Shown here: in pieces, positions 1 to 64,000 of the stretch
Position numbering within the stretch: the stretch's first letter is position 1
How the letters are laid out: every line of letters begins with the position of its first letter
Source: an uncultured Bacteroidales bacterium
Lineage (GTDB): Bacteria; Bacteroidota; Bacteroidia; Bacteroidales; UBA932
Reading direction: 5' to 3'
Assembly (NCBI GenBank): GCA_944326235.1
Contig: CALVDH010000009.1
Span: 4,795-68,794 of the forward strand
Length of the DNA: 64,000 bases
Notes under the pieces: model-generated
What the model was told of the DNA's origin: nothing
The model's input: only the letters and a program-made list of their open reading frames with translations
The model's database searches: none
Position numbers and translations under genes: made by a program

Positions 1-53
1 ATAAATGAGTGCATTTTTTTCCTACTTTTGCACCTGCAAATTATCGACAAGCT

Positions 54-1826
54 ATGTACAGGACACACACATGCGGCGAGCTTCGCCTTGACAATGCCGG
101 ACAGAAGGTCACTCTGGCCGGATGGGTCCAGAGAGTAAGGAAGATGGGCGGTATGAGCTTCATCGACCTGAGGGACCGTTACGGTATAACACAGGTTGTA
201 ATCGACGAGTCGGCCTCTGCGGAGCTTAATGCTCAGGTGGAGAAACTGGGCCGCGAATACGTAATACAGGTCTCCGGAACAGTTCTGGAGCGTCAGAGCA
301 AGAACTCCAGGATAGACACAGGCGACATAGAGGTGCGCCTTGAGTCCCTCAATGTGCTCAATCCTGCCGTTACGCCTCCCTTTACCATCGAGGATGAGTC
401 CAACGGCGGAGATGACCTCCGTATGAAGTACCGTTACCTCGACCTGCGCCGCAACCCGCTGAAGAATAATCTCATGCTGCGTCACCGGATGGCTCACGAG
501 GTGCGCAACTACCTTGACAGCAAGGGCTTCATGGAGATAGAGACTCCTTACCTGATCAAGTCAACTCCCGAGGGAGCCCGCGACTTCGTGGTGCCTTCAC
601 GCATGAACCCCGGCCAGTTCTATGCCCTGCCCCAGAGCCCCCAGCAGCAGAAGCAGCTCCTCATGGTGGCCGGATACGACCGCTACTTCCAGATCGTGCG
701 CTGTTTCAGGGACGAGGACCTCAGGGCCGACAGGCAGCCGGAGTTCACCCAGATAGACTGCGAGATGTCCTTCGTGGAGCGTGACGACGTGCTGGAAATG
801 TTCGAGGGCATGATCAAGACCCTCTTCCACAACGTGCTCGGCAAGGACTTCACCGAACCTTTTTACAAGATGCCTTATTCCGAGGCCATGGACTCATACG
901 GCTCGGACAAGCCGGATATCCGCTTCGGCATGAAGCTGCACGAGATTACATCCCTGGCCAAGGGACATAACTTCCCTGTCTTCGACTCCGCTGAGTACAT
1001 TGGCGGTATCGCGGTGCCCGGATGTGCCGGTTACTCCCGCAAGCAGACCGACGAGCTGGCCGAGTGGGTAAAGCGTCCCCAGATAGGTGCCAAGGGCCTG
1101 GTCTACATCAAGTGCAATGAGGACGGCACCTTCAAGTCTTCGGCCGACAAGTTCCTCACTCCCGACGACCTGGCCGCTATGGCCGCAGCCGTCGAGGCTC
1201 AGAAGGGCGACCTGATCCTGATTCTCGCCGGTGCCAGGAACAAGATGCGCACTGCTCTCGGCTCCCTGCGTATCGAGATGGGCAACCGTCTCGGCCTGCG
1301 CGACCCGAAGGTATTCGCCCCCCTGTGGGTGGTGGACTTTCCCTTGCTGGAGTGGGACGACGAGACTTCCCGCTTCTACGCCATGCACCATCCTTTCACT
1401 GCGCCCAAGCCCGAGCATCTGGACTGGTTCTACAGTGACAGGAAGGAAGACCTGGAGCGCGTGTGCGCCAATGCCTACGATTTCGTGCTCAACGGCACCG
1501 AGGTGGGCGGCGGCTCCATCCGTATCCACGACTCCAAGATACAGGAGCGTATGTTCGAGGTCCTGGGCTTCAGCCATGAGGACGCTGACTACCGCTTCGG
1601 CTTCCTGATCAATGCCTTCAAGTACGGCGCACCCCCTCACGGAGGCATCGCATTCGGCTTCGACCGTTTCTGCGCCCTCTTCGGCGGACAGGAGAGCATC
1701 CGCGACTTCATCGCATTCCCCAAGAACAATCAGGGCCGCGACATGATGCTCGACGCACCTTCCCGCATCGACCAGGTGCAGATGGACGAGCTCTTCCTGC
1801 AGAGCACCTATAAGGAGGAAAAATAA
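54..1826 (+). CDS. aspS: aspartate--tRNA ligase (class II)
   Basis: ORF 9..1826 trimmed to first ATG at 54 ([11 protein letters not shown]). Class II motifs [26 protein letters not shown] and GIAFGFDR are present. Length of about 590 aa is typical of bacterial AspRS. Confidence 0.96.
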
Positions 1827-1841
1827 TTAAAAAAGAACAAT

Positions 1842-2297
1842 ATGTCACTTGAACAGCAGATACAGTCCGACATCAAGGCGGCAATGGTCGCCAAGGACAA
1901 GGTGGCTCTCGCGGCCACCCGTGCGGTGAAGGCCGCAATCCTCCTCGCCAAGACCTCCGAGGGGGGAGCCAAGGACAGCCTCGAGGACTCCGAGGTGGTC
2001 AAGATAGTCCAGAAACTCGTGAAACAGCGCAAGGAAAGCGCGGAGATCTACTCCCAGCAGAACCGTCAGGACCTGGCGGACAATGAACTGGCGGAGGCCG
2101 CCGCAATGGAGAAATACCTCCCGGCCGCCCTCTCCGAGACTCAGGTCGAAGAAGCCGTCAAGGCCATTATAGCCGAGACCGGCGCCTCATCCATGGCCGA
2201 CATGGGCAAGGTGATGGGCGTAGCTACCAAGAAGCTCGCCGGCCAGGCCGACGGCCGCCTTATCTCTACCATCGTCAAGAAGCTGCTCGCGCAGTAA
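1842..2297 (+). CDS. GatB/YqeY domain-containing protein
   Basis: 151 aa helical K/A/E-rich protein starting MSLEQQIQSDIKAAM, the typical YqeY pattern. ATG lies 15 nt after the aspS stop. Confidence 0.82.
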   Translation: MSLEQQIQSDIKAAMVAKDKVALAATRAVKAAILLAKTSEGGAKDSLEDSEVVKIVQKLVKQRKESAEIYSQQNRQDLADNELAEAAAMEKYLPAALSETQVEEAVKAIIAETGASSMADMGKVMGVATKKLAGQADGRLISTIVKKLLAQ

Positions 2298-2318
2298 ATT
2301 ATGGTAGATATTAAAATG

Positions 2319-2353
2319 ACGACCGGTCTCCGTTTCAGAGGCCGGTCGTTTTA
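2319..2353. terminator. bidirectional rho-independent terminator candidate
   Basis: Hairpin ACGACCGGTCTC-N7-GAGGCCGGTCGT followed by TTTTA and preceded by AAAAT. It lies between a convergent gene pair. Confidence 0.6.
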
Positions 2354-2373
2354 TGTGATGAGGTTACAATCGG

Positions 2374-3135
2374 TCAGAGCTTCTTGTAGGTGATGGTGCC
2401 GGTGGCCTGGTTGGTGGGCATGACGAGGACTTCGGCGATCTGCATGTACTCGGGGGCGCTGGCGGCGAACCATGCCACTTCGGCGATGTCGGCTCCGGTC
2501 AGGGGGCGGATGCCCTTGTAGACGCTGTCGGCCTTGGCCTTGTCACCGCGGAAGCGCACGACGGAGAAGTTGGTCTCCACGAGGCCGGGCTTGATGTTGG
2601 TGACTCTCAGCGGAGTGTCCACGAGGTCGATGCGGAGGCCGTCGGAGAGGGCTTTTACTGCGGCCTTGGTGGCACAGTACACGCTGCCTCCGGGATAAGC
2701 GGCGTCACCGGCGATGGAGCCGAGGTTGATGATGTGGCCGCGTCCGCGCTCGACCATGCCGGGCACTACGAGGCGGGTCATCGAGAGCAGGCCGCGGATG
2801 TTGGTGTCGAGCATGATGTCCCATTCGTCGAGGTTGCCCTCATGCTCCTTGTCCACGCCGAAGACGAGGCCGGCGTTGTTGATGAGCACGTCGATGTTCT
2901 TCCATTTGCCTTCAAGGGAACCGAGAGCTGCGATGATCTGGTCCCGGTAGCGGACGTCAAAGGGCAGGACGAGGGCGTCGGCTCCCAGTCCGGCCAGCTC
3001 GGCCTTCAGGGCTTCTCCCTTCTCGGGCTTGCGGCAGTTGATGATAATGTCATAGCCGCCTGCTGCGAACTTTTTCGCGCAGGCCTCGCCGATGCCGCTT
3101 GTGGCACCGGTGATAAGTGCGATTTTTCTTTCCAT
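2374..3135 (-). CDS. SDR family NAD(P)-dependent oxidoreductase
   Basis: Motifs TGATSGIGEA (TGxxxGxG), NNAG and YCATKAA (YxxxK). 253 aa. Confidence 0.9.
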   Translation of the reverse strand: MERKIALITGATSGIGEACAKKFAAGGYDIIINCRKPEKGEALKAELAGLGADALVLPFDVRYRDQIIAALGSLEGKWKNIDVLINNAGLVFGVDKEHEGNLDEWDIMLDTNIRGLLSMTRLVVPGMVERGRGHIINLGSIAGDAAYPGGSVYCATKAAVKALSDGLRIDLVDTPLRVTNIKPGLVETNFSVVRFRGDKAKADSVYKGIRPLTGADIAEVAWFAASAPEYMQIAEVLVMPTNQATGTITYKKL

Positions 3136-3155
3136 ATACTTTATGTTGCGTATAG

Positions 3156-4607
3156 TTAGTTTGTAATTGTCTGTTTATCTTCTATTTGCCAGTGGCCTCC
3201 CTTGTCCGGGCCTATGCGGCTGAGGGCTCCGGATGCCTTGAGTATTGTGAGGTCGCGCTGTACTGTCCTTATCGTAGTGGACAGCCGGGATGCTATCTGA
3301 GTCGCGGATATTGTCGGTTCGTGCCGGATAAGTTCAATAATCCTGAGTTGCCTGTCTGTAAGTTTATCTACGACATTATCTACGACATTATCTACGACAT
3401 TATCTACGACATTATCTACGACATCGCTTGTGAAATACAATGTGACGGTTACATAGTCCCGCTCACCCCGTATGACTGTCTTCTGCCCCGTAAGTTGCTG
3501 CCAGCTCAGCAGTTTTTCTATTCCGAAACCGATATTCTCAGCAAGTTTGGCCAGACGGAACAGTTTCGCGATGGTAGGATTGCGTGACGACGAGAACAGA
3601 GTGCCGTACATCCGTTCGGGAGGAATGGGAAACGCGCCGGCATTCATGAATTCAATCCTGTTCGTGAATACATGAACGCATGAGCGAAAAGGACTGAAAT
3701 GGTCCGTATGTATTAGCATATTGACCCAAGCCTCGCGCAGGACCTCGAACTGTCTCCCGTCATCTTCGGCAATACCGAGATTGTTTAGCTTAAACGGTCT
3801 GTCAACTAAAGTCAGCAAACGGCGGATAACGACTTGATAGGATTCCCATAGATTCTCCTGCTCCGGAGCACGGTACGAATAGCGTGTGGCTGCGTCAGAC
3901 ACGGACTTTCCAGGTATTTCTACATAGTCCATGCAGAATGTAGGGACGTAGCGCAGTACTTCCGGTCCTTTTCCGAACATCAGGAGACCTGCGTATGTGA
4001 GCTCTCCATGTTTATTGCTGATGGACAACTGTCTGCAGAAATCAGAGTCACTCAGATTCTCATATGCTGAAAGTTTGTTATATGTTTTCAGGTAATTTCT
4101 ATAACTATGCAGAGAGTTGATGTTGAGCATGTCTAAGTCCGTTTCAGGGACAGTCGTCTCTGAGCGGATTCCGAAAGACTGGTCATGGTACATCGCCATA
4201 ACCTCGCTTTCTGTCGCATGCTGGTCTCCGCTTCCCATCCGGATGAACGTGTTGCCGGGGTTTCCGAAATATACAGGCTTGACAGAAGATGAGGGGATGC
4301 GGAATGTCAGGATTTTCTTGCCGTCAATGTCATATTGTGCTGCGTCAGCCGACAGCCGCGTGTTGAATTTCTGAGAACGGAGTGTGCTGAAAAAATCCTG
4401 CTCCAGTTGTTCGGCATTTTCAACGCCACAGATTTCAAAAATTTTTCCTTTTTGCTTGATTCCGAGAATAATCCATCCGCCCGAGGTGTTCGAAAACGCA
4501 CTGACCGTCTCCCAGATATTTTTGGGCAGTCCGCTCTTTGCTTCTTTCACCTCGAAGTCATCCCATTCGATGTCCCTGAGCCTGTGGATTAATTCTTCCT
4601 TAGTCAT
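3156..4607 (-). CDS. COG2865-type regulator (AlbA_2/Schlafen-like N-domain, ATPase-like core, C-terminal winged helix)
   Basis: N-terminus DFEVKEAKSGLPKNIWETVSAFSNTSGGWIILGI and C-terminal HTH LTDRQLRIIELIRHEPTISATQIASRLSTTIRTVQRDL. Sampled line is about 40% GC, lower than the flanks. Confidence 0.75.
   Translation of the reverse strand: MTKEELIHRLRDIEWDDFEVKEAKSGLPKNIWETVSAFSNTSGGWIILGIKQKGKIFEICGVENAEQLEQDFFSTLRSQKFNTRLSADAAQYDIDGKKILTFRIPSSSVKPVYFGNPGNTFIRMGSGDQHATESEVMAMYHDQSFGIRSETTVPETDLDMLNINSLHSYRNYLKTYNKLSAYENLSDSDFCRQLSISNKHGELTYAGLLMFGKGPEVLRYVPTFCMDYVEIPGKSVSDAATRYSYRAPEQENLWESYQVVIRRLLTLVDRPFKLNNLGIAEDDGRQFEVLREAWVNMLIHTDHFSPFRSCVHVFTNRIEFMNAGAFPIPPERMYGTLFSSSRNPTIAKLFRLAKLAENIGFGIEKLLSWQQLTGQKTVIRGERDYVTVTLYFTSDVVDNVVDNVVDNVVDNVVDKLTDRQLRIIELIRHEPTISATQIASRLSTTIRTVQRDLTILKASGALSRIGPDKGGHWQIEDKQTITN
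3366..3425. repeat. 12-bp tandem repeat x5 (ATCTACGACATT) inside the CDS, encoding (VVDN)n on the minus strand
   Basis: Read directly. Four perfect copies plus a fifth with the last base changed. Anchored on the + shadow ORF residues IYDI x5 starting at 3366. Confidence 0.95.
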
Positions 4608-4614
4608 GCATTTA

Positions 4615-5841
4615 TTATTTAAGTGGTGCTATCATGAGTATGATATTGTCATTCTCGGTCAGGCCGTCTAGGATGGAGGATATCCTGGTGCGGGCGGCTT
4701 CGCTGAGACTGCCGTCGGTCAGGGCCTTGGCTCCGGCTTCCTGGAATGTCAGGGCGTCATAGCTGTTTGCGAGGTAACCGTATGAGAATCGGAAATTATT
4801 GTCGTTCCATGTCATGATGTCGTCCACGATGTTGCGCAGGGATACTTCCTCTGTTCGCCGGTCCATGACCACGTTGGGCAGATACTCATATTCGATGAAG
4901 AATTCCGCGCCTCTGCTGGTCACACCTGCCGACCTGGATATCCGGAGGACAGCGTAATCGGGGAGGAGAATGGGGCTGCGGAAGAGCGTGCCATCACTGA
5001 GATCCAGATGTCCAGGCTCGGTGATATCTTCGAACTGGACAGTAAGAATGGGCTTGATCTCCCGGTTCTCCAACACGTACAATGTGTCCTGCGCGGTGTT
5101 GTTGCTCTCGAAGCACAGGTCCATGGAGCCGGGGATGTTGTAACCTGTCTGTATGGTCAGGAAGACATTCTCTTCCATAGTGTAGGTCTTGGGGATTTCC
5201 CACAGGATGTTGCCCTCCATGTCCTGGCACCATGCGGCTGCGGGGCATTTGTCCTTAAAGGGCAGCGGTACGACTGTAATAGTGCTGGAAAGGCTGTCAA
5301 CTAAGAAGTTGAAGCCGTTGTTGGTATTGTTGTCGGCCTTGTAGGGCAGCTTGATGTCCGCAACGAGTCTGCCGGTGGAGATATCGTAACCGTAGATATT
5401 GTTCCTGTCTATGGTGCTGATCCATACCTTTCCGCCGGCTTCGTCCAGTTGTGCCGAGGATATGCTGTTGTACTCCCCAGGACCGCGTCCGATGCCGCCG
5501 ATGTCCCGTAGATATTTACCCGTGGCACGGTCGAAGAGTTTGAATGGAGTCTCGCTGTTCTTGCGGTAAACGCCTATGTAGTGGTCGGAGATGGTGAACT
5601 GTCCGCCGGTAACCAGAGCCTCAGGCCGGCTTTCCAGGGCTATGAACTCCGGCTCGCCGACCCACTCCGATATGAGGATGTCCTCTCCCTGTTTCAGGTC
5701 GGCATAGTTGACGGAGACGAGTCCTTCCGGGTTGCGGTGAGAGGTGCTTTTCGGACCGCATGACACGGCGCCCAGCAGGACAGCCGCTGACAGCAGGACG
5801 GCACTGGAGCAACGTGCTGCGTTAATCAGTAAAGTTTTCAT
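4615..5841 (-). CDS. 6-bladed beta-propeller family lipoprotein (paralog 1)
   Basis: Signal peptide with lipobox GAVSC. Shares motifs with ORF 56313..57533: GLVSVxY, QGED, GRGPGE, DEAGGKxW, CPAxAWCQDxEGNxLWEIPKTY, MDRRT, LMIAPL. The family name is recalled, not searched. Confidence 0.7.
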   Translation of the reverse strand: MKTLLINAARCSSAVLLSAAVLLGAVSCGPKSTSHRNPEGLVSVNYADLKQGEDILISEWVGEPEFIALESRPEALVTGGQFTISDHYIGVYRKNSETPFKLFDRATGKYLRDIGGIGRGPGEYNSISSAQLDEAGGKVWISTIDRNNIYGYDISTGRLVADIKLPYKADNNTNNGFNFLVDSLSSTITVVPLPFKDKCPAAAWCQDMEGNILWEIPKTYTMEENVFLTIQTGYNIPGSMDLCFESNNTAQDTLYVLENREIKPILTVQFEDITEPGHLDLSDGTLFRSPILLPDYAVLRISRSAGVTSRGAEFFIEYEYLPNVVMDRRTEEVSLRNIVDDIMTWNDNNFRFSYGYLANSYDALTFQEAGAKALTDGSLSEAARTRISSILDGLTENDNIILMIAPLK

Positions 5842-5912
5842 GTGTTAATGTGTTAATGTCTCTCAAAGTTAGCAAACTTTTTCCATTTCATATTCTTGTT
5901 ACAGTTTTGTAA

Positions 5913-5942
5913 TACTTTTGTAACATAACAGCCATACTTTTG
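5913..5942 (+). promoter_or_regulatory. two tandem -7 boxes (TACTTTTG) upstream of the PiT gene
   Basis: TAnnTTTG matches at 5913..5920 and 5935..5942. The second ends 22 nt before the ATG at 5965. Confidence 0.45.
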
Positions 5943-5964
5943 CAACCGAAATTTATACACAGTT

Positions 5965-8235
5965 ATGGAGTTTTTGTATATAGGAATCATCATTTTCCTT
6001 TTCTGCCTCGCCATTTCGGACATTATTGTCGGCGTGAGCAACGACGCTGTAAACTTTCTCAACTCCGCGGTAGGTTCCAAGACCGCCAAGTTCCGCAACC
6101 TAATCATCATCGCCTCCATCGGAGTCTTCCTCGGGGCGTCCCTGTCCAACGGTATGATGGACATCGCCCGCCACGGTATCTTCCAGCCGCAGTATTTCTC
6201 GTTTGCGGAGATTGTAACTATCTGCCTGGCTGTAATGGTGACCGACGTGATACTCCTCGACGCATTCAACTCCAGGGGCCTGCCCACCTCGACCACAGTA
6301 TCCCTCGTCTTCGAGCTGCTCGGAGGTACGGTGGCCCTTGCCATGATCAAGAATATCCAGACCGACGGGGCCCTGACATTCGCCCAGATGATCAATACAG
6401 ACAAGGCTCTCTCGGTGATACTCGGTATCTTCCTCTCGATAGCCATAGCATTTGTCTTCGGTATGGTGATACAGTGGATAGTCCGTACGATATTTACATT
6501 CAACTATAAGCCCAGGATGAAATACCTGGCCGGAGTTTTCGGCGGCATAGCCGTGACCGCCATCGTGTACTTCCTGCTGATCAAGGGTCTGAAGGACTCC
6601 TCCTTCATGACCGCCGAGGCCAATGCCTGGATTAAGGAGCACACCGGCATGCTGGTGCTCTGCCTCTTCGTCGGCAGCAGCGTCATCATGCAGATACTGC
6701 ACTGGTGCAAGGTCAATATCCTGAAGATCATCGTGCTGATGGGTACTCTCTCCCTCGCCATGGCCTTCGCCGGCAACGACCTGGTGAACTTCGTCGGCGT
6801 GCCTCTCGCAGGATTCTCCGCATGGCAGGACTACTCCGCCAACGGAATGGGCGTGGGTGCCGACAACTACCTGATGGGCAGCCTTCTCGAACCTGCCCAC
6901 ACCCCGATGATATTCCTGATACTCTCCGGAGCCACCATGGTATTTGCCCTGGCTACCTCCCGGAAGGCCCGCAACGTGATTAACACCGAGGTCAACCTGA
7001 CCAACCAGAACGAGTCCGAGGCCTCCTTCGGCACCTCCGCCACCGGCCGCCGCCTCGTGCAGATAGCCAATTCCTTCGCCACATGGCTGGAGAAGGTGAC
7101 TCCCCTGAGAGTCCGCAACTGGATTGACAGCCGTTTCAACAAGGACGAGGCCATCCTCGTCAAGGGTGCCGCCTTCGACCAGATGAGGGCCGCCGTCAAC
7201 CTGGTGGTATCCTCCCTCCTGATTGCCCTCGGCACCTCCCTCAAGCTGCCCCTCTCCACCACCTTCGTAACATTTACCGTGGCCATGGGTACCTCCCTGA
7301 TGGACCGCGCCTGGGACCGCGAGAGCGCCGTAGGCAGGGTGACCGGCATGATGTCCGTGATGGGCGGCTGGCTGCTGACAGCGGTGATAGCCTTTGCAGT
7401 CTGCTTCGCGATAGCCCTCGTGATGCACTACGGCAGCTTCGTAGCCATGATACTCCTCAGCATCGTCGCCATGGTCATCATCATCCGCAGCAATATCAAG
7501 TTCAATAAGAAAGCCCACGAGAAGGAGAAGAACAAGACCGTCTTCGACCAGATGATGTCCTCCAACGACCCCGACGAGGTATGGAGCCTGCTCAAGAACC
7601 AGGTAAAGGACAGTACGGTCAAGGAACTGGACTATGTCTCCAACTACTACTCCAACTTCATCGACTGCTTCGTCAGCGAGAACCTCAAGTGCCTGCGCCG
7701 TCATTACAGCACCATGCACGCCGAGATAGACGGCTACAAGTCCGTCCGCCGCAAGGAGATTCTGGCCCTCAAGCGCACCGACCCGACAGTGTCCGTGCAG
7801 GCCAGCACCTGGTTCCACCTCGAGGCCAACAACACCTCCCAGCTCCTGTACAGCCTCAAGCGTATGTCCGAGCCTTGCAAGGAGCACCTGGAGAACAACT
7901 TCAACCCCCTGCCCAAGGACTGCGCCGAGGAGTTCGCTCCCGCCAGCGAGGCCTTCCTCGTCCTGCTCAACAAGACCCGCGCCTACGTGGACGACTTCAA
8001 CCCCGCGGCCGAGCAGCAGTCCAAGGAGCTGATCAAGGACATCTCCGCCTACAAGAAGGAAGTGGCCGTGCTGCGCAAGAACAACCTCGAGCGCTTCAAC
8101 TCCGAGTCCGACACCTCCAACTTCAACATCTACATCCTCTATCAGACCATCCTGCAGGAGACCCAGCAGATGGCCGACAACCTGAAGCACCTGATCCGCG
8201 CCTACACCTACCTCTCCACTGTGAAGGGTAAGTAA
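5965..8235 (+). CDS. inorganic phosphate transporter (PiT/PHO4 family) with long C-terminal soluble extension
   Basis: Polytopic N-terminal ~520 aa with GSNDAVN-like motifs (GVSNDAVNFL and FAGNDLVNFVG). The hydrophilic C-terminal ~230 aa are helical. Confidence 0.82.
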   Translation: MEFLYIGIIIFLFCLAISDIIVGVSNDAVNFLNSAVGSKTAKFRNLIIIASIGVFLGASLSNGMMDIARHGIFQPQYFSFAEIVTICLAVMVTDVILLDAFNSRGLPTSTTVSLVFELLGGTVALAMIKNIQTDGALTFAQMINTDKALSVILGIFLSIAIAFVFGMVIQWIVRTIFTFNYKPRMKYLAGVFGGIAVTAIVYFLLIKGLKDSSFMTAEANAWIKEHTGMLVLCLFVGSSVIMQILHWCKVNILKIIVLMGTLSLAMAFAGNDLVNFVGVPLAGFSAWQDYSANGMGVGADNYLMGSLLEPAHTPMIFLILSGATMVFALATSRKARNVINTEVNLTNQNESEASFGTSATGRRLVQIANSFATWLEKVTPLRVRNWIDSRFNKDEAILVKGAAFDQMRAAVNLVVSSLLIALGTSLKLPLSTTFVTFTVAMGTSLMDRAWDRESAVGRVTGMMSVMGGWLLTAVIAFAVCFAIALVMHYGSFVAMILLSIVAMVIIIRSNIKFNKKAHEKEKNKTVFDQMMSSNDPDEVWSLLKNQVKDSTVKELDYVSNYYSNFIDCFVSENLKCLRRHYSTMHAEIDGYKSVRRKEILALKRTDPTVSVQASTWFHLEANNTSQLLYSLKRMSEPCKEHLENNFNPLPKDCAEEFAPASEAFLVLLNKTRAYVDDFNPAAEQQSKELIKDISAYKKEVAVLRKNNLERFNSESDTSNFNIYILYQTILQETQQMADNLKHLIRAYTYLSTVKGK

Positions 8236-8253
8236 AATATACTATATTTGCGT

Positions 8254-8979
8254 ATGCAAAGAATTCTTATAGTCGATGACGAGGAGTCCATCTGTGAGAT
8301 TCTCCAGTTCAATCTGGAGGTTGAGGGCTACGAGGTAGAAGTAGCCTACAGCGCGGAAGAGGCTCTCGGCAAGGACATTAAAAGTTTTTCCCTCATCCTG
8401 TTGGACATCATGATGGGCGGGATGAGCGGATTCAAGATGGCTCAGATGCTCAAGAAGGATCCGGCCACGGCGTCTATCCCCATTATCTTCTGCACAGCCA
8501 AGGATACTGAGGACAATAAGATAGCCGGCCTTACCCTCGGAGCCGACGACTACATCTCCAAGCCGTTCTCAGTCAGGGAGGTGGTCGCAAGGGTCAAGAG
8601 CGTACTCCGCCGCTGTGCCCCCCAGGCGCAGCAGTCTCCGTTGAAGCCTCAGTCCGATGTCCCGGTGTCCCGCACGGAAATGAGCGGAGACAGCATCACG
8701 TACAACGGCCTGCGCCTGGACCTGCTCAAGCACAAGTGCTATATCGACGGGCAGGAAGTACAGCTGACCAAGAAGGAAATGGAGATAATGATCCTCTTCC
8801 TGCGCAACTCCGGCCGTGTCCTCTCCCGCGAGGAGATTCTGCACAATGTCTGGAGCGACGAGGTGGTGGTCCTGGACCGCACTATTGACGTCAATATCAC
8901 CCGCCTGCGCAAGAAGATAGGCGAGTACGGCAGATATATCGTCACCCGCCAGGGCTACGGCTACGGCTTCGACGTATAG
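8254..8979 (+). CDS. OmpR-family response regulator
   Basis: The track ORF starts at TTG 8248, so I use ATG 8254 (MQRILIVDDEE). Receiver Asp in LILLDIMMGG. C-terminal winged helix (VDVNITRLRKKI). Confidence 0.9.
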   Translation: MQRILIVDDEESICEILQFNLEVEGYEVEVAYSAEEALGKDIKSFSLILLDIMMGGMSGFKMAQMLKKDPATASIPIIFCTAKDTEDNKIAGLTLGADDYISKPFSVREVVARVKSVLRRCAPQAQQSPLKPQSDVPVSRTEMSGDSITYNGLRLDLLKHKCYIDGQEVQLTKKEMEIMILFLRNSGRVLSREEILHNVWSDEVVVLDRTIDVNITRLRKKIGEYGRYIVTRQGYGYGFDV

Positions 8980-8984
8980 AGTGT

Positions 8985-9950
8985 ATGGAAGTTATGCTCA
9001 AGGAGATAATACATAGGAAGGAACTGCTCTCCAGACTCGAGGAGTTCGTCTACATGGCCGAGAAGGGCAACCCTCTCGACGACTCTTTTCCGCCATTTCC
9101 CGAAAGCAGGTACGGCCGTCTGCTCAACCGCCTGGTGAACACCTACCGCCGTGACATGAACGACCGCGACACACTCTCCGCCGCCCGCGAGATGGTGGCC
9201 CGCGAGTCCCAGGACAATATCCGTCAGAAGAAGCAGCTCACCCAGAACATCAGCCACGAGCTCAAGACCCCCGTCAGCAGCATCAACGGCTACCTGGAAA
9301 CCCTCGTCAACAACCCTAATATGAGTCCCCAGCAGCGGGACATATTCCTCCGCAAGTGCTACGAGCAGTCCCAGCGGCTCTCCAGCCTCCTGCTTGACCT
9401 CTCGACCATCACCCGAATGGACGAGGCCGGAGACAAGATCGAGAAGGAACGTATCTCCCTCTCAGGCGTGGTGGCGGAGGCTGTCTCCGACATGGAACCC
9501 ATCGCCGGCAAATTCGACGGCAAGGACAGCCCCATGGCCAAGATAGGCCCTGAGGACAGGGGGACAATGCATATAATCAACGATTTCCCTGAAGGGAAGG
9601 AGATCCTGGGCAATCATTCCCTCCTCTACTCCATCTTCCGCAATCTTCTCGAGAACGCGATTTTCTACTCCAAGGGCACGAAAGTAACGGTAAGGCTCCT
9701 GGAGGAAAATGACCGGGAATACAGGATATCCATCGAGGACGACGGAGTGGGGATAGACAGCATGCACCTGCCCCGCATCTTCGAGCGGTTCTACCGCATA
9801 GACAAGGGCCGCAGCCGCAAGATAGGCGGCACGGGTCTGGGGCTCTCCATAGTCCGGAACGCGGTATGTCTCCACGGCGGCACTATAAAGGCCGTCCCCG
9901 TCACTCCCTCCGGCCTGCGCTTCGAGTTCACCCTCGCCAAGGAATCATAG
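8985..9950 (+). CDS. histidine kinase (no obvious TM segment)
   Basis: H-box SHELKTPVSSI plus HATPase motifs NLLENAIFYS, DDGVGID and GGTGLGLSIV. Starts 5 nt after the response regulator stop. Confidence 0.88.
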   Translation: MEVMLKEIIHRKELLSRLEEFVYMAEKGNPLDDSFPPFPESRYGRLLNRLVNTYRRDMNDRDTLSAAREMVARESQDNIRQKKQLTQNISHELKTPVSSINGYLETLVNNPNMSPQQRDIFLRKCYEQSQRLSSLLLDLSTITRMDEAGDKIEKERISLSGVVAEAVSDMEPIAGKFDGKDSPMAKIGPEDRGTMHIINDFPEGKEILGNHSLLYSIFRNLLENAIFYSKGTKVTVRLLEENDREYRISIEDDGVGIDSMHLPRIFERFYRIDKGRSRKIGGTGLGLSIVRNAVCLHGGTIKAVPVTPSGLRFEFTLAKES

Positions 9951-9959
9951 AAAGGACAG

Positions 9960-10553
9960 TCAGAACAATGTCGGATCGGGCAGTATCTGGAAGCTCCTGC
10001 GGTGCAGGGGCGTGATGCCGTATTGCGCAACGGCGCTGCGGTGTTCCGCAGTAGGGTATCCGAAGTTGCGCTCCCATCCGTACTGCGGGTACAGCTCTGC
10101 GGCCTTCCTCATGCAGTCGTCCCTGTAAGTCTTAGCTAAAATGGATGCGGCGGCGATGGATGCATAGCGGCCGTCCCCCTTGACATAACAGCGGAAAGGT
10201 ATGTCCCCGTAGGGACGGAAGCGGTTGCCGTCCACTATGATATGCTGCGGGCGGACTTTAAGGGCGTCCAGGGCCCGGTGCATGGACAGTATGGATGCCT
10301 GGAGGATATTGATCTCATCTATCTCCTCGGGAGAGGCGGAGGCTACGGCCCAGGCCAGGGCTTTGTCCTGTATGTAGTCACGGAGTCTCTCGCGGGCCTT
10401 CCGCGAGAGCTGCTTGGAATCGTTCAGACCCGGATCCTCGAAGTCACCGGGCAGTATGACGGCTGCGGCGTAGACAGGCCCTGCTATGCAGCCCCGTCCC
10501 GCCTCGTCAGTGCCGGCCTCTATGACGCCGGCGATATCGTAGGCGTTCAACAT
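9960..10553 (-). CDS. rnhB: ribonuclease HII
   Basis: GTDEAGRGCIAGPVYAAAV (DEAGRG motif). The track start at 10565 is a TTG, so it is trimmed to the ATG at 10553. Confidence 0.92.
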   Translation of the reverse strand: MLNAYDIAGVIEAGTDEAGRGCIAGPVYAAAVILPGDFEDPGLNDSKQLSRKARERLRDYIQDKALAWAVASASPEEIDEINILQASILSMHRALDALKVRPQHIIVDGNRFRPYGDIPFRCYVKGDGRYASIAAASILAKTYRDDCMRKAAELYPQYGWERNFGYPTAEHRSAVAQYGITPLHRRSFQILPDPTLF

Positions 10554-10565
10554 GCTGCAAAGCAA

Positions 10566-10901
10566 CTAAATTTTTCGCAAAAGACGGTCCTGAAGTTCGA
10601 TAATTCTGTTCTTGTCGGCCAGAGCGGCCTCGAGTTCCGCTATCCTGCGGTCTTTTTCCGCAATGATACTTTCGTATTTCTCCTTCTCTCCCGGTTCGTA
10701 GCCGAGTACCAGTGCCTCTTCCGAGAGGTCGAGGGCATCCGCTATCTTCGGAAGATGCTCGCTTATCAGTGAGGTCTTGCCTCTTTCGATTTTATAGTAT
10801 GCGGTCTGGGATATCGACAGGCGTTCCGCAATCTCGGCTTGCGAGAGGTTGTGTTCCCTGCGGTAACGGGCAATCCTATTTTTGATATCCTTATCGTTCA
10901 T
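10566..10901 (-). CDS. XRE-family HTH regulator with C-terminal coiled coil
   Basis: Trimmed to MNDKDIKNRIARYRREHNLSQAEIAERLSISQTAYYKIERG (Cro/C1 HTH). The tail is heptad-like (EKDRRIAELEAALADKNRIIELQDRLL). Confidence 0.85.
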   Translation of the reverse strand: MNDKDIKNRIARYRREHNLSQAEIAERLSISQTAYYKIERGKTSLISEHLPKIADALDLSEEALVLGYEPGEKEKYESIIAEKDRRIAELEAALADKNRIIELQDRLLRKI

Positions 10902-10906
10902 GTGAA

Positions 10907-10914
10907 CAAAAGTA
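10907..10914 (-). promoter_or_regulatory. -7 box for the XRE gene (leaderless-like spacing)
   Basis: CAAAAGTA on the plus strand equals TACTTTTG on the minus strand. It sits only 5 nt from the ATG at 10901. Confidence 0.4.
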
Positions 10915-11054
10915 TACCCGAAATAGGAATTTAAAAATAAATTGAAAGTTATATAATACAACCAATAGTTATAATATATAGTGATACGCCTTCAACAATC
11001 ATGTAAAAATGCGTATGTTTTTTAACAAATGGAAATACAAGTCTCCTCAGTTAA

Positions 11055-11062
11055 TAACTTTG
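11055..11062 (+). promoter_or_regulatory. -7 box for the divergent micro-ORF
   Basis: TAACTTTG, 34 nt upstream of the ATG at 11097. Confidence 0.4.
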
Positions 11063-11096
11063 AGTTGTAATTTATAACCCATAAAATAATGTTGTT

Positions 11097-11276
11097 ATGA
11101 TCAGAGATGTTTTATTGCGCCGCTCATACAGGCGCGACGGGAAAATCACAATGGCCCGTCTCCTCTTCGCCCGCGACCTTATGGTTGAGTACGGAGTCCC
11201 TTACAGCTGTATCTGGACTTTTGCCGGCTTTTCCTCCCGGCGTCAGATGGAAAAAGCCTGGAACGCCCTCTTCTAA
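11097..11276 (+). CDS. candidate 59-aa micro-protein (AraC-like half-HTH tail)
   Basis: Below the 60-aa track cutoff, so translated by hand: MIRDVLLRRSYRRDGKITMARLLFARDLMVEYGVPYSCIWTFAGFSSRRQMEKAWNALF. It has its own -7 box and a downstream terminator. Confidence 0.35.
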   Translation: MIRDVLLRRSYRRDGKITMARLLFARDLMVEYGVPYSCIWTFAGFSSRRQMEKAWNALF

Positions 11277-11301
11277 ACCCCTCTAAACCCCGCCCCAAAA
11301 C

Positions 11302-11336
11302 AAAAGCCGCACCGGACCCAACCGATGCGGCTTTTT
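11302..11336. terminator. bidirectional rho-independent terminator candidate
   Basis: AAAAGCCGCA-N14-TGCGGCTTTT hairpin with T-run. Lies between the micro-ORF (+) and the EF-G paralog (-). Confidence 0.6.
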
Positions 11337-11395
11337 CCTATTAGGCCTGATCTGCAGACAACGCAGCAGTTCGCCCGTTATGACGCGCCGAAGGG

Positions 11396-13549
11396 TTATT
11401 CGTCCTTCTCTTCTTCCTGGTAAGCCTTCAGCAACTTCTCCTGGACGTCGGCAGGCACCTGCTGGTACTCAGCCATCTCCATTGTGAAGGAAGCGCGTCC
11501 CGATGTCAGCGAGCTGAGGGTGGTGGAGTACTTGTAGAGCTCTGCCAGAGGCACACGTGCCTTGAGCACCTCGAAGCCCTTGACGCTGCTCATACCCTCG
11601 ATCATGGCCCTGCGGCCCTGGAGGTCGGACATCACGTCACCCATGTACTCGCCGGGCACCATGATCTCGATGTTGCAGATAGGCTCCATGATCTTAGGAC
11701 CGGCGTTGCGGAAGGCCTCCTTGAAGGCGTTGCGGGCAGCCAGTTTGAAGGAGATCTCGTTGGAGTCCACCGGGTGCATCTTTCCGTCGTACACGTAGAC
11801 GCGGATGTCACGGGCGTAGGATCCGGTCAGAGGACCTTCCTCCATCTTCTCCATGATACCCTTGAGGATGGCGGGCATGAAGCGGGCATCGATGGCGCCG
11901 CCGACGATACAGTTGTAGAACTCGAGCTTACCGCCCCAGTCCATGGTGTATTCTTCCTTGGACTTGATGTTGAGCACCATTTCCTTGCCGTCCACCTTGA
12001 AGCGGTTGTTCTGGGGAGCGCCCTCCACGTAGGGTTCCAGGAGGAGGTGAACCTCACCGAACTGACCGGCACCGCCGGACTGTTTCTTGTGGCGGTAGTT
12101 GGCTGCGGCGACCTTGGTGATGGTCTCGCGGTAGGAGATGCGGGGTGCCATGAACTCGATCTCCATCTTGTTGATGTTGTTGATCTGCCACTTGAGGATG
12201 TTGATGTGCTGCTCGCCCTGTCCGCTGAGGATGGTCTGCTTGAGCTCCTTGGCGTACTGTACGATGTAGGTGGGGTCCTCGGCTGCGGCCTTGTTGAGGA
12301 TCTCGCCGAGCTTCTCCTCGTCCTTCTCGTCCACTGCCTTGATGGCTGTGCGGTATTTGGCCTGAGGATATACGATGGGTTCGTAGACGATCTCCTGGCC
12401 GGGAGCGCAGAGTGTTTGGTTGGACTTGACGGTCTTCAGCTTCACAGTGCAGCCTATGTCTCCGGCCACCATCTCGCTGACTTTCTCCCTCTTCTTGCCG
12501 GCTACGGCGAAGATCTGGGAGATACGCTCCTTGTTGCCGTTCTCTGCATTGACGAGGTCCATGCCCTCTGTCAGTTTGCCGGACATTACCTTGAAGTAAG
12601 CCACATCACCGAGGTGCTGCTCAAGAGCGTTCTTGAATACGAAGATGGATGTGGGACCGTCGGCGCTGCAGGGAACACTTTTGCCGTCCTTGGTAGGCTC
12701 GTTGTCTCCTGCGGGAGAGGGGGCCACGTTGATCATGAACTCCATGAGCTTCTTGACACCGATGTCCTTCCTGGCGGAGATACAGAAAGTAGGCATGATG
12801 GAACCCTGGAGGAAGCCGAGGTTGAGTCCTTTCTCAATCTCCTCGCGGGTGAGCTCGCCGGCGTCGAAGTATTTCTCCATCAGGGCCTCGTCGCTCTCTG
12901 CTGCCATCTCTGTGAGGGCGGAGAGCACTTCATCGGCCTGATCCTTGAGGTCTGCGGGAATATCATGCTCCTCACGGGTGCCGTTCTCGTCCTTGAAAGT
13001 GTACATCTTCATGGTGAGCACGTCGATGAATCCGTTGAATCCGGCACCTACGGCTACGGGGAACTGTACGAGGACGATTTTGCTGCCGAATGCCTCTTTC
13101 AGGGAGTCGATGGTGCTTTCCCAGTTGGCTTTCTCAGCGTCGAGCTGGTTGACGGCCACCACGACGGGCTTCTTATAGTTTTCAGCGTATCTTCCGAAAA
13201 TCTCAGTACCTACTTCCACACCCTGCTGGGCATTGACTACGAGTATACCGGAGTCGCATACCTTGAACGAGGAGATCACTCCGCCGATGAAGTCGTCGGC
13301 ACCTGGAGTATCCATGATATTCAGCTTGTTGTCCATGAACTCCGTGTACAGGGGAGTCGAATAGATGGAGCGCTGGTTGATCTGCTCGATTTCGGTGTTG
13401 TCACTGATGGTGTTCTTCGCTTCTACGGTTCCTCTGCGGTCAATCACTTTGCCTTCGAACATCATGGCTTCCGACAAGGTGGTCTTTCCAGATTTAGAGC
13501 TTCCCAGAAGCACGACATTTCTGATGTTTCCGGTCTGGTAGGTTTTCAT
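11396..13549 (-). CDS. elongation factor G paralog (EF-G2-like, divergent G domain)
   Basis: 717 aa with five-domain EF-G length. G1 is GSSKSGKTT, G3 is DTPGADDF (Ala in place of the catalytic His) and G4 is NQLD. Confidence 0.88.
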   Translation of the reverse strand: MKTYQTGNIRNVVLLGSSKSGKTTLSEAMMFEGKVIDRRGTVEAKNTISDNTEIEQINQRSIYSTPLYTEFMDNKLNIMDTPGADDFIGGVISSFKVCDSGILVVNAQQGVEVGTEIFGRYAENYKKPVVVAVNQLDAEKANWESTIDSLKEAFGSKIVLVQFPVAVGAGFNGFIDVLTMKMYTFKDENGTREEHDIPADLKDQADEVLSALTEMAAESDEALMEKYFDAGELTREEIEKGLNLGFLQGSIMPTFCISARKDIGVKKLMEFMINVAPSPAGDNEPTKDGKSVPCSADGPTSIFVFKNALEQHLGDVAYFKVMSGKLTEGMDLVNAENGNKERISQIFAVAGKKREKVSEMVAGDIGCTVKLKTVKSNQTLCAPGQEIVYEPIVYPQAKYRTAIKAVDEKDEEKLGEILNKAAAEDPTYIVQYAKELKQTILSGQGEQHINILKWQINNINKMEIEFMAPRISYRETITKVAAANYRHKKQSGGAGQFGEVHLLLEPYVEGAPQNNRFKVDGKEMVLNIKSKEEYTMDWGGKLEFYNCIVGGAIDARFMPAILKGIMEKMEEGPLTGSYARDIRVYVYDGKMHPVDSNEISFKLAARNAFKEAFRNAGPKIMEPICNIEIMVPGEYMGDVMSDLQGRRAMIEGMSSVKGFEVLKARVPLAELYKYSTTLSSLTSGRASFTMEMAEYQQVPADVQEKLLKAYQEEEKDE

Positions 13550-13598
13550 TTTATCAAAAGATTAATATTAGTAGTTAGTAAATTTTGTCAATATCCTA

Positions 13599-13606
13599 CA
13601 AATTTA
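13599..13606 (-). promoter_or_regulatory. -7 box candidate for the EF-G paralog
   Basis: CAAATTTA on the plus strand equals TAAATTTG on the minus strand, 49 nt from the ATG. Confidence 0.35.
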
Positions 13607-13641
13607 GAGAATCTGTAAGACAAATGCAAGAATACAGCTGC

Positions 13642-14295
13642 CTAATTGCAAAAAAGTCCGTCCCGCATCTCGAGCATCCGGTCCGACATGGCCGCCAGGT
13701 CCCGGTCATGGGTGACGATGATGACGGTCTGTCCGAAGCGGTCGCGGAGGTCGAAGAAGAGCTGGTGGATGTCTTTCTTGGTATTGCTGTCCAGGTTGCC
13801 CGAGGGCTCGTCGGCCAGAATGACGCTGGGGCGGTTGATGACGGCCCTGGCAATGGCTACCCGCTGCTGCTCCCCGCCGGAGAGTTCGGCGGGCTTGTGC
13901 TCCAGTCTGTGGCTCAGTCCCAGGGAAGAAAGCAGCTCAGATGCCTGCCGTCTGGCGTCGGATGCGCCTTTACGGGCTATCAGTGCCGGAATCATGACGT
14001 TCTCGAGTGCCGTGAATTCGGGCAGCAGGTGGTGGAACTGAAATACGAATCCTATCCTCCGGTTGCGGAAGTCCGCCAGGGCGTCGGAGGACAGGGAAAA
14101 TATGTCGGTACCGTCTATGATGACTTTTCCGGTATCGGGGCGGGAAAGGGAGCCGAGTATCTGCAGCAGGGTGGACTTGCCGGCCCCGCTGGCTCCCACG
14201 ATGGATACGACCTCACGGTCGGCGGCCTGAAAGTCTATGCCTCTGAGGACATTCACCGGGCCGAAACTCTTGGTGACGGATGTGGCCTGTATCAT
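13642..14295 (-). CDS. ABC transporter ATP-binding protein (LolD/MacB-type)
   Basis: Walker [10 protein letters not shown], signature LSGGEQQR, Walker [10 protein letters not shown]. Its start overlaps the upstream stop by 4 nt (ATGA). Confidence 0.9.
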
Positions 14296-14804
14296 CTGGC
14301 GTCAGGCTTAGGCTCCTTCTCCATTCCGGGCTTTTTCCACATCTTGATCATCTTTATGCGGAAATCCTCCTCGGCCACGTACATCAGCGCGACTTTCTCT
14401 ACCGGCAGTATTTTAAGAAACTCATCCAGATACAGTCTCTCCAGCTCATCGTCCTTTTTGCATCCGTCGATGTAGTCCATGAGCTGCTTCTTCATGTTGA
14501 CCTCGGAGGCGTTTCCTTCCTCAGTCATCCTGCGGAGTTCGTGGAATTCACCGCGGTTGGCCCTGCGGGCCTCGTCCATGGCCTTGCGGTACTCTTTGTA
14601 CACCGGCCAGAACTTGGCAGCCTCGTCCGGAGTAAGGTCCATGCGCGAGGTATAATAGGCAATGCGCGCGCTTTCGAGCTTTTCCTTGTTCTGGGGATCG
14701 GGGGGAACGGGTCCGGGAGCACACGGTGCCGGCTGGGCCGCTGAGGGCAGGGACAGCAGAAGGTACCCTGCCAGGGAAATAATCAGAGTCTTGATACTTT
14801 TCAT
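14292..14804 (-). CDS. Spy/CpxP-like periplasmic protein
   Basis: Signal peptide followed by a helical K/E/M-rich 170-aa protein. It is the last gene of the ECF sigma/anti-sigma triad. Family assignment is tentative. Confidence 0.5.
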
Positions 14805-14827
14805 AAGAGGGTGGCGTTCTTTTATGG

Positions 14828-15295
14828 TTAAGGTTTCAGGTCAATATTGTCTTCTTCCAGATATTCCAGGATGTCGTCCTCAGTGAGAGTGGCCTCCAGC
14901 TCCTCTTCCACCTCTCCCTCAATGGTCACTGTGTTCTCCAGGGAATAGGTGAAAGCCTCGTCGAGATCGATCTCGTCACTGTATGCGTAGATGAAACTGC
15001 TTTCCAGATATCCTTCCTCGATCATGGCCATGATGGGATCATCCGATTCCAGAGGGTCCTCGTACAGGAGCGGAGTGACTTTCGATGCCAGCCATCCGAA
15101 GCCTGCGATGACAGCGAACATGAGCGCCATCATAAAGGCCGGCTTGGCCTTCATGACGAATGTGGCGAAAGGCGTGGCCGGGCGGTGTATCCTTTCGCGG
15201 ACCCTGTCCTCCAGCGACTCGAAATAGCCGTCAGGAACGGTGAAGGGATTCCGGGTTATATCTTCTTTTATCTCGCTCATACTTAGATTAGACAT
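14828..15295 (-). CDS. single-pass membrane protein, putative anti-sigma factor
   Basis: One TM segment (AFMMALMFAVIAGFGWLA). Acidic C-terminus. Lies immediately downstream of the ECF sigma gene. Confidence 0.5.
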   Translation of the reverse strand: MSNLSMSEIKEDITRNPFTVPDGYFESLEDRVRERIHRPATPFATFVMKAKPAFMMALMFAVIAGFGWLASKVTPLLYEDPLESDDPIMAMIEEGYLESSFIYAYSDEIDLDEAFTYSLENTVTIEGEVEEELEATLTEDDILEYLEEDNIDLKP

Positions 15296-15312
15296 CTTGA
15301 ACAGTCATAGGA

Positions 15313-15858
15313 TTAATCCTCCTCTCCCAAATATCGCTTCATCTTTACGAATGCGTGGTGATAGGAGGCCTTGACGGAGCCGACGGTCCTTTTGAGAACC
15401 TTGGCTATGTCGTCGAATTTCATCTGGTCGAAATACCTCATCGTGAATATCACCTTCTGTCTGGGCGGCAGTTTCTCCATCCCGGCGTACAGTCTCCTGG
15501 TGATCTCGTCACCGGAAAAATAGGGGTCGGCGGTGAACTTTTCGGCGAGGGCCCTTTCTTTCCCGGTCAGGGAGAACATAGTCCTAAGCCGCTTGCTTTT
15601 CAGGAAGTTGATAGTCTCGTTTACGGCTATCCGGTAGAGCCAGGTGTAGAGCCTGCAGTCCTCGCGGAAGTCCGGCAGGTATTTCCAGGCCTTGATGAGT
15701 GTGTTCTGGAGCAGATCGTCCGCGTCGTCATGGTCCAGGACCATCCTGCGGATCTGCCAGTAGAGGTCGCGGGAATACCGGCGCACCAGGAGGTTGAAGG
15801 CGTAGTCCTCCTTCCCCTCCTGGCGGAATGCGTCCAGTATTTCCTTGTCCTCTGTCAT
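15313..15858 (-). CDS. ECF-type RNA polymerase sigma-70 factor
   Basis: Region 2 (DDLLQNTLIKAW) and region 4 HTH (FDDIAKVLKRTVGSVKASYHHA). 181 aa. Confidence 0.92.
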   Translation of the reverse strand: MTEDKEILDAFRQEGKEDYAFNLLVRRYSRDLYWQIRRMVLDHDDADDLLQNTLIKAWKYLPDFREDCRLYTWLYRIAVNETINFLKSKRLRTMFSLTGKERALAEKFTADPYFSGDEITRRLYAGMEKLPPRQKVIFTMRYFDQMKFDDIAKVLKRTVGSVKASYHHAFVKMKRYLGEED

Positions 15859-16818
15859 TTATTTCTTCCTTGAAATGGCTTTCAGTGCGGCGGATACGAT
15901 ATGTTCTGCATCGAGCCCGTAGGCTTTCATCAGCTCGGCGGGCTTTCCGCTCTGACCGAAGAGATCGTCCACGGCCACTATCTCGACGGGGCAGGGGGTG
16001 TGGCGGGCCAGTACTCCGGCGATCAGCTCTCCAAGGCCTCCGGCAATCAGGTGCTCCTCGGCTGTCACCACCGCTCCGGTCTTGGCGGCGGAGGCGAGCA
16101 CAGCCTCCGTATCCAGGGGCTTGATGGTGTGTATGTCAATAACTTCTGCGGAGATTCCCTGCTTCTCCAGTTCCTCGGCTGCAAGGAGGGCCTCCCATAC
16201 CAGGTGGCCGGTGGCGAAGACGGTCACATCCTTTCCTTCGACCAGTTTCAGGGCCTTTCCTATCTCGAATACCTGGTCCTCTGGAGTAAAATTGGGTACG
16301 GAGGGACGGCCGAAGCGGAGATAAACGGGTCCTTCGTAGGAGGCTGCCGCGATGGTCGCTGCCTTGGTCTGATTGTAGTCGCAGGGGTTGATGACGGTCA
16401 TGCGCGGGAGCATCCTCATCATGCCGATGTCCTCCATCACCTGATGGGTGGCGCCGTCCTCACCGAGGGTGATGCCGGCGTGGGAGGCGGCTATCTTGAC
16501 GTTGGTACTGGCATAGCAGATGCCCTGACGGACCTGGTCGTAGACGCGGGAGGTCACGAAGTTGGCGAAGGAGCCGGCGAAGGGAATCCTGCCGCTGAGC
16601 GACAGTCCGGCGGCCACGTCTATCATGTCGGCCTCGGCTATGCCGCACTGGAAGAAGCGGTCGGGGTGCTCCTTGGCGAATGTGTTCATCTTCAGCGAGC
16701 CGGTGAGGTCAGCGCAGAGCGCTACCACCTTGTCGTTTGTCCTGCCCAGCTCCGTGAGTCCTGCACCGAAGCCCGAGCGTGTGTCCTTGTTTCCTGTATT
16801 TATGAATTTTTCCATCAT
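15859..16818 (-). CDS. transketolase, C-terminal (pyrimidine-binding) subunit
   Basis: FQCGIAEADM and the typical 319-aa split-transketolase B subunit. Its stop abuts the sigma gene start with 0 nt between. Confidence 0.92.
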   Translation of the reverse strand: MMEKFINTGNKDTRSGFGAGLTELGRTNDKVVALCADLTGSLKMNTFAKEHPDRFFQCGIAEADMIDVAAGLSLSGRIPFAGSFANFVTSRVYDQVRQGICYASTNVKIAASHAGITLGEDGATHQVMEDIGMMRMLPRMTVINPCDYNQTKAATIAAASYEGPVYLRFGRPSVPNFTPEDQVFEIGKALKLVEGKDVTVFATGHLVWEALLAAEELEKQGISAEVIDIHTIKPLDTEAVLASAAKTGAVVTAEEHLIAGGLGELIAGVLARHTPCPVEIVAVDDLFGQSGKPAELMKAYGLDAEHIVSAALKAISRKK

Positions 16819-16836
16819 TGTCCTGTACCTTTAGAA

Positions 16837-17682
16837 TTAATAATCTCCGAGGGTTTCCCTGACCTGTGCGAGGGCCTTCCCGCAGAGTTCCGGCGAGGGA
16901 GCCTTGCCGTGCCATTCGTTGGTGCCCTCCATGAAGTCCACGCCCTTGCCCATGGCGGTGTGGAAGAGGATCATCACGGGTTTGCCGTGACGGGAGAGGG
17001 CCTTTGCCTTGGCAAATGCCTCCAGGATGGCCTGCATGTCGTGGCCGTCAGCCTGGATGCACTCCCAGCCGAATGCCTTCCATTTGGCTTCAAGGTCTCC
17101 GAGTCCGATGACCGAATCCACGGTGCCGTCAATCTGCTGGTGGTTCCAGTCGGTCATGGCGATGAGATTGTCCACCTTGTGATGGGCGGCGAACATGGCT
17201 GCCTCCCAGATCTGGCCTTCCTCGCTCTCGCCGTCACCGCAGAGGACGTAGACTGTGTTGTCCTCGCCGTCGAGTCTCTTGCCGAGGGCGGCGCCGCAGG
17301 CTACGGAGAGACCCTGGCCGAGGGAGCCGGAGGGCATGTAGACGCCGGGGAGGTTGAAGTCGGTGGAGGGATGGCCCTGGAGCCTGGAGCCCAGATGTCT
17401 GAAAGTTCCCAGCTCTGAGGTGGGGAAGTACCCGGTGCGGGCGAGGATGCTGTAGAGCAGGGGAGACATGTGGCCCGTGGAGAGGATGAACATGTCCTGG
17501 CCCTTGCCGCTGCGGCTCCAGCCCTCGGGGGAGTGTTTCATAACGTCCAGATACAGAGCAGTGATGAAGTCAGTGCTGCTCATTGATCCGCCGGGATGTC
17601 CGCACCCGGCCTGTGTGACCATTCTGAGTATGTCCCTGCGGACCTGGGACGCTGTGTCGGTCAGCTTTTGTATGTCAGTCAT
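16837..17682 (-). CDS. transketolase, N-terminal (ThDP-binding) subunit
   Basis: Motifs GHPGGSMS and CGDGESEEGQIWEA. 281 aa. Confidence 0.92.
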   Translation of the reverse strand: MTDIQKLTDTASQVRRDILRMVTQAGCGHPGGSMSSTDFITALYLDVMKHSPEGWSRSGKGQDMFILSTGHMSPLLYSILARTGYFPTSELGTFRHLGSRLQGHPSTDFNLPGVYMPSGSLGQGLSVACGAALGKRLDGEDNTVYVLCGDGESEEGQIWEAAMFAAHHKVDNLIAMTDWNHQQIDGTVDSVIGLGDLEAKWKAFGWECIQADGHDMQAILEAFAKAKALSRHGKPVMILFHTAMGKGVDFMEGTNEWHGKAPSPELCGKALAQVRETLGDY

Positions 17683-17711
17683 ATCAGTTTGTGTTTATCC
17701 CGCTAAGATAG

Positions 17712-17719
17712 TATATTTG
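17712..17719 (+). promoter_or_regulatory. -7 box for lepA
   Basis: TATATTTG, 19 nt upstream of the ATG at 17739. Confidence 0.45.
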
Positions 17720-17738
17720 CAGCGATTATCTGAAGAAA

Positions 17739-19526
17739 ATGAAAAATATCCGGAATTTCTGCATTATAGCGCACATAGACCACGGCAAGAGCACCCTGGC
17801 GGACCGTCTGCTCGAACACACCCATACCCTGACCGAGAGGGAGATGGAGGACCAGGTTCTGGACTCCATGGACCTTGAGAGGGAGAAGGGCATCACGATC
17901 AAGAGCCACGCGATACAGATGGTGTACAACTATAAAGGAGAGAAATACATCCTCAACCTCATCGACACTCCGGGCCACGTGGACTTCTCCTATGAGGTGT
18001 CCCGCGCCATAGCCTCCTGCGAGGGAGCGCTCCTGGTGGTGGATGCCACCCAGGGCATACAGGCTCAGACGATATCGAACCTTTACCTGGCCATCAACCA
18101 TGACCTGGAGATTATCCCGGTGCTGAACAAGATAGACATGGACGCGGCCATGGTGGACGTGGTCAGCGACCAGATAGTGGACCTGATAGGCTGCGACAGG
18201 GAGGACATCCTGCTGTGCAGTGCGAAGACCGGTGAGGGCGTGCCTGCCATACTGGACGCCGTGGTGGAGCGTTTCCCCGCTCCGAAGGGCGACCCGGAGG
18301 CACCGCTCCAGGCCCTGATTTTCGACTCGGTATTCAACCCCTTCCGCGGTGTAATCGCCTATTTCAAGGTGGTCAACGGAGTGATACGCAAGGGTGACAA
18401 GGTAAAGTTCTTCAATACGGGCAAGGAATACGAGGCCGATGAGGTCGGCTATCTCAGGCTCAGGATGTGCCCTACCGATGAGGTGACTACCGGAAATGTG
18501 GGCTATATCATCTCCGGTATCAAGACGGCCGTAGAGGTGAAGGTCGGCGATACCATCACCCATGTGGACCGGCCCTGCTCCGAGTCCATTGCCGGCTTCG
18601 AGGAGGTCAAGCCAATGCTCTTCGCGGGAGTCTATCCGGTGGAGACCGACGAATACGAGAATCTGCGCGCGTCGCTGGAGAAGCTCCAACTCAACGATGC
18701 GTCCCTCGTCTTCGAGCCCGAGTCCTCCCTGGCCCTGGGCTTCGGCTTCCGCTGCGGTTTCCTCGGCCTGCTCCATCTGGAGATCATGCAGGAGAGGCTT
18801 TACCGGGAGTTCGACATGGACGTGATAACCACTGTCCCCAACGTATCCTATAAAGTGTACACCACCCAGGGCGAGGTGGTGGACGTGCACAATCCCTCCG
18901 GTCTGCCGGCCCCTACTCTCATAGACTATATCGAGGAACCTTATATCCGGGCCCAGATCATATCCAAGAGCGAGTATTTCGGCCAGATCATGAAACTCTG
19001 CCTGGACAAGCGCGGGGTGCTCAAGGGACAGCACTTCCTCACCGCCGACCGCGTGGAGCTGACCTACGACATGCCCCTTGCCGAGATAGTCTTTGACTTC
19101 TACGACAAGCTCAAGTCCATTTCCCGCGGCTACGCCTCCTTCGACTACCATATCATCGGCTATCAGAAGGCCGACCTGGTCAAGCTCGATATCCTGCTCA
19201 ACGGAGAGTCTGTCGACGCCCTATCCTCTCTTATCCACCGTGAGCGGGCCTATGACTTCGGCCGCCGTATCTGCGAGAAGCTCAAGGAACTGATTCCCAG
19301 ACAGCAGTTCGAGATAGCGATACAGGCCGCCATCGGAGCCAAGATCATTGCCCGTGAGACCGTAAAGGCAGTGCGCAAGGACGTGCTGGCCAAGTGCTAC
19401 GGCGGTGACATCACCCGTAAGCGCAAGCTCCTCGAGAAACAGAAGAAGGGCAAGAAGCGCATGCGGCAGATCGGCAACGTGGAGGTGCCCCAGTCAGCGT
19501 TCATGGCTGTGTTAAAGTTGGATTAA
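17739..19526 (+). CDS. lepA: translation elongation factor 4
   Basis: Motifs [17 protein letters not shown] and NKID. C-terminal basic LepA tail ([17 protein letters not shown]). Confidence 0.97.
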
Positions 19527-19530
19527 AAAC

Positions 19531-21216
19531 ATGGTGTATGCTTTTCTTTCTCCACGAATAAGACTAGTTCTTGCGTTCCTGCTTATTTTTATTTGTGGAA
19601 ATGCTGAGGCAACTGTTTTTCAAGAGCTGGATTCCTTAAGGGCAGGAAAATGGAAGCAGTACAATCAGGCAGGGCAATACGACTCTGTTATCGTCTCGGC
19701 GAGGTCATTGTTGGACCGGGCAATTTATTCCGGAGATCAAGAGGCGGCGCTGATGTCTTCGGTGATGATAGCCCAGGCCTATCTGTTTACTGAGAGGACC
19801 GACTCTGCCAGGTACTGGATAGAAAAAACGGAGAGTATGGGCGTAGAGAGTGGCAGTCTGTCTGTCCAGTCTGTATTTTACAATACAAAGGCAATCTATG
19901 CTGTCAAGTTTCAGTTGGATTATTCCGAAGCGCTCAAGTATTTTCTCCGGGGTTACGAGGCTGCAACGGTTTTGGGTAATCAAGATTATCGTGTGACATT
20001 GCTTACCAATATAGCCAATGTGTTTTATCTTCGCTCTGATGAAGGCGGGATGCGATATGCGCAGGAGGCCCTCTTAATTGTTGATTCTTGTCAGGTATCT
20101 GACTTTTCGGAATGCCTGTCTTATCTTGCAGCATCACAGATGTATTATGTGGAACGGGATTATAAAAGTTCAGTAAATTTTCTGGGCCGGGCTGATTCTT
20201 TACGGGCGTGTGGAGGATATGCGTCCCTTACAGCTGCCGTGGAACTGCTGCATGGAGATATATGCTCTATCAGTGGCGATTATGCACAGGCAGAGGAGCA
20301 TTATCGTGTGGCTTTGGTCCACTCCTACAATACAGAGCCCGGAACCATATCTAGAATCTACCTTAATTATGGCAAGTGCTGTGAGTTCATGAATAAGATA
20401 GACCTCGCTGTCAGTTTGTATGAGCATGGGTTGGAAGTGTCTAAAAATCATAATAATATGGAGTTTCGCCGTGAACTGCTTCAGAGGCTTACCGACATAT
20501 ATTATGAAAGGGGGCCAGTGGAGGTGTTCAGGGAATACTATAGTCAGCTGCGTCATAGTCTGGATGCCGTTGCCGGAAGAGAAAGAGACTTCAATTCCCT
20601 GCTTCTGTCGAATCAAGAGATGAGGCATGAACTGGAACTGAGTGCAAATGAATTGGAACTGATGGAGGCCCGCCGCCGGAATATGCTGTGGTTTTTTATC
20701 TCGCTGACGGCTCTTTTGCTGGTGGCTTCTTTCTTTTTTCTTTGGAGGAGACAGAAACGGATGTACCGGGTACTGGTGAATCAGTATGTCCATCATGCAC
20801 GGCAGGTGGAGATGCTCCAGGCCGGCAGTTCGACTGAAGAGGAGAAGAATCTTGCCGGAAGACAGCTTTTCCGCAAGGTGGATATTCTGATGTCAAGGGA
20901 CAAGGTGTACCGTCAGAAAGATCTTACTCTGGACCGTCTGGCCGAGATGGTGGAGAGCAACCGTACATATGTCTCGAAAGCCATCAACTCCTATGCAGGG
21001 CAGTCATTCTCGTCATACCTTAATATGTATAGGATCGCCGAGGCAACCAGACTTCTTTCAAGACAGGATGAGGAAATACCTTTGAAGCAGATTGCCGACA
21101 AAGTGGGGTATGTCTCCATGAGTGTGTTTTACAACGCATTCTGTAAGGAGACGGGTCTGCCTCCCGGTCGTTACCGCAAGGAACTACTGAATCGTAAAAC
21201 TGTTCCTGATTCTTGA
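19531..21216 (+). CDS. transmembrane one-component regulator (signal/TM, TPR-like sensor, TM, AraC HTH)
   Basis: Hydrophobic N-terminus, about 370 aa of TPR-like repeats, a TM segment (MLWFFISLTALLLVASFFFLW) and a C-terminal AraC HTH (NRTYVSKAIN...YRIAEATRLL...VGYVSMSVFYNAFCKETGLPPGRYR). Confidence 0.8.
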   Translation: MVYAFLSPRIRLVLAFLLIFICGNAEATVFQELDSLRAGKWKQYNQAGQYDSVIVSARSLLDRAIYSGDQEAALMSSVMIAQAYLFTERTDSARYWIEKTESMGVESGSLSVQSVFYNTKAIYAVKFQLDYSEALKYFLRGYEAATVLGNQDYRVTLLTNIANVFYLRSDEGGMRYAQEALLIVDSCQVSDFSECLSYLAASQMYYVERDYKSSVNFLGRADSLRACGGYASLTAAVELLHGDICSISGDYAQAEEHYRVALVHSYNTEPGTISRIYLNYGKCCEFMNKIDLAVSLYEHGLEVSKNHNNMEFRRELLQRLTDIYYERGPVEVFREYYSQLRHSLDAVAGRERDFNSLLLSNQEMRHELELSANELELMEARRRNMLWFFISLTALLLVASFFFLWRRQKRMYRVLVNQYVHHARQVEMLQAGSSTEEEKNLAGRQLFRKVDILMSRDKVYRQKDLTLDRLAEMVESNRTYVSKAINSYAGQSFSSYLNMYRIAEATRLLSRQDEEIPLKQIADKVGYVSMSVFYNAFCKETGLPPGRYRKELLNRKTVPDS

Positions 21217-21266
21217 TTTTGAAGAAACCGGAAAAGTAAAATTTGGATGATGCGGGACGGTTGCGG

Positions 21267-21274
21267 TAGTTTTG
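21267..21274 (+). promoter_or_regulatory. -7 box for the lipoprotein/S8 pair
   Basis: TAGTTTTG, 24 nt upstream of the ATG at 21299. Confidence 0.45.
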
Positions 21275-21298
21275 CAAAAACTTTAATACACACGACCC

Positions 21299-23347
21299 AT
21301 GAAACGATTTGAAATTATTTTGCCATGTCTGTTGGCTGTTTTGATTTTTACAGGGTGCAAGGAGGTGGTGGAGGACCCTTCCCTGACATTCCCTGAAACT
21401 GTTGTCGAGGTTACGGCTGAAGGAGGAACTGTGAGTGTAGCCTACAATCTTAAGAATCCTTCTCCATCATTGGAACTTTCTGCCGCGACGGAGGATGAGT
21501 GGATTGACGGCTCGTCTTTTGATTTCAGTGAGAGCGGCATAATGAAATTTATAGTATTCGAGAATACTGGACAGGATGCACGGGAGGGTTTTGTCAATGT
21601 CACATATGGATCTTTCCAGGAGAGACTGAGGGTAGTCCAGACAGGTTCGGCGGGTGAAGATCCTGAGCCTCAGGAGCAGGAGCTGGAACTGGAGGTACTT
21701 GCGCTTACCGACTCTTCTGTGACGTGCTCCATAACACCTCTGGATGAGAATCTCACATACTGCTGTATGGCTGTCCTGCGCGAGGAGTTCGACCAGTATG
21801 CCGGGGGTAGTCTGGAGACATTCTATACTATGATGCTGGACAACTATGAGCTTTTTGCATCTCAGGAGCAGATGACACTGGAGGATTTCCTCTCTACTTA
21901 CATTTTAATGAGCGGCTATCAGGAATTCACTATCCCGGATATGATTTATGACACAGAATATCTGCTGGTATATGTCGGAATGGATTCAAAGGGAACACAG
22001 CTTACCGATATCTTTTCGGAGTCAGTAACCACCGAGGATATAGAAAGAGTGGATATGTCCTTTGATATTTCGTACGAACAAGACTATTCTGAACTGCTTA
22101 TGAAAGTTGTTCCGTCTAAAGACGAGGTGCCTTACTTTTTCAATGTCGTTCCGCAGAATGTACTGGATGCTGACGGCATAACAGTGGAAGAATGGAATCA
22201 AGCTCAGATCGATGCTACCGTGGCATTCCTGAAGCAATTTTACGGGTTGACGGACATGCGCGAGATACTGGAGGATTATATCGGTGTAAGTTATGGTCCT
22301 GACGAGTATTTTTGGGAGAATGACGAGACGGAGTATTATGATGGTTCGCTGCTGCTTGGTTTGGACTATGTAGGAGCAGCATTCGCTCTGGATATGGAAG
22401 GACGTATCAATTCCGAGGTGACGGTCAAGCCGTTCCGTACGCCAGACGCAGCCCCTTCATCCAATCGGTTTACTGTAACATTCGACAATATCAACATAGA
22501 TTATGCGGAATTTACCGTAGAGTGTACTAATAACGATACATGGTATTATGTCTGCGGACTGGCTTCTGATTATGCAGGAATGTCGGATGAGGAGATACTT
22601 GCTTCTTTTGAGTATAAGTATGATGAAAGTGATGGCCGTATTTTCCACCGCGGCAGTTACAGCGGCAGACTCAATATTCTGTCGCAGGCAACGGACTACG
22701 TACTGTTTGTGTTTGGATATGATCACGGTATGGTTACGACCGGTCTGACCAAGGCTGAGTTCACTACCCTTGAGCCTGGAGATCCTGCGAAGCTTACATT
22801 CGATTTCTCAGTAGAGTATGAGCCCAGTGAAACAGATCCTTCGGAAGTGCTCGCTTCTGTAACTGTCAAAGGAGAGCCAGCAACAGCTCTTTTCTGGACG
22901 GATATGTTTTCGGAGGATGCAGCGGAAGAGGACGTCATTGCAAAGATAGAAGAAGGTGTCCAGCAGTTTGAGGGATGGGGCATGAGCAGAGTGGATTATT
23001 TCCGTGGAATGGGCGAGAGGGGTTCATACACGTATCCTTACCCTGTTACTCCAGGTACGAGGTTTAAGATGGCGGCAGTGGGAATTTATGAGGATACCGG
23101 AGAATATGCTACGGATATTGTCTTCAGTGAGGTGTTCGAGGTTCCGGCTGACGGAGTGGCCTCGGCTGTTTCCTCAGGAGTTGTTACAGGAAGAACAGTT
23201 GAAAAACCTGTAGGAGTATCTTCGACTCATGATACAGAAGAACTTAATGCTCAAGAAGAAATGCCGGAGCTGCTTAAGAGGATTTTGGCTGCCAAGGCCC
23301 GTAAGCATGTCAAGTCCGGCATGAGAATGCTTTTGCCTGAGAAATAA
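21299..23347 (+). CDS. acidic lipoprotein with N-terminal BACON-like domain
   Basis: Lipobox IFTGC. The segment VVEVTAEGGTVSVAYNLKNPS...WIDGS...NTGQDAREGFVNVTYGSFQERLRVVQ resembles a BACON domain. The remaining ~560 aa are unassigned. Confidence 0.6.
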   Translation: MKRFEIILPCLLAVLIFTGCKEVVEDPSLTFPETVVEVTAEGGTVSVAYNLKNPSPSLELSAATEDEWIDGSSFDFSESGIMKFIVFENTGQDAREGFVNVTYGSFQERLRVVQTGSAGEDPEPQEQELELEVLALTDSSVTCSITPLDENLTYCCMAVLREEFDQYAGGSLETFYTMMLDNYELFASQEQMTLEDFLSTYILMSGYQEFTIPDMIYDTEYLLVYVGMDSKGTQLTDIFSESVTTEDIERVDMSFDISYEQDYSELLMKVVPSKDEVPYFFNVVPQNVLDADGITVEEWNQAQIDATVAFLKQFYGLTDMREILEDYIGVSYGPDEYFWENDETEYYDGSLLLGLDYVGAAFALDMEGRINSEVTVKPFRTPDAAPSSNRFTVTFDNINIDYAEFTVECTNNDTWYYVCGLASDYAGMSDEEILASFEYKYDESDGRIFHRGSYSGRLNILSQATDYVLFVFGYDHGMVTTGLTKAEFTTLEPGDPAKLTFDFSVEYEPSETDPSEVLASVTVKGEPATALFWTDMFSEDAAEEDVIAKIEEGVQQFEGWGMSRVDYFRGMGERGSYTYPYPVTPGTRFKMAAVGIYEDTGEYATDIVFSEVFEVPADGVASAVSSGVVTGRTVEKPVGVSSTHDTEELNAQEEMPELLKRILAAKARKHVKSGMRMLLPEK

Positions 23348-23357
23348 ATCTTTTTCA

Positions 23358-25988
23358 ATGGGTAAACGTATATTGGCGATATTGTTAATGAGTGCGGTGA
23401 CTTTGTTACCGCACTCTTGCTCTGTCGATGAGGTTCAGCGCCGTATTGCGGAAGGCACCGGCGAAGGAGGGAGGGATGTTTCAGATTTATCCTGCTATGA
23501 ACCGGACCGCCTGAGAATAAAGGTATCAGAGAACTTGGCTTGTGGACTGGAGGAAATGGCCGATTCCTCAGGAAGGATATGCGTGGCCGGACTTAAGTCG
23601 GTTGAAGATGCGTTGACTTCTTGCGGGGTAGTGGAAATGAAGCGTACTTTTCCCTATGCAGGTAAGTTTGAAGCCCGTACAAGAGCCGAAGGACTGCATC
23701 TGTGGTATGATGCCCTGGTCACGGGCTGTCCGGAAGACGGTCTTACCAGGGCTTTGGAAAGTCTGTCAGGTATAGAGGGAGTGGATGTCGTGGAGTTCAG
23801 GCCCAAAGCTGTCTTGATGGACGGTACTTCCTTTTTTGATGATCCTGAACTGCCTTTGCGGCAGTGGCATTTGTACAATGACGGCAGTACCGCCGGTTCG
23901 ATTGCAGGGTGTGATATCAATGTGGTTCCGGCATGGGAGGAATTCACAAAAGGCACCGATGATGTGATAGTGGCTGTGGTTGACGGTGGTATCGATTGGG
24001 CCCATGAGGATCTTGCGGCAAATATGTGGCATAATCCGGAACAGACCGGGGACAATGTCTATGGTTACAATTTTGTGACTGACTCCTATCTCATCAATGC
24101 ACATGACCACGGGACACATGTTGCTGGACTGGTAGGAGCTGTCAATAACAACGGCATAGGCGTATCGGGAGTGGCCGGGGGCGATTTTGCAGCTGGTATA
24201 CCGGGAGTCAGGCTTATGTCCTGTCAGATTTTCGACGGCGACAACAGCACTACCGGTGCGGAAGCTATAAAGTGGGCTGCTGATCACGGAGCTGTAATTG
24301 CCCAGAACAGCTGGGGCTATGAAAAATCAACAGGAGTGACAGTCACTCCTCTTTCAGAGCGTCAGGCCATCGATTATTTTGTCAAATATGCCGGATATGA
24401 TGAAAACGGCAATCAAGTCGGTCCCATGGCTGGAGGTCTGGTTGTCTTTGCGGCCGGTAACGATACCTATAATATAAATTGCCCTTCGTCATATGCTCCA
24501 TGTCTGGCCGTAGCGGCTTTAGGAGCAGATTATGGAGCTGCCTGGTACACGAACTATGGGGATTGGGTGGATGTCTCCGCGCCCGGAGGGGACGAAAGGG
24601 ACGGAAATACGATATATTCCACCTTGCCCGGAAATCGTTATGGAACTATGCAGGGGACCTCTCAGGCTTGCCCTCAGGTTTCCGGCATAGCCGCGCTGGC
24701 AGTGTCGTATTATGGAGGGCCCGGCTTCACGGCCGATATGCTCAGGGAAAAGATAGAGTCTGGAGTGAAGGATATATCCATGTACAATTCGCCTCTCAGA
24801 CCTTTGGGCAGAGGGCTGGTGGATGCCTATCAGATACTCATGCCAGAGAAAGGCGAGGCTCCGGATAGAATTGAGGATTTTCATGCGGATATCTGTGGGA
24901 GAACTGTGACAGTCTCGTGTACTCTTCCCAGGGATCCTGACGATGAGGCTCTCAATATGCTTCTGGTTTATTACGGTAAGGAAGAACTGTCCTCTGTATA
25001 CCCGTTCAGGATATCTGAGATGATACCGGGAGATGTGTTTGCCGGGTCTTTTGAGTTGCCTGAGTACGGTACGGTGTATCGTATGGCCGCTGCTGCTACG
25101 GACAGGGCCGGTAATGTAGCGCCTCTTTCGGATGAAGTGAGTGTGAATGTTGTTGAGAATAACCCTCCGGTAATAGAGCCTGTAGACGGAACATCCATGA
25201 CGTTGCATTCTCACGAAGCAGGCATGCTGTATTTTTATATTACGGATCCAGAAGGTCATAGTATGACGGCAAGTTTCGAGCCGGTGCCGGAGGACGGCGT
25301 CATGCGTGTAGTCGAGGTAACTGAGGATACTGTTGCGCTAAGAGTGGACGGACCTAGGATGAAACCGGGATATTACAGTCTAAATTTCACAGTAACGGAT
25401 GATTACGGTGCATTCTCCTCATTACCGGTAGATATAACTGTCCTAGAAAATAATCCTCCTGAAGTGAAGGACGATGTGCTCCCTGGCGTGGTCTTCGGTT
25501 CAGAAATGGAACCATCCGTCACTCTCCCATGGTATGATTTTTTTGAAGACCTGGACGGTGAGGTTCCTGCGATTTCTCTTATTGTTGAGAATGAATCAGT
25601 AGCTGCTGCTTCGGTCAATAATTACGGAAATATAGTCATAACCCCTATGTCTTACGGACAGACTTGGGTGGGTATAACGGCTTCGGATGCCGCCGGAAAA
25701 ACTGCGTCTTTCCGATTGTGCGTGGTGGTTCGTGACGGAACTGATGCGATGGATCTGTATCCTAATCCGGTAGTGGATACTCTTAATATCCGTGTAGGTG
25801 AGGAGTCTGTTTCCGGATCTGTGATTATTACAGGGGTGTCGGGTATGGTAGTTTATGAGGCAGAAGTTGAGGATATGAGTGTATTCTATCCTCTGAAAGT
25901 GGATATGAGCGGCGTTCAGGCAGGGATTTATATAGTGACCGTAAAATGCGGAAATACCGTTGTGAAGAAAAATGTAGCAAAATTGTAA
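23358..25988 (+). CDS. S8 (subtilisin) family peptidase with Ig/cadherin-like repeats and T9SS C-terminal sorting domain
   Basis: Catalytic triad contexts VAVVDGGID, HGTHVAG and GTSQACPQVSG. Two NNPP(V/E)-led Ig-like modules. C-terminal LYPNPVVDTLNIR...GIYIVTVKCGNTVVKKNVAKL resembles a type A T9SS CTD. Confidence 0.9.
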   Translation: MGKRILAILLMSAVTLLPHSCSVDEVQRRIAEGTGEGGRDVSDLSCYEPDRLRIKVSENLACGLEEMADSSGRICVAGLKSVEDALTSCGVVEMKRTFPYAGKFEARTRAEGLHLWYDALVTGCPEDGLTRALESLSGIEGVDVVEFRPKAVLMDGTSFFDDPELPLRQWHLYNDGSTAGSIAGCDINVVPAWEEFTKGTDDVIVAVVDGGIDWAHEDLAANMWHNPEQTGDNVYGYNFVTDSYLINAHDHGTHVAGLVGAVNNNGIGVSGVAGGDFAAGIPGVRLMSCQIFDGDNSTTGAEAIKWAADHGAVIAQNSWGYEKSTGVTVTPLSERQAIDYFVKYAGYDENGNQVGPMAGGLVVFAAGNDTYNINCPSSYAPCLAVAALGADYGAAWYTNYGDWVDVSAPGGDERDGNTIYSTLPGNRYGTMQGTSQACPQVSGIAALAVSYYGGPGFTADMLREKIESGVKDISMYNSPLRPLGRGLVDAYQILMPEKGEAPDRIEDFHADICGRTVTVSCTLPRDPDDEALNMLLVYYGKEELSSVYPFRISEMIPGDVFAGSFELPEYGTVYRMAAAATDRAGNVAPLSDEVSVNVVENNPPVIEPVDGTSMTLHSHEAGMLYFYITDPEGHSMTASFEPVPEDGVMRVVEVTEDTVALRVDGPRMKPGYYSLNFTVTDDYGAFSSLPVDITVLENNPPEVKDDVLPGVVFGSEMEPSVTLPWYDFFEDLDGEVPAISLIVENESVAAASVNNYGNIVITPMSYGQTWVGITASDAAGKTASFRLCVVVRDGTDAMDLYPNPVVDTLNIRVGEESVSGSVIITGVSGMVVYEAEVEDMSVFYPLKVDMSGVQAGIYIVTVKCGNTVVKKNVAKL

Positions 25989-26039
25989 CAATTCATTTTA
26001 CAATTTATATCTATCTTGCGGCCAATTTGGTAATTTACA

Positions 26040-28133
26040 ATGGGAAAGAAAAAATCAATGAGGCCGTATCTCGAAAGGGACATCAGTTGGATGTACTTCA
26101 ACCGGCGTGTACTGCAAGAAGCATGTAAAGATGAGGTCCCCCTCCTGGAAAGACTGAGTTTCCTGGGGATATACTCCAATAATCTGGACGAGTTCTTCCG
26201 TGTCCGCGTAGCCTCCCTGAACCGGGTGGCCGAGTGGGACGGGAAGACCGGGCTGCGCGAGGCCAGGACGGCGGCCGTGACGGTCAAGCAGATCAACCGG
26301 CTCAACAGCAGGTATGCCAAGGATTTCGAGGTGGCGGTAAAGCAGGTCAACGAGGCCCTTGCGGAGCACAATATCTGCATCATCTCCGATACTCAGGCCG
26401 ATGAGGAACAGGCCGCCTACATCCGCAACTATTATCAGGAGCATATAGACGGCTACATCGTCCCTATATGGCTGAGCGCAGTACGGCATCTGGACTATGA
26501 GACAGACGAGAAGATATATCTGGCCGTAAAGGCCTGCCGTCTCACCCAGACCGGCAAGACAGCATACGACTACGCCTATTTCAGCCTGCCGGTGGACAGC
26601 TGCGGCCGTTTCGTCCGGCTGCCGGACAAGGAGGGCAGGAGCTACATCATGTACATTGACGACGTGGTGCGCTGCTGTCTGCCCAAGGTCTTCGAAGGCA
26701 ACGGTTTCATCTCATTCAGTGCCTATTCCTTCAAGTTTACCCGTGATGCGGAGATGGAGATAGACAATGACCAGCGCAGCGGCATCCTCCAGAAGATATC
26801 CAAGGGACTGAAGAGCCGGAAGAAGGGAGAGCCTCTGAGATTTGTCTATGACGGGAATATGCCGGAGGATCTGCTGCGGCGGGTGCTCGGCAGGCTGGAC
26901 CTCGGCGAGAGGGATACAGTCCTTCGCGGAGGCCGCTACCAGAATCACAAGGACCTGATGAAGTTCCCCTCTTTCCCGGGGAGCGCCCTGAAATATCCGC
27001 CGATGTCCCCTGTCCGCCGTTCCTCCCTGGACGGTCCCGGGAGCATATTGGAACGCATCCGGAGGCAGGACAGATTCCTGCACGTGCCTTACCACAGCTT
27101 CGACACATTTATCCGGGTGCTGCATGAGGCGGCCACCAGCCGCAATGTCAGCAGCATCAAGATCACATTGTACCGCCTGGCCAAGGATTCCAAGGTGGTC
27201 CGGGCCCTTATCGCCGCCGCCCGCAACGGCAAGAAGGTAACAGTGGTCATCGAACTGCTGGCCCGTTTCGATGAGGAGTCCAATATGAACTGGTCCCAGA
27301 AACTGGAGGATGCAGGGGTGAAGGTAATCTTCGGAGTGGAAGGTCTGAAAGTACATTCGAAGGTCCTGCACATCGGCATGAAGAAGGGAGGGGACCTGGC
27401 CTGCATCAGCACCGGTAACTTCCACGAGGGCAATGCCCGGGCCTACACCGACTGCATCCTGATGACTTCCTCCCGCAGGATAGTCAAGGAGGTCGCGCAG
27501 GTCTTCGACTTTATCGAGAAGCCCTATGCTCCGATTCAGTTCAAGGAACTCCTGGTCTCCCCGAATGAGATGAAACGCCGGTTCATCTCTCTGATAAACG
27601 CTGAGATCCGCAATAGGAAGAACGGCAAGCCGGCCTATATCCGCATGAAGCTCAACCATGTCACGGATCCGGAGATGGTGGAAAGGATATATGAGGCGGC
27701 GTACGCCGGAGTGGATGTAGAGATGTCCGTGCGCGGCAACTGCTCGATAGTTACGGACAGACTGCCGGAGAACTGCCATATCCGTATCAACGGGATTATC
27801 GACCGCTATCTGGAACATTCCCGTATCTTCGTGTTCGCGGCAGGAGGGGAGGAGAAGGTGTTCATCGGTTCGGCTGACTGGATGCCCCGCAACCTGGACA
27901 ACCGCGTCGAGGTCGTCGTTCCGGTCTACGACCCCACCATCAAGCAGGAAATGAAGCGGATAGTGGACTATGCCCTCCGGGATGTCAGGCAGGGCAGGAC
28001 TGTGGACGGCACCGGCGCCAACATGCCGTGGACCTGTGAGGAACCGCTTGAGACCGGTTCCCAGCAGGCTCTGTACAGGTACTATGAGGCACTCGAGGCC
28101 AAGGAGCGGGAGTATGATGCCGGGATGGCTTAA
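26040..28133 (+). CDS. ppk1: polyphosphate kinase 1
   Basis: 697 aa. N-terminal RDISWMYFNRRVL and two PLD-like H-x-K motifs (VHSKVLHI, EHSRIFVF). Confidence 0.95.
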   Translation: MGKKKSMRPYLERDISWMYFNRRVLQEACKDEVPLLERLSFLGIYSNNLDEFFRVRVASLNRVAEWDGKTGLREARTAAVTVKQINRLNSRYAKDFEVAVKQVNEALAEHNICIISDTQADEEQAAYIRNYYQEHIDGYIVPIWLSAVRHLDYETDEKIYLAVKACRLTQTGKTAYDYAYFSLPVDSCGRFVRLPDKEGRSYIMYIDDVVRCCLPKVFEGNGFISFSAYSFKFTRDAEMEIDNDQRSGILQKISKGLKSRKKGEPLRFVYDGNMPEDLLRRVLGRLDLGERDTVLRGGRYQNHKDLMKFPSFPGSALKYPPMSPVRRSSLDGPGSILERIRRQDRFLHVPYHSFDTFIRVLHEAATSRNVSSIKITLYRLAKDSKVVRALIAAARNGKKVTVVIELLARFDEESNMNWSQKLEDAGVKVIFGVEGLKVHSKVLHIGMKKGGDLACISTGNFHEGNARAYTDCILMTSSRRIVKEVAQVFDFIEKPYAPIQFKELLVSPNEMKRRFISLINAEIRNRKNGKPAYIRMKLNHVTDPEMVERIYEAAYAGVDVEMSVRGNCSIVTDRLPENCHIRINGIIDRYLEHSRIFVFAAGGEEKVFIGSADWMPRNLDNRVEVVVPVYDPTIKQEMKRIVDYALRDVRQGRTVDGTGANMPWTCEEPLETGSQQALYRYYEALEAKEREYDAGMA

Positions 28134-28144
28134 ACAGGAAAATT

Positions 28145-29092
28145 ATGACAGATATGATGAATAACGAAACTGTAGCGGACTACCGTGACAATGCGGTAAC
28201 ATACGCGGCTATAGACATTGGCTCGAATGCGGTCCGCCTCCTCATCAAGCAGCTGGAGGACGACCATCAGCCCCGTTTCAGCAAGGTGCTGCTGCTGAGG
28301 GTGCCTCTCAGGCTGGGCTTCGATGTGTTCTCCAACGGGGGAAGCATATCCGAGCGCCGCCGCAAGGATCTGGTGCGCCTGATGAAATCCTACAAGCAGC
28401 TGATGAAGATTTACAATGTCTCCGATTACCGGGCCTGCGCTACCTCGGCCATGCGCGATGCCGCCAACGGACAGGATATTATCAGGGAGGTACGCAAAAA
28501 GACCGGAATAGAGATAGAAATCATCGACGGACAGCAGGAAGCCCGCATGATCTACAACAACCACATCGAGAGCATGCGCGGCCGGCGCGGCAACTTTATG
28601 TACGTGGATGTCGGTGGCGGAAGCACAGAGATCAATCTTATGGCTGACGGAGAGCTGATATGTTCCAAGTCATATAATATAGGTACGGTGAGGATGCTCA
28701 ACGAGGCGGTAACTGACGGAGAGTGGAGGAGGCTCCGGTCCGACATGGAGGACCTGGCTGCGTCGTATCCCGGTATCAGCATTGTAGGCTCGGGCGGCAA
28801 TATCAACAAGCTGTACAAGCTCGTGGAGCGTCGGGACAAGCGGTATCCCCGTATGAGCGTCTCGTCTCTTCAGGCCCTTCACGACCGGTTGAAAGCTCTG
28901 AATGTAAGGCAGAGAATGGAGGAGTATGAGCTTAAGGCGGACAGGGCCGATGTCATCGTTCCCGCAGGAGAGATATTCCTGACCATAGCATCCATCACGG
29001 GAGCCTCCTACATATACGTGCCCGTCATCGGCCTTTCGGACGGTATCATCGACGGCCTCTACACCAAGCATCTGGCCGAACTCAGCAAATAA
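28145..29092 (+). CDS. ppx: exopolyphosphatase (Ppx/GppA family)
   Basis: ASKHA-fold motifs AAIDIGSNAVRLLI and DVGGGSTEI. Starts 11 nt after the ppk1 stop. Confidence 0.9.
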   Translation: MTDMMNNETVADYRDNAVTYAAIDIGSNAVRLLIKQLEDDHQPRFSKVLLLRVPLRLGFDVFSNGGSISERRRKDLVRLMKSYKQLMKIYNVSDYRACATSAMRDAANGQDIIREVRKKTGIEIEIIDGQQEARMIYNNHIESMRGRRGNFMYVDVGGGSTEINLMADGELICSKSYNIGTVRMLNEAVTDGEWRRLRSDMEDLAASYPGISIVGSGGNINKLYKLVERRDKRYPRMSVSSLQALHDRLKALNVRQRMEEYELKADRADVIVPAGEIFLTIASITGASYIYVPVIGLSDGIIDGLYTKHLAELSK

Positions 29093-29110
29093 TCCTTCAG
29101 GTCAGAATAA

Positions 29111-29151
29111 AAAAAGTTCCGATGGTCTTGAACCACCGGAACTTCTTTTTT
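29111..29151. terminator. bidirectional rho-independent terminator candidate
   Basis: AAAAAGTTCCGATGG-N7-CCACCGGAACTTCTTTTTT between convergent genes. Confidence 0.6.
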
Positions 29152-29168
29152 ACGTCTGCCGCAGATGG

Positions 29169-30827
29169 TTAGCGGATCTTGGCAAATTCGATGTCGTTCT
29201 CGGCACGTGCTGCGAGAGCCTCATCCTTGGAAGCAATCTCGAGAGCGGCCTTTGCAGCCTCAACATCACCCTGACGTGCAGCGATGATGGCCTTCAGGTA
29301 GTTCTTGCACTGGCACTGAGCGTCAGCAAGAATGTTGGAGGCAGCGCTGAGGTTGCCGTTGAGGATGTTTACGAGAGCCTCGTTGAAGCTGTCCGCACCG
29401 TTCAGCTTGGAAGCGGCGTCAGCATACTTTCCGTTGAGGATGTCAACCACTGCGAGGTTGTACTGAGCCTCTTTCAGACCTGACTTGTTGAATGCGGCTA
29501 CTGCAGCGTCGTTGTTGCCCTTGCGGAGCTCTACGACACCGGCAGCATTATTATAATAGGTGTTGCCCTTATCGGCTACGCCTGCGAGAGCCTGCTCGGC
29601 CTCAGCATTCTTGTTCAGGGCGAGATAAGCTACACCGAGGTTGATCTTGGCGCGGTCGCTGTTGAATTTCTCAACGGCCTTCTGGTAAACGGTAACCTTC
29701 TGGTTGGCGTCCTTCAGGAGGGAACCGGCGCGGAGAAGAGCCTCCTCGTCGAGAATCTCGATGTTGTCGTTGACGAGAGCTACGAGCTCATCATTGGTGT
29801 AGTTGGTGAACTCTACGTTGGCGATGAACCTTGCGCGGCGGAGCTCAGGAAGGATGTCCTTCTTCAGGACAGTGTAGACCTGAGACATGTTCTTGATCTC
29901 TCTCTCGCGTACGGCGGGATCGCTGTACATCTCCAGGACGCGGAGGATAAGGTCGCGGTCCTCGATGTTGGAGTTGGATACGAGGGCCTTGAAGCCGTCC
30001 CAGTCCTCATCCACATTGGTGGTGTTGACGGTGGTCTCGATGGCGATATCCTTGTTGTTGATCTTCTTGTTGAAGGCGTCGCTTGCAGTCTTGGCGCGCT
30101 TTGCGGACAGCTCGGCGTTGAAGTCCTCTTTTCCGTCAGGAGAAGCGTAGGCAACGATGTCGGTGCTTACGAGCTCTCTGCGCTCATCAGCCTTGATGCT
30201 GGCGAGGAACTCCTGGAAAGCCTTGATCTCGTCGCTTCTCAGCTGAGAGGGACGTACGGTGGCGCTGTTGATCAGATAGAGAATCTGAGTCTCGTTCTGC
30301 TCGGGGATGATGGCCTGGTATGCGTCGGGTGCGTATGCGAGGCTGCCGTCAGTCTTCACGAGCATGTAAGTGGTGTTGGCTCCGTCAGCCACCTTGTAGG
30401 GAGCTGTGAAGGGAATCCTGTTCTCCTTGTGGATAACGGTCATTCTGAGCTCGAGGTGAGAGTTCTCTACGCCCTCCACATACTCGAAGTTGAATGTCTT
30501 GTTGACAGTGCCGCCGAGTTCGGGAACTACCTCGTAGTTCTCGGTTACGTCCTCACCCTGAAGCATCACGGGGTCGAGAGCGGTCTCACCGCCGTTGTAT
30601 ACGAGCACCGGAACCATCTCGACGATGGCCTTGGGGTGGAAGAAGTCTTCGGGGAATGTGACGGTAACATCGGCCTTGATGTTGCCGGCAATCACTTCGA
30701 GAACCTGGGGATTGCAGCTGACAGATACTTCCTCGGCGCTTTCCGCCATCTTCTTGGGGCTACCGCAGGAGGTGGTGATGAACAGACCTGCTGCGGCAAT
30801 CATCAGTACGTTAAAAATTTTTTTCAT
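29169..30827 (-). CDS. lipoprotein with OmpA-like segment and C-terminal TPR-like repeats
   Basis: Lipobox ITTSC. The segment ASPDGKEDFNAELSAKRAKTASDAF resembles the OmpA_C peptidoglycan-binding motif. The C-terminal third is Ala/Asn-rich helical repeats. Confidence 0.55.
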   Translation of the reverse strand: MKKIFNVLMIAAAGLFITTSCGSPKKMAESAEEVSVSCNPQVLEVIAGNIKADVTVTFPEDFFHPKAIVEMVPVLVYNGGETALDPVMLQGEDVTENYEVVPELGGTVNKTFNFEYVEGVENSHLELRMTVIHKENRIPFTAPYKVADGANTTYMLVKTDGSLAYAPDAYQAIIPEQNETQILYLINSATVRPSQLRSDEIKAFQEFLASIKADERRELVSTDIVAYASPDGKEDFNAELSAKRAKTASDAFNKKINNKDIAIETTVNTTNVDEDWDGFKALVSNSNIEDRDLILRVLEMYSDPAVREREIKNMSQVYTVLKKDILPELRRARFIANVEFTNYTNDELVALVNDNIEILDEEALLRAGSLLKDANQKVTVYQKAVEKFNSDRAKINLGVAYLALNKNAEAEQALAGVADKGNTYYNNAAGVVELRKGNNDAAVAAFNKSGLKEAQYNLAVVDILNGKYADAASKLNGADSFNEALVNILNGNLSAASNILADAQCQCKNYLKAIIAARQGDVEAAKAALEIASKDEALAARAENDIEFAKIR

Positions 30828-30912
30828 TACAGATATTTTAAAAAGTTATTATATCTTTAACTAAAGTAAACGCAAATATAATAATAATTTGAGTTTTGAC
30901 GACAAAAAATGA

Positions 30913-30920
30913 TAACTTTG
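30913..30920 (+). promoter_or_regulatory. -7 box for the sigma-54 activator (leaderless-like spacing)
   Basis: TAACTTTG ends 5 nt before the ATG at 30926. Confidence 0.35.
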
Positions 30921-30925
30921 CAGAT

Positions 30926-32161
30926 ATGGAACTCAGCGAAATCAAGAACCGCTTCGGTATTATAGGCAATGATCCGAGGCTTAACAGTGCGATAGACACC
31001 GCAATACAGATTGCGGGGACCAGTCTGTCAGTCCTTATCACCGGGGAAAGCGGCGTGGGCAAGGAGGTGATACCTAAGATTATACATGCTTATAGCCCGC
31101 GCAAGCACAACAATTACATCGCCATCAACTGCGGAGCGATTCCGGAGGGCACTATCGAGTCCGAGCTTTTCGGGCACGAGAAGGGGTCGTTTACCGGAGC
31201 CAACGAGGCGAGGAAGGGATATTTTGAGACTGCGGACAAGGGTACCATCTTCCTGGACGAGGTGGGCGAGCTGCCCCTTCCTACCCAGGCCCGTCTGCTG
31301 AGAGTGCTGGAGTCCGGAGAATTCATCCGCGTAGGCTCTTCCAAGACTCAGAAAACGGATGTCCGCGTCATAGCTGCCTCCAACGTCAATTTCCAGCATG
31401 CCATACGCAACGGCCGGTTCCGCGAGGACCTGTACTACCGTCTTAATGCCGTACCTATATCCATTCCGCCCCTGAGGGAGCGTAAGGGCGACATCCACCT
31501 GCTTTTCATGAAATTTGCCCTGGACTTCGCCGACAAATACAGGATGCCCGCAGTGAGACTCACTCCCGAGGCCAGAATCCTCCTGGAGTCCTACCGCTGG
31601 CCGGGCAATATCCGTCAGCTCAAGAATGTCGCGGAGCAGATTTCCATTCTGGAGAAAGACCGTCAGGTGACTCCGGATGTACTCGTGCGGTATCTCCCTC
31701 CGGATGATCCGAACCAGATGCCGGTGCGTGGCTGCGACAGCGGAACGGCCGGCAATATCCAGGATCGCGACATCATCTTCAAGATGCTTTTCCAGCTCCG
31801 GGAGGAGATGGATGAGCTCAAGTCCATGGTGACCGGGACGAGGGTGGTGGACGCTCCGGCCGTAGGCCCGGTGCATACCGACCATACAGCGCATGCCCTG
31901 CCCGTGAAAGTTTCCGATGTCCCGGAGTTCCCGCACAAGCTTTCCCACGACTATTCGATCACGGTGCCTGCTGCGGAGGTGATTCCGGAGCCGGTGAAGG
32001 AGGATGATGCACCCCGCACCATCCAGGACGTGAACGACGATATGATCCGCCGGGCCCTGGAGAAGCATGAGGGGAGGAGGAAGGCCGCAGCGGCCGAGCT
32101 CGGTATTTCGGAGAGAACATTGTACCGAAAGATTAAAGAATTGAAAATAAACGAGAAGTAA
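30926..32161 (+). CDS. sigma-54-dependent Fis-family transcriptional activator (no receiver domain)
   Basis: The track start at 30896 is a TTG, so I use ATG 30926 (MELSEIKNRFG). Walker A GESGVGKE, GAFTGA-type loop GSFTGA, Walker B IFLDEVGE and HTH ELGISERTLYRKIKEL. Confidence 0.88.
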   Translation: MELSEIKNRFGIIGNDPRLNSAIDTAIQIAGTSLSVLITGESGVGKEVIPKIIHAYSPRKHNNYIAINCGAIPEGTIESELFGHEKGSFTGANEARKGYFETADKGTIFLDEVGELPLPTQARLLRVLESGEFIRVGSSKTQKTDVRVIAASNVNFQHAIRNGRFREDLYYRLNAVPISIPPLRERKGDIHLLFMKFALDFADKYRMPAVRLTPEARILLESYRWPGNIRQLKNVAEQISILEKDRQVTPDVLVRYLPPDDPNQMPVRGCDSGTAGNIQDRDIIFKMLFQLREEMDELKSMVTGTRVVDAPAVGPVHTDHTAHALPVKVSDVPEFPHKLSHDYSITVPAAEVIPEPVKEDDAPRTIQDVNDDMIRRALEKHEGRRKAAAAELGISERTLYRKIKELKINEK

Positions 32162-32670
32162 TGATGAAGAGAATAATTAGGGCTATTCTTCCTCTTCTGG
32201 CGGCAGCGGCCGTCTCCGGATGCGGGATCTACTCTTTCTCCGGAACGTCCATACAGCCGGATGTCAAGACGATAGCCGTGGAGTATTTTCAGAACAATGC
32301 ATTGAAGGTCAATCCTACGCTGGCGTCCAACCTCTCCGATGCCCTGATTGACCAGTACAGGAGGCTGACCAGCCTGGACATCCTGCCCGAGAACGGAGAT
32401 ATGAATGTCTCCGGCGAGATAACGTCCTACGACACCAAGCCTATGGCCGTGACGGCCGACGAGGTCGCCTCGCAGAACCGTCTTACCGTAACGGTCAAGA
32501 TTTACTTTACGAACCGCCTGCATCCCGAAGAGGATTTTGAGAAGTCCTTCTCGGCGTACGCGGACTATGATTCCAACCAGCTGCTCGATGCGGTGGAGTC
32601 CTCGCTCTGCGACGAGATTATCGACATACTGGTGGAGGATATATTCAATGCCACTGTGGCCAACTGGTAA
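32161..32670 (+). CDS. lptE: LptE-like LPS-assembly lipoprotein
   Basis: Lipobox VSGC, 169 aa. TAATG overlap with the activator stop. Assignment rests on size, position and recollection of this conserved Bacteroidota cluster. Confidence 0.6.
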   Translation: MMKRIIRAILPLLAAAAVSGCGIYSFSGTSIQPDVKTIAVEYFQNNALKVNPTLASNLSDALIDQYRRLTSLDILPENGDMNVSGEITSYDTKPMAVTADEVASQNRLTVTVKIYFTNRLHPEEDFEKSFSAYADYDSNQLLDAVESSLCDEIIDILVEDIFNATVANW

Positions 32671-32674
32671 TGCT

Positions 32675-33328
32675 ATGGAAGTTTACAGTCTGAAAGGATA
32701 TTCCGTGTCGGAACTTGAGAAACTGCTTGAGACCTGTCCCTGGTTTCCTATAGCGCGGAAGGAACTGTTCCTGAAAATGTCCGCTATGGGGGAGGAATAC
32801 CGCAGGGACATGCTCCGCAGGACAGTGCTGTATCTCTATCCCGAGTACAGCGTGTTCAGGGAGGCTTATGTTATCTCTTCGGCCGCTGTGGTGAATGAGG
32901 CGGAGCAGATGCCTGACCAGGTGTATGAGCTGGACCTGCATGACGGCGGCATGACCGGGAGTGCCGGTTTTGACAGTACGGAAGCTGCGGAAAGCGGCGG
33001 CGAAGCGAAGGAGGACAGGACCGCTGCTGTTGCGGAGATGAAGAAGCAGATATATGTGGTGGGATATGACTATTTCATGCCGGAGGAGCTCCGCAATGTC
33101 CAGGACAGGGATATCTCGTCGCTCGGAATAAGTCATGACGGCCAGGCCGCCGGCGACAGCTCGGAATTCACGGACGGAGCATATTATACAGAGACTCTTG
33201 CCAGGATTTATGCCGATCAGGAGCTGTATGACAGGGCAAATGAGGTATATGAGAAACTAATTTTGCTATATCCGGAAAAAAGTGCTTACTTTGCAGCCCT
33301 TAAAAACGATATAAAGAAACATTTGTAA
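32675..33328 (+). CDS. hypothetical protein (TPR-like C-terminus)
   Basis: Track ORF 32537..33328 trimmed to the ATG at 32675 (MEVYSLKGYS), after the lptE stop. The C-terminus ARIYADQELYDRANEVYEKLILLYPEKSAYFAAL is TPR-like. Confidence 0.5.
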   Translation: MEVYSLKGYSVSELEKLLETCPWFPIARKELFLKMSAMGEEYRRDMLRRTVLYLYPEYSVFREAYVISSAAVVNEAEQMPDQVYELDLHDGGMTGSAGFDSTEAAESGGEAKEDRTAAVAEMKKQIYVVGYDYFMPEELRNVQDRDISSLGISHDGQAAGDSSEFTDGAYYTETLARIYADQELYDRANEVYEKLILLYPEKSAYFAALKNDIKKHL

Positions 33329-33332
33329 AGTT

Positions 33333-33689
33333 ATGTTCATAGCAATTTTGATTTTGATAATCATCGCGAGCATCCTGCTCACCTTCGTAGTACTGATTCA
33401 GAACTCCAAGGGAGGCGGACTTGCCGCCAACTTCGCGGCCGGCAACCAGACATTCGGCGTGCGCCAGACAGCTGACTTCCTCGAGAAGGCCACCTGGACT
33501 CTGGCTATCATCATACTTGCCCTCTGTATTCTGGCTACGGCTTTCACTCCTTCCAGAAAACAGGGTGACAACGCGGTTCTCCAGCGTCTTGAGCAGACCG
33601 GCACCAACACCGGTGCGCCTGAGTTCCCCACCACCCTTCCCGGTGGAGAGGCCGCTCCCATTGAGCCTGTTGAGACTCCCGCCGAGTAA
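33333..33689 (+). CDS. secG: preprotein translocase subunit SecG
   Basis: N-terminal TM plus LIQNSKGGGLA motif and a second TM. 118 aa. Confidence 0.85.
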   Translation: MFIAILILIIIASILLTFVVLIQNSKGGGLAANFAAGNQTFGVRQTADFLEKATWTLAIIILALCILATAFTPSRKQGDNAVLQRLEQTGTNTGAPEFPTTLPGGEAAPIEPVETPAE

Positions 33690-33712
33690 AGCGGACGCTG
33701 AGGCCTGTAGAC

Positions 33713-33756
33713 AAAAAAAGTCTGCCCCGCGCATGAGCGTGAGGCAGACTTTTTTG
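33713..33756. terminator. bidirectional rho-independent terminator candidate
   Basis: AAAAAAAGTCTGCC-N16-GGCAGACTTTTTTG. Confidence 0.7.
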
Positions 33757-33775
33757 TACCCTGTGCCGCGGAGTG

Positions 33776-35287
33776 TCAGTCGAGCTCCTCGACTATGCGG
33801 AGGAAGCGGTTGGAGCAGAAGTCGAAGTATCCGTCGAATTCGTGATGTACAGGTTCCCGTACTATGACCTTGGTGTATTTGCCGATGTTCAGGGAGACTC
33901 TGCGCTCGATGTCGGTGACGTGGGCGTCGGATGAGAATATGATCGGATCCAGACGCAGGGTCTGTCCGTCCAGAGTCCAGAAGGTCGTGGAGTCCTTCCT
34001 GGCCATCTGCTCCAGTCTCATGCCTTCGGTGATGTACCTGGCGTAGGAGCGGAGCGTGCCGTCGTCGTCGTACCGGTTGAGGTAGATGTCCGGATATACC
34101 ACCAGGAACGGCTCTCCGCTGTCCTTGCCCATGTACAGGAGGTCGTAGCCTGTATGGTCGGCGTCGATGAGCACGTCGTAGTCCTTCCATTGCGATGCGC
34201 CCGTGAACTCAATGTACAGGGTATCGGCAGCCGGCAGCTGTGCCCTCCTTACCTGGGTGTCCATGCTGCGGATGGTGGACAGGCTGCCCAGCGAGACGCC
34301 TATGAGAGCCAGCAGGGACACCACCCATAGGATGAAGATGATCAGCCCGGGCCTCCACCTGGGAGCCTTGAGCCGGAAAAGCATGAGAATGCCTCCGTAG
34401 AGCATGCCGATGAACGGGAGTATGGCCACTATGCACACCAGTATGGATATAAGGGTCGTGGCCCATACAGGAGTGTCGGAGATGAGGGACAGGAACCAGG
34501 ATGTGCCGAAGGCGTACAGTCCGTTCCAGATGCCCAGTCCGAATGCCGCCAGTACGGTCGCCGCCGTGCCGGCCATGCCTATGAGCAGCAGTAAGATGCC
34601 CATGCACATCTCTATTCCGCGGCCGAGGGCCTTCCAGAATCCGCCGGTGCTTCTTACCCCCTCGCGGACGCCTTTTCCGACGCGGCTGCTGACCTCCCTC
34701 GCCTCGCGCTCCACTGTTTTCTGGATATTTTTCAGGGATACCGAGCCGCCCTTCATGCTGTAGCGCTGCTCGACCGTGCGGGCCTCGGGCATTGAAATCC
34801 ACAGAATGACGTATGCGAACATGCCCATTACCGACATGCCCCAGCCCCAGTCCTCGAATATCTCCAGCCAGAAAAAGAAGAATACCCAGACTGCGAAGGC
34901 GATACGGAATATCAGGGGATCTACGGAAAAATAGGCTCCGAGGCCTCCGCATACGCCTCCCAGTATTTTATTGTCCGGGTCGCGGAACACTCTCTTCTTG
35001 TTCCGGGGCTGGTCTCCGCTTTCGGCTTCTGAGTCGAAGTCCTCGGGGCGGCCTAGTATGTTGATGATCTCCTGGACCGCTTCGGCGGGTACGACCTTGT
35101 CCCTGTATCCCCTGTCGGTCAGCAGCTCGGCTATGCGGGACTCTATCTCGGAGAGAATCTCCCCGCAGTTGGCGCTGCCCCTGTAGTGGGACTTGAGACT
35201 GTCAAGATAGTCCTCCATCAGTCCGTGGGCGTCCTTGTCCAGGGTGAACGCTATGTTTCCTATGCTTACTTTTACTACCTGTTGCAT
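33776..35287 (-). CDS. PspC domain-containing membrane protein (large)
   Basis: PspC motif ILGGVCGGLGAYFSVDPLIFRIAFAVW, several TM segments and a C-terminal soluble domain. Confidence 0.8.
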   Translation of the reverse strand: MQQVVKVSIGNIAFTLDKDAHGLMEDYLDSLKSHYRGSANCGEILSEIESRIAELLTDRGYRDKVVPAEAVQEIINILGRPEDFDSEAESGDQPRNKKRVFRDPDNKILGGVCGGLGAYFSVDPLIFRIAFAVWVFFFFWLEIFEDWGWGMSVMGMFAYVILWISMPEARTVEQRYSMKGGSVSLKNIQKTVEREAREVSSRVGKGVREGVRSTGGFWKALGRGIEMCMGILLLLIGMAGTAATVLAAFGLGIWNGLYAFGTSWFLSLISDTPVWATTLISILVCIVAILPFIGMLYGGILMLFRLKAPRWRPGLIIFILWVVSLLALIGVSLGSLSTIRSMDTQVRRAQLPAADTLYIEFTGASQWKDYDVLIDADHTGYDLLYMGKDSGEPFLVVYPDIYLNRYDDDGTLRSYARYITEGMRLEQMARKDSTTFWTLDGQTLRLDPIIFSSDAHVTDIERRVSLNIGKYTKVIVREPVHHEFDGYFDFCSNRFLRIVEELD

Positions 35288-35628
35288 GGCTGAATGTTTT
35301 TAATGGTTTCTATTGACTCCACCAGCTCCTGCCATGCGGAGTCCATCTCGGCGAGAGCCTGACGGCCCTTGTCCGTTATCTGATAATATTTCCGCGGGGG
35401 ACCCTGGGGAGACTCCTCCCAGCGGTAGGTGAGCAGCCCCTGGTTCTTCTGGCGGATCAGGAGCGGGTAGATGGTGCCTTCGACCACTATCATCCGGGCT
35501 GCCTTGAGCTCGGAGAGGATGGAGGTGGCGTAGGAGTCCTTCTTGCTGAGTATGCAGAGTATGCAGTACTCGAGGACGCCGCGGCGCATCTGGGTTCTTA
35601 CGTTCTCTGCGTTGGTGTAGATGTCCAT
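35275..35628 (-). CDS. PadR-family transcriptional regulator
   Basis: LEYCILCILSKKDSYATSILSEL...GTIYPLLIRQKNQGLL winged helix. Overlaps the downstream PspC gene start by 13 nt. Confidence 0.92.
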   Translation of the reverse strand: MDIYTNAENVRTQMRRGVLEYCILCILSKKDSYATSILSELKAARMIVVEGTIYPLLIRQKNQGLLTYRWEESPQGPPRKYYQITDKGRQALAEMDSAWQELVESIETIKNIQPCNR

Positions 35629-35640
35629 GACTGTTCCTCC

Positions 35641-36231
35641 CTAATTAGTTGAATTGTAGAATCTGCGCATATTCTCGGCCGTGACTGGGAGACCGTGCAT
35701 CCGGCATTTCTCCGCGCTGGTGCGGGCGGCCGGGACGGCTATCCAGAGGATGATGTACACCCAGCCCCCGAAGGAGCCGAAGAGGAAGAGGCAGACGAAG
35801 AGGATGCGGATGACCAGCACATCCACGTCGAAGTAGCAGGCCAGGCCGGAGGCGACTCCGCCGAGGACGTTGTGGTCCTTGTCGCGGTAGAGTTTCCGGA
35901 CGGGGCGGCTTTCGCGGCCGGAGTGCCAGTACTCTCCGGTGCCGCCGCCCGCGGGGCCTGTACTTCCGGGAGCTGTCGAGCCGTCGGGCATACCGAGCTG
36001 GGCGATGACCCGCTCTACGAGGGAGATGTCCACTACCTCCTGGCGGGAGGACAGGGATTCGGAGAAGATCTCAGCGATACGCATCTCCAGGTCATCCATG
36101 ACCTCCTTGGTCTGATAACCCAAGCCGGTGCGGCTGCGGAAGGCGTCGAGATAGGCGCTGAGACGGTCGAAGGCGTCCTCGTCGATGACGAAGCTGCGGC
36201 CTCCGATACCTACATTGAGAACTTGTTTCAT
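35641..36231 (-). CDS. PspC domain-containing protein (small)
   Basis: VLGGVASGLACYFDVDVLVIRILFVCLF followed by a TM segment. Confidence 0.8.
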   Translation of the reverse strand: MKQVLNVGIGGRSFVIDEDAFDRLSAYLDAFRSRTGLGYQTKEVMDDLEMRIAEIFSESLSSRQEVVDISLVERVIAQLGMPDGSTAPGSTGPAGGGTGEYWHSGRESRPVRKLYRDKDHNVLGGVASGLACYFDVDVLVIRILFVCLFLFGSFGGWVYIILWIAVPAARTSAEKCRMHGLPVTAENMRRFYNSTN

Positions 36232-36268
36232 AACTTTACTATTGTATGGTGTTGATTATTCTGCAATG

Positions 36269-36276
36269 CAAATATA
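36269..36276 (-). promoter_or_regulatory. -7 box candidate for the PspC-PadR-PspC operon
   Basis: CAAATATA on the plus strand equals TATATTTG on the minus strand, 37 nt from the ATG at 36231. Confidence 0.35.
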
Positions 36277-36350
36277 TGTAAAATTTTTATTACCTTGTAT
36301 CACAAAGTACATAAAATATAATAAATCTTTGTGCCGTATATGCCGTGCAC

Positions 36351-37790
36351 CTATCGGAAGAGATCTTCCATTGTTATGATACTCTGAATCTTTCCGGCGT
36401 ATTCGTTGCTCCGTAGACCATACGTTGTGATGAATGTCTGATGAATGGCCTTTTTAGGGCGGGCAACATCAAGGAATGTCTGAAGGCGGTCTCTCAACTT
36501 ACGGTCGTAGTCTTTTGTGACAGTATATTCAGACAGACTGAATTTGATTTCGCACAGGTTTATGATTCTGTCTGCCCTGTCTATCAGCATGTCAATCTGT
36601 GTGCCGTCGTGTGTCTCATCCCCTTTGAATGTCCAGGAAAATGTTTCTGTGTGTACTCCGGATATTCCAAGTGCCGATTTGATCTGACGGATATGTGCGA
36701 AACAGACATTTTCAAAAGCAAGACCTCTCCAGGCGTTGATGCCCGGGGAAAACAGACTGTTTTCCCAGAACGTTTCATCGTTGGTCTTGTGACCGTCTAT
36801 GAATTTGAGATAAAACAGGCAGAAAGGGTCTGTCAGTCTGTACCGCAGATCCCTTGAGCGTCCGGAAAAGTCCTGGAACGCGGATATGAAACCGTTCTCT
36901 CTCAGGACTCTGAGTATTTTAGTGAGACCTCCGCCTGATGACGGGGCCTTTGCCGCTATTTCCTCCCTGGTATAACCGTTGCTGGAGGTTGAGAGGAACC
37001 GTACGATGTGTTTGTAGTCTTCCGGATTTACAAACAGTGAGTTGAACAGCCTGTCAAACTCATTTGATAATTCAGATCCGTGTTTGAATAAGAGATAATC
37101 CACATTCTGGGCCAGGCTCCGTTCCTTTGTCAAGGAGTTCAGGTAATAAGGGATGCCCCCGAATATCATCCAGCTTTGTACGATATCGTATCGGTCTATT
37201 CTGACCTGATTGAGTCGAAACAGTTTTTCAGTCTCTGCCAATGTCATCGGAGACAGGCAAATCTGCTTGGTGAGACGTCCGTAAAGTCCTCCTGTATTGT
37301 TTATCAGATTGTCGTTGATCCATGAGGTGGCAGAGCCGCATACAATCAGCATAAGATTGTCCTGTCCTGCACCCCATCCGTTCCAGAAATGTTCCAAAGC
37401 GGTTATAAAGCCTGAGCGATGAGTATCCATCCACGGTACTTCGTCCAGGAAAACAACCTGTCTGGTTTCTTTTCCCTTGCTTTCCAGTAATTCAATCAGT
37501 AGATTGAATGCTTCCATCCAACTGGAAGGAGCAGTGGTGTTTCCTGAACCGTAACGCGCCAGTGACAATGTGAAGTTGCGTAATTGTTCGGACAGCAGTT
37601 TCTTGCCGTTTAGCTCAAAAGGCGAAAGTCCTGTATGGTAGAATGCGAATCTGTCCTTGAACATTTCTCTTATTAGGAAAGTCTTCCCGATCCGTCGTCT
37701 TCCATAGACCGCGATAAATTCACTTTTGCCACTGTAGTACAAGCTATTAAGAGCCGATTGCTCAAGATCTCTTCCTATTATTTCCGTCAT
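36351..37790 (-). CDS. orphan P-loop NTPase (Arch_ATPase/DUF234-like)
   Basis: Walker A YGRRRIGKT and Walker B VVFLDEVPW. The C-terminal ~200 aa resemble a wHTH/DUF234-type tail. The sampled line is about 43% GC. Confidence 0.75.
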   Translation of the reverse strand: MTEIIGRDLEQSALNSLYYSGKSEFIAVYGRRRIGKTFLIREMFKDRFAFYHTGLSPFELNGKKLLSEQLRNFTLSLARYGSGNTTAPSSWMEAFNLLIELLESKGKETRQVVFLDEVPWMDTHRSGFITALEHFWNGWGAGQDNLMLIVCGSATSWINDNLINNTGGLYGRLTKQICLSPMTLAETEKLFRLNQVRIDRYDIVQSWMIFGGIPYYLNSLTKERSLAQNVDYLLFKHGSELSNEFDRLFNSLFVNPEDYKHIVRFLSTSSNGYTREEIAAKAPSSGGGLTKILRVLRENGFISAFQDFSGRSRDLRYRLTDPFCLFYLKFIDGHKTNDETFWENSLFSPGINAWRGLAFENVCFAHIRQIKSALGISGVHTETFSWTFKGDETHDGTQIDMLIDRADRIINLCEIKFSLSEYTVTKDYDRKLRDRLQTFLDVARPKKAIHQTFITTYGLRSNEYAGKIQSIITMEDLFR

Positions 37791-37805
37791 AATGTCAAAT
37801 TAAGT

Positions 37806-37898
37806 TTGCCAAAAGTAGTTAAAAAAGTTGGTTTTAGCAAGAGTTTGTATATTAAAACTTGCCAAAAGTAGTTAAAAAAGTTGGTTTTGGCAAGAGTT
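37806..37898. repeat. direct duplication (2 x 40 bp, period 53) of a palindromic promoter module
   Basis: 37806..37845 and 37859..37898 differ at one base. Each contains TTGCCAAAA...TTTT(A/G)GCAA arms and CAAAAGTA (TACTTTTG on the minus strand) at 37810..37817 and 37863..37870. It lies upstream of the ATG at 37790. Confidence 0.85.
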
Positions 37899-37915
37899 CG
37901 TGAGTCCGGATGACC

Positions 37916-38587
37916 TCAGTGCTGAAGGCGGTTGAAGAGGATGCCGACGTAGAGGCGGGGGCCGCTGGAGAAGTCGTTCTGGCGGCTTGTGGCGTTGAGG
38001 AGCCAGTCGGCTTTCAGTACGAGGCTGAGCTTGGGGGAGAGGGCGACTTCCATGCCGACGAAAGGGGCTACGGCCATGAAGGCATACTTGTGCATGGCGG
38101 CCTGAGGCTCAATGACGTAGTCTCCGGTGCCGCCCTGGGCGATGATGTGGTTCTTGACCCCTCCGCCGCCTATGAGGCAGCCTATGAAGGGGTGTACCCG
38201 GCCCTTGGTGCGGCGGATATAGTCCACCAGGACGCCGCCCCAGCCGGTGTGGGCGTAGGAGGGGGAGGGAGCGTATCTGACATTGGAGCTGTGGCCCTCG
38301 GCCCCGATGCGGAGCATGTCGGTGGGCGTGCCGAAGGCGAACTTGACGTGACCGCCGATACCGAAGGCTGCGCCTCTGATCTGCATTGTCCCCAAGGACT
38401 GGGATGCAGTGGAGTAGAGTTCGAACGGACGGCTTTGGATGTAGCCGCTGTGCAGCATCATGCCGCCGGTGTAGCCCCGGAAACGGAATTCTGAGCTGTC
38501 GGTTTTATTTGACGCAGCGGTATATAGAGGTGCGGTCAGCAGGAGGACTGCCGTGAGGGCAGCGGTCAGCAACGGTCTCATCTTCAT
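37916..38587 (-). CDS. small outer-membrane beta-barrel protein candidate
   Basis: Signal peptide (LLLTAPLYTAAS) and alternating Gly/aromatic-rich strands over 223 aa. No family recognised. Confidence 0.55.
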   Translation of the reverse strand: MKMRPLLTAALTAVLLLTAPLYTAASNKTDSSEFRFRGYTGGMMLHSGYIQSRPFELYSTASQSLGTMQIRGAAFGIGGHVKFAFGTPTDMLRIGAEGHSSNVRYAPSPSYAHTGWGGVLVDYIRRTKGRVHPFIGCLIGGGGVKNHIIAQGGTGDYVIEPQAAMHKYAFMAVAPFVGMEVALSPKLSLVLKADWLLNATSRQNDFSSGPRLYVGILFNRLQH

Positions 38588-38619
38588 ACGGAAATTTGCC
38601 GCGAAGATAGCAAAATTCC

Positions 38620-39225
38620 CTATTCCACCGAGGCCGGGTCGATCAGGTTGTTCAGGAGGGCGTAGACCGTCAGGCCGGCGACGGTCTTGATGCCGGTCTT
38701 GCGGGTGATGTTCTTGCGGTGGGTGATGACGGTGTAGATCGAGAGGTGGAAGCGGTCGGCTATCTCCTTGTTGAGCATGCCCTGGGCCACGCAGACCAGG
38801 ATCTCTTTCTCACGGGCGGAGAGTTCCTCCCGGTTCTCGGTACGGGGTCCGCCGGCTGACTGCGCCAGTGAGTTCCGGAGCTTGCTGATGACGGCCGCCG
38901 GGGTGTCGTAGATGCTGATGGTCTCGTCGTAGCTCTTTATGGTCTCGTCGTCCGTGACGGCTGTCGGGGCGGCTATCACCGCGGCGTCGGTCAGGTCGGA
39001 GATGCGGCTGCGGCCTGACGGACGGGATGCGAAGTCGAAGATTATGGGGTCTACGATTACGATGTCCGCCATGCTGTCCCGGACCGTTGCCTCGTTTTCG
39101 CGGGAGAGGTCAACCAGCACGGTCTCCACGGAGAAACCGCCGTGCTCCTCGAGTATGGAGGTGATGCCGCGGGCGATAATCCGCGACGGGGTTATGAGCA
39201 GTATTTTCTTCTTTGTCACTGACAT
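38620..39225 (-). CDS. LuxR/GerE-family regulator with receiver-like N-domain
   Basis: C-terminal HTH LSAREKEILVCVAQGMLNKEIADRFHLSIYTVITHRKNI. The N-terminal ~120 aa are CheY-like (ADIVIVDP). Confidence 0.85.
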   Translation of the reverse strand: MSVTKKKILLITPSRIIARGITSILEEHGGFSVETVLVDLSRENEATVRDSMADIVIVDPIIFDFASRPSGRSRISDLTDAAVIAAPTAVTDDETIKSYDETISIYDTPAAVISKLRNSLAQSAGGPRTENREELSAREKEILVCVAQGMLNKEIADRFHLSIYTVITHRKNITRKTGIKTVAGLTVYALLNNLIDPASVE

Positions 39226-39893
39226 TTTCCTTCCAGTCTGTTAACCATAGGGATGAGGATTGAGTTCTCGATCAGGGTATGCTTCTCCAGGTCGGCTTCT
39301 AAGGTGCAGAGCCTCGAGAGGGCCTTGATGGCGGTGACCGTGTCGCACACCGGGGGGAGGTACTTCATGACGATGTTCCTCAGGTCGTTGAGCTTCTCAT
39401 CTATGTTGTTGTGGTTCTCTTCAAATGTCTCCATGCTGTAGCCCTCGACCCTCTGTCCGCCGGCCACCGAGCGCACGTAGGGGAAGACGATGTCCTCCTC
39501 GTAGGCGAAATGGTTCTCCACTTCCTCCCGGTATCCGTCGAAGAAGCGCATGATCACGTCCCGCTGCATCGGGGTGCAGGGGCGGAGCAGGTCCTCGAAG
39601 ATGCGGCTCAGGTCCTGAATCTCATGGTCGAGGTAGTAGGAGTGAGAGGCGTGGAGGTATCTGACCAGGTCAATGGCCGAGGCGGCGGTCATCATCTCCG
39701 TCGTGGGGACGTAGCCCTCGGTGGCATACACGTTGGCTATGAGGAGGAAGGTGTCGCAGTTGACCCCGCTCTCGCGGCAAGTCTCCTCGACGGTTTTCTC
39801 CCCGAAGCCCAGCTTGATGCCCAGGCGGTAGATGACGGTCAGCAGTCGGTAGTCGGCGCCGATGAGGTCGGCCATTTTCATGTTCTTTCTCAT
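39216..39893 (-). CDS. hemerythrin-domain protein (RIC/ScdA-like)
   Basis: His/Glu ligand contexts HASHSYYLDHE, HFAYEEDIVFP and EENHNNIDEKL. Overlaps the LuxR gene start by 10 nt. Confidence 0.72.
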   Translation of the reverse strand: MRKNMKMADLIGADYRLLTVIYRLGIKLGFGEKTVEETCRESGVNCDTFLLIANVYATEGYVPTTEMMTAASAIDLVRYLHASHSYYLDHEIQDLSRIFEDLLRPCTPMQRDVIMRFFDGYREEVENHFAYEEDIVFPYVRSVAGGQRVEGYSMETFEENHNNIDEKLNDLRNIVMKYLPPVCDTVTAIKALSRLCTLEADLEKHTLIENSILIPMVNRLEGKCQ

Positions 39894-39909
39894 TGTGCAG
39901 TATTTTCCA

Positions 39910-39917
39910 CAAATATA
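39910..39917 (-). promoter_or_regulatory. -7 box candidate for the hemerythrin-LuxR-barrel operon
   Basis: CAAATATA on the plus strand equals TATATTTG on the minus strand, about 16 nt from the ATG (+/-1 nt). Confidence 0.4.
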
Positions 39918-39943
39918 GTGATTTCATTTCATCCTAAAAGAGA

Positions 39944-39980
39944 ACGGACCCCGGGGCCTGTCGCAGGTGCAGGGGTCCGT
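39944..39980 (-). terminator. hairpin terminator candidate insulating the hemerythrin promoter
   Basis: ACGGACCCC-N19-GGGGTCCGT. On the minus strand it is followed by TCTCTTTT. Confidence 0.45.
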
Positions 39981-40208
39981 AACTTTCCAAACTTATGAGT
40001 AATTAAGCAAAGATTGAAATAACAACACTACATTATGGATATAACGGGTGCAAAGGTACTGTCCCTCCCTTTGCCCGTCAATCCTCATAAATAGGTATTT
40101 GCTTTATCATCGTTCCCACATTGTAGGTATTCTGGGAGTTCAGGGCCCTGACTCCCCTTGCTCCACCTTCTCGATTCTTCTGTCCCCCTCTCCCTTCCCC
40201 GTGCGCTT

Positions 40209-40395
40209 ATTCTCACGTTGCTTTTTAGTTGTGACGTATATGTTTGATTATTAGCAATATCCAAAAGAGGCGATTTGTTAAGTGTCCTGTTTTTTGCCCA
40301 AAATCGCTTATTTTAGCGCCATTTAAAAAGTCTTTTATTTGCTAAATCTCGTAGTAAGAGCAAGTTGTGTTGCAACTAAAAAGCAACGTGAGAAT
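40209..40395. mobile_element. element A: 187-bp unit bounded by a perfect 23-bp inverted repeat (REPIN/MITE-like)
   Basis: ATTCTCACGTTGCTTTTTAGTTG at 40209..40231 and its exact reverse complement at 40373..40395 enclose 141 bp. Weaker palindromy extends about 40 bp further out on each side. Confidence 0.8.
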
Positions 40396-40557
40396 GGTTG
40401 GTGCAAGGGTGACAGAAGAGAATGGCCGGCTAATGGTTGCTGATGAGCCGGCGCAATGGTGGCTGAGATGTGTTGCTGAGCATGGACGCTGAGAGAGAAG
40501 CCTGATGGGCAGCGGGTTTTCCGGCCCCTCCTGACATGGAGCTGTACTGCCGTTGGG

Positions 40558-41508
40558 TCAGCGGATGACGTTGGGCATAGCATGCAGTCCGAGGCAGCGC
40601 AGTATCTGCTCGTCCCGTACATGGAATTTCCGCTGCACTGCATTTATTACTGACGGCAGTTGTCCGGAGTCAAGCATTGTGTAGGACGGTATGCCTATTT
40701 CCGGAAGCAGGACGCGGTCTATATATCCGCACACTTCCATGTCGGTGATACGCAGCCGCCAGGCTCCTCTTTCATAGGCTCTCATATCCTCGATTTCAGA
40801 CTCGAAGCCGGGCTCGGCTCCAGTCAGGGTGATAATCTCGCCCTGAGGGTACTTCTTTATCTGTTCACGTTCCCAATCCTCAGTGTTCCAGCGGTTCAGC
40901 TGGTGAATGAAACTTCTCTCCGTCCTATACAGATACTCAGTCCTTCCTGCATTGACGAAATATCTGAGCGGTATCCTGCCGTTTTCATCCAGGTCGTAGT
41001 AGACGTATCCGGTGCCTTTCTTTATTTTGAGCCTGCCGTGTCCTGAGCAGGAGTTGCTGATTCCAGGCAGCAGAATTCCATTGTCTCCGTCTCTGAAGTA
41101 TGAGGCGATAGAGGAGTGCGGGTATCTGAAGGCGGTTTCAGCAACTCCATGGTGGATAGGATTCCGTAGAATGTAGCTGAGAAGTACACGCTGGCGGAGG
41201 TATCCCGTTACAGGCCGGCAATATGTGTCGCTTTCGAACAGGATACCTCGGCGTCTGTATTTTGAGTTGAAATGCTTGGTGTAAGTGATCTTGAGAATCT
41301 TGATAAAGTCATCAGGACAGGTGCAGACCAGCGCGATGTGGCAGTGTGTGGACATTACCGCGTAGGCCAGCAATGTTATGCATGTCTTGAGAACGGTCAA
41401 CGCAATGCTGTTCTCCAATGCCGTGTAGTCATGATCGTCCCTGCATATCACATCCGGAGTACCGGAAGACAGGACCAAATGGTACATCTTTTCGCTCGCC
41501 TCTTTCAT
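40558..41508 (-). CDS. HUH / Y1 (IS200-IS605 or RAYT-like) transposase-family protein with long C-terminal extension
   Basis: HUH motif in MSTHCHIAL and catalytic-Tyr helix SYILRNPIHHGV (Y-x-x-x-N-P). 316 aa versus about 130-180 aa for typical Y1 enzymes. Confidence 0.75.
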   Translation of the reverse strand: MKEASEKMYHLVLSSGTPDVICRDDHDYTALENSIALTVLKTCITLLAYAVMSTHCHIALVCTCPDDFIKILKITYTKHFNSKYRRRGILFESDTYCRPVTGYLRQRVLLSYILRNPIHHGVAETAFRYPHSSIASYFRDGDNGILLPGISNSCSGHGRLKIKKGTGYVYYDLDENGRIPLRYFVNAGRTEYLYRTERSFIHQLNRWNTEDWEREQIKKYPQGEIITLTGAEPGFESEIEDMRAYERGAWRLRITDMEVCGYIDRVLLPEIGIPSYTMLDSGQLPSVINAVQRKFHVRDEQILRCLGLHAMPNVIR

Positions 41509-41572
41509 ACTGCTTCATTTTGATGTTTGTGCTGCGAATTACGGAAATAAATCCGAGATAATCAAGAGGCGG

Positions 41573-41588
41573 GGTAAATTAATTTACC
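41573..41588. promoter_or_regulatory. perfect 16-bp palindrome GGTAAATTAATTTACC upstream of the HUH gene
   Basis: Read directly. Lies 65-80 nt upstream of the ATG at 41508. Confidence 0.3.
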
Positions 41589-41670
41589 GCAGTGGCAAAA
41601 TAAGGTTGGGAATACTTGGAAGTAAGTGACGGGTGAGGAAAGGAAAGACGGAGAAAGGGAGGCTAAACTT

Positions 41671-41847
41671 CACGTTGCTTTTTAGTTGAACTGCAAATTG
41701 CTTAAAATTAAGATGTTGCAATAATGCAAAAATTCTACATGAGGTGAAAAGGGGCGGTTTAGGGCAAAAAACGGCTCACTTAAAATTCTTGCAAAATGGT
41801 AAATGCTTTGTAATCAAGAATGTATGATGTAACTAAAAAGCAACGTG
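41671..41847. mobile_element. element B: 177-bp unit bounded by the same 17-bp inverted repeat, inverted relative to element A
   Basis: CACGTTGCTTTTTAGTT at 41671..41687 and AACTAAAAAGCAACGTG at 41831..41847 enclose 143 bp. The interior aligns with element A only after reverse complementation (TTGATTA and TTAAGTG..GTTTTTTGCCC.AAA.CGC blocks). Confidence 0.8.
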
Positions 41848-41980
41848 GAATTGGGACATTCATCATTAAGGGCCTTGAAGGGCCTTGAGGGCCGTGCTGT
41901 AATGCTGCCATGCAGGAAAGCCATGCAGTGCCGGACGGTGACCCCGGTCGTGGTGTAGGTCGTGCGGTGCTGCTCCGGTG

Positions 41981-44461
41981 TCAGAGCAGCAGGAGGGCGG
42001 TGCGGTAGACGATGAAGGCGACAATCCAGGCGAGGACGATGGTGTAGACGGCGGAGATGACGGCCCATTTCCAGCCGCCGCTCTCGTTCTTGATGGCGAC
42101 GAAGGTGGCGATGCAGGGGAAATATAGCAGGACGAAGACCATGAAGGCGAGGGCCGCGGCCGGGGTGGTGGTCCGGGCCAGGGCGTTCTGCAGCATGGTG
42201 TCGCCGGAGACGGTCTCACTGACGGCTTCAGTGGCGCCGTCTGTGCCGGGATTGCCAGCGGTTGCAGGGAAGCGCTCCTGCTCACCGCTGTAGAGTACGC
42301 CCATGGTGCTGACCACAAGCTCCTTCGCGGCTACACCGGAGATGATGCCGACGCCCATCTTCCAGTCGAAGCCGAGGGGCTCGAGGACGGGCTCGATGGC
42401 CTTGCCGATCATGCCGATGTAGGAGTTCTCCTGCTGCTCGGCGGCGGTGGCCCAGCGGTCGTGATGGGGGAAGTATCCCAGGAACCAGATGATGATCGAG
42501 GCTACGAGGATGATGCCGGCCATCTTGTGCAGGTACTGCTTGCCTTTCTCCCAGGTGTGGCGGAAGACGGACTTGGAGGTCGGGACGCGGTAGGGCGGCA
42601 GCTCCATGACGAAAGGCAGGTTGTCGTCCTTGATGAAGCGGCTCATCACCTTGGCCGAGATGATGGCCATGACGATGCCGAGGGCATAGAGGCCGAGGAG
42701 CACGAGCGAGCCGTTGCGGGGGAAGAAGGCCCCAGCCACGAGGATGTAAACGGGCAGGCGGCCGGCGCAGGACATCATGGGGATGATGAGCATGGTGACC
42801 AGGCGGCTCTTATGGTTCTCGATAGTGCGGGTGGCCATGATGGCTGGCACGTTGCAGCCGAAGCCCATGATCATGGGGATGAACGACTTGCCGTGCAGGC
42901 CTATCTTGTGCATGAGCTTGTCCATGATGAAGGCGGCGCGGGCCATGTATCCGGAGTCCTCCAGCAGGGAGATGAACAGGTAGAGTATCAGGATGTTGGG
43001 CAGGAATACCAGCACGCTGCCCACTCCTCCGATGATACCGTCCACCACCAGGTCCTTCAGCATGCCCTCCGGCATGGTGGTGGCCACGAAGGCCCCGAAT
43101 TTCTCCACCAGCCACTCAATCCAGGTCATCGGGTATTCGCCCAGGCGGAAGGTGGCCTCGAAGATGATGTACAGCAGCAGGATGAATATCGGGAAGGCGG
43201 CCCAGCGGTTGGTGACCACGGCGTCTATCTTGTCGGTTATGGTATGCTTTTTCCGCACCTGTCCGGGAGTGTAGGTCTCCTTGAGGGCGCCCTGGACGAA
43301 GGCGTACTTGGCGTCTACGATGGCGGCCTCGGCATTGGTACCTCCGAGCAGTCCCTCTATGCGCCTGTTCTCCTCGAAGCGGGCGGCGATGATCTCGTCG
43401 TGGTTGGGCAGGGCCTCTACTATGGCCTCCACGTCGGAGTCGTTTTCGAGATACTTGATAGCGAGCCAGCGGGTGGAATAGTGGGTGCGTATGTCGTCGT
43501 TCTTCTGAATCAGCAGCTTGATGCGGTCGATGCTGTTCTCCAGCTCCTGGCCGTGGTTGATGTGGATGTGGCGGGACAGGGACGGCTCGTTGTGCTCGTA
43601 GATCTGGATGACGGTGTCGAACAGCCTGTCGATGCCCTGCCCGCTGCGGCTGACGGTGGGAACCACCGGCATACCGAGCAGATGTCCGAGGGTGACGGTG
43701 TCGAGCTTGTCCCCGCGGGCTTCCAGCTCGTCGTACATGTTCATGGCCATGACCACGCGGAGGTTCATGTCGATGATCTGGGCCGTCAGGTAGAGGTTGC
43801 GTTCGAGGTTGGAGGCGTCCACCACATTGATGACCACATCGGGGATATTGTCGATCAGGTTCTTGCGGACGTACAGCTCCTCAGGGCTGTAGGCCGAGAG
43901 GGAGTAGGTGCCGGGCAGGTCGACGAGGACAAAATGGTAGCCCTTGTATTCGAAGCGCCCTTCCTTGGCATCGACGGTCACTCCGCTGTAGTTGCCGACC
44001 CTCTCGTGGGAGCCGGAGGCAATGTTGAACAGGGAGGTCTTGCCGCAGTTGGGATTGCCCACGAGGGCGACCCGCACGGTGTGGCGGCGCTCCTCCGCGA
44101 GCTGCCGCATCCTCCGGTCGAGGTCCTCCGCATCGGAGCAGTCCGGTTCGCGGCAGCTCAGTCCGGGGGTGCCGGCAGAATTCCGGGATGCCTCCGGCTC
44201 TGCGGCATTGTCCTGAGATGTCTGGGCCTTGGCCTCGCTCTCGCTGATGACCTCTATCTCGCGGGCCTCGTCCCTGCGGAGCGATATCTTGTATCCTATG
44301 ATCTCGTATTCTATGGGGTCCCTGAGAGGGGCGTTGAGCACCACCCTGACCTCCTTTCCCTTGATGAATCCCATCTCGGTGATTCTCTTGCGGAAGGAGC
44401 CGTGTCCGCTCACTTTGACGATAATACCTCTTTCACCTGTTTTCAGATCCGAAAGTTTCAT
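41981..44461 (-). CDS. feoB: ferrous iron transporter, FeoA-FeoB fusion
   Basis: N-terminal FeoA SH3-like domain (LKTGERGIIVKV), G-domain GNPNCGKTSLFN and DLPGTYS, plus a polytopic C-terminal permease. Confidence 0.95.
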   Translation of the reverse strand: MKLSDLKTGERGIIVKVSGHGSFRKRITEMGFIKGKEVRVVLNAPLRDPIEYEIIGYKISLRRDEAREIEVISESEAKAQTSQDNAAEPEASRNSAGTPGLSCREPDCSDAEDLDRRMRQLAEERRHTVRVALVGNPNCGKTSLFNIASGSHERVGNYSGVTVDAKEGRFEYKGYHFVLVDLPGTYSLSAYSPEELYVRKNLIDNIPDVVINVVDASNLERNLYLTAQIIDMNLRVVMAMNMYDELEARGDKLDTVTLGHLLGMPVVPTVSRSGQGIDRLFDTVIQIYEHNEPSLSRHIHINHGQELENSIDRIKLLIQKNDDIRTHYSTRWLAIKYLENDSDVEAIVEALPNHDEIIAARFEENRRIEGLLGGTNAEAAIVDAKYAFVQGALKETYTPGQVRKKHTITDKIDAVVTNRWAAFPIFILLLYIIFEATFRLGEYPMTWIEWLVEKFGAFVATTMPEGMLKDLVVDGIIGGVGSVLVFLPNILILYLFISLLEDSGYMARAAFIMDKLMHKIGLHGKSFIPMIMGFGCNVPAIMATRTIENHKSRLVTMLIIPMMSCAGRLPVYILVAGAFFPRNGSLVLLGLYALGIVMAIISAKVMSRFIKDDNLPFVMELPPYRVPTSKSVFRHTWEKGKQYLHKMAGIILVASIIIWFLGYFPHHDRWATAAEQQENSYIGMIGKAIEPVLEPLGFDWKMGVGIISGVAAKELVVSTMGVLYSGEQERFPATAGNPGTDGATEAVSETVSGDTMLQNALARTTTPAAALAFMVFVLLYFPCIATFVAIKNESGGWKWAVISAVYTIVLAWIVAFIVYRTALLLL

Positions 44462-44486
44462 GCTGCAAATGGTCTCTAAATCCGGG

Positions 44487-44494
44487 CAAAAATA
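44487..44494 (-). promoter_or_regulatory. -7 box candidate for feoAB
   Basis: CAAAAATA on the plus strand equals TATTTTTG on the minus strand, 25 nt from the ATG at 44461. Confidence 0.4.
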
Positions 44495-44552
44495 CCACTC
44501 TTTCCTGACAGAGACAATACCAACTGTTAGGTATTTTCACCCGGCACCGGAC

Positions 44553-44592
44553 AAAAAAGAAGGGAGGCCGGCGAATCACTTCGCAGCCTCCC
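44553..44592 (-). terminator. rho-independent terminator of the TonB receptor-lipoprotein operon
   Basis: GGGAGGC-N17-GCCTCCC. On the minus strand it is followed by TCTTTTTT. Confidence 0.6.
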
Positions 44593-44631
44593 GTGAAAAA
44601 CAGGTATGACAGCTTCGAAAAGCAGTTTGGG

Positions 44632-46971
44632 TTATCTGGTCCAGCCTGCCATCCAGTTGCTGTCGGCGGAGATGGCTCCGGCGAAGGAGGCAGACTCGAA
44701 GAATGAGTCGATGGTGCTGGCGTCAAGGTCTCCGGCAATGGTTCCGAAGAAGTTGTCGGTCAGGCTGAAGGTGTAGTCCACCTGGTTGTGGTTGGCCTCG
44801 GCGAGGAACATATCCTGGGTGTAGAGGATATTGTCGCTGTCGCTGGATACTCCGTTGGAAAGATATACGTGCTTGAGTACGGAGGTACCGTCGGCAAGAG
44901 CCTCCTCAGTGTGGGCGGTCTCTGTAGTCAGGGCGCGGGGCTTGCCGGTTACGATGGCGTTGTAGAGCTCGACCTCTGTACCGGCGCGGAGACGGATACC
45001 GCGTTTGTTCTCATCGGAGTTGTTGCCTACGAGGGTTACGTTTGCAAGAACGGGGTGGGAGATGGGAGCGGCTACCTCATCGTTGTCATTGTTGTCGCAC
45101 TCCATGAGGGCGTCGCACTCAGCGGAGATCTGGTAGGCTACCATGAACTGGCCCTTTCCGCTCCATCCTTCAGTCCAGTCGAAGGAGTCGTCGGTGTTGT
45201 CGGTGGATACGAGGTATCTAACGTTCACTGTGCCGCCGAACCACTCGAAGCCGTCGTCAGAACCGCCGTAGGCCTGGAGATGGTCCACTGTGGTGCCGTC
45301 ACCCACGCCGTAGAAGGTGAAGCCGTTGGCCTCTTTCTCCTCGGAGAAGGCGTATCCGCCGTACTCTACGCGGACGTACTGGAGAGTACCGGAGTTGTCG
45401 TGTGCGTCGTTTCCGCCGTAGGAGGCGTCACCGATCTCGGACTTGGCACCGGCACCGGCATTGATGGGGGCCTTGCCGCAGATGTGGATACCGCCCCATG
45501 CACCGGCTTCCTGCCTCTGGGCTGTCATCACGATGGGAGCGTCGGCTGTACCGCGGGCGTCGATCATGGCACCCTGCTCAATGAGGAGATAGTCTACGAT
45601 GTCGTCGTCCTGGGCTGTGATTACAGTACCGGGTTCAATGGTCAGAGTGGCTCCTTCCTTTACATGAAGGCCTCCGATAAGGATGTAATTGACACCTGCC
45701 CTGAGGGTCATGTCCTCGGTGATGTCGCCTTCGAGCTCTACAGTGGCGGTGCCTGTGCTGCCGCCGTCAGCGGAGAGGGCCCAGCCGCTGGTCCAGTCGT
45801 TGCCGGAGGGGAGGGCTCCAGCATAAGCTGCATTGTCGAAGAATGAGTCGATGCCGGAAGCGTCGAGACCGCCGTCAATTGTTCCCATAATGCTGTTGGT
45901 GAGCTCTGCTGCATAGCCCACAGCATTGTGGTTGTCATTTGCGAGGAAATCGTTCTGGTCGTAGAGGACAGAACCTTCCTCGTTGTCGCTCGAAACGCCG
46001 GAGGAAAGATAGACGTACTGGAGCTTGGAGGTGCCGTCGGCGAGGGCCTTCTCGGTGCCTTCGGTCTCAGTGGTCAGAGCGCGGCCCTTGCCGGTTACGA
46101 TGGCGTTGTATATCTCGGCCTGTGTGCCGGCGCGGAGACGTACACCGCGTCCGTCAGCTCCGTTGCCCACGAGGGTGACGTTGGAGAGAATGGGGTGGGA
46201 GATGGGCTCGGCATAGTTGTCATTGTCGTTGTTGTCAGCCTCGATGAGAGCGTCGCACTCGTCGGAGATCTGCTGGGCGATCATATACTGGCCCTTTCCG
46301 CACCAACCCTCTGTCCAGTCGAAGGAGTCGTCGGTGTTGTTGGTGGAGATCAGGTATTTCACGTTTACAGTACCGCCGAACCACTCGAATCCGTCGTCAG
46401 AGCCGTTGATGGCCTGGAGGTGGTCCACTGTGGTGCCGTCGCCCACACCGTAGAATGTGAAGCCGTTGGCCTCTTTCTCCTCGGAGAAGGCATATCCGCC
46501 GTACTCTACGCGGACGTACTGGAGGATACCGGAGTTGTCGTGAGGCTCGTTTCCGCCGTAGGAGGCGTCACCGATCTCGGACTTGGCGTCAGTGCCGGCG
46601 TTGATGGGGGCCTTGCCGCAGATGTGGAGGCCGCCCCATGCACCGGCTTCCTTACGGGTGGAGGTCATCACGATGGGAGCGCTTGCGGTACCGCGGGCGT
46701 CAATCATTGCGCCCTGCTCTATGAGGATGTAGTCTACCTGGTCGTCATCCTGGGCTACGATGGTCACACCGGGCTCGATGGTCAGAGTGGCGCCGGCCTT
46801 TACATGGAGGCCTCCGGTGAGGGTGTAGGTCTGACCCTCTTCGAGGATGCGGTTCTCGGTGATGTCGCCGATGAGGTCCACCTCAGGGTCAATGATCTGG
46901 GGATTTTTCTCTTCGCAGGATACAGCCACCATAGCTGCTCCGAGGGCGAGAATGAAAAGTTTTTTGTTCAT
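44632..46971 (-). CDS. lipoprotein made of two tandem ~380-aa modules (beta-helix-like), partner of the TonB-dependent receptor
   Basis: Lipobox VAVSC. Residues ~35-399 and ~415-779 are clearly homologous: GGLHVKxGATLTIEPG, WGGxHICGKAPIN, LQYVRVEYGGYAFSEEKEANGFTFYGVGDGTTVDHLQA, DGFEWFGGTVNV, DDSFDWTEGW. Confidence 0.7.
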   Translation of the reverse strand: MNKKLFILALGAAMVAVSCEEKNPQIIDPEVDLIGDITENRILEEGQTYTLTGGLHVKAGATLTIEPGVTIVAQDDDQVDYILIEQGAMIDARGTASAPIVMTSTRKEAGAWGGLHICGKAPINAGTDAKSEIGDASYGGNEPHDNSGILQYVRVEYGGYAFSEEKEANGFTFYGVGDGTTVDHLQAINGSDDGFEWFGGTVNVKYLISTNNTDDSFDWTEGWCGKGQYMIAQQISDECDALIEADNNDNDNYAEPISHPILSNVTLVGNGADGRGVRLRAGTQAEIYNAIVTGKGRALTTETEGTEKALADGTSKLQYVYLSSGVSSDNEEGSVLYDQNDFLANDNHNAVGYAAELTNSIMGTIDGGLDASGIDSFFDNAAYAGALPSGNDWTSGWALSADGGSTGTATVELEGDITEDMTLRAGVNYILIGGLHVKEGATLTIEPGTVITAQDDDIVDYLLIEQGAMIDARGTADAPIVMTAQRQEAGAWGGIHICGKAPINAGAGAKSEIGDASYGGNDAHDNSGTLQYVRVEYGGYAFSEEKEANGFTFYGVGDGTTVDHLQAYGGSDDGFEWFGGTVNVRYLVSTDNTDDSFDWTEGWSGKGQFMVAYQISAECDALMECDNNDNDEVAAPISHPVLANVTLVGNNSDENKRGIRLRAGTEVELYNAIVTGKPRALTTETAHTEEALADGTSVLKHVYLSNGVSSDSDNILYTQDMFLAEANHNQVDYTFSLTDNFFGTIAGDLDASTIDSFFESASFAGAISADSNWMAGWTR
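44635..46869. repeat. intragenic tandem duplication, period 1140 bp
   Basis: For example, 45311..45460 aligns with 46451..46600 with identical runs of 30-41 nt and roughly nine in ten positions matching by eye. Confidence 0.9.
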
Positions 46972-47010
46972 TTTTAAAAGATTTAGAAATGTTTATAATT
47001 TTTAATTTTT

Positions 47011-49740
47011 TTAAAAATCGAGTTTGACTCCCACTCCTATGCCTCTGCCGAGCCTGTAGCTCTCGGTCAGCATGTCAGTGCCGAGGTCGGGAACGTTCTG
47101 GGTGAAGCGGTATTCGGAGTCGAGCAGGTTGGTCAGGGAGAGTTCTACGCTCCATATCTTAGTAATCTGGTAGGCTATGTTGGCGTCAATGGTGTGGATG
47201 GGGGCCTGCATGATGTTGCCGAGTCCGTAGATACCCACTGCCTGGATGCGGGGGCCCTGGACGTTGTAGAGCAGGGAGACGGACAGGGATGATTCCTCGC
47301 CGAACTCGGGGGCGTAGGTGATGAAGGCGTTTCCGAGGTAGGGAGAGGCTCCCTGGAGGGCCCTGCGGCTGTCGGTGTAGATGCCGCCGTTGGCCAGTAG
47401 GGTTACGTCGGTGTACATCAGGGAGATGTTGCCGCCTACGGTGAAGTATCTGAAGGACTGGGTGCGGAACTCGGCCTCAAGACCGGCGGCCATACCCTGC
47501 TCGGCGTTCCTGAAGGTGTGTACGATGGCTCCGCCGGAGGTCTCCTGCACGCGCTCGATAGGGTCTTTCAGAATCTTGTAGTAGGCTCCTATCGAAAACA
47601 TGTGCTTGTTGTTTGTGGAGAAGTACTCGTACTTGAGGTCGAAGTTGTAGTTGTAGCCGTTGGTCAGCTGGTCGTTACCGCGTAGCTCGGCGCTTCCGTA
47701 GGACTCCTTATAGAGGAAGGGGGCCATCTCGATGAACGAGGGACGGGTAACGGTGATGGAGGAGGCGAAGCGGAAGGTATGCTTGTTCTTGAGGGTGTAC
47801 TTCACGTTAAGGGCGGGGAAGAAGTCGCCTTTGTTGAGACGGGAGATGCTTTCCCTTGAGGCGTCGTTCCAGTACTGTACCCACTGCTGCGAGTACTCGT
47901 AGCGGACTCCGAGGCCTAACATCAGGTCGGTCAGGGGGTAGTACTCCACCTCTGCGAAACCGGCTATGATACGGTGCCCGGCGTAGTAGTTGTTCTTGGG
48001 CTGGGCATCCCTGTCGATGGTGATGAGACCGTCGGCTATGCTCTGGGAGTTGAGGAAGGAGGAGGGGGTGTAGATGTCGCTGATGACGGGGTTGATGCCG
48101 GTCAGGTTGTAGTAGAACCTCATCGAGTTGTAGTCACGGGTCTTGTCCTTGTAGGCGGCTCCGAAGATGAGGCGGCTCTGCTCGCCGAAGTGGAAGGTGG
48201 GCTTGACCTCACCGACGATTTCCTGCTCGGAGAGCTCTCCGAAGTAGCGCATGGTCTCCTGGCGGTTGAGCTTGAAGAGGGACAGGCTGCCGTCCTCGCC
48301 CTTGCGGTACATTACCTGGCGGCGGTCAGGCTCGTTGCTGTCGGTCATGCCGTAGGACACTTTCCAGTCCAGGTTCCAATGGGGATGCAGGGTGTGGCTG
48401 CCTCCGAGCTGGGTGTTCCACAGGGAGTAGGAGTGTGCTATGGAGTTGCTGCCGAGAAGCATGTTGTCCTCTGCGTCATAGCCGTCGCGGAGCTTGTAGT
48501 CTTCCATGGCGTTCTTGGCGTACAGGGTGGTCAGGCTTATCTTGTCGCCGTTCTGGAAGAGATAGCTGAGGCTCAGCAGTCCGGTCAGGTCAAGACTGTG
48601 TTCGTAAGCGTTGTAGGTGAACTCGTCCATGTGCTGGCCCTGTGTATTGATGTTGGTGATGTAGGCGTCGTAGATGTTTTGGCTGCCGGAGGATATGGAG
48701 GCGGAGGCCAGGAGGCTGAGCTCGTCTCCGTTCCTGAGACCGAAGGTGCGTCCTCCGGATACCGAGCCGGAGATGTCGGGCAGGGCCATCGACTTGCGGA
48801 TGTCGAACGAGGTGCCGAAGGGGTCGTTGTCCACGATGTACTCGCGGAAGTCGGGCAGGCTCATTTCGCGGACATTGCGGGGCAGGTTGTTGTCATGGAG
48901 CAGCCATCCGTTGCGGTCCGGGCGGTAGGTGTCGGTAAATGTGGTGCCGATGGTTCCGTTGAGGCCCAGGGAGACGGAGAGGAAACTGTCCTCGATGTTC
49001 TCCTTGGTGGCAATGTCGATATGCGCTCCGGAGTAGTCGGCGAAGCTGGTCGCGGTGTAGACCTTGGTCACGGTGATGTTCTGGAGCACCGAACTGGAGA
49101 AGATATCCAGGGGGATGAGCTTGTTGTCCGGGTTCGGGGAGGCTACCGGCAGTCCGTTGAGGGTAGTAAGGCTGTAGCGGTCGCCGAGTCCGCGGACGAA
49201 GAGCTGGCCGGAGCTGTTGAACGATACGCCGCTCATGGTCTCCACGGCCTCGGCCACGTTGGAGAGGCCCTTCGCAGATATCTCCGCCGCTCCTATGTTC
49301 TCCACGGCCTGGGCCGATACCTTGCGGTCGTTGATCAGGGCACCGACGGACTCGGGGTCCTTGCGGGCCACGATCACTGCGGTTTCCAGTGTCTCCGACT
49401 GGAATGTCATGTTGAGGTCCAGGGTGAGCTCATCGCCCTTCCCCAGTTTGATGACCTGGGACTTGAGGTCGTCGTAGCTTATGAAATAGAGGCCCAGGAC
49501 ACCCTCGACACCTTCAGGTATCTGGAGGATGTAGCTCCCGTCGGCCTCGGTCTGCGTGCCGGTCATATTCGCGGTAGGGTCATCCACAACCCTCTCGAAC
49601 ATGACTACTACGCCTGCGAGCTGCTCTCCGGTCTCACTGTCGCGGACCACGCCCTTGACAGTCTGTGCCAGTGCCGCCGCACTGTTGAATAAAATGAAAG
49701 TAGAGATGATGAAAACTGCTTTTAGAAGAAATCTGTTCAT
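47011..49740 (-). CDS. TonB-dependent receptor with CarboxypepD_reg-like N-domain
   Basis: Signal peptide, TVKGVVRDSETGEQLAGVVV, plug region, and a long beta-barrel ending GVGVKLDF. Confidence 0.9.
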   Translation of the reverse strand: MNRFLLKAVFIISTFILFNSAAALAQTVKGVVRDSETGEQLAGVVVMFERVVDDPTANMTGTQTEADGSYILQIPEGVEGVLGLYFISYDDLKSQVIKLGKGDELTLDLNMTFQSETLETAVIVARKDPESVGALINDRKVSAQAVENIGAAEISAKGLSNVAEAVETMSGVSFNSSGQLFVRGLGDRYSLTTLNGLPVASPNPDNKLIPLDIFSSSVLQNITVTKVYTATSFADYSGAHIDIATKENIEDSFLSVSLGLNGTIGTTFTDTYRPDRNGWLLHDNNLPRNVREMSLPDFREYIVDNDPFGTSFDIRKSMALPDISGSVSGGRTFGLRNGDELSLLASASISSGSQNIYDAYITNINTQGQHMDEFTYNAYEHSLDLTGLLSLSYLFQNGDKISLTTLYAKNAMEDYKLRDGYDAEDNMLLGSNSIAHSYSLWNTQLGGSHTLHPHWNLDWKVSYGMTDSNEPDRRQVMYRKGEDGSLSLFKLNRQETMRYFGELSEQEIVGEVKPTFHFGEQSRLIFGAAYKDKTRDYNSMRFYYNLTGINPVISDIYTPSSFLNSQSIADGLITIDRDAQPKNNYYAGHRIIAGFAEVEYYPLTDLMLGLGVRYEYSQQWVQYWNDASRESISRLNKGDFFPALNVKYTLKNKHTFRFASSITVTRPSFIEMAPFLYKESYGSAELRGNDQLTNGYNYNFDLKYEYFSTNNKHMFSIGAYYKILKDPIERVQETSGGAIVHTFRNAEQGMAAGLEAEFRTQSFRYFTVGGNISLMYTDVTLLANGGIYTDSRRALQGASPYLGNAFITYAPEFGEESSLSVSLLYNVQGPRIQAVGIYGLGNIMQAPIHTIDANIAYQITKIWSVELSLTNLLDSEYRFTQNVPDLGTDMLTESYRLGRGIGVGVKLDF

Positions 49741-49764
49741 ATATGCTTTCCTGTTTTACGGCCG

Positions 49765-49772
49765 CAAAAGTA
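49765..49772 (-). promoter_or_regulatory. -7 box candidate for the TonB receptor operon
   Basis: CAAAAGTA on the plus strand equals TACTTTTG on the minus strand, 24 nt from the ATG at 49740. Confidence 0.45.
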
Positions 49773-49919
49773 TGCCCCGCGTGTTTCAGCAGTGATACGG
49801 GCGGATTAAAATCATATTACGCGGTGTTACGTGAATGTAGCAGAAGTTTCAATGATGTTACGGCTGTTTCGGCAATATGTTGTATCTTAGATGCTTGAAT
49901 TGTAACATCGCCTGTAACC

Positions 49920-51899
49920 ATGAGTCACAGAAACACCATTTTCCGCCTTCTCACGGCCCTTCTGGCCGTATTGACGCTCATCCCTGCCGGTCTTGCCGCC
50001 CGCGGTACCGGAGAGCACCGCATCATTCCCCGTCCTGCCTCAATCCATTTTACTTCAGGAGTTTATGATCCTGCGGCCGCTTCTTCTGCCGGCCCTGACG
50101 TGCGGATAAGTCCCCGTCCCGGAGCCGTGTCCGGAGCTTACCGCCTGCGGGTGACCCCCGGGGGTGTGCAGGTCGAGGCCGCCGACAGCGCCGGGGCCTT
50201 CTACGCCATGCAGACCCTGGAGGCGCTGCGGGACCCGGCCACAGGCATTGTCCCATGCGTGGAGGTGGAGGACGCGCCCCGCTTCCAGTGGAGGGGTTTC
50301 ATGCAGGACGTGTCCCGGCATTTTTTCAGCATAGAGTACCTGAAGAGGCAGATAGACGCCATGGCCCGCCTGAAGCTCAATGTCCTGCACCTGCATCTGA
50401 CCGATGCCGCCGGCTGGAGGGTGGAGATAGACCGCTATCCCCGGCTGACCTCCTTCGCTGCGTGGAGAGAGGGAGCGCTGTGGAAGGACTGGTGGTTCGG
50501 AGAGCGGAAGTACCTGCCGGAGGGTACGCCCGGAGCCTACGGGGGATATTATACCAAGGAGGAGCTGAGGGAGCTGGTGCAGTATGCGGCGGAGCGCTGC
50601 ATCACCATTGTCCCCGAGATAGAGATGCCCTCGCATTCGGAGGAGGTGCTGACCGCCTATCCGGAGCTTTCGTGTACGGGAGAGCCTTACCGGCACTCCG
50701 ATTTCTGCATAGGTAAGGAGGAAACGTTTGAGTTTATTGAAAATGTACTCACGGAGATAATGGAGGTTTTCCCCTCGCAGTACATCCATATCGGAGGGGA
50801 CGAGGCGTCCAAAAAAGCCTGGGCGGAATGTCCGCTGTGCCAGGCCCGCATGAAGGCGGAAGGTCTGGCGGATGTGGACGAACTACAGAGTTACATGATC
50901 AGACGGATAGGCCGTTTCCTCGAGGCTCACGGGCGGACGCCGGTCGGCTGGGACGAGATACTTCAGGGCGGGGCGGATTCGGCCGCAGTGGTCATGGCGT
51001 GGCGGAGCGTGGAGGAGGGAGAACGGGCCGCCTCGGGAGGCAACCGAACGGTCATGACCCCCGGAGCGTATTGTTATTTCGACACTTATCAGGACGATCC
51101 CTCCACGCTGCCTACGGCTATGGGCGGATATCTGCCGCTGTCTAAAGTCTACTCTTTCGAGCCTGTACCATCCGGGCTCTCCCCCGATGAAGCCGCGAAG
51201 ATAATAGGTGTGCAGGCCAATCTCTGGTGCGAATATGTCCCCACGGAGCAGCATGCCGAGCTGATGATCTACCCCCGGCTCTATGCCCTCGCGGAGGTGG
51301 CCTGGAGTCCCGCGTCCGGCCGGGACTATGAGGATTTCCACCGGCGGGCGCTGGCGCTGTGTGCTCAGATGGAGGCAGAGGGGTACAATGTTTTCGACCT
51401 GGCCCGCGAGGTGGGGGACCGTCCCGCCTCACAGCAGCCTGTGGAGCATCTGGCCCGGGGATGTAAGGTTATCTACAATGCGCCTTATAATTCCACGTAT
51501 GCCGCAGGAGGGGATACGGCTCTCACGGATGGTCTGCACGGGGGCTGGACCTACGGGGACGGCCGGTGGCAGGGCTTCATCTCCCGGGGGCGGCTCGATG
51601 TGACCGTGGACCTGGGCCGGGTGCAGGATGTATGCTCGGTGGAGCTGGACTTCATGCAGGTCTGCGGCCCGGAGGTCTTCCTGCCCGCGGAGGTGGTCAT
51701 CTCCGCATCTTCGGACGGGGTTAGTTTTGTGGAACTGCGGCGCATCACCCGCGAGGTGGTACGCGATGACCGCGTCACCTTCGTCACTGACGGCTGGTAT
51801 GCGGACGGTCAGGCTGTCTCCGCCCGCTACATCCGCGTCCAGGCCCGCTCCGGCCCCTACGGCGGATGGGTCTTCACCGACGAGATAGTCGTCCGCTGA
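49920..51899 (+). CDS. GH20 beta-N-acetylhexosaminidase with C-terminal discoidin-like domain
   Basis: Motifs LNVLHLHLTD and HIGGDE (catalytic D-E), plus a C-terminal ~150-aa F5/8-type-C-like tail. Signal peptide present. Confidence 0.9.
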   Translation: MSHRNTIFRLLTALLAVLTLIPAGLAARGTGEHRIIPRPASIHFTSGVYDPAAASSAGPDVRISPRPGAVSGAYRLRVTPGGVQVEAADSAGAFYAMQTLEALRDPATGIVPCVEVEDAPRFQWRGFMQDVSRHFFSIEYLKRQIDAMARLKLNVLHLHLTDAAGWRVEIDRYPRLTSFAAWREGALWKDWWFGERKYLPEGTPGAYGGYYTKEELRELVQYAAERCITIVPEIEMPSHSEEVLTAYPELSCTGEPYRHSDFCIGKEETFEFIENVLTEIMEVFPSQYIHIGGDEASKKAWAECPLCQARMKAEGLADVDELQSYMIRRIGRFLEAHGRTPVGWDEILQGGADSAAVVMAWRSVEEGERAASGGNRTVMTPGAYCYFDTYQDDPSTLPTAMGGYLPLSKVYSFEPVPSGLSPDEAAKIIGVQANLWCEYVPTEQHAELMIYPRLYALAEVAWSPASGRDYEDFHRRALALCAQMEAEGYNVFDLAREVGDRPASQQPVEHLARGCKVIYNAPYNSTYAAGGDTALTDGLHGGWTYGDGRWQGFISRGRLDVTVDLGRVQDVCSVELDFMQVCGPEVFLPAEVVISASSDGVSFVELRRITREVVRDDRVTFVTDGWYADGQAVSARYIRVQARSGPYGGWVFTDEIVVR

Positions 51900-54017
51900 T
51901 TATTTTGTCGGGACGCGGAGGGCCCGCATGGCGTTGAGGACGGCCAGGACGGTGACGCCGACGTCGGCGAAGACGGCGAGCCACAGGGTGCCGAGGCCGA
52001 AGGCGGCGAGGAGCAGGATGGCGGCCTTGATGCCGATGGCCAGCCAGACGTTCTGGCGGGCGATGCGGAGGGTGCGGCGGGAGATGGAGACGGCCGTTGC
52101 GATCTTGGTGGGACGGTCGTCCATCAGCACCACGTCGGCGGCCTCTATGGCGGCGTCGCTGCCGAGTCCGCCCATGGCGATGCCCACATCTGCCCGCTTG
52201 AGCACCGGGGCGTCGTTGATGCCGTCCCCGACGAAGGCGAGACTGGTTCCCCGTGGCTTGGCAGCCAGCAGCTCTTCCAGGCACCGGACCTTGTCGGCTG
52301 GCAGCAGGCCGGCGCGGTAGGAGCCGATTCCGATCCTGGAGGCCACGTCGCGGGCCGTTTCCTCCCTGTCGCCGGTCAGCATGACGGTATCTCCGACCCC
52401 GAGCCGCCGGAGGGCCGCTATTGCTTCCGCGCTGTCCTCCTTCACCCTGTCATTGATGACGATGTGCCCGGCGTATTGTCCCTCCACCGCTACGTGGATG
52501 ATGGTGCCGGTGCGGTGACAGTCGTGCCATGCCGCTCCGACAGCCTCCATCATCCGGGCGTTGCCTACGCAGACCGTGCGGCCTTCCACATTGGCCCTGA
52601 TGCCCTGACCGGCGATTTCCTCCACGTCAGTGACTGAGCAGCCGTCGGTCGCCTCGTTGGGGAATGCCGCCCTGAGGGCCTCGCCTATCGGATGGGTGGA
52701 GAAATGCTCCACGTGGGCGGCCAGATGCAGGAGCTCGTGCTCCGTGATGGCTGCGGGGGCTGCTGATCCGGGCTTTGCGGCTGCTTCCGGATGCACGGCC
52801 TCCACTGCGAATTCTCCTCGGGTGAGGGTGCCGGTCTTGTCGAATACCACTGTCCCGACATTTGCCAGGGAGTCCATGAAGCTGCTGCCCTTGATGAGGA
52901 TGCCTCTGCGGGAGGCGCCGCCCAGACCGCCGAAGAAGGTGAGGGGAACGCTGATTACCAGGGCGCAGGGGCAGGATACCACTAAGAAAATGAGGGCGCG
53001 GTGGAACCAGGTGGCGAAGGAGGAGGCGAAGCCGTTTCCGGACAGCAGCGGCGGTACGAATGCCAGCAGGAGGGCGACGGAGACCACGATCGGGGTGTAG
53101 ATGCGGGCGAAGCGGGTGATGAAGGATTCGCTGCGGGATTTGCGGGAGTCGGCGTTTTCCACGAGCCGGATGATCTTCGAGACGGTGCTCTCGCCGAAGG
53201 TTTTCGTAGTCCTGATGCGGAGGACACCGGAGAGGTTGATGCAGCCGGAGGCCACGTCGTCACCTTTTTCGACGTCCCGGGGCAGGCTCTCTCCGGTGAG
53301 GGCCACGGTGTTGAGCGAGGACGAGCCTTCGATGACCGTGCCGTCGAGAGGTATTTTGTCTCCGGGCCTGACCACGATGATCTCTCCCGGCCTGACCCCT
53401 TCCGGAGACACCGTCTGCGTCCTGCACCCGCGTTCCACCTCTGCCGTATCCGGTCTTATCTCCATCAGATGCGATATGCTGTCCCGGCTCCGGCCTTCTG
53501 CGTAACTCTCGAACAGCTCGCCCACGGCGAAGAAAAGCATGACAAAGACCGCTTCCGGGAATTCAGTCTCCGCTCCGGGCAGAAAGCCGATGCAGAGGGC
53601 GCCGATGGTGGCGACGGACATCAGGAAGTGCTCGTTGAAGATGTTTCCGTGCGCGATTCCCTCCGCCGCTTCCTTGAGGGTGCCGGAACCGATGAGCAGA
53701 TAGGGAACGAGATAGACGAGAAGCAGCTGCCAGGTCTGCAGGGCGCAGTATCTCTCGATGAGGACGGCTGCGGCGAGCAGGACGGCTGTGACGGCGATGA
53801 GGGTTATCTGCCGCTTTGTGCTGCTGTGGGCGTGACGGTGATGCTCGTGCTTGTGCTCGTGGTTGTTGTGCCCCTCTGTGTCCTCATGGGTGTGACAGCT
53901 GTGACAGCTGTGGCTGCCGTGAGCCTTGCCGTCGGATTTCAGCAGGTTTTCGCTTTGTATTGGCTGTGCCTGCAGTTCATTTTCCTGAGGTATCGCACGC
54001 TGTTGCTGTTCTCTCAT
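51900..54017 (-). CDS. heavy-metal translocating P1B-type ATPase (Zn/Cd/Co-type)
   Basis: His/Cys-rich N-terminus (HGSHSCHSCHTHEDTEGHNNHEHKHEHHRHAHS), CPC in VSCPCALV, DKTGTLT and GDGINDAP. Confidence 0.93.
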   Translation of the reverse strand: MREQQQRAIPQENELQAQPIQSENLLKSDGKAHGSHSCHSCHTHEDTEGHNNHEHKHEHHRHAHSSTKRQITLIAVTAVLLAAAVLIERYCALQTWQLLLVYLVPYLLIGSGTLKEAAEGIAHGNIFNEHFLMSVATIGALCIGFLPGAETEFPEAVFVMLFFAVGELFESYAEGRSRDSISHLMEIRPDTAEVERGCRTQTVSPEGVRPGEIIVVRPGDKIPLDGTVIEGSSSLNTVALTGESLPRDVEKGDDVASGCINLSGVLRIRTTKTFGESTVSKIIRLVENADSRKSRSESFITRFARIYTPIVVSVALLLAFVPPLLSGNGFASSFATWFHRALIFLVVSCPCALVISVPLTFFGGLGGASRRGILIKGSSFMDSLANVGTVVFDKTGTLTRGEFAVEAVHPEAAAKPGSAAPAAITEHELLHLAAHVEHFSTHPIGEALRAAFPNEATDGCSVTDVEEIAGQGIRANVEGRTVCVGNARMMEAVGAAWHDCHRTGTIIHVAVEGQYAGHIVINDRVKEDSAEAIAALRRLGVGDTVMLTGDREETARDVASRIGIGSYRAGLLPADKVRCLEELLAAKPRGTSLAFVGDGINDAPVLKRADVGIAMGGLGSDAAIEAADVVLMDDRPTKIATAVSISRRTLRIARQNVWLAIGIKAAILLLAAFGLGTLWLAVFADVGVTVLAVLNAMRALRVPTK

Positions 54018-54105
54018 AAACTTTTATTTTGTTATTTTGTTTATGGTGCGAAATTACAGATGCCGGGATGCAACTAAGTTTCAGAGGGCGGGCCGGATGT
54101 CAGTT

Positions 54106-54120
54106 TGCAACCGGGTTGCA
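54106..54120. promoter_or_regulatory. perfect 15-bp palindrome TGCAACCGGGTTGCA upstream of the P1B ATPase
   Basis: Read directly. Lies about 90 nt upstream of the ATG at 54017, in the 258-bp Fur-ATPase spacer. A half-site-like ATGCAAC occurs again at about 54068. Confidence 0.3.
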
Positions 54121-54275
54121 TGATGGGGAATGGTTGTGGTGGTCAGGATGGAGCTGATGACTAGGATGCTTGAGTTCTGCCTATGCCGTGGCAGCGGCTA
54201 TGATTATGGCACTGCTCCGTCTGGTTACTGTATGGTTTGGGCTCAGCCTGATTTGTGGCAGTTGCGTCTGTGCGC

Positions 54276-54710
54276 TTAGACTATGGGCTTGCGTTTGGAA
54301 CACTCGGGGCAGAGACCCTTGACGGTGTAGTTGATGGTCTCGATACGATAACCTTCCGGCAGGGCGACTACGGGTATCTTGACGTCCTCGATGCAGAATG
54401 TCCGGCGGCACTCCTCGCAGTAGAAATGGATGTGGCGGTTTTCGACCCGGCAGACGGTGGATTCGCAGCGGCATATCTCGTATTTTGTGGATCCGCTGCC
54501 GTCCTCGAACGAATGAATCGCGTGATGTTCGAGCAGGACGTTGAGGGTGCGGAATATCGTGGACTTGTCCATGGTCTCCAGTTCTGTTTCCAGTTCGGTC
54601 ATGGATACGGGATGAGTGAGCTCCGAGAGTTTCTGGAGTACGAGGATGCGGGCCGCGGTCGGGTGGATGCCGTGGGCCTGGAGTTGCTGCTCGATAGTTT
54701 CTACTGCCAT
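54276..54710 (-). CDS. Fur-family metalloregulator (Zur-like)
   Basis: Trimmed to the ATG at 54710 (MAVETIEQQLQAHGIHPTAARILVLQKL). C-terminal Cys pairs CEECRRTFC and CPECSKR. Confidence 0.88.
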   Translation of the reverse strand: MAVETIEQQLQAHGIHPTAARILVLQKLSELTHPVSMTELETELETMDKSTIFRTLNVLLEHHAIHSFEDGSGSTKYEICRCESTVCRVENRHIHFYCEECRRTFCIEDVKIPVVALPEGYRIETINYTVKGLCPECSKRKPIV

Positions 54711-55253
54711 TTCCTTAGGTTGGTTTTCGGATGCGAAGATGGGAAAAAGTGCGGATAAATGAAAAACATTTCGCGAAAAGTGGCCCTGGCTGTGTCGTGA
54801 CACCCCGCTGAAGGGTAAGGCAAGAGGCCTCGTGGCCTCGAATGCGTTATGTCGCCTATTCTGAGCATTGGCTGATGCGTTGGTGATGATGATGAATGAT
54901 GATGATGCGGTAGTGACTGTCAGTGTCTGTTATGAGTGTTTTCGCCATAACTTGGTGATTATTCGTGGTTTGACTGATTTTCCCGAGCAACAGACTGAGC
55001 CCTGGTCCCATGTGTCTGTAAAGCGCTGATTCTGAAAATGCGCTCAGTCACAGCTGTTTTGTGCAAAATACGGATAACAGACTCAAAGTGTGCCATTTTG
55101 CGCAACCGAGCATAGAGATACCTGAGGGGCATTTGTCGTTCACATACCTCTTTTGAGTGTAGTCAGTCTGTAAATTGTATTTTTAGGATAAATTTCTTAT
55201 TAACAATGATTTATGAATATTTTGCAATAACAGACACGGGGTGACAGAAGAGG

Positions 55254-55931
55254 TTATTCTCTGTGTGCCAGGGCGCTGATGAGTGTGAGGTAGGCGGGAG
55301 GCGCATCTGGTCTGCCCCACTGGAGTTCAATGCCGAAGAGTCCGGAGGTGGTGCGGGTTACGTCTAGGCCGAGGGTCTCGAGGGAGGGACGGATGCTTTC
55401 GGGGTGGCGGCAGGGCAGGTTCTCGCGGCGGGTGCAATGCTCCGGCGGGCAGAGCAGGCAGGTGCCGGCGAAGAAGGCGCGGGCGGCAGGGGCTCCTACG
55501 GCATTGGCTCCGCTAGGCATGGCTGTCTGTGGGTTTCGAAGTGTTGTACGTTCAGCCTGTGCCTCAATATCCTGCTCCATTCCGAGGAGCATCCGGTCGA
55601 GCCGCTGCCGTTCCCGGCGGATAATCAGGTCGACTGTCTCCGGGGTGAGCGCGACTCCTTCCGAAGGAGTTATCACGGTGGCCAGCAGCGAGATGGTTGT
55701 ATATTTCCCCAGAAGTGCCGTCTCGTCGAAATCGTAGGGAGGGCAGGCCCAGCAGTTGCCGTAGCGGCCACATTCAAGGCAGTATCCCCGCACCCGTGCG
55801 AAGTCCCGGTAGCCGGCGATGTATTCGGCCATCGGCATTTTCAGCCATCGGTCCTGCGCGGTGTATGCCGCTGCGTGGCCCGCCGCATTTGCCTGTGTCA
55901 TATTTCCCTGAGTAACGTCTTTCTGTGCCAT
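55254..55931 (-). CDS. DUF2284-like Cys-rich metal-binding protein
   Basis: Motifs CLECGRYGNCWACPPYDF and CLLCPPEHCTRRENLPCRHPE. The track start at 55943 is a TTG lying inside the -7 box, so the ATG at 55931 is used. Confidence 0.7.
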   Translation of the reverse strand: MAQKDVTQGNMTQANAAGHAAAYTAQDRWLKMPMAEYIAGYRDFARVRGYCLECGRYGNCWACPPYDFDETALLGKYTTISLLATVITPSEGVALTPETVDLIIRRERQRLDRMLLGMEQDIEAQAERTTLRNPQTAMPSGANAVGAPAARAFFAGTCLLCPPEHCTRRENLPCRHPESIRPSLETLGLDVTRTTSGLFGIELQWGRPDAPPAYLTLISALAHRE

Positions 55932-55940
55932 ATTCGTCCG

Positions 55941-55948
55941 CAAATATA
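55941..55948 (-). promoter_or_regulatory. -7 box for the DUF2284 gene
   Basis: CAAATATA on the plus strand equals TATATTTG on the minus strand, 9 nt from the ATG at 55931. A CAAA (-33-like TTTG) falls inside the first 105-bp repeat. Confidence 0.4.
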
Positions 55949-55954
55949 CTCAAT

Positions 55955-56208
55955 CCTTCCGCAGCGGCAGCAAATCCCGTGATTCGGTGCCGTTGTGGCA
56001 GCCGCATGTCACCGTTACCTTCGCTGTGGCCTTTCTGAGCGGCATTGTCCTTCGCGTTCCCTTCCGCAGCGGCAGCAAATCCCGTGATTCGGTGCCGTTG
56101 TGGCAGCCGCATGTCACCGTTACCTTCGCTGTGGCCTTTCTGAGCGGCATTGTCCTTCGCGTTCCCTTCCGCAGCGGCAGCAAATCCCGTGATTCGGTGC
56201 CGTTGTGG
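55955..56208. repeat. 105-bp tandem repeat, 2.4 copies, no mismatch seen
   Basis: The unit CCTTCCGCAGCGGCAGCAAATCCCGTGATTCGGTGCCGTTGTGGCAGCCGCATGTCACCGTTACCTTCGCTGTGGCCTTTCTGAGCGGCATTGTCCTTCGCGTTC starts at 55955, 56060 and 56165. The third copy is truncated at 56208. Confidence 0.95.
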
Positions 56209-56277
56209 AAAACTGGACGTCGGAGCATACGTCAAAAAATAATCGGCACCTGAACCGATAAAGAAAAAAATTATTTT

Positions 56278-56285
56278 TAACTTTG
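56278..56285 (+). promoter_or_regulatory. -7 box for beta-propeller paralog 2
   Basis: TAACTTTG, 27 nt upstream of the ATG at 56313. Confidence 0.45.
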
Positions 56286-56312
56286 AGACAGAAATCCAAA
56301 ATCTACTGAGCC

Positions 56313-57533
56313 ATGAAAACAAAAGCATTTCTTTCAACACGCTGCCTGTGTGCAGCCATGACCGGATTCCTGATGCTGACGGCGGTTTCGTGCGGGCAGA
56401 AGGACAACGGTACGGGGCTGGTCTCCGTGAAGTATTCGCAACTGCCGCAGGGGGAGGACCTGATGCTGTCGGAGCTGGTCGGCGAGCTGGAGTTTATTGT
56501 CCTGGACAGCGATACTGCGGTGGCCTATACGCCTATGGCATGGATCAATGTGTCGGACAACTACATTTCCACCTATTCGATTGCGCCGCGGACGCCTTTG
56601 AAGTTCTTTGACCGCTCTACAGGGAAATTCCTAAGGACCTATGGAGCTGTAGGCCGCGGTCCCGGGGAGTTCCTGCAGATATCGTCCGTGCAGATAGACG
56701 AGGCGGGAGGGAAGATCTGGATGAGGACTTATCCGGATATCAATCAGTTGCACGCCTACGATATCGCGACCGGGGAGATGGAGGATGTCCCGCTGGCCTA
56801 CAGCACGGATGACGGGTCATGGCTGGACTATAGTTTCAAGGTAGACGGTCTGGAGCGGAATATCACGGTGGCTGTAAAGCCGGAGAACAACGGCTGTCCG
56901 GCTCTGGCCTGGTGCCAGGACTATGAGGGCAATGTGCTCTGGGAGATCCCTAAGACGTATTCATTCCCGGAAGATAACCGCGCCATGATGGACACGGACC
57001 GCAATGTGCAGGGGATGCTGGATGTGTCATACCGCTCTACGAATACGATGCAGGATACGGTCTGGCTTTACGGAGGCGGGGAGGCTCATCCGCTTCTGAC
57101 GATCAGTTTCGGACAGACGGAGCAGTCGGAGGCTGCCGGCTATACGGACGGCAACTACATCTATTTTACGACGGTCCTGCCAGGCCATATTGTGATGATT
57201 GTCACGAAGCAGGGCAAATCGGTAATGAAGGAGGGAGTCCGGCATGTCAGTACGGAACCGCTGCCCGGAGTAATCATGGACCGCAGGACCGGGGATGTTC
57301 ATCTCGGCGGGGTGGTCAATGATTTGATGGACGGTGAAGGGGTCGGTATCGGGGATTTTGTTGACGGCTACGCGGTCTGTCAATATGATGCGGCGAGTTT
57401 CATGGAGGCCGGCCGCACCGCTCTCGAGTCCGGCAATCTCAGCGATGCCGCCCGTGCCCGTATCTCGGAAATCCTCTCGGTGCTCTCGGAGGAGGACAAT
57501 GATGTGCTGATGATTGCGCCGCTCAACAAGTAG
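56313..57533 (+). CDS. 6-bladed beta-propeller family lipoprotein (paralog 2)
   Basis: Lipobox TAVSC. Collinear with ORF 4615..5841 over its full length (see the shared motifs listed there). Confidence 0.7.
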   Translation: MKTKAFLSTRCLCAAMTGFLMLTAVSCGQKDNGTGLVSVKYSQLPQGEDLMLSELVGELEFIVLDSDTAVAYTPMAWINVSDNYISTYSIAPRTPLKFFDRSTGKFLRTYGAVGRGPGEFLQISSVQIDEAGGKIWMRTYPDINQLHAYDIATGEMEDVPLAYSTDDGSWLDYSFKVDGLERNITVAVKPENNGCPALAWCQDYEGNVLWEIPKTYSFPEDNRAMMDTDRNVQGMLDVSYRSTNTMQDTVWLYGGGEAHPLLTISFGQTEQSEAAGYTDGNYIYFTTVLPGHIVMIVTKQGKSVMKEGVRHVSTEPLPGVIMDRRTGDVHLGGVVNDLMDGEGVGIGDFVDGYAVCQYDAASFMEAGRTALESGNLSDAARARISEILSVLSEEDNDVLMIAPLNK

Positions 57534-57555
57534 CGCCCGTTCTTTTCCACAAGGG

Positions 57556-57880
57556 CTGCGGATTCGCGGAATACACTCCTTCGGGAGGAGTCGTGAAAAT
57601 GTGCGTTTACGGCACTCCTTTGGAAGGAGTACGGAGGTGAAGCATGGGCAGAATGGCTTTACAGGTGCTGTGGCGCGGATTCGCGGAATACACTCCTTCG
57701 GAAGGAGTCGTGAAAATGTGCGTTTGCGGCACTCCTTTGGAAGTAGTACGGAGGTGAAGCATGGGCAGAATGGCTTTACGGAGTGCTGTGGTACGAATTT
57801 GCGGAATACACTCCTTCGGGAGGAGTGTTTGAAGAGGGCAGTTTGGGAACTCCTTCGGATGGTGGGAAGGAGTATGGAGG
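57556..57880. repeat. ~117-bp tandem repeat, about 2.8 copies, each with two ACTCCT/AGGAGT hairpins
   Basis: Copies start at about 57556, 57668 and 57786. Copies 1 and 2 are nearly identical and copy 3 decays after ~45 nt. Hairpins include 57575..57591 (ACTCCT-TCGGG-AGGAGT) and 57614..57630 (ACTCCT-TTGGA-AGGAGT). Confidence 0.9.
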
Positions 57881-57938
57881 CGGGGCGGGAGGAGTAGGCG
57901 GAGGAAATGGGAAGTTGGCTGGGAAAGGAAAAGTTTTG

Positions 57939-57946
57939 TATTTTTG
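57939..57946 (+). promoter_or_regulatory. -7 box for the nitroreductase gene
   Basis: TATTTTTG, 16 nt before the ATG at 57963 and 28 nt before the ATG at 57975. Confidence 0.45.
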
Positions 57947-57962
57947 GGAACTTTTCAGGAAA

Positions 57963-58715
57963 ATGTTCGGTACAATGGCAAGATTCAAGGATAGAAGAAG
58001 CATCCGGAAATATTCGCGGCGCGGGATTCCGGAGGGACTGATTGCGGCTATGGCCGAGGAGGCTTTGAGGGCTGCGACTATGGGCAATATGCAGCTGTAT
58101 TCGCTGGTGGTCACTGAGGACGGGCCGGAAAGGGAGGCTCTGGCAGCGGCGCATCATCATCAGCCGATGGTTCAGGAGGCTCCGGCGGTGCTGACGTTCT
58201 GCGCGGACTTTCACAGGTTCAGCCGGTGGTGTGAGGAACGGGACGCTGCGCCGGGCTATGGCAACTTTGTCTCTTTCATCAATGCGGCTACGGACACACT
58301 GCTGTTTGCCCAGGCGTTCATTACTCTGGCGGAGGAGTGCGGTCTGGGTACCTGCATCCTCGGTACGACGGTTTACAATCCCGATAAGATCATCGAGGCC
58401 CTGCATCTGCCGCCCCTCGTAGTGCCCGTGCTGACCGTCACCCTCGGCTGGCCGGACGAGGCTCCGGAGCAGACTGACCGCCTGCCGGTGGAGGCTATCC
58501 TGCACGCCGGTCATTATCACGACTATACAGCGGAGAATATTGACCGCATCTACGCTGAGAAGGAGGCTCTTCCTGAGAGCCGTTATTTCGTGGACCTCAA
58601 CGGCACGGACAACCTCGCTCAGGTTTTCACCCGCTTCCGTTTCACGCGGCAGGAGTGCCTGGAGATGTCCGCGAAGATGCGGGAAGTACTGAAGTCGCAG
58701 GGGTTCTGTGAATGA
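57963..58715 (+). CDS. nitroreductase family protein
   Basis: Track ORF 57783..58715 trimmed past the repeat array. FKDRRSIRKY, the nitroreductase core and the C-terminal extension are intact. The start could also be 57975. Confidence 0.85.
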   Translation: MFGTMARFKDRRSIRKYSRRGIPEGLIAAMAEEALRAATMGNMQLYSLVVTEDGPEREALAAAHHHQPMVQEAPAVLTFCADFHRFSRWCEERDAAPGYGNFVSFINAATDTLLFAQAFITLAEECGLGTCILGTTVYNPDKIIEALHLPPLVVPVLTVTLGWPDEAPEQTDRLPVEAILHAGHYHDYTAENIDRIYAEKEALPESRYFVDLNGTDNLAQVFTRFRFTRQECLEMSAKMREVLKSQGFCE

Positions 58716-59030
58716 GGTAAGGGCGATAAACGGCAAACAGTAACAGTAAGTAGTGTGCCATCTCAAAAATGTAAAAGTTTGGTGAGAGAATACCTCGTGT
58801 GCGGTTTAAGGGCAGTTGTGAGTGAGGACGGACAAACGGTAAGTAGTGCATCACCCATAAACTGCAATAGTTTGGTGTATAAGGCTTTATGATGAGGACA
58901 TGCGCTTTTCGGCATGCTCCGGACTGGCGGCAAGCACACGCACCTTTCATAAGTTTCTGATTATTGAGTGATTACAAAACTACCCCGCGTCAGTACCGAC
59001 CGTAAGTTTTGCTCAGATTGCCAAATATGT

Positions 59031-59038
59031 TACATTTG
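59031..59038 (+). promoter_or_regulatory. -7 box for the DUF456 gene
   Basis: TACATTTG, 29 nt upstream of the ATG at 59068. Confidence 0.45.
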
Positions 59039-59067
59039 CGTACTGAAAGTTCAGACTGACGCACGAT

Positions 59068-59562
59068 ATGGAAATTTTCATCGACATAGTAGCCGTAATA
59101 CTCGGCATCGTAGGCCTTCTCGGCTGTATTCTGCCCGTGCTGCCCGGTCCTCCGTGCAGTCTGGCGGGTATGTTTCTGCTATTTCTCTGGGGTTCGCCTC
59201 AAGCTCTGGACGACATCACCTGGCGTCTGCTGATCATCATGCTGATAGTCACGGTGATAGTGACCGTTCTGGACTATGTGGTGCCGGGCTGGCTGACCCG
59301 GGTGACCGGCGGCACGAAGTACGCTTCGCGCGGAGCGACGGCCGGCATGCTCGTAGGCATCCTGTTCTTCCCGCCCTGGGGCATGATCGCAGGAGCATTC
59401 ATCGGGGCCCTCGCCGCCGAACTCTACTGGGGCGAGAAGAAGATGGGGCAGGGTCTCAAGGCCGCGACAGGCTCCTTCCTCGGCTTCCTGCTCGGGACGG
59501 GCCTCAAGTTCGCCGCTTCCGGAGTGATGCTCTACTACATCGTCATTGCCCTCATCCCGTAA
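59068..59562 (+). CDS. DUF456-like small membrane protein
   Basis: Four TM segments and the motif LPVLPGPP near the N-terminus. 164 aa. Confidence 0.75.
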   Translation: MEIFIDIVAVILGIVGLLGCILPVLPGPPCSLAGMFLLFLWGSPQALDDITWRLLIIMLIVTVIVTVLDYVVPGWLTRVTGGTKYASRGATAGMLVGILFFPPWGMIAGAFIGALAAELYWGEKKMGQGLKAATGSFLGFLLGTGLKFAASGVMLYYIVIALIP

Positions 59563-59623
59563 ATTATGCGATTTTCATTATGAGAAATTCATTATGAAAT
59601 TTGCATAATGAAAAATTCATAAT

Positions 59624-59631
59624 TACATTTG
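59624..59631 (+). promoter_or_regulatory. -7 box for the second orphan ATPase
   Basis: TACATTTG, 32 nt upstream of the ATG at 59664. It is preceded by the inverted repeat TCATTATG-N7-CATAATGA (59589..59611). Confidence 0.4.
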
Positions 59632-59663
59632 TGCCTGTAAACCATAGTAAATACAGGTGCGAT

Positions 59664-60815
59664 ATGAATCCTTTTATCATTGTCGGAGACGTTCCGAAAG
59701 AATACTTCTGTGACAGGGTAGCAGAATCAGACCACATAATCCGAAGTGTTACAGGAGGTGCAAATATGTGCCTTATCTCTGAGAGACGGTTGGGCAAATC
59801 CAAACTCATCCGTTTCTGCTATGACAGGGAGGAGATATCTGACAGATACTACACATTCTATGTGGATATTCTGCATACTGCATGTTTCCAGGAATTTACA
59901 TACGAATTCGGTCAGGCTGTCTTCAACCGTCTGCGCTCCAGAAGCCGGAAGATGCTGCAGAACTTTGTCCAGGGGCTTAAATCCATTAATGCGGAATTCG
60001 GCTTCGACCCGGTCAGCGGCCTTCCGACATTCAGTTTAGGGCTTGGAGACATATCCCGCCCCGAATATACGCTGGCGGAGATCTTCCTGTGTCTTGAGCA
60101 GGCAGATCGTCCGTGCATCGTGGCTTTCGATGAGTTCCAGCAGATAGGCAAGTATCCTGAGAAAAATATCGAGGCCCTTCTCCGTTCGCATATACAGCAT
60201 CTTGGCAATGTGCATTTTATATTCTCCGGCAGTGAGACCCACTTGCTGTCGCAGATGTTCATGTCATCAGCCAGGCCGTTTTATCACAGTGCCTCGATGC
60301 TGGAACTGAAACCGATTGATCCCGAGAAATATTCAGAATTCGTCATAAGACATTTTGAGAAAGGAAAGAAAAGAATTGCCCCGGAGGCAGTCGGCAAGGT
60401 GTACGGGCTTTTCGAAGGCAATACGTACTGTATGCAGAAGACTTTTCACGAGGCATACGCGACCGTGCCCGAGGGCGGGGAATGTACGGTGGCGATATTG
60501 AGGGAGACTGTGGACTCCATCATAGAGGAGGCTTCTGTGGGCTATCGTATGATGCTCTCGGATATTCCGTTAAGGCAGAAGGAACTGCTGTATGCCGTAG
60601 CCGGGGATGTCCGTGCCCAAAAGATAATGGGGGTGGACTTCATCCGCCGTCACTCTCTCGCCTCCAGCAGTGCAGTGCAGACAGCGGCGGCCAAGCTGAC
60701 AAGTATGGAACTGCTGGCGGTCAGGGACGGAGTGTATTATGTCCCGGATATTCTTCTGAGAATGTTCCTGCAGCGGCTGATGAATCCTCAGAAGGAGTTT
60801 TTCCCGGAAGAATAA
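59664..60815 (+). CDS. orphan P-loop NTPase (Arch_ATPase-like), second copy of the superfamily
   Basis: The track start at 59601 is a TTG, so it is trimmed to the ATG at 59664 (MNPFIIVGD). Walker A-like SERRLGKS and Walker B IVAFDEFQQ. The sampled line is about 38% GC. Confidence 0.7.
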   Translation: MNPFIIVGDVPKEYFCDRVAESDHIIRSVTGGANMCLISERRLGKSKLIRFCYDREEISDRYYTFYVDILHTACFQEFTYEFGQAVFNRLRSRSRKMLQNFVQGLKSINAEFGFDPVSGLPTFSLGLGDISRPEYTLAEIFLCLEQADRPCIVAFDEFQQIGKYPEKNIEALLRSHIQHLGNVHFIFSGSETHLLSQMFMSSARPFYHSASMLELKPIDPEKYSEFVIRHFEKGKKRIAPEAVGKVYGLFEGNTYCMQKTFHEAYATVPEGGECTVAILRETVDSIIEEASVGYRMMLSDIPLRQKELLYAVAGDVRAQKIMGVDFIRRHSLASSSAVQTAAAKLTSMELLAVRDGVYYVPDILLRMFLQRLMNPQKEFFPEE

Positions 60816-61409
60816 TCAGACGGTGGTGTAGTTGCCGCGGGATAGGACGATGACGCGGCAGGCCATCTCGAAAAATACGGCGCGGCGGAAGGTGTCGGGG
60901 AAGTCGGGGCCGCAGGCGACCTGTCCGTGGTTGGACATCAGGACAATGTCGTGGGCGGTGAGGGCTTCTACGACCGCAGCGGCGAGCTCAGGGCTGCCGG
61001 GCGGGAGGAACGGCACCACAGGTACATCCCGGCCCACGTAGAGCGGTCCCTCGAGGGTTACATTGAAGTCTGCCGGCTTGTCCTTCATGCAGGCCACGAC
61101 TGTGGCACAGGGGGACTGGAAGTGCAGGACGCAGCCGACTTCCGGCCTTTTCCGCATTGTCCCGAGGTGAAATCCGGCCTCCATCGTGGGACGCACTCCG
61201 TTCAGGGAGGTGCCGTCGCTGATGCGGCAGAGGGCGACCTGGTCTTCCCGCAGTTCCCCGAGCCAGGAGCCGGTCGCCGAGAGGAGGGCGCAGTCCTCAT
61301 TGTCCTGGCCCTTGCACCGCAGGGAGAGGTTGCCGCTGCTGCACGACAGCAGCCCGGCCTCGGCGCATTTGTGGGCGCATTCCAGAAAATATTGTACTTC
61401 CTTTTCCAT
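60816..61409 (-). CDS. class II aldolase/adducin family protein
   Basis: 197 aa with SSGNLSLR, HFQSP and SNHGQVACG contexts typical of the fold. Confidence 0.85.
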   Translation of the reverse strand: MEKEVQYFLECAHKCAEAGLLSCSSGNLSLRCKGQDNEDCALLSATGSWLGELREDQVALCRISDGTSLNGVRPTMEAGFHLGTMRKRPEVGCVLHFQSPCATVVACMKDKPADFNVTLEGPLYVGRDVPVVPFLPPGSPELAAAVVEALTAHDIVLMSNHGQVACGPDFPDTFRRAVFFEMACRVIVLSRGNYTTV

Positions 61410-61420
61410 TTTACTGGATT

Positions 61421-63061
<1,641 letters not shown>

Positions 63062-63080
63062 TTTTTGCGGATTATCCTAA

Positions 63081-63088
63081 CAAAAATA
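63081..63088 (-). promoter_or_regulatory. -7 box for the sulfatase-aldolase pair
   Basis: CAAAAATA on the plus strand equals TATTTTTG on the minus strand, 19 nt from the ATG at 63061. Confidence 0.4.
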
Positions 63089-63122
63089 CAAAAAAACGGC
63101 GGAACGGCGGTGGAAATAGGAA

Positions 63123-63157
63123 GAAAAAGCCGCGCTCCGGAGTGTGGGGCGCGGCTT
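63123..63157 (-). terminator. rho-independent terminator of the M56/TonB gene
   Basis: AGCCGCGC-N13-GCGCGGCT. On the minus strand it is followed by TTTTTCTT. Confidence 0.6.
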
Positions 63158-63187
63158 CTGCGGTGCGGTGGTCCGGGCTGCGGAAGT

Positions 63188-64000
63188 CTATTTGTCTCCC
63201 TCGGAGCCGGAATCGTTCCGGAGCTGGAACAGTACAGGCATAGCGTAGGATACGCGGACGGGTTTTCCGTTCACATAGCCCGGAGTCCAGTTGGCCGGAG
63301 ACTGGGAGACTATTCTTACGACTTCGTTGTTAAGGGATTCGTGCGGGCCGGCGAGGACGGTGATGTCCGACAGGGTGCCGTCAGTGTTTATCGTGAATTT
63401 CACTGTGACCCGTCCGGTGATTTTAGCCTTACGGGCCTCTTGAGGATACTCAAGGTGGCTGAAAACCCACTTGGTGAAATCATTGATGTCGCCGCCGTTG
63501 AATTTGGGTTTGATGTCTACGTCGACATAGCGGATCACTTCCTGCTGGTCTGCAGCAGGTGCGGTGAGTTCAGTTACGGCAGGTGTGACGGAGTCGGAAG
63601 GGGTGCTTTGAGTGTCTACGGCTGAGCTGCTGCTCAGGATCAGTGTAAGAAGGGGCAGGCAGGCAAGCCAGGAAAGTGCCGCCCATTTAGAGGTTTTGAG
63701 TTTGTGCATCATGGTAATTCGGTTTTTGAGCTTGCAGTGGTTAAAGCTGTTCGCGATCAGGAAACGTCGGTCTCCCACAGCTTTTCTGACAAGCAGGAGT
63801 TGATATTGAGTAGCATCGATGCCATGTTTGAGGACTGCCTCGTCGGTCTCGTATTCGTGCAGCATCCGCAGCTCCGAGAGCATTATCCACACGAGGGGGT
63901 TGAACCAATAGAGGGCGCAGACGAGCGACATCAGGAGTATGTCGGCGGAGTGGCGTAGCCGGGTGTGCATGTACTCGTGCAGCAGTATTTCCGGGTGCCG
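63188..64000 (-). CDS. M56 (BlaR1-like) metallopeptidase with C-terminal TonB_C-like domain, 5' end outside the window
   Basis: The reading frame stays open to the window edge. The HEXXH motif (LLHEYMH) lies at 63961..63990. The C-terminal KPKFNGGDINDFTKWV...GKPVRVSYAMPVLFQL is TonB_C-like. Confidence 0.85.
   Translation of the reverse strand, partial: RHPEILLHEYMHTRLRHSADILLMSLVCALYWFNPLVWIMLSELRMLHEYETDEAVLKHGIDATQYQLLLVRKAVGDRRFLIANSFNHCKLKNRITMMHKLKTSKWAALSWLACLPLLTLILSSSSAVDTQSTPSDSVTPAVTELTAPAADQQEVIRYVDVDIKPKFNGGDINDFTKWVFSHLEYPQEARKAKITGRVTVKFTINTDGTLSDITVLAGPHESLNNEVVRIVSQSPANWTPGYVNGKPVRVSYAMPVLFQLRNDSGSEGDK

Follow-up and report, generated by a model that had tools for sequence, protein, structure and literature searches.

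A RAYT-like HUH gene flanked by dispersed 177-bp inverted-repeat-bounded elements in uncultured gut Bacteroidales

Introduction

The standard example of a domesticated transposase with a vertically inherited population of cargo repeats is the RAYT-REPIN system. To our knowledge, work on such systems has been confined almost entirely to Proteobacteria, and to that extent an earlier note on this DNA, which placed RAYTs mainly in Proteobacteria, stands; it was too narrow in that RAYT-like genes whose repeats are atypical, or which have terminal inverted repeats, had already been described in Bacteroidetes. Such genes are known outside Proteobacteria, Bacteroidetes included (PMC6006769, PMC3733652). 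In the described TIRtrons the gene stands between two long repeats, one to each side, in many cases with GGGGWSAS (Di Nocera et al. 2013, PMC3733652), and most of their proteins belong to subclass 2.1, with HTH or DnaA_C-like tails (PMC6006769). TnpAY1 subclass 2.6 (Bertels group 5, Bacteroidetes) comprises proteins of about 179 aa with the signatures NH[LIV]H and YIH[QN]NP (Quentin et al. 2018, PMC6006769).

The locus described here lies in a window (the whole stretch of DNA that was analysed, 64 kb) from an uncultured gut Bacteroidales that is Coprenecus-like, and consists of an unannotated HUH gene between two repeat elements. It resembles RAYT/REPtron systems (E. coli YafM, 4ER8; Pseudomonas REPINs) in the Y1 HUH fold of the protein, for which 4ER8 is the best match, in a single-copy and syntenic gene that is flanked by its own repeat, in the extragenic dispersal of that repeat, often as inverted doublets, and in a repeat sequence that co-varies with the protein lineage. 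It differs from them in a score of 26 bits on NCBIfam REP_Tyr_transpos (cut-off 80), in an additional C-terminal domain, conserved and about 180 aa long, in a motif that is not a 20-40-nt palindrome with a GTAG head, in a unit whose length is constant at 177 bp and whose interior measures 141 bp, in tens of copies among the matches listed as against hundreds, and in its host, an uncultured Rikenellaceae-like Bacteroidales. As in TIRYT/TIRtron loci (PMC3733652), inverted repeats with no relation to GTAG REPs flank the RAYT-like gene, and these repeats recur at other places in the genome in moderately abundant families, frequently as dimers or clusters; unlike in TIRtrons, a whole 177-bp unit with inverted repeats at its own ends stands on each side, and the C-terminal domain is without a Pfam match. 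Subclass 2.6 likewise consists of phylum-restricted RAYT-like genes, but the present family is set apart from its description by a length of 305-320 aa and the signatures S[TN]HxH and YILRNPxHHG. The catalytic fold is shared with IS200/IS605 elements and PATEs (IS608, ISDra2), target duplication is absent as it is there, and a loss of the segment from motif to motif resembles precise TnpA-type excision, whereas the gene is not multicopy among the fetched loci, tnpB is absent, the ends are 177-bp composite units and not small subterminal hairpins, and synteny of the locus holds between species. Bacteroides invertible promoters are similar to the elements in size and inverted-repeat length. The elements share with these fin regions and other invertons an intergenic position, a length of 170-200 bp, bounding inverted repeats of about 20 bp and one inversion between lineages, and differ from them in that no serine or tyrosine recombinase is linked (10 kb either side), no internal promoter is evident and the orientation is fixed in nearly all copies.

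Results

The HUH gene and its flanking elements in the window

The features of the locus are as follows.
40558-41508, minus strand: HUH/Y1 gene, 316 aa, with its motifs in the translation and in the family alignment
41981-44461, minus strand: fused FeoA-FeoB gene, neighbour of the HUH cassette
39216-39893 and 38620-39225, minus strand: hemerythrin-GerE pair, neighbours of the HUH cassette
40209..40395, no strand: element A, 187 bp, perfect 23-bp inverted repeat ATTCTCACGTTGCTTTTTAGTTG at its ends
40209..40231, plus strand: outer (left) arm of element A, 23-nt inverted repeat, 100% complementary
40373..40395, minus strand: inner (right) arm of element A, reverse complement of the left arm
40245..40251, plus strand: internal block TGATTAT, conserved, at offset 31 from the CACG end
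40278..40298, plus strand: central blocks TTAAGTG (40278-40284) and TTTTTGCC (40291-40298), conserved
41670..41848, no strand: element B, core 41671-41847 (177 bp), 17-mer at both ends
41670..41688, plus strand: HUH-proximal arm of element B, half of a 19-bp direct repeat with 40213-40231

The two elements bracket the open reading frame, and the 17-mer CACGTTGCTTTTTAGTT stands at all four ends, at 40214(+), 40374(-), 41671(+) and 41831(-), giving the motif order + - (gene) + -. No further copy occurs within the 64-kb window even at 3 mismatches; 0.07 matches would be expected by chance, and none of 100 shuffles reached four. The cassette lies between feoAB and the hemerythrin operon with a GC content below both, as the earlier note had claimed, the values being about 40% for the elements, 47-56% for the HUH ORF and 58-65% for the adjoining genes. 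Element A, which lies towards the hemerythrin operon and downstream of the HUH gene, has a CACG...CGTG core of 177 bp (40214-40390) and arms separated by 141 nt, while element B lies upstream of the gene, adjoins the 3' end of feoB and encloses 143 bp; a repeat search re-found both the perfect terminal inverted repeat of A and the common core at the two ends of B. The 19-mer TCACGTTGCTTTTTAGTTG occurs at 40213-40231 and again at 41670-41688.

The interiors of A and B could be aligned only after one of them was reverse-complemented, with 54-67% identity, which bears out the minus-strand relationship first noticed, and the blocks TGATTA, TTAAGTG and TTTTTGCC are common to both at the same offsets. 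The mirror-image layout drawn from this relationship holds in the window, but not as a fixed feature: element A is flipped in a close relative, and in more distant relatives the two flanking elements stand in direct orientation. The TGATTAT block keeps its offset in loci L014 and L017 (TGATTATCA), and in L148 an AATCA follows the first hairpin arm. The TTAAGTG and TTTTTGCC blocks are a degenerate inner motif copy and a central 'TTTTTGCC / GGCAAAAA' box, and this central box is also found between the inner motif copies of L014, L017, L006 and L148. The box of L017 is nearly palindromic (TTTT-GCCCC-AAAA versus TTTT-GGGGC-AAAA), so its apparent inversion was set aside and not counted as evidence.

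Predicted single-stranded folds show strong pairing in the terminal 23-28 bp of the element only, with no consistent structure in the interior, and the motif is without self-complementarity. A long palindrome or REPIN-like hairpin was ruled out on these folds, and the description of the elements as long palindromes is not upheld. The interiors lack the 10.5-bp AA/TT periodicity of bent-DNA phasing, and Rfam searches of the window and of 12 element-bearing loci matched no element, the only hits being tRNAs and a SAM-II riboswitch elsewhere.

A distant Y1 HUH protein with a conserved C-terminal domain

The translation of ORF 40558-41508 carries MSTHCHIAL and SYILRNPIHHGV, and in an alignment of 17 homologues the HUH and Y-x-x-x-N-P residues H55, H57, Y112, N116 and P117 are invariant. 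The catalytic core occupies approximately residues 1-135, with the HUH motif at H55/H57 and the tyrosine at Y112, and a conserved C-terminal domain spans approximately residues 157-310; the HUH motif, the tyrosine helix and some 180 residues beyond the core were thus all found where they had been announced. The sole family matches of the protein are Pfam Y1_Tnp (PF01797), with 19 bits against a cut-off of 23, and NCBIfam REP_Tyr_transpos (NF047646), with 26.2 bits against a cut-off of 80, both below threshold. An AF2 model (pLDDT 83.6) was searched against the PDB by fold and returned 4ER8, the E. coli RAYT-REP hairpin complex, at the top, followed by the ISDra2 and IS608 TnpA structures. The protein is identified as a Y1 HUH protein by a clear fold match, with 4ER8 first; the sequence hits are weak, and the family profile found nothing among PDB sequences at E <= 0.01. 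The fold and the catalytic motifs are those of a genuine but distant Y1 HUH protein. The tryptophan of the RAYT 'WQ/WE' motif is seemingly not conserved, as judged from the family alignment read against the motif table of PMC6006769. The family forms about 150 clusters at 50% identity, nearly always annotated as 'hypothetical protein'.

The C-terminal domain has no fold match in the PDB (best E = 1.4) and no Pfam match, and its model in isolation was poor (pLDDT 67). Structure prediction for the extension gave no known fold among PDB matches.

Dispersal of the 177-bp element in related genomes

Species-representative genomes were scanned with the exact 17-mer as anchor, which yielded at least 119 listed stretches, dispersal being counted in related genomes and the window's own genome being scanned within the 64 kb. 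The 17-mer occurs in at least 69 loci of at least 17 Coprenecus/"Alistipes"-like MAGs, with up to at least 10 intergenic loci per genome among the matches listed, and almost always in +/- pairs 159-160 nt apart from start to start, so the dispersal proposed in the earlier note is borne out. Among the matches listed there are 58 inverted pairs, of which 49 measure 177 bp and 7 measure 176 bp. Since the search was anchored on the exact 17-mer, one arm of each pair is conserved by construction; the arm not used in the search has 0-1 mismatch in 44 of the 58. The ends of the elements are about 96% identical, as against about 44% for the interiors of different subfamilies. The repeat is dispersed, fixed in length and conserved at its ends, in copy numbers that are modest beside those of classical REPs (tens among the matches listed).

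All dispersed copies among the matches listed are intergenic, the genes adjoining them are mutually unrelated, and no flanking direct repeat indicative of target duplication was found in any of the 58 copies, although the flanks weakly extend the inverted repeat. Copies within one genome are at most 96% identical among the matches listed, and no identical 'master' copies occur among them, which makes recent activity doubtful. Orthologous copies, by comparison, are 95-99% identical across species, and several of them are decaying by internal deletion, such as L026, L075 and L028. No empty site for a dispersed copy was found, the sole candidate being L051 against 63.0-64.0 kb of the window, which differ by a larger indel without a clean junction, so that mobility is inferred from distribution only.

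In the largest subfamily 27 of 27 copies share one orientation relative to their flanks, and the conserved flank of 450 nt holds no conserved ORF. One subfamily adjoins a promoter-like TAnnTTTG box that faces the downstream gene. The TATCTTTGCGGATAATCAT box beside one subfamily is absent from the 64-kb window and looks like one of the blocks inside the element, which leaves its role as a promoter uncertain; neither a generic promoter box nor a promoter within the element was upheld. The elements yielded no convincing promoter of their own, and the sigma-70 scan is uninformative for Bacteroidetes.

Co-variation of the motif with the protein lineage

Repeats were observed on both sides of the gene in all eight HUH lineages, the window's and seven further ones. 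The five closest further lineages have inverted-repeat-bounded units of about 180 bp that are built on each lineage's own motif, and the two most distant, P0025 and P0163, have flanking repeats of a different form.
P0004: flanking units on the motif of the window
P0006: flanking motif GTCACTATACATTTTAGT
P0007: flanking motif CACCTAACATT
P0015: flanking motif CATCCTAACATT
P0017: flanking motif GGAGTCCAGCA
P0025: compact hairpins CACTTCGTGGC-16 nt-GCCACGATGTG
P0163: flanking 400-bp repeats

The motif co-varies with the protein lineage, and distant homologues lie in unrelated genomic contexts, always with a repeat on both sides. Compact hairpins with an 11-bp stem are found in the distant relative L148. 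In the ancestral unit, still plain in relatives, a short lineage-specific motif is present four times, arranged + - + -, with two hairpin-forming pairs flanking the central TTTTTGCC box. In the lineage of the window the outer motif copies (CACGTTGCTTTTTAGTTG) are almost invariant and the inner copies have degenerated.

Synteny and rearrangements of the cassette

Each genome gave a single HUH locus among those fetched; it is syntenic, with feoB to one side and the hemerythrin gene to the other, across genomes that are 85-97% identical, and the exact protein was found in this context only. A multicopy 1.6-kb insertion sequence with target duplications is not what the fetched loci show, the locus being single, syntenic and free of duplications. 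Element A has orthologues of 96-99% identity in six relatives. A comparison of relatives for presence or absence of the cassette, as had been proposed, brought out two, L153 and L058, that lack the segment from the interior of A through the HUH gene, with the junction inside the 19-mer. The segment missing in L153 measures 1457 bp and its ends are marked by the 19-bp direct repeat, and there the left arm of A is fused directly to the interior of B; the element left in both cassette-less loci is element B. In L032 and L155 element A is inverted exactly between its repeats. The end points of the rearrangements lie in the motif. Inversions were seen in 5 of 48 flank-matched pairs, every one of which involves L032, indicating a single event, and the second inverted contig, L155 from the metagenome scan, is 100% identical to L032 and thus belongs to the same lineage and is not independent; inversion as a polymorphism was not upheld by the contigs compared. 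In C. stercorigallinarum the gene is absent at the syntenic site and yet at least 7 element loci with good ends are present.

Discussion

The locus is best explained, with a probability of about 65%, as a REPtron/TIRtron-type system in which a RAYT-like Y1 HUH gene lies between copies of its cognate repeat and more copies are scattered intergenically; the endonuclease gene is single-copy and vertically inherited on this reading. The RAYT/REPIN-like interpretation of the earlier note is backed by the dispersal of the repeat, the Y1 fold and the single syntenic gene without target duplications, and the RAYT/REP type of domesticated transposase now takes in a new subfamily of proteins as well as a new repeat of unusual length. 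The enzyme is predicted to act on the motif, and the elements would have been mobilised by it. The enzyme, probably dimeric, would recognise the motif or hairpin on single-stranded DNA, cleave beside the motif through Tyr112 with a metal held by the HUH histidines, and rejoin the strands. Precise excision or integration between direct motif copies on the same strand would explain both the loss or gain of the gene-bearing 1457-bp segment and the copying of 177-bp units to new sites, inverted copies may occasionally give rise to inversion, and the C-terminal domain would probably provide extra contacts to DNA or a host factor. Against the RAYT/REP reading, the deletion and the inversion could stem from ordinary recombination or template switching between 19-23-bp repeats, the protein falls under both curated family cut-offs, and in C. 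stercorigallinarum, where the syntenic site lacks the gene, at least 7 well-ended loci persist.

An autonomous IS200/IS605-like insertion sequence, whose mobile unit would be the 1457-bp motif-to-motif segment with the HUH gene and for which the 177-bp units would be PATE/MITE-like derivatives or preferred target sites of a gene-bearing circle, would agree with the two relatives from which precisely this segment is missing and whose junction falls in the motif, with distant homologues bracketed by repeats every time in unrelated contexts, with the low GC of the ORF relative to its neighbours, and with IS608 and ISDra2 transposases among the fold matches. It is nevertheless unlikely, as one copy per genome occurs among the fetched loci with no second context for the exact protein, synteny holds across genomes that are only 85-97% identical, identical copies are nowhere among the loci listed, the flanking A and B are old and mutually divergent, and the ends are 177-bp inverted-repeat-bounded units where IS200/IS605 elements have small subterminal hairpins. 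We consider it slightly less probable again that the units are selected host modules, such as protein-binding, regulatory or nucleoid sites or transcribed RNAs, which a fully domesticated HUH protein binds or processes and no longer spreads. Their strict length (177 bp in 49 and 176 bp in 7 of 58), near-invariant ends despite interiors of about 44% identity, 95-99% conservation of orthologous copies across species, internal blocks at fixed offsets across lineages, the TAnnTTTG box of one subfamily and the large, conserved C-terminal domain all speak for such modules, but the elements match no Rfam family, several orthologous copies are decaying by internal deletion, the adjoining genes are mutually unrelated, and the invariant catalytic HUH and Tyr residues argue for retained nuclease chemistry.

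A more speculative reading, rated just below the host modules, makes the HUH protein neither a selfish nor a decaying transposase but a site-specific rearrangement enzyme acting on host-maintained 177-bp modules, which would move its own gene into and out of sites between motif copies, flip or exchange modules before surface-protein and other genes, and be targeted by the new C-terminal domain, as a genome-wide regulatory or variation system of gut Bacteroidales. Very improbable is the view that the elements are phase-variable invertons, like the 170-200-bp Bacteroides fin regions, flipped by the HUH protein or an unlinked recombinase: the likeness in size and inverted-repeat length, the exact inversion of element A in one lineage and the short metagenome contigs that end at or inside element A would fit, but all inversions (5 of 48 flank-matched pairs) trace to one event in L032, with L155 of the same lineage, the largest subfamily keeps one orientation relative to its flanks in 27 of 27 copies, the element is quasi-symmetric so that flipping would change little, it shows no clear promoter inside, and the 10 kb to either side contain no gene for a tyrosine or serine recombinase. 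It is hardly credible that the elements are ordinary MITEs moved by an unrelated DDE transposase with the HUH gene between two of them by coincidence; terminal inverted repeats and intergenic position are MITE-like, yet 8 of 8 HUH lineages are repeat-flanked, the six closest with inverted-repeat-bounded units of about 180 bp on the lineage's motif, target-site duplications were not seen in 58 copies, and the closest structural relative of the protein is an enzyme that binds such repeats.

Read as a RAYT/REP-type system, the family carries the RAYT-REPIN logic over to uncultured gut Bacteroidales, here together with a C-terminal domain that is new, and comparison of its lineages lets the history of the repeat be traced from doublets of compact hairpins to the 177-bp unit whose ends are invariant. 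The 17-19-mer, ATTCTCACGTTGCTTTTTAGTTGTGAC and the inner copies are candidate test substrates, and natural alleles with the cassette present, absent or inverted are at hand. The repeats could serve as strain markers. Some short metagenome contigs stop at or within element A, and the repeats may add to some assembly breaks in these MAGs.

The HUH Gene and Its Bracketing Elements

The features of the locus, in window positions, are as follows.

40209-40395: element A, downstream of the HUH gene
40558-41508, minus strand: HUH gene, 316 aa, with the motifs MSTHCHIAL and SYILRNPIHHGV
41670-41848: element B, upstream, beside the 3' end of feoB
Neighbours flanking the HUH gene and both elements: a fused FeoA-FeoB gene and a hemerythrin/GerE pair

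Element A carries a perfect 23-nt inverted repeat (40209-40231 / 40373-40395) with 141 nt separating its arms, and the repeat search of the window also detected the 19-mer TCACGTTGCTTTTTAGTTG twice, starting at 40213 and 41670. Four copies of the core 17-mer CACGTTGCTTTTTAGTT were observed, at 40214 (+), 40374 (-), 41671 (+) and 41831 (-), and no further copy was detected in the 64 kb with up to 3 mismatches (0.07 matches expected by chance). The interiors of A and B share 67% identity and are alignable solely as reverse complements, and GC content is highest in the neighbours (about 60-64%), intermediate in the ORF (47-56%) and lowest in the elements (about 40%). The arms, the 17-mer and the ORF agree with the description in the earlier note.

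The HUH protein scored below the Pfam Y1_Tnp gathering score (19 bits against 23, E = 0.0016) and the NCBIfam REP_Tyr_transpos cut-off (26 bits against 80), the latter with an alignment spanning the whole model, so the family is not assignable as a member by those models; its sequence marks it as a distant Y1 HUH protein. A word-index query of 5.8 billion proteins yielded only 22 relatives, whereas about 150 reached E < 1e-30 when 1.84 billion cluster representatives were searched exhaustively with a profile, the latter mostly of 300-320 aa with full-length matches; where sources name them, they are called 'hypothetical protein' or 'transposase [Bacteroidales bacterium]'. In a 17-member alignment the histidines H55 and H57 and the stretch Y112-I-L-R-N-P-x-H-H-G are invariant, and the C-terminal half also contains many invariant residues (RWNTEDWE.EQ, MRAYE, EQ..RC). 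AlphaFold modelled the protein with confidence (pLDDT 83.6, pTM 0.85), and the top PDB match of the model is 4ER8, the E. coli REP-associated tyrosine transposase with a bound REP hairpin, followed by the ISDra2 and IS608 transposases. The invariant motifs and this fold match, set beside the sub-threshold profile scores, uphold the proposed Y1/RAYT kinship. The C-terminal 160 residues, modelled in isolation, are poorly defined (pLDDT 67), and neither a solved-fold match to that model nor a Pfam match was found for them.

Copy Number and Dispersal of the Repeat

The exact HUH protein is recorded solely in the feoB-HUH-hemerythrin context, and tblastn against all fetched loci revealed a single HUH locus in each genome (L032, L043, L061, L072, L116 and L114/L071), each collinear with the window at 85-97% identity. 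The 17-mer was scanned in one genome per species (185,579 species, 596 Gb) and is present in at least 119 stretches, of which about 50 are lone matches in unrelated taxa, on the order of chance for a 17-mer in 596 Gb, and 69 belong to 17 closely related MAGs, including Candidatus Coprenecus species (Rikenellaceae incertae sedis), 'Alistipes sp.' CAG:831, UMGS1292, UMGS654, several BRZ_ bins and two complete MAGs. The expectation that the 17-mer would recur beyond the locus was therefore confirmed, mostly as inverted pairs, with up to at least 10 loci per genome among the matches listed.

Among these matches 58 +/- motif pairs were observed, mismatches allowed, and the length from CACG to CGTG is 177 bp in 49, 176 bp in 7 and shorter in 2. 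One arm of each pair served as the search anchor and conservation was scored on the other, which showed 0 mismatches in 29 pairs, 1 in 15, 2 in 13 and 3 in 1. When unrelated subfamilies are compared, identity is 96% at the ends and about 44% in the interiors. Every copy among the matches listed lies between genes, whether these are arranged in tandem, convergently or divergently; none of the 58 inspected pairs has a flanking direct repeat, and the flanks extend the inverted repeat weakly (..ATCYT|CACG...CGTG|ARGAT..). Identity is 95-99% among copies at orthologous positions across species, some of which are decaying by internal deletion, and does not exceed 96% among paralogues in one genome.

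The largest subfamily (27 copies) sits within a composite repeat of ~0.7 kb (L105:580-1330, L068:7110-7870, L062:3730-4500, L131:600-1350). A promoter-like box, the reverse complement of TATCTTTGCGGATAATCAT, lies 13 nt outside one inverted repeat, faces the neighbouring gene and matches the Bacteroidetes -7 consensus TAnnTTTG; none was found in the 64-kb window. On the opposite side, about 450 nt of conserved G-rich non-coding DNA, with no conserved ORF and no Rfam match, terminate in the same box, inverted.

Motif and Protein Co-Variation

In the six closest lineages, the window included, units of ~180 bp bounded by inverted repeats of the lineage's own motif lie on both sides of the gene, and in the two most distant lineages (P0025 and P0163) repeats of other forms do so.

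HUH homologues (P numbers, with protein identity), fetched contigs (L numbers) and bracketing repeats
Window lineage; window; CACGTTGCTTTTTAGTT; two 177-bp units
P0004, 79%; L143; motif identical to the window's
P0006, 56%; L146; GTCACTATACATTTTAGT; units of 187 and 185 bp
P0007, 49%; L014; CACCTAACATT; order + - + - inside 179 bp
P0015, 43%; L006; CATCCTAACATT; order + - + -
P0017, 42%; L017; GGAGTCCAGCA; order + - + - inside 188 bp
P0025; L148; a pair of compact hairpins, CACTTCGTGGC-16 nt-GCCACGATGTG, flanking a GGCAAAAA box; additional copies downstream and 2 kb off
P0163; L150; 400-bp repeats, 99% identical, both sides of the gene

Three landmarks are common to the lineages: TGATTAT / AATCA ~31 nt inward from an end, an inner motif pair at offsets ~58-72 and ~105-120, and a central TTTTTGCC box. 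All three occur at matching offsets in the window elements, where the inner copies have degenerated to ..AAGTG / CAYTT... Because these landmarks recur at the same offsets, we read the 177-bp unit as a probable doublet of hairpin-forming motif pairs, intact only in its outer arms in this genus.

Half-elements were also observed in which CACGTTGCTTTTTAGTT is paired, 56 nt away, with CACTATACATTTTAG, the motif of a different, P0006-type lineage (L035:6139-6211, L029:2953-3023, L107:835-907, L038:2699-2771, L117:7212-7284), indicating that two motif types coexist within the same genomes; such mixtures in several genomes are what joint diversification of motif variants and enzymes would predict. 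In L148, the gene called next downstream from the HUH homologue (Exo_endo_phos_3) contains three in-frame REP-like hairpin-plus-box units near its 5' end (L148:4048-4297), which repeat every 105 nt and read as a repeated linker following a signal peptide. The direct repeats around P0163 occupy L150:1931-2323 and 4326-4719, beside a tandem array of seven 44-nt units (L150:3969-4319).

Natural Alleles and Alternative Explanations

In L032 (Ca. C. merdigallinarum) the locus is collinear with the window, but element A is flipped precisely between its repeats, its interior sharing 96% identity with that in the window; L155, a metagenome contig, matches L032 at 100% identity. Orientation is conserved in all remaining flank-matched comparisons, so the inversion represents one event rather than a frequent switch. 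This disfavours invertons, as do the quasi-symmetry of the 177-bp unit and the lack of a recombinase gene nearby. In L153 (a 604-kb contig, 93-96% identical) the left flank and arm of A are fused straight to the interior of B, and the 1457 bp between the directly repeated 19-mers, HUH gene included, are absent. In L058 (representative MAG of Ca. C. stercorigallinarum) a lone B-like element separates feoB from the hemerythrin gene, yet the cassette is complete in P0004-bearing contigs, whose upstream element and this solo copy share 92% identity. By eye, the solo copy joins an A-type outer-arm variant (CACGATGCC...) to a B-type interior, which puts the crossover within the motif's TTTTAGTTG half. 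Cleavage and rejoining on the same strand at a pair of motif copies would yield the inverted and cassette-less alleles; recombination between the 19-bp repeats or replication slippage would yield the same products, so the alleles do not prove enzyme action.

An autonomous IS with MITE-like derivatives would fit the cassette-less alleles (L153, L058) and the differing contexts in distant species, but is unlikely, as the HUH gene is single-copy and syntenic and its flanking units are old and dissimilar. The earlier note had named a multicopy insertion sequence with target duplications as one outcome that would overturn its reading; with one syntenic locus per genome, the HUH gene does not behave as an ordinary multicopy IS would, and the absence of target duplications likewise rules against it. 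That the 177-bp units are host-maintained functional modules, a view compatible with a gene-repeat system, agrees well with their fixed length and invariant ends and is rather improbable. Coincidental MITEs beside the HUH gene are highly improbable, given that the association co-varies across eight lineages and target duplications are absent.

A gene-repeat system of the RAYT/TIRtron type is therefore favoured with high confidence, on the basis of a RAYT-like Y1 HUH gene, a lineage-specific repeat on both its sides, dispersal of that repeat, and strong conservation of its ends and spacing. The RAYT/REPIN-like interpretation offered at the outset is supported by the fold, the bracketing repeats, their dispersal and the single syntenic copy.

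Proposed Mechanism and Related Systems

By analogy with the established chemistry of TnpA(IS608/ISDra2) and TnpA(REP), the HUH family may work like a RAYT: the enzyme would recognise the motif or hairpin on single-stranded DNA, such as at replication forks, and Tyr112 would cut beside the motif to form a 5'-phosphotyrosine intermediate before the strands are rejoined. Directly oriented motif copies would permit excision or integration of the segment between them, complete doublets could be copied into new intergenic sites, and the conserved C-terminal domain may supply DNA or host-factor contacts. Confidence that the repeats are still being moved by this enzyme is moderate, because no identical copies were found among the matches listed and no filled/empty site pair among the compared loci, some copies are decaying, and one species keeps good-ended elements without the gene at the syntenic site.

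The closest known systems include REPtrons (RAYT with REP/REPIN), TIRtrons (Di Nocera et al., PMC3733652) and Bacteroidetes subclass 2.6 (Quentin et al., PMC6006769), from which the present family differs in its uncharacterised C-terminal domain and in repeat form. Subclass 2.6 proteins are described with NH[LIV]H, YIH[QN]NP and about 179 aa (PMC6006769), whereas the present family exhibits S[TN]HxH, YILRNPxHHG and 305-320 aa, which sets it apart by published description. Such a system would be expected in principle by RAYT specialists; it adds an unannotated Bacteroidales family and an unusual fixed-length repeat, and the natural alleles of the cassette and element A make its function testable.

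Additional Observations at the Locus

G-rich tandem or quasi-tandem short repeats that differ among relatives adjoin the elements (window 41868-41893 and 40396-40500; L006:4529-4673), namely 2.7 copies of AAGGGCCTTG at element B, 'aatgg..gctga'-like repeats at element A and about 10 copies of GGGCGAACCT in L006. Between the hemerythrin start codon and element A lies a 17-nt inverted repeat (39944-39980, 82% complementary, 3-nt loop), followed by TTCTCTTTT on the minus strand, which could be a terminator of an HUH/element-A transcript or a leader structure of the hemerythrin operon. Some short metagenome contigs of the locus end at or inside element A (L002 at window 40213), and L003 and L004 read through; L005 runs on for 33 nt (L005:2362-2394), where its sequence is that of a diverged element end (..GTTGATAACTTAAAAGAAAC..) and reflects either strain variation or a chimeric assembly. 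In addition, the Beta_helix_4 protein gene at 44632-46971 (779 aa) contains an internal duplication: when relatives are compared with the window, its segments at ~44.9-45.7 kb and ~45.8-46.8 kb match each other at about 81%.
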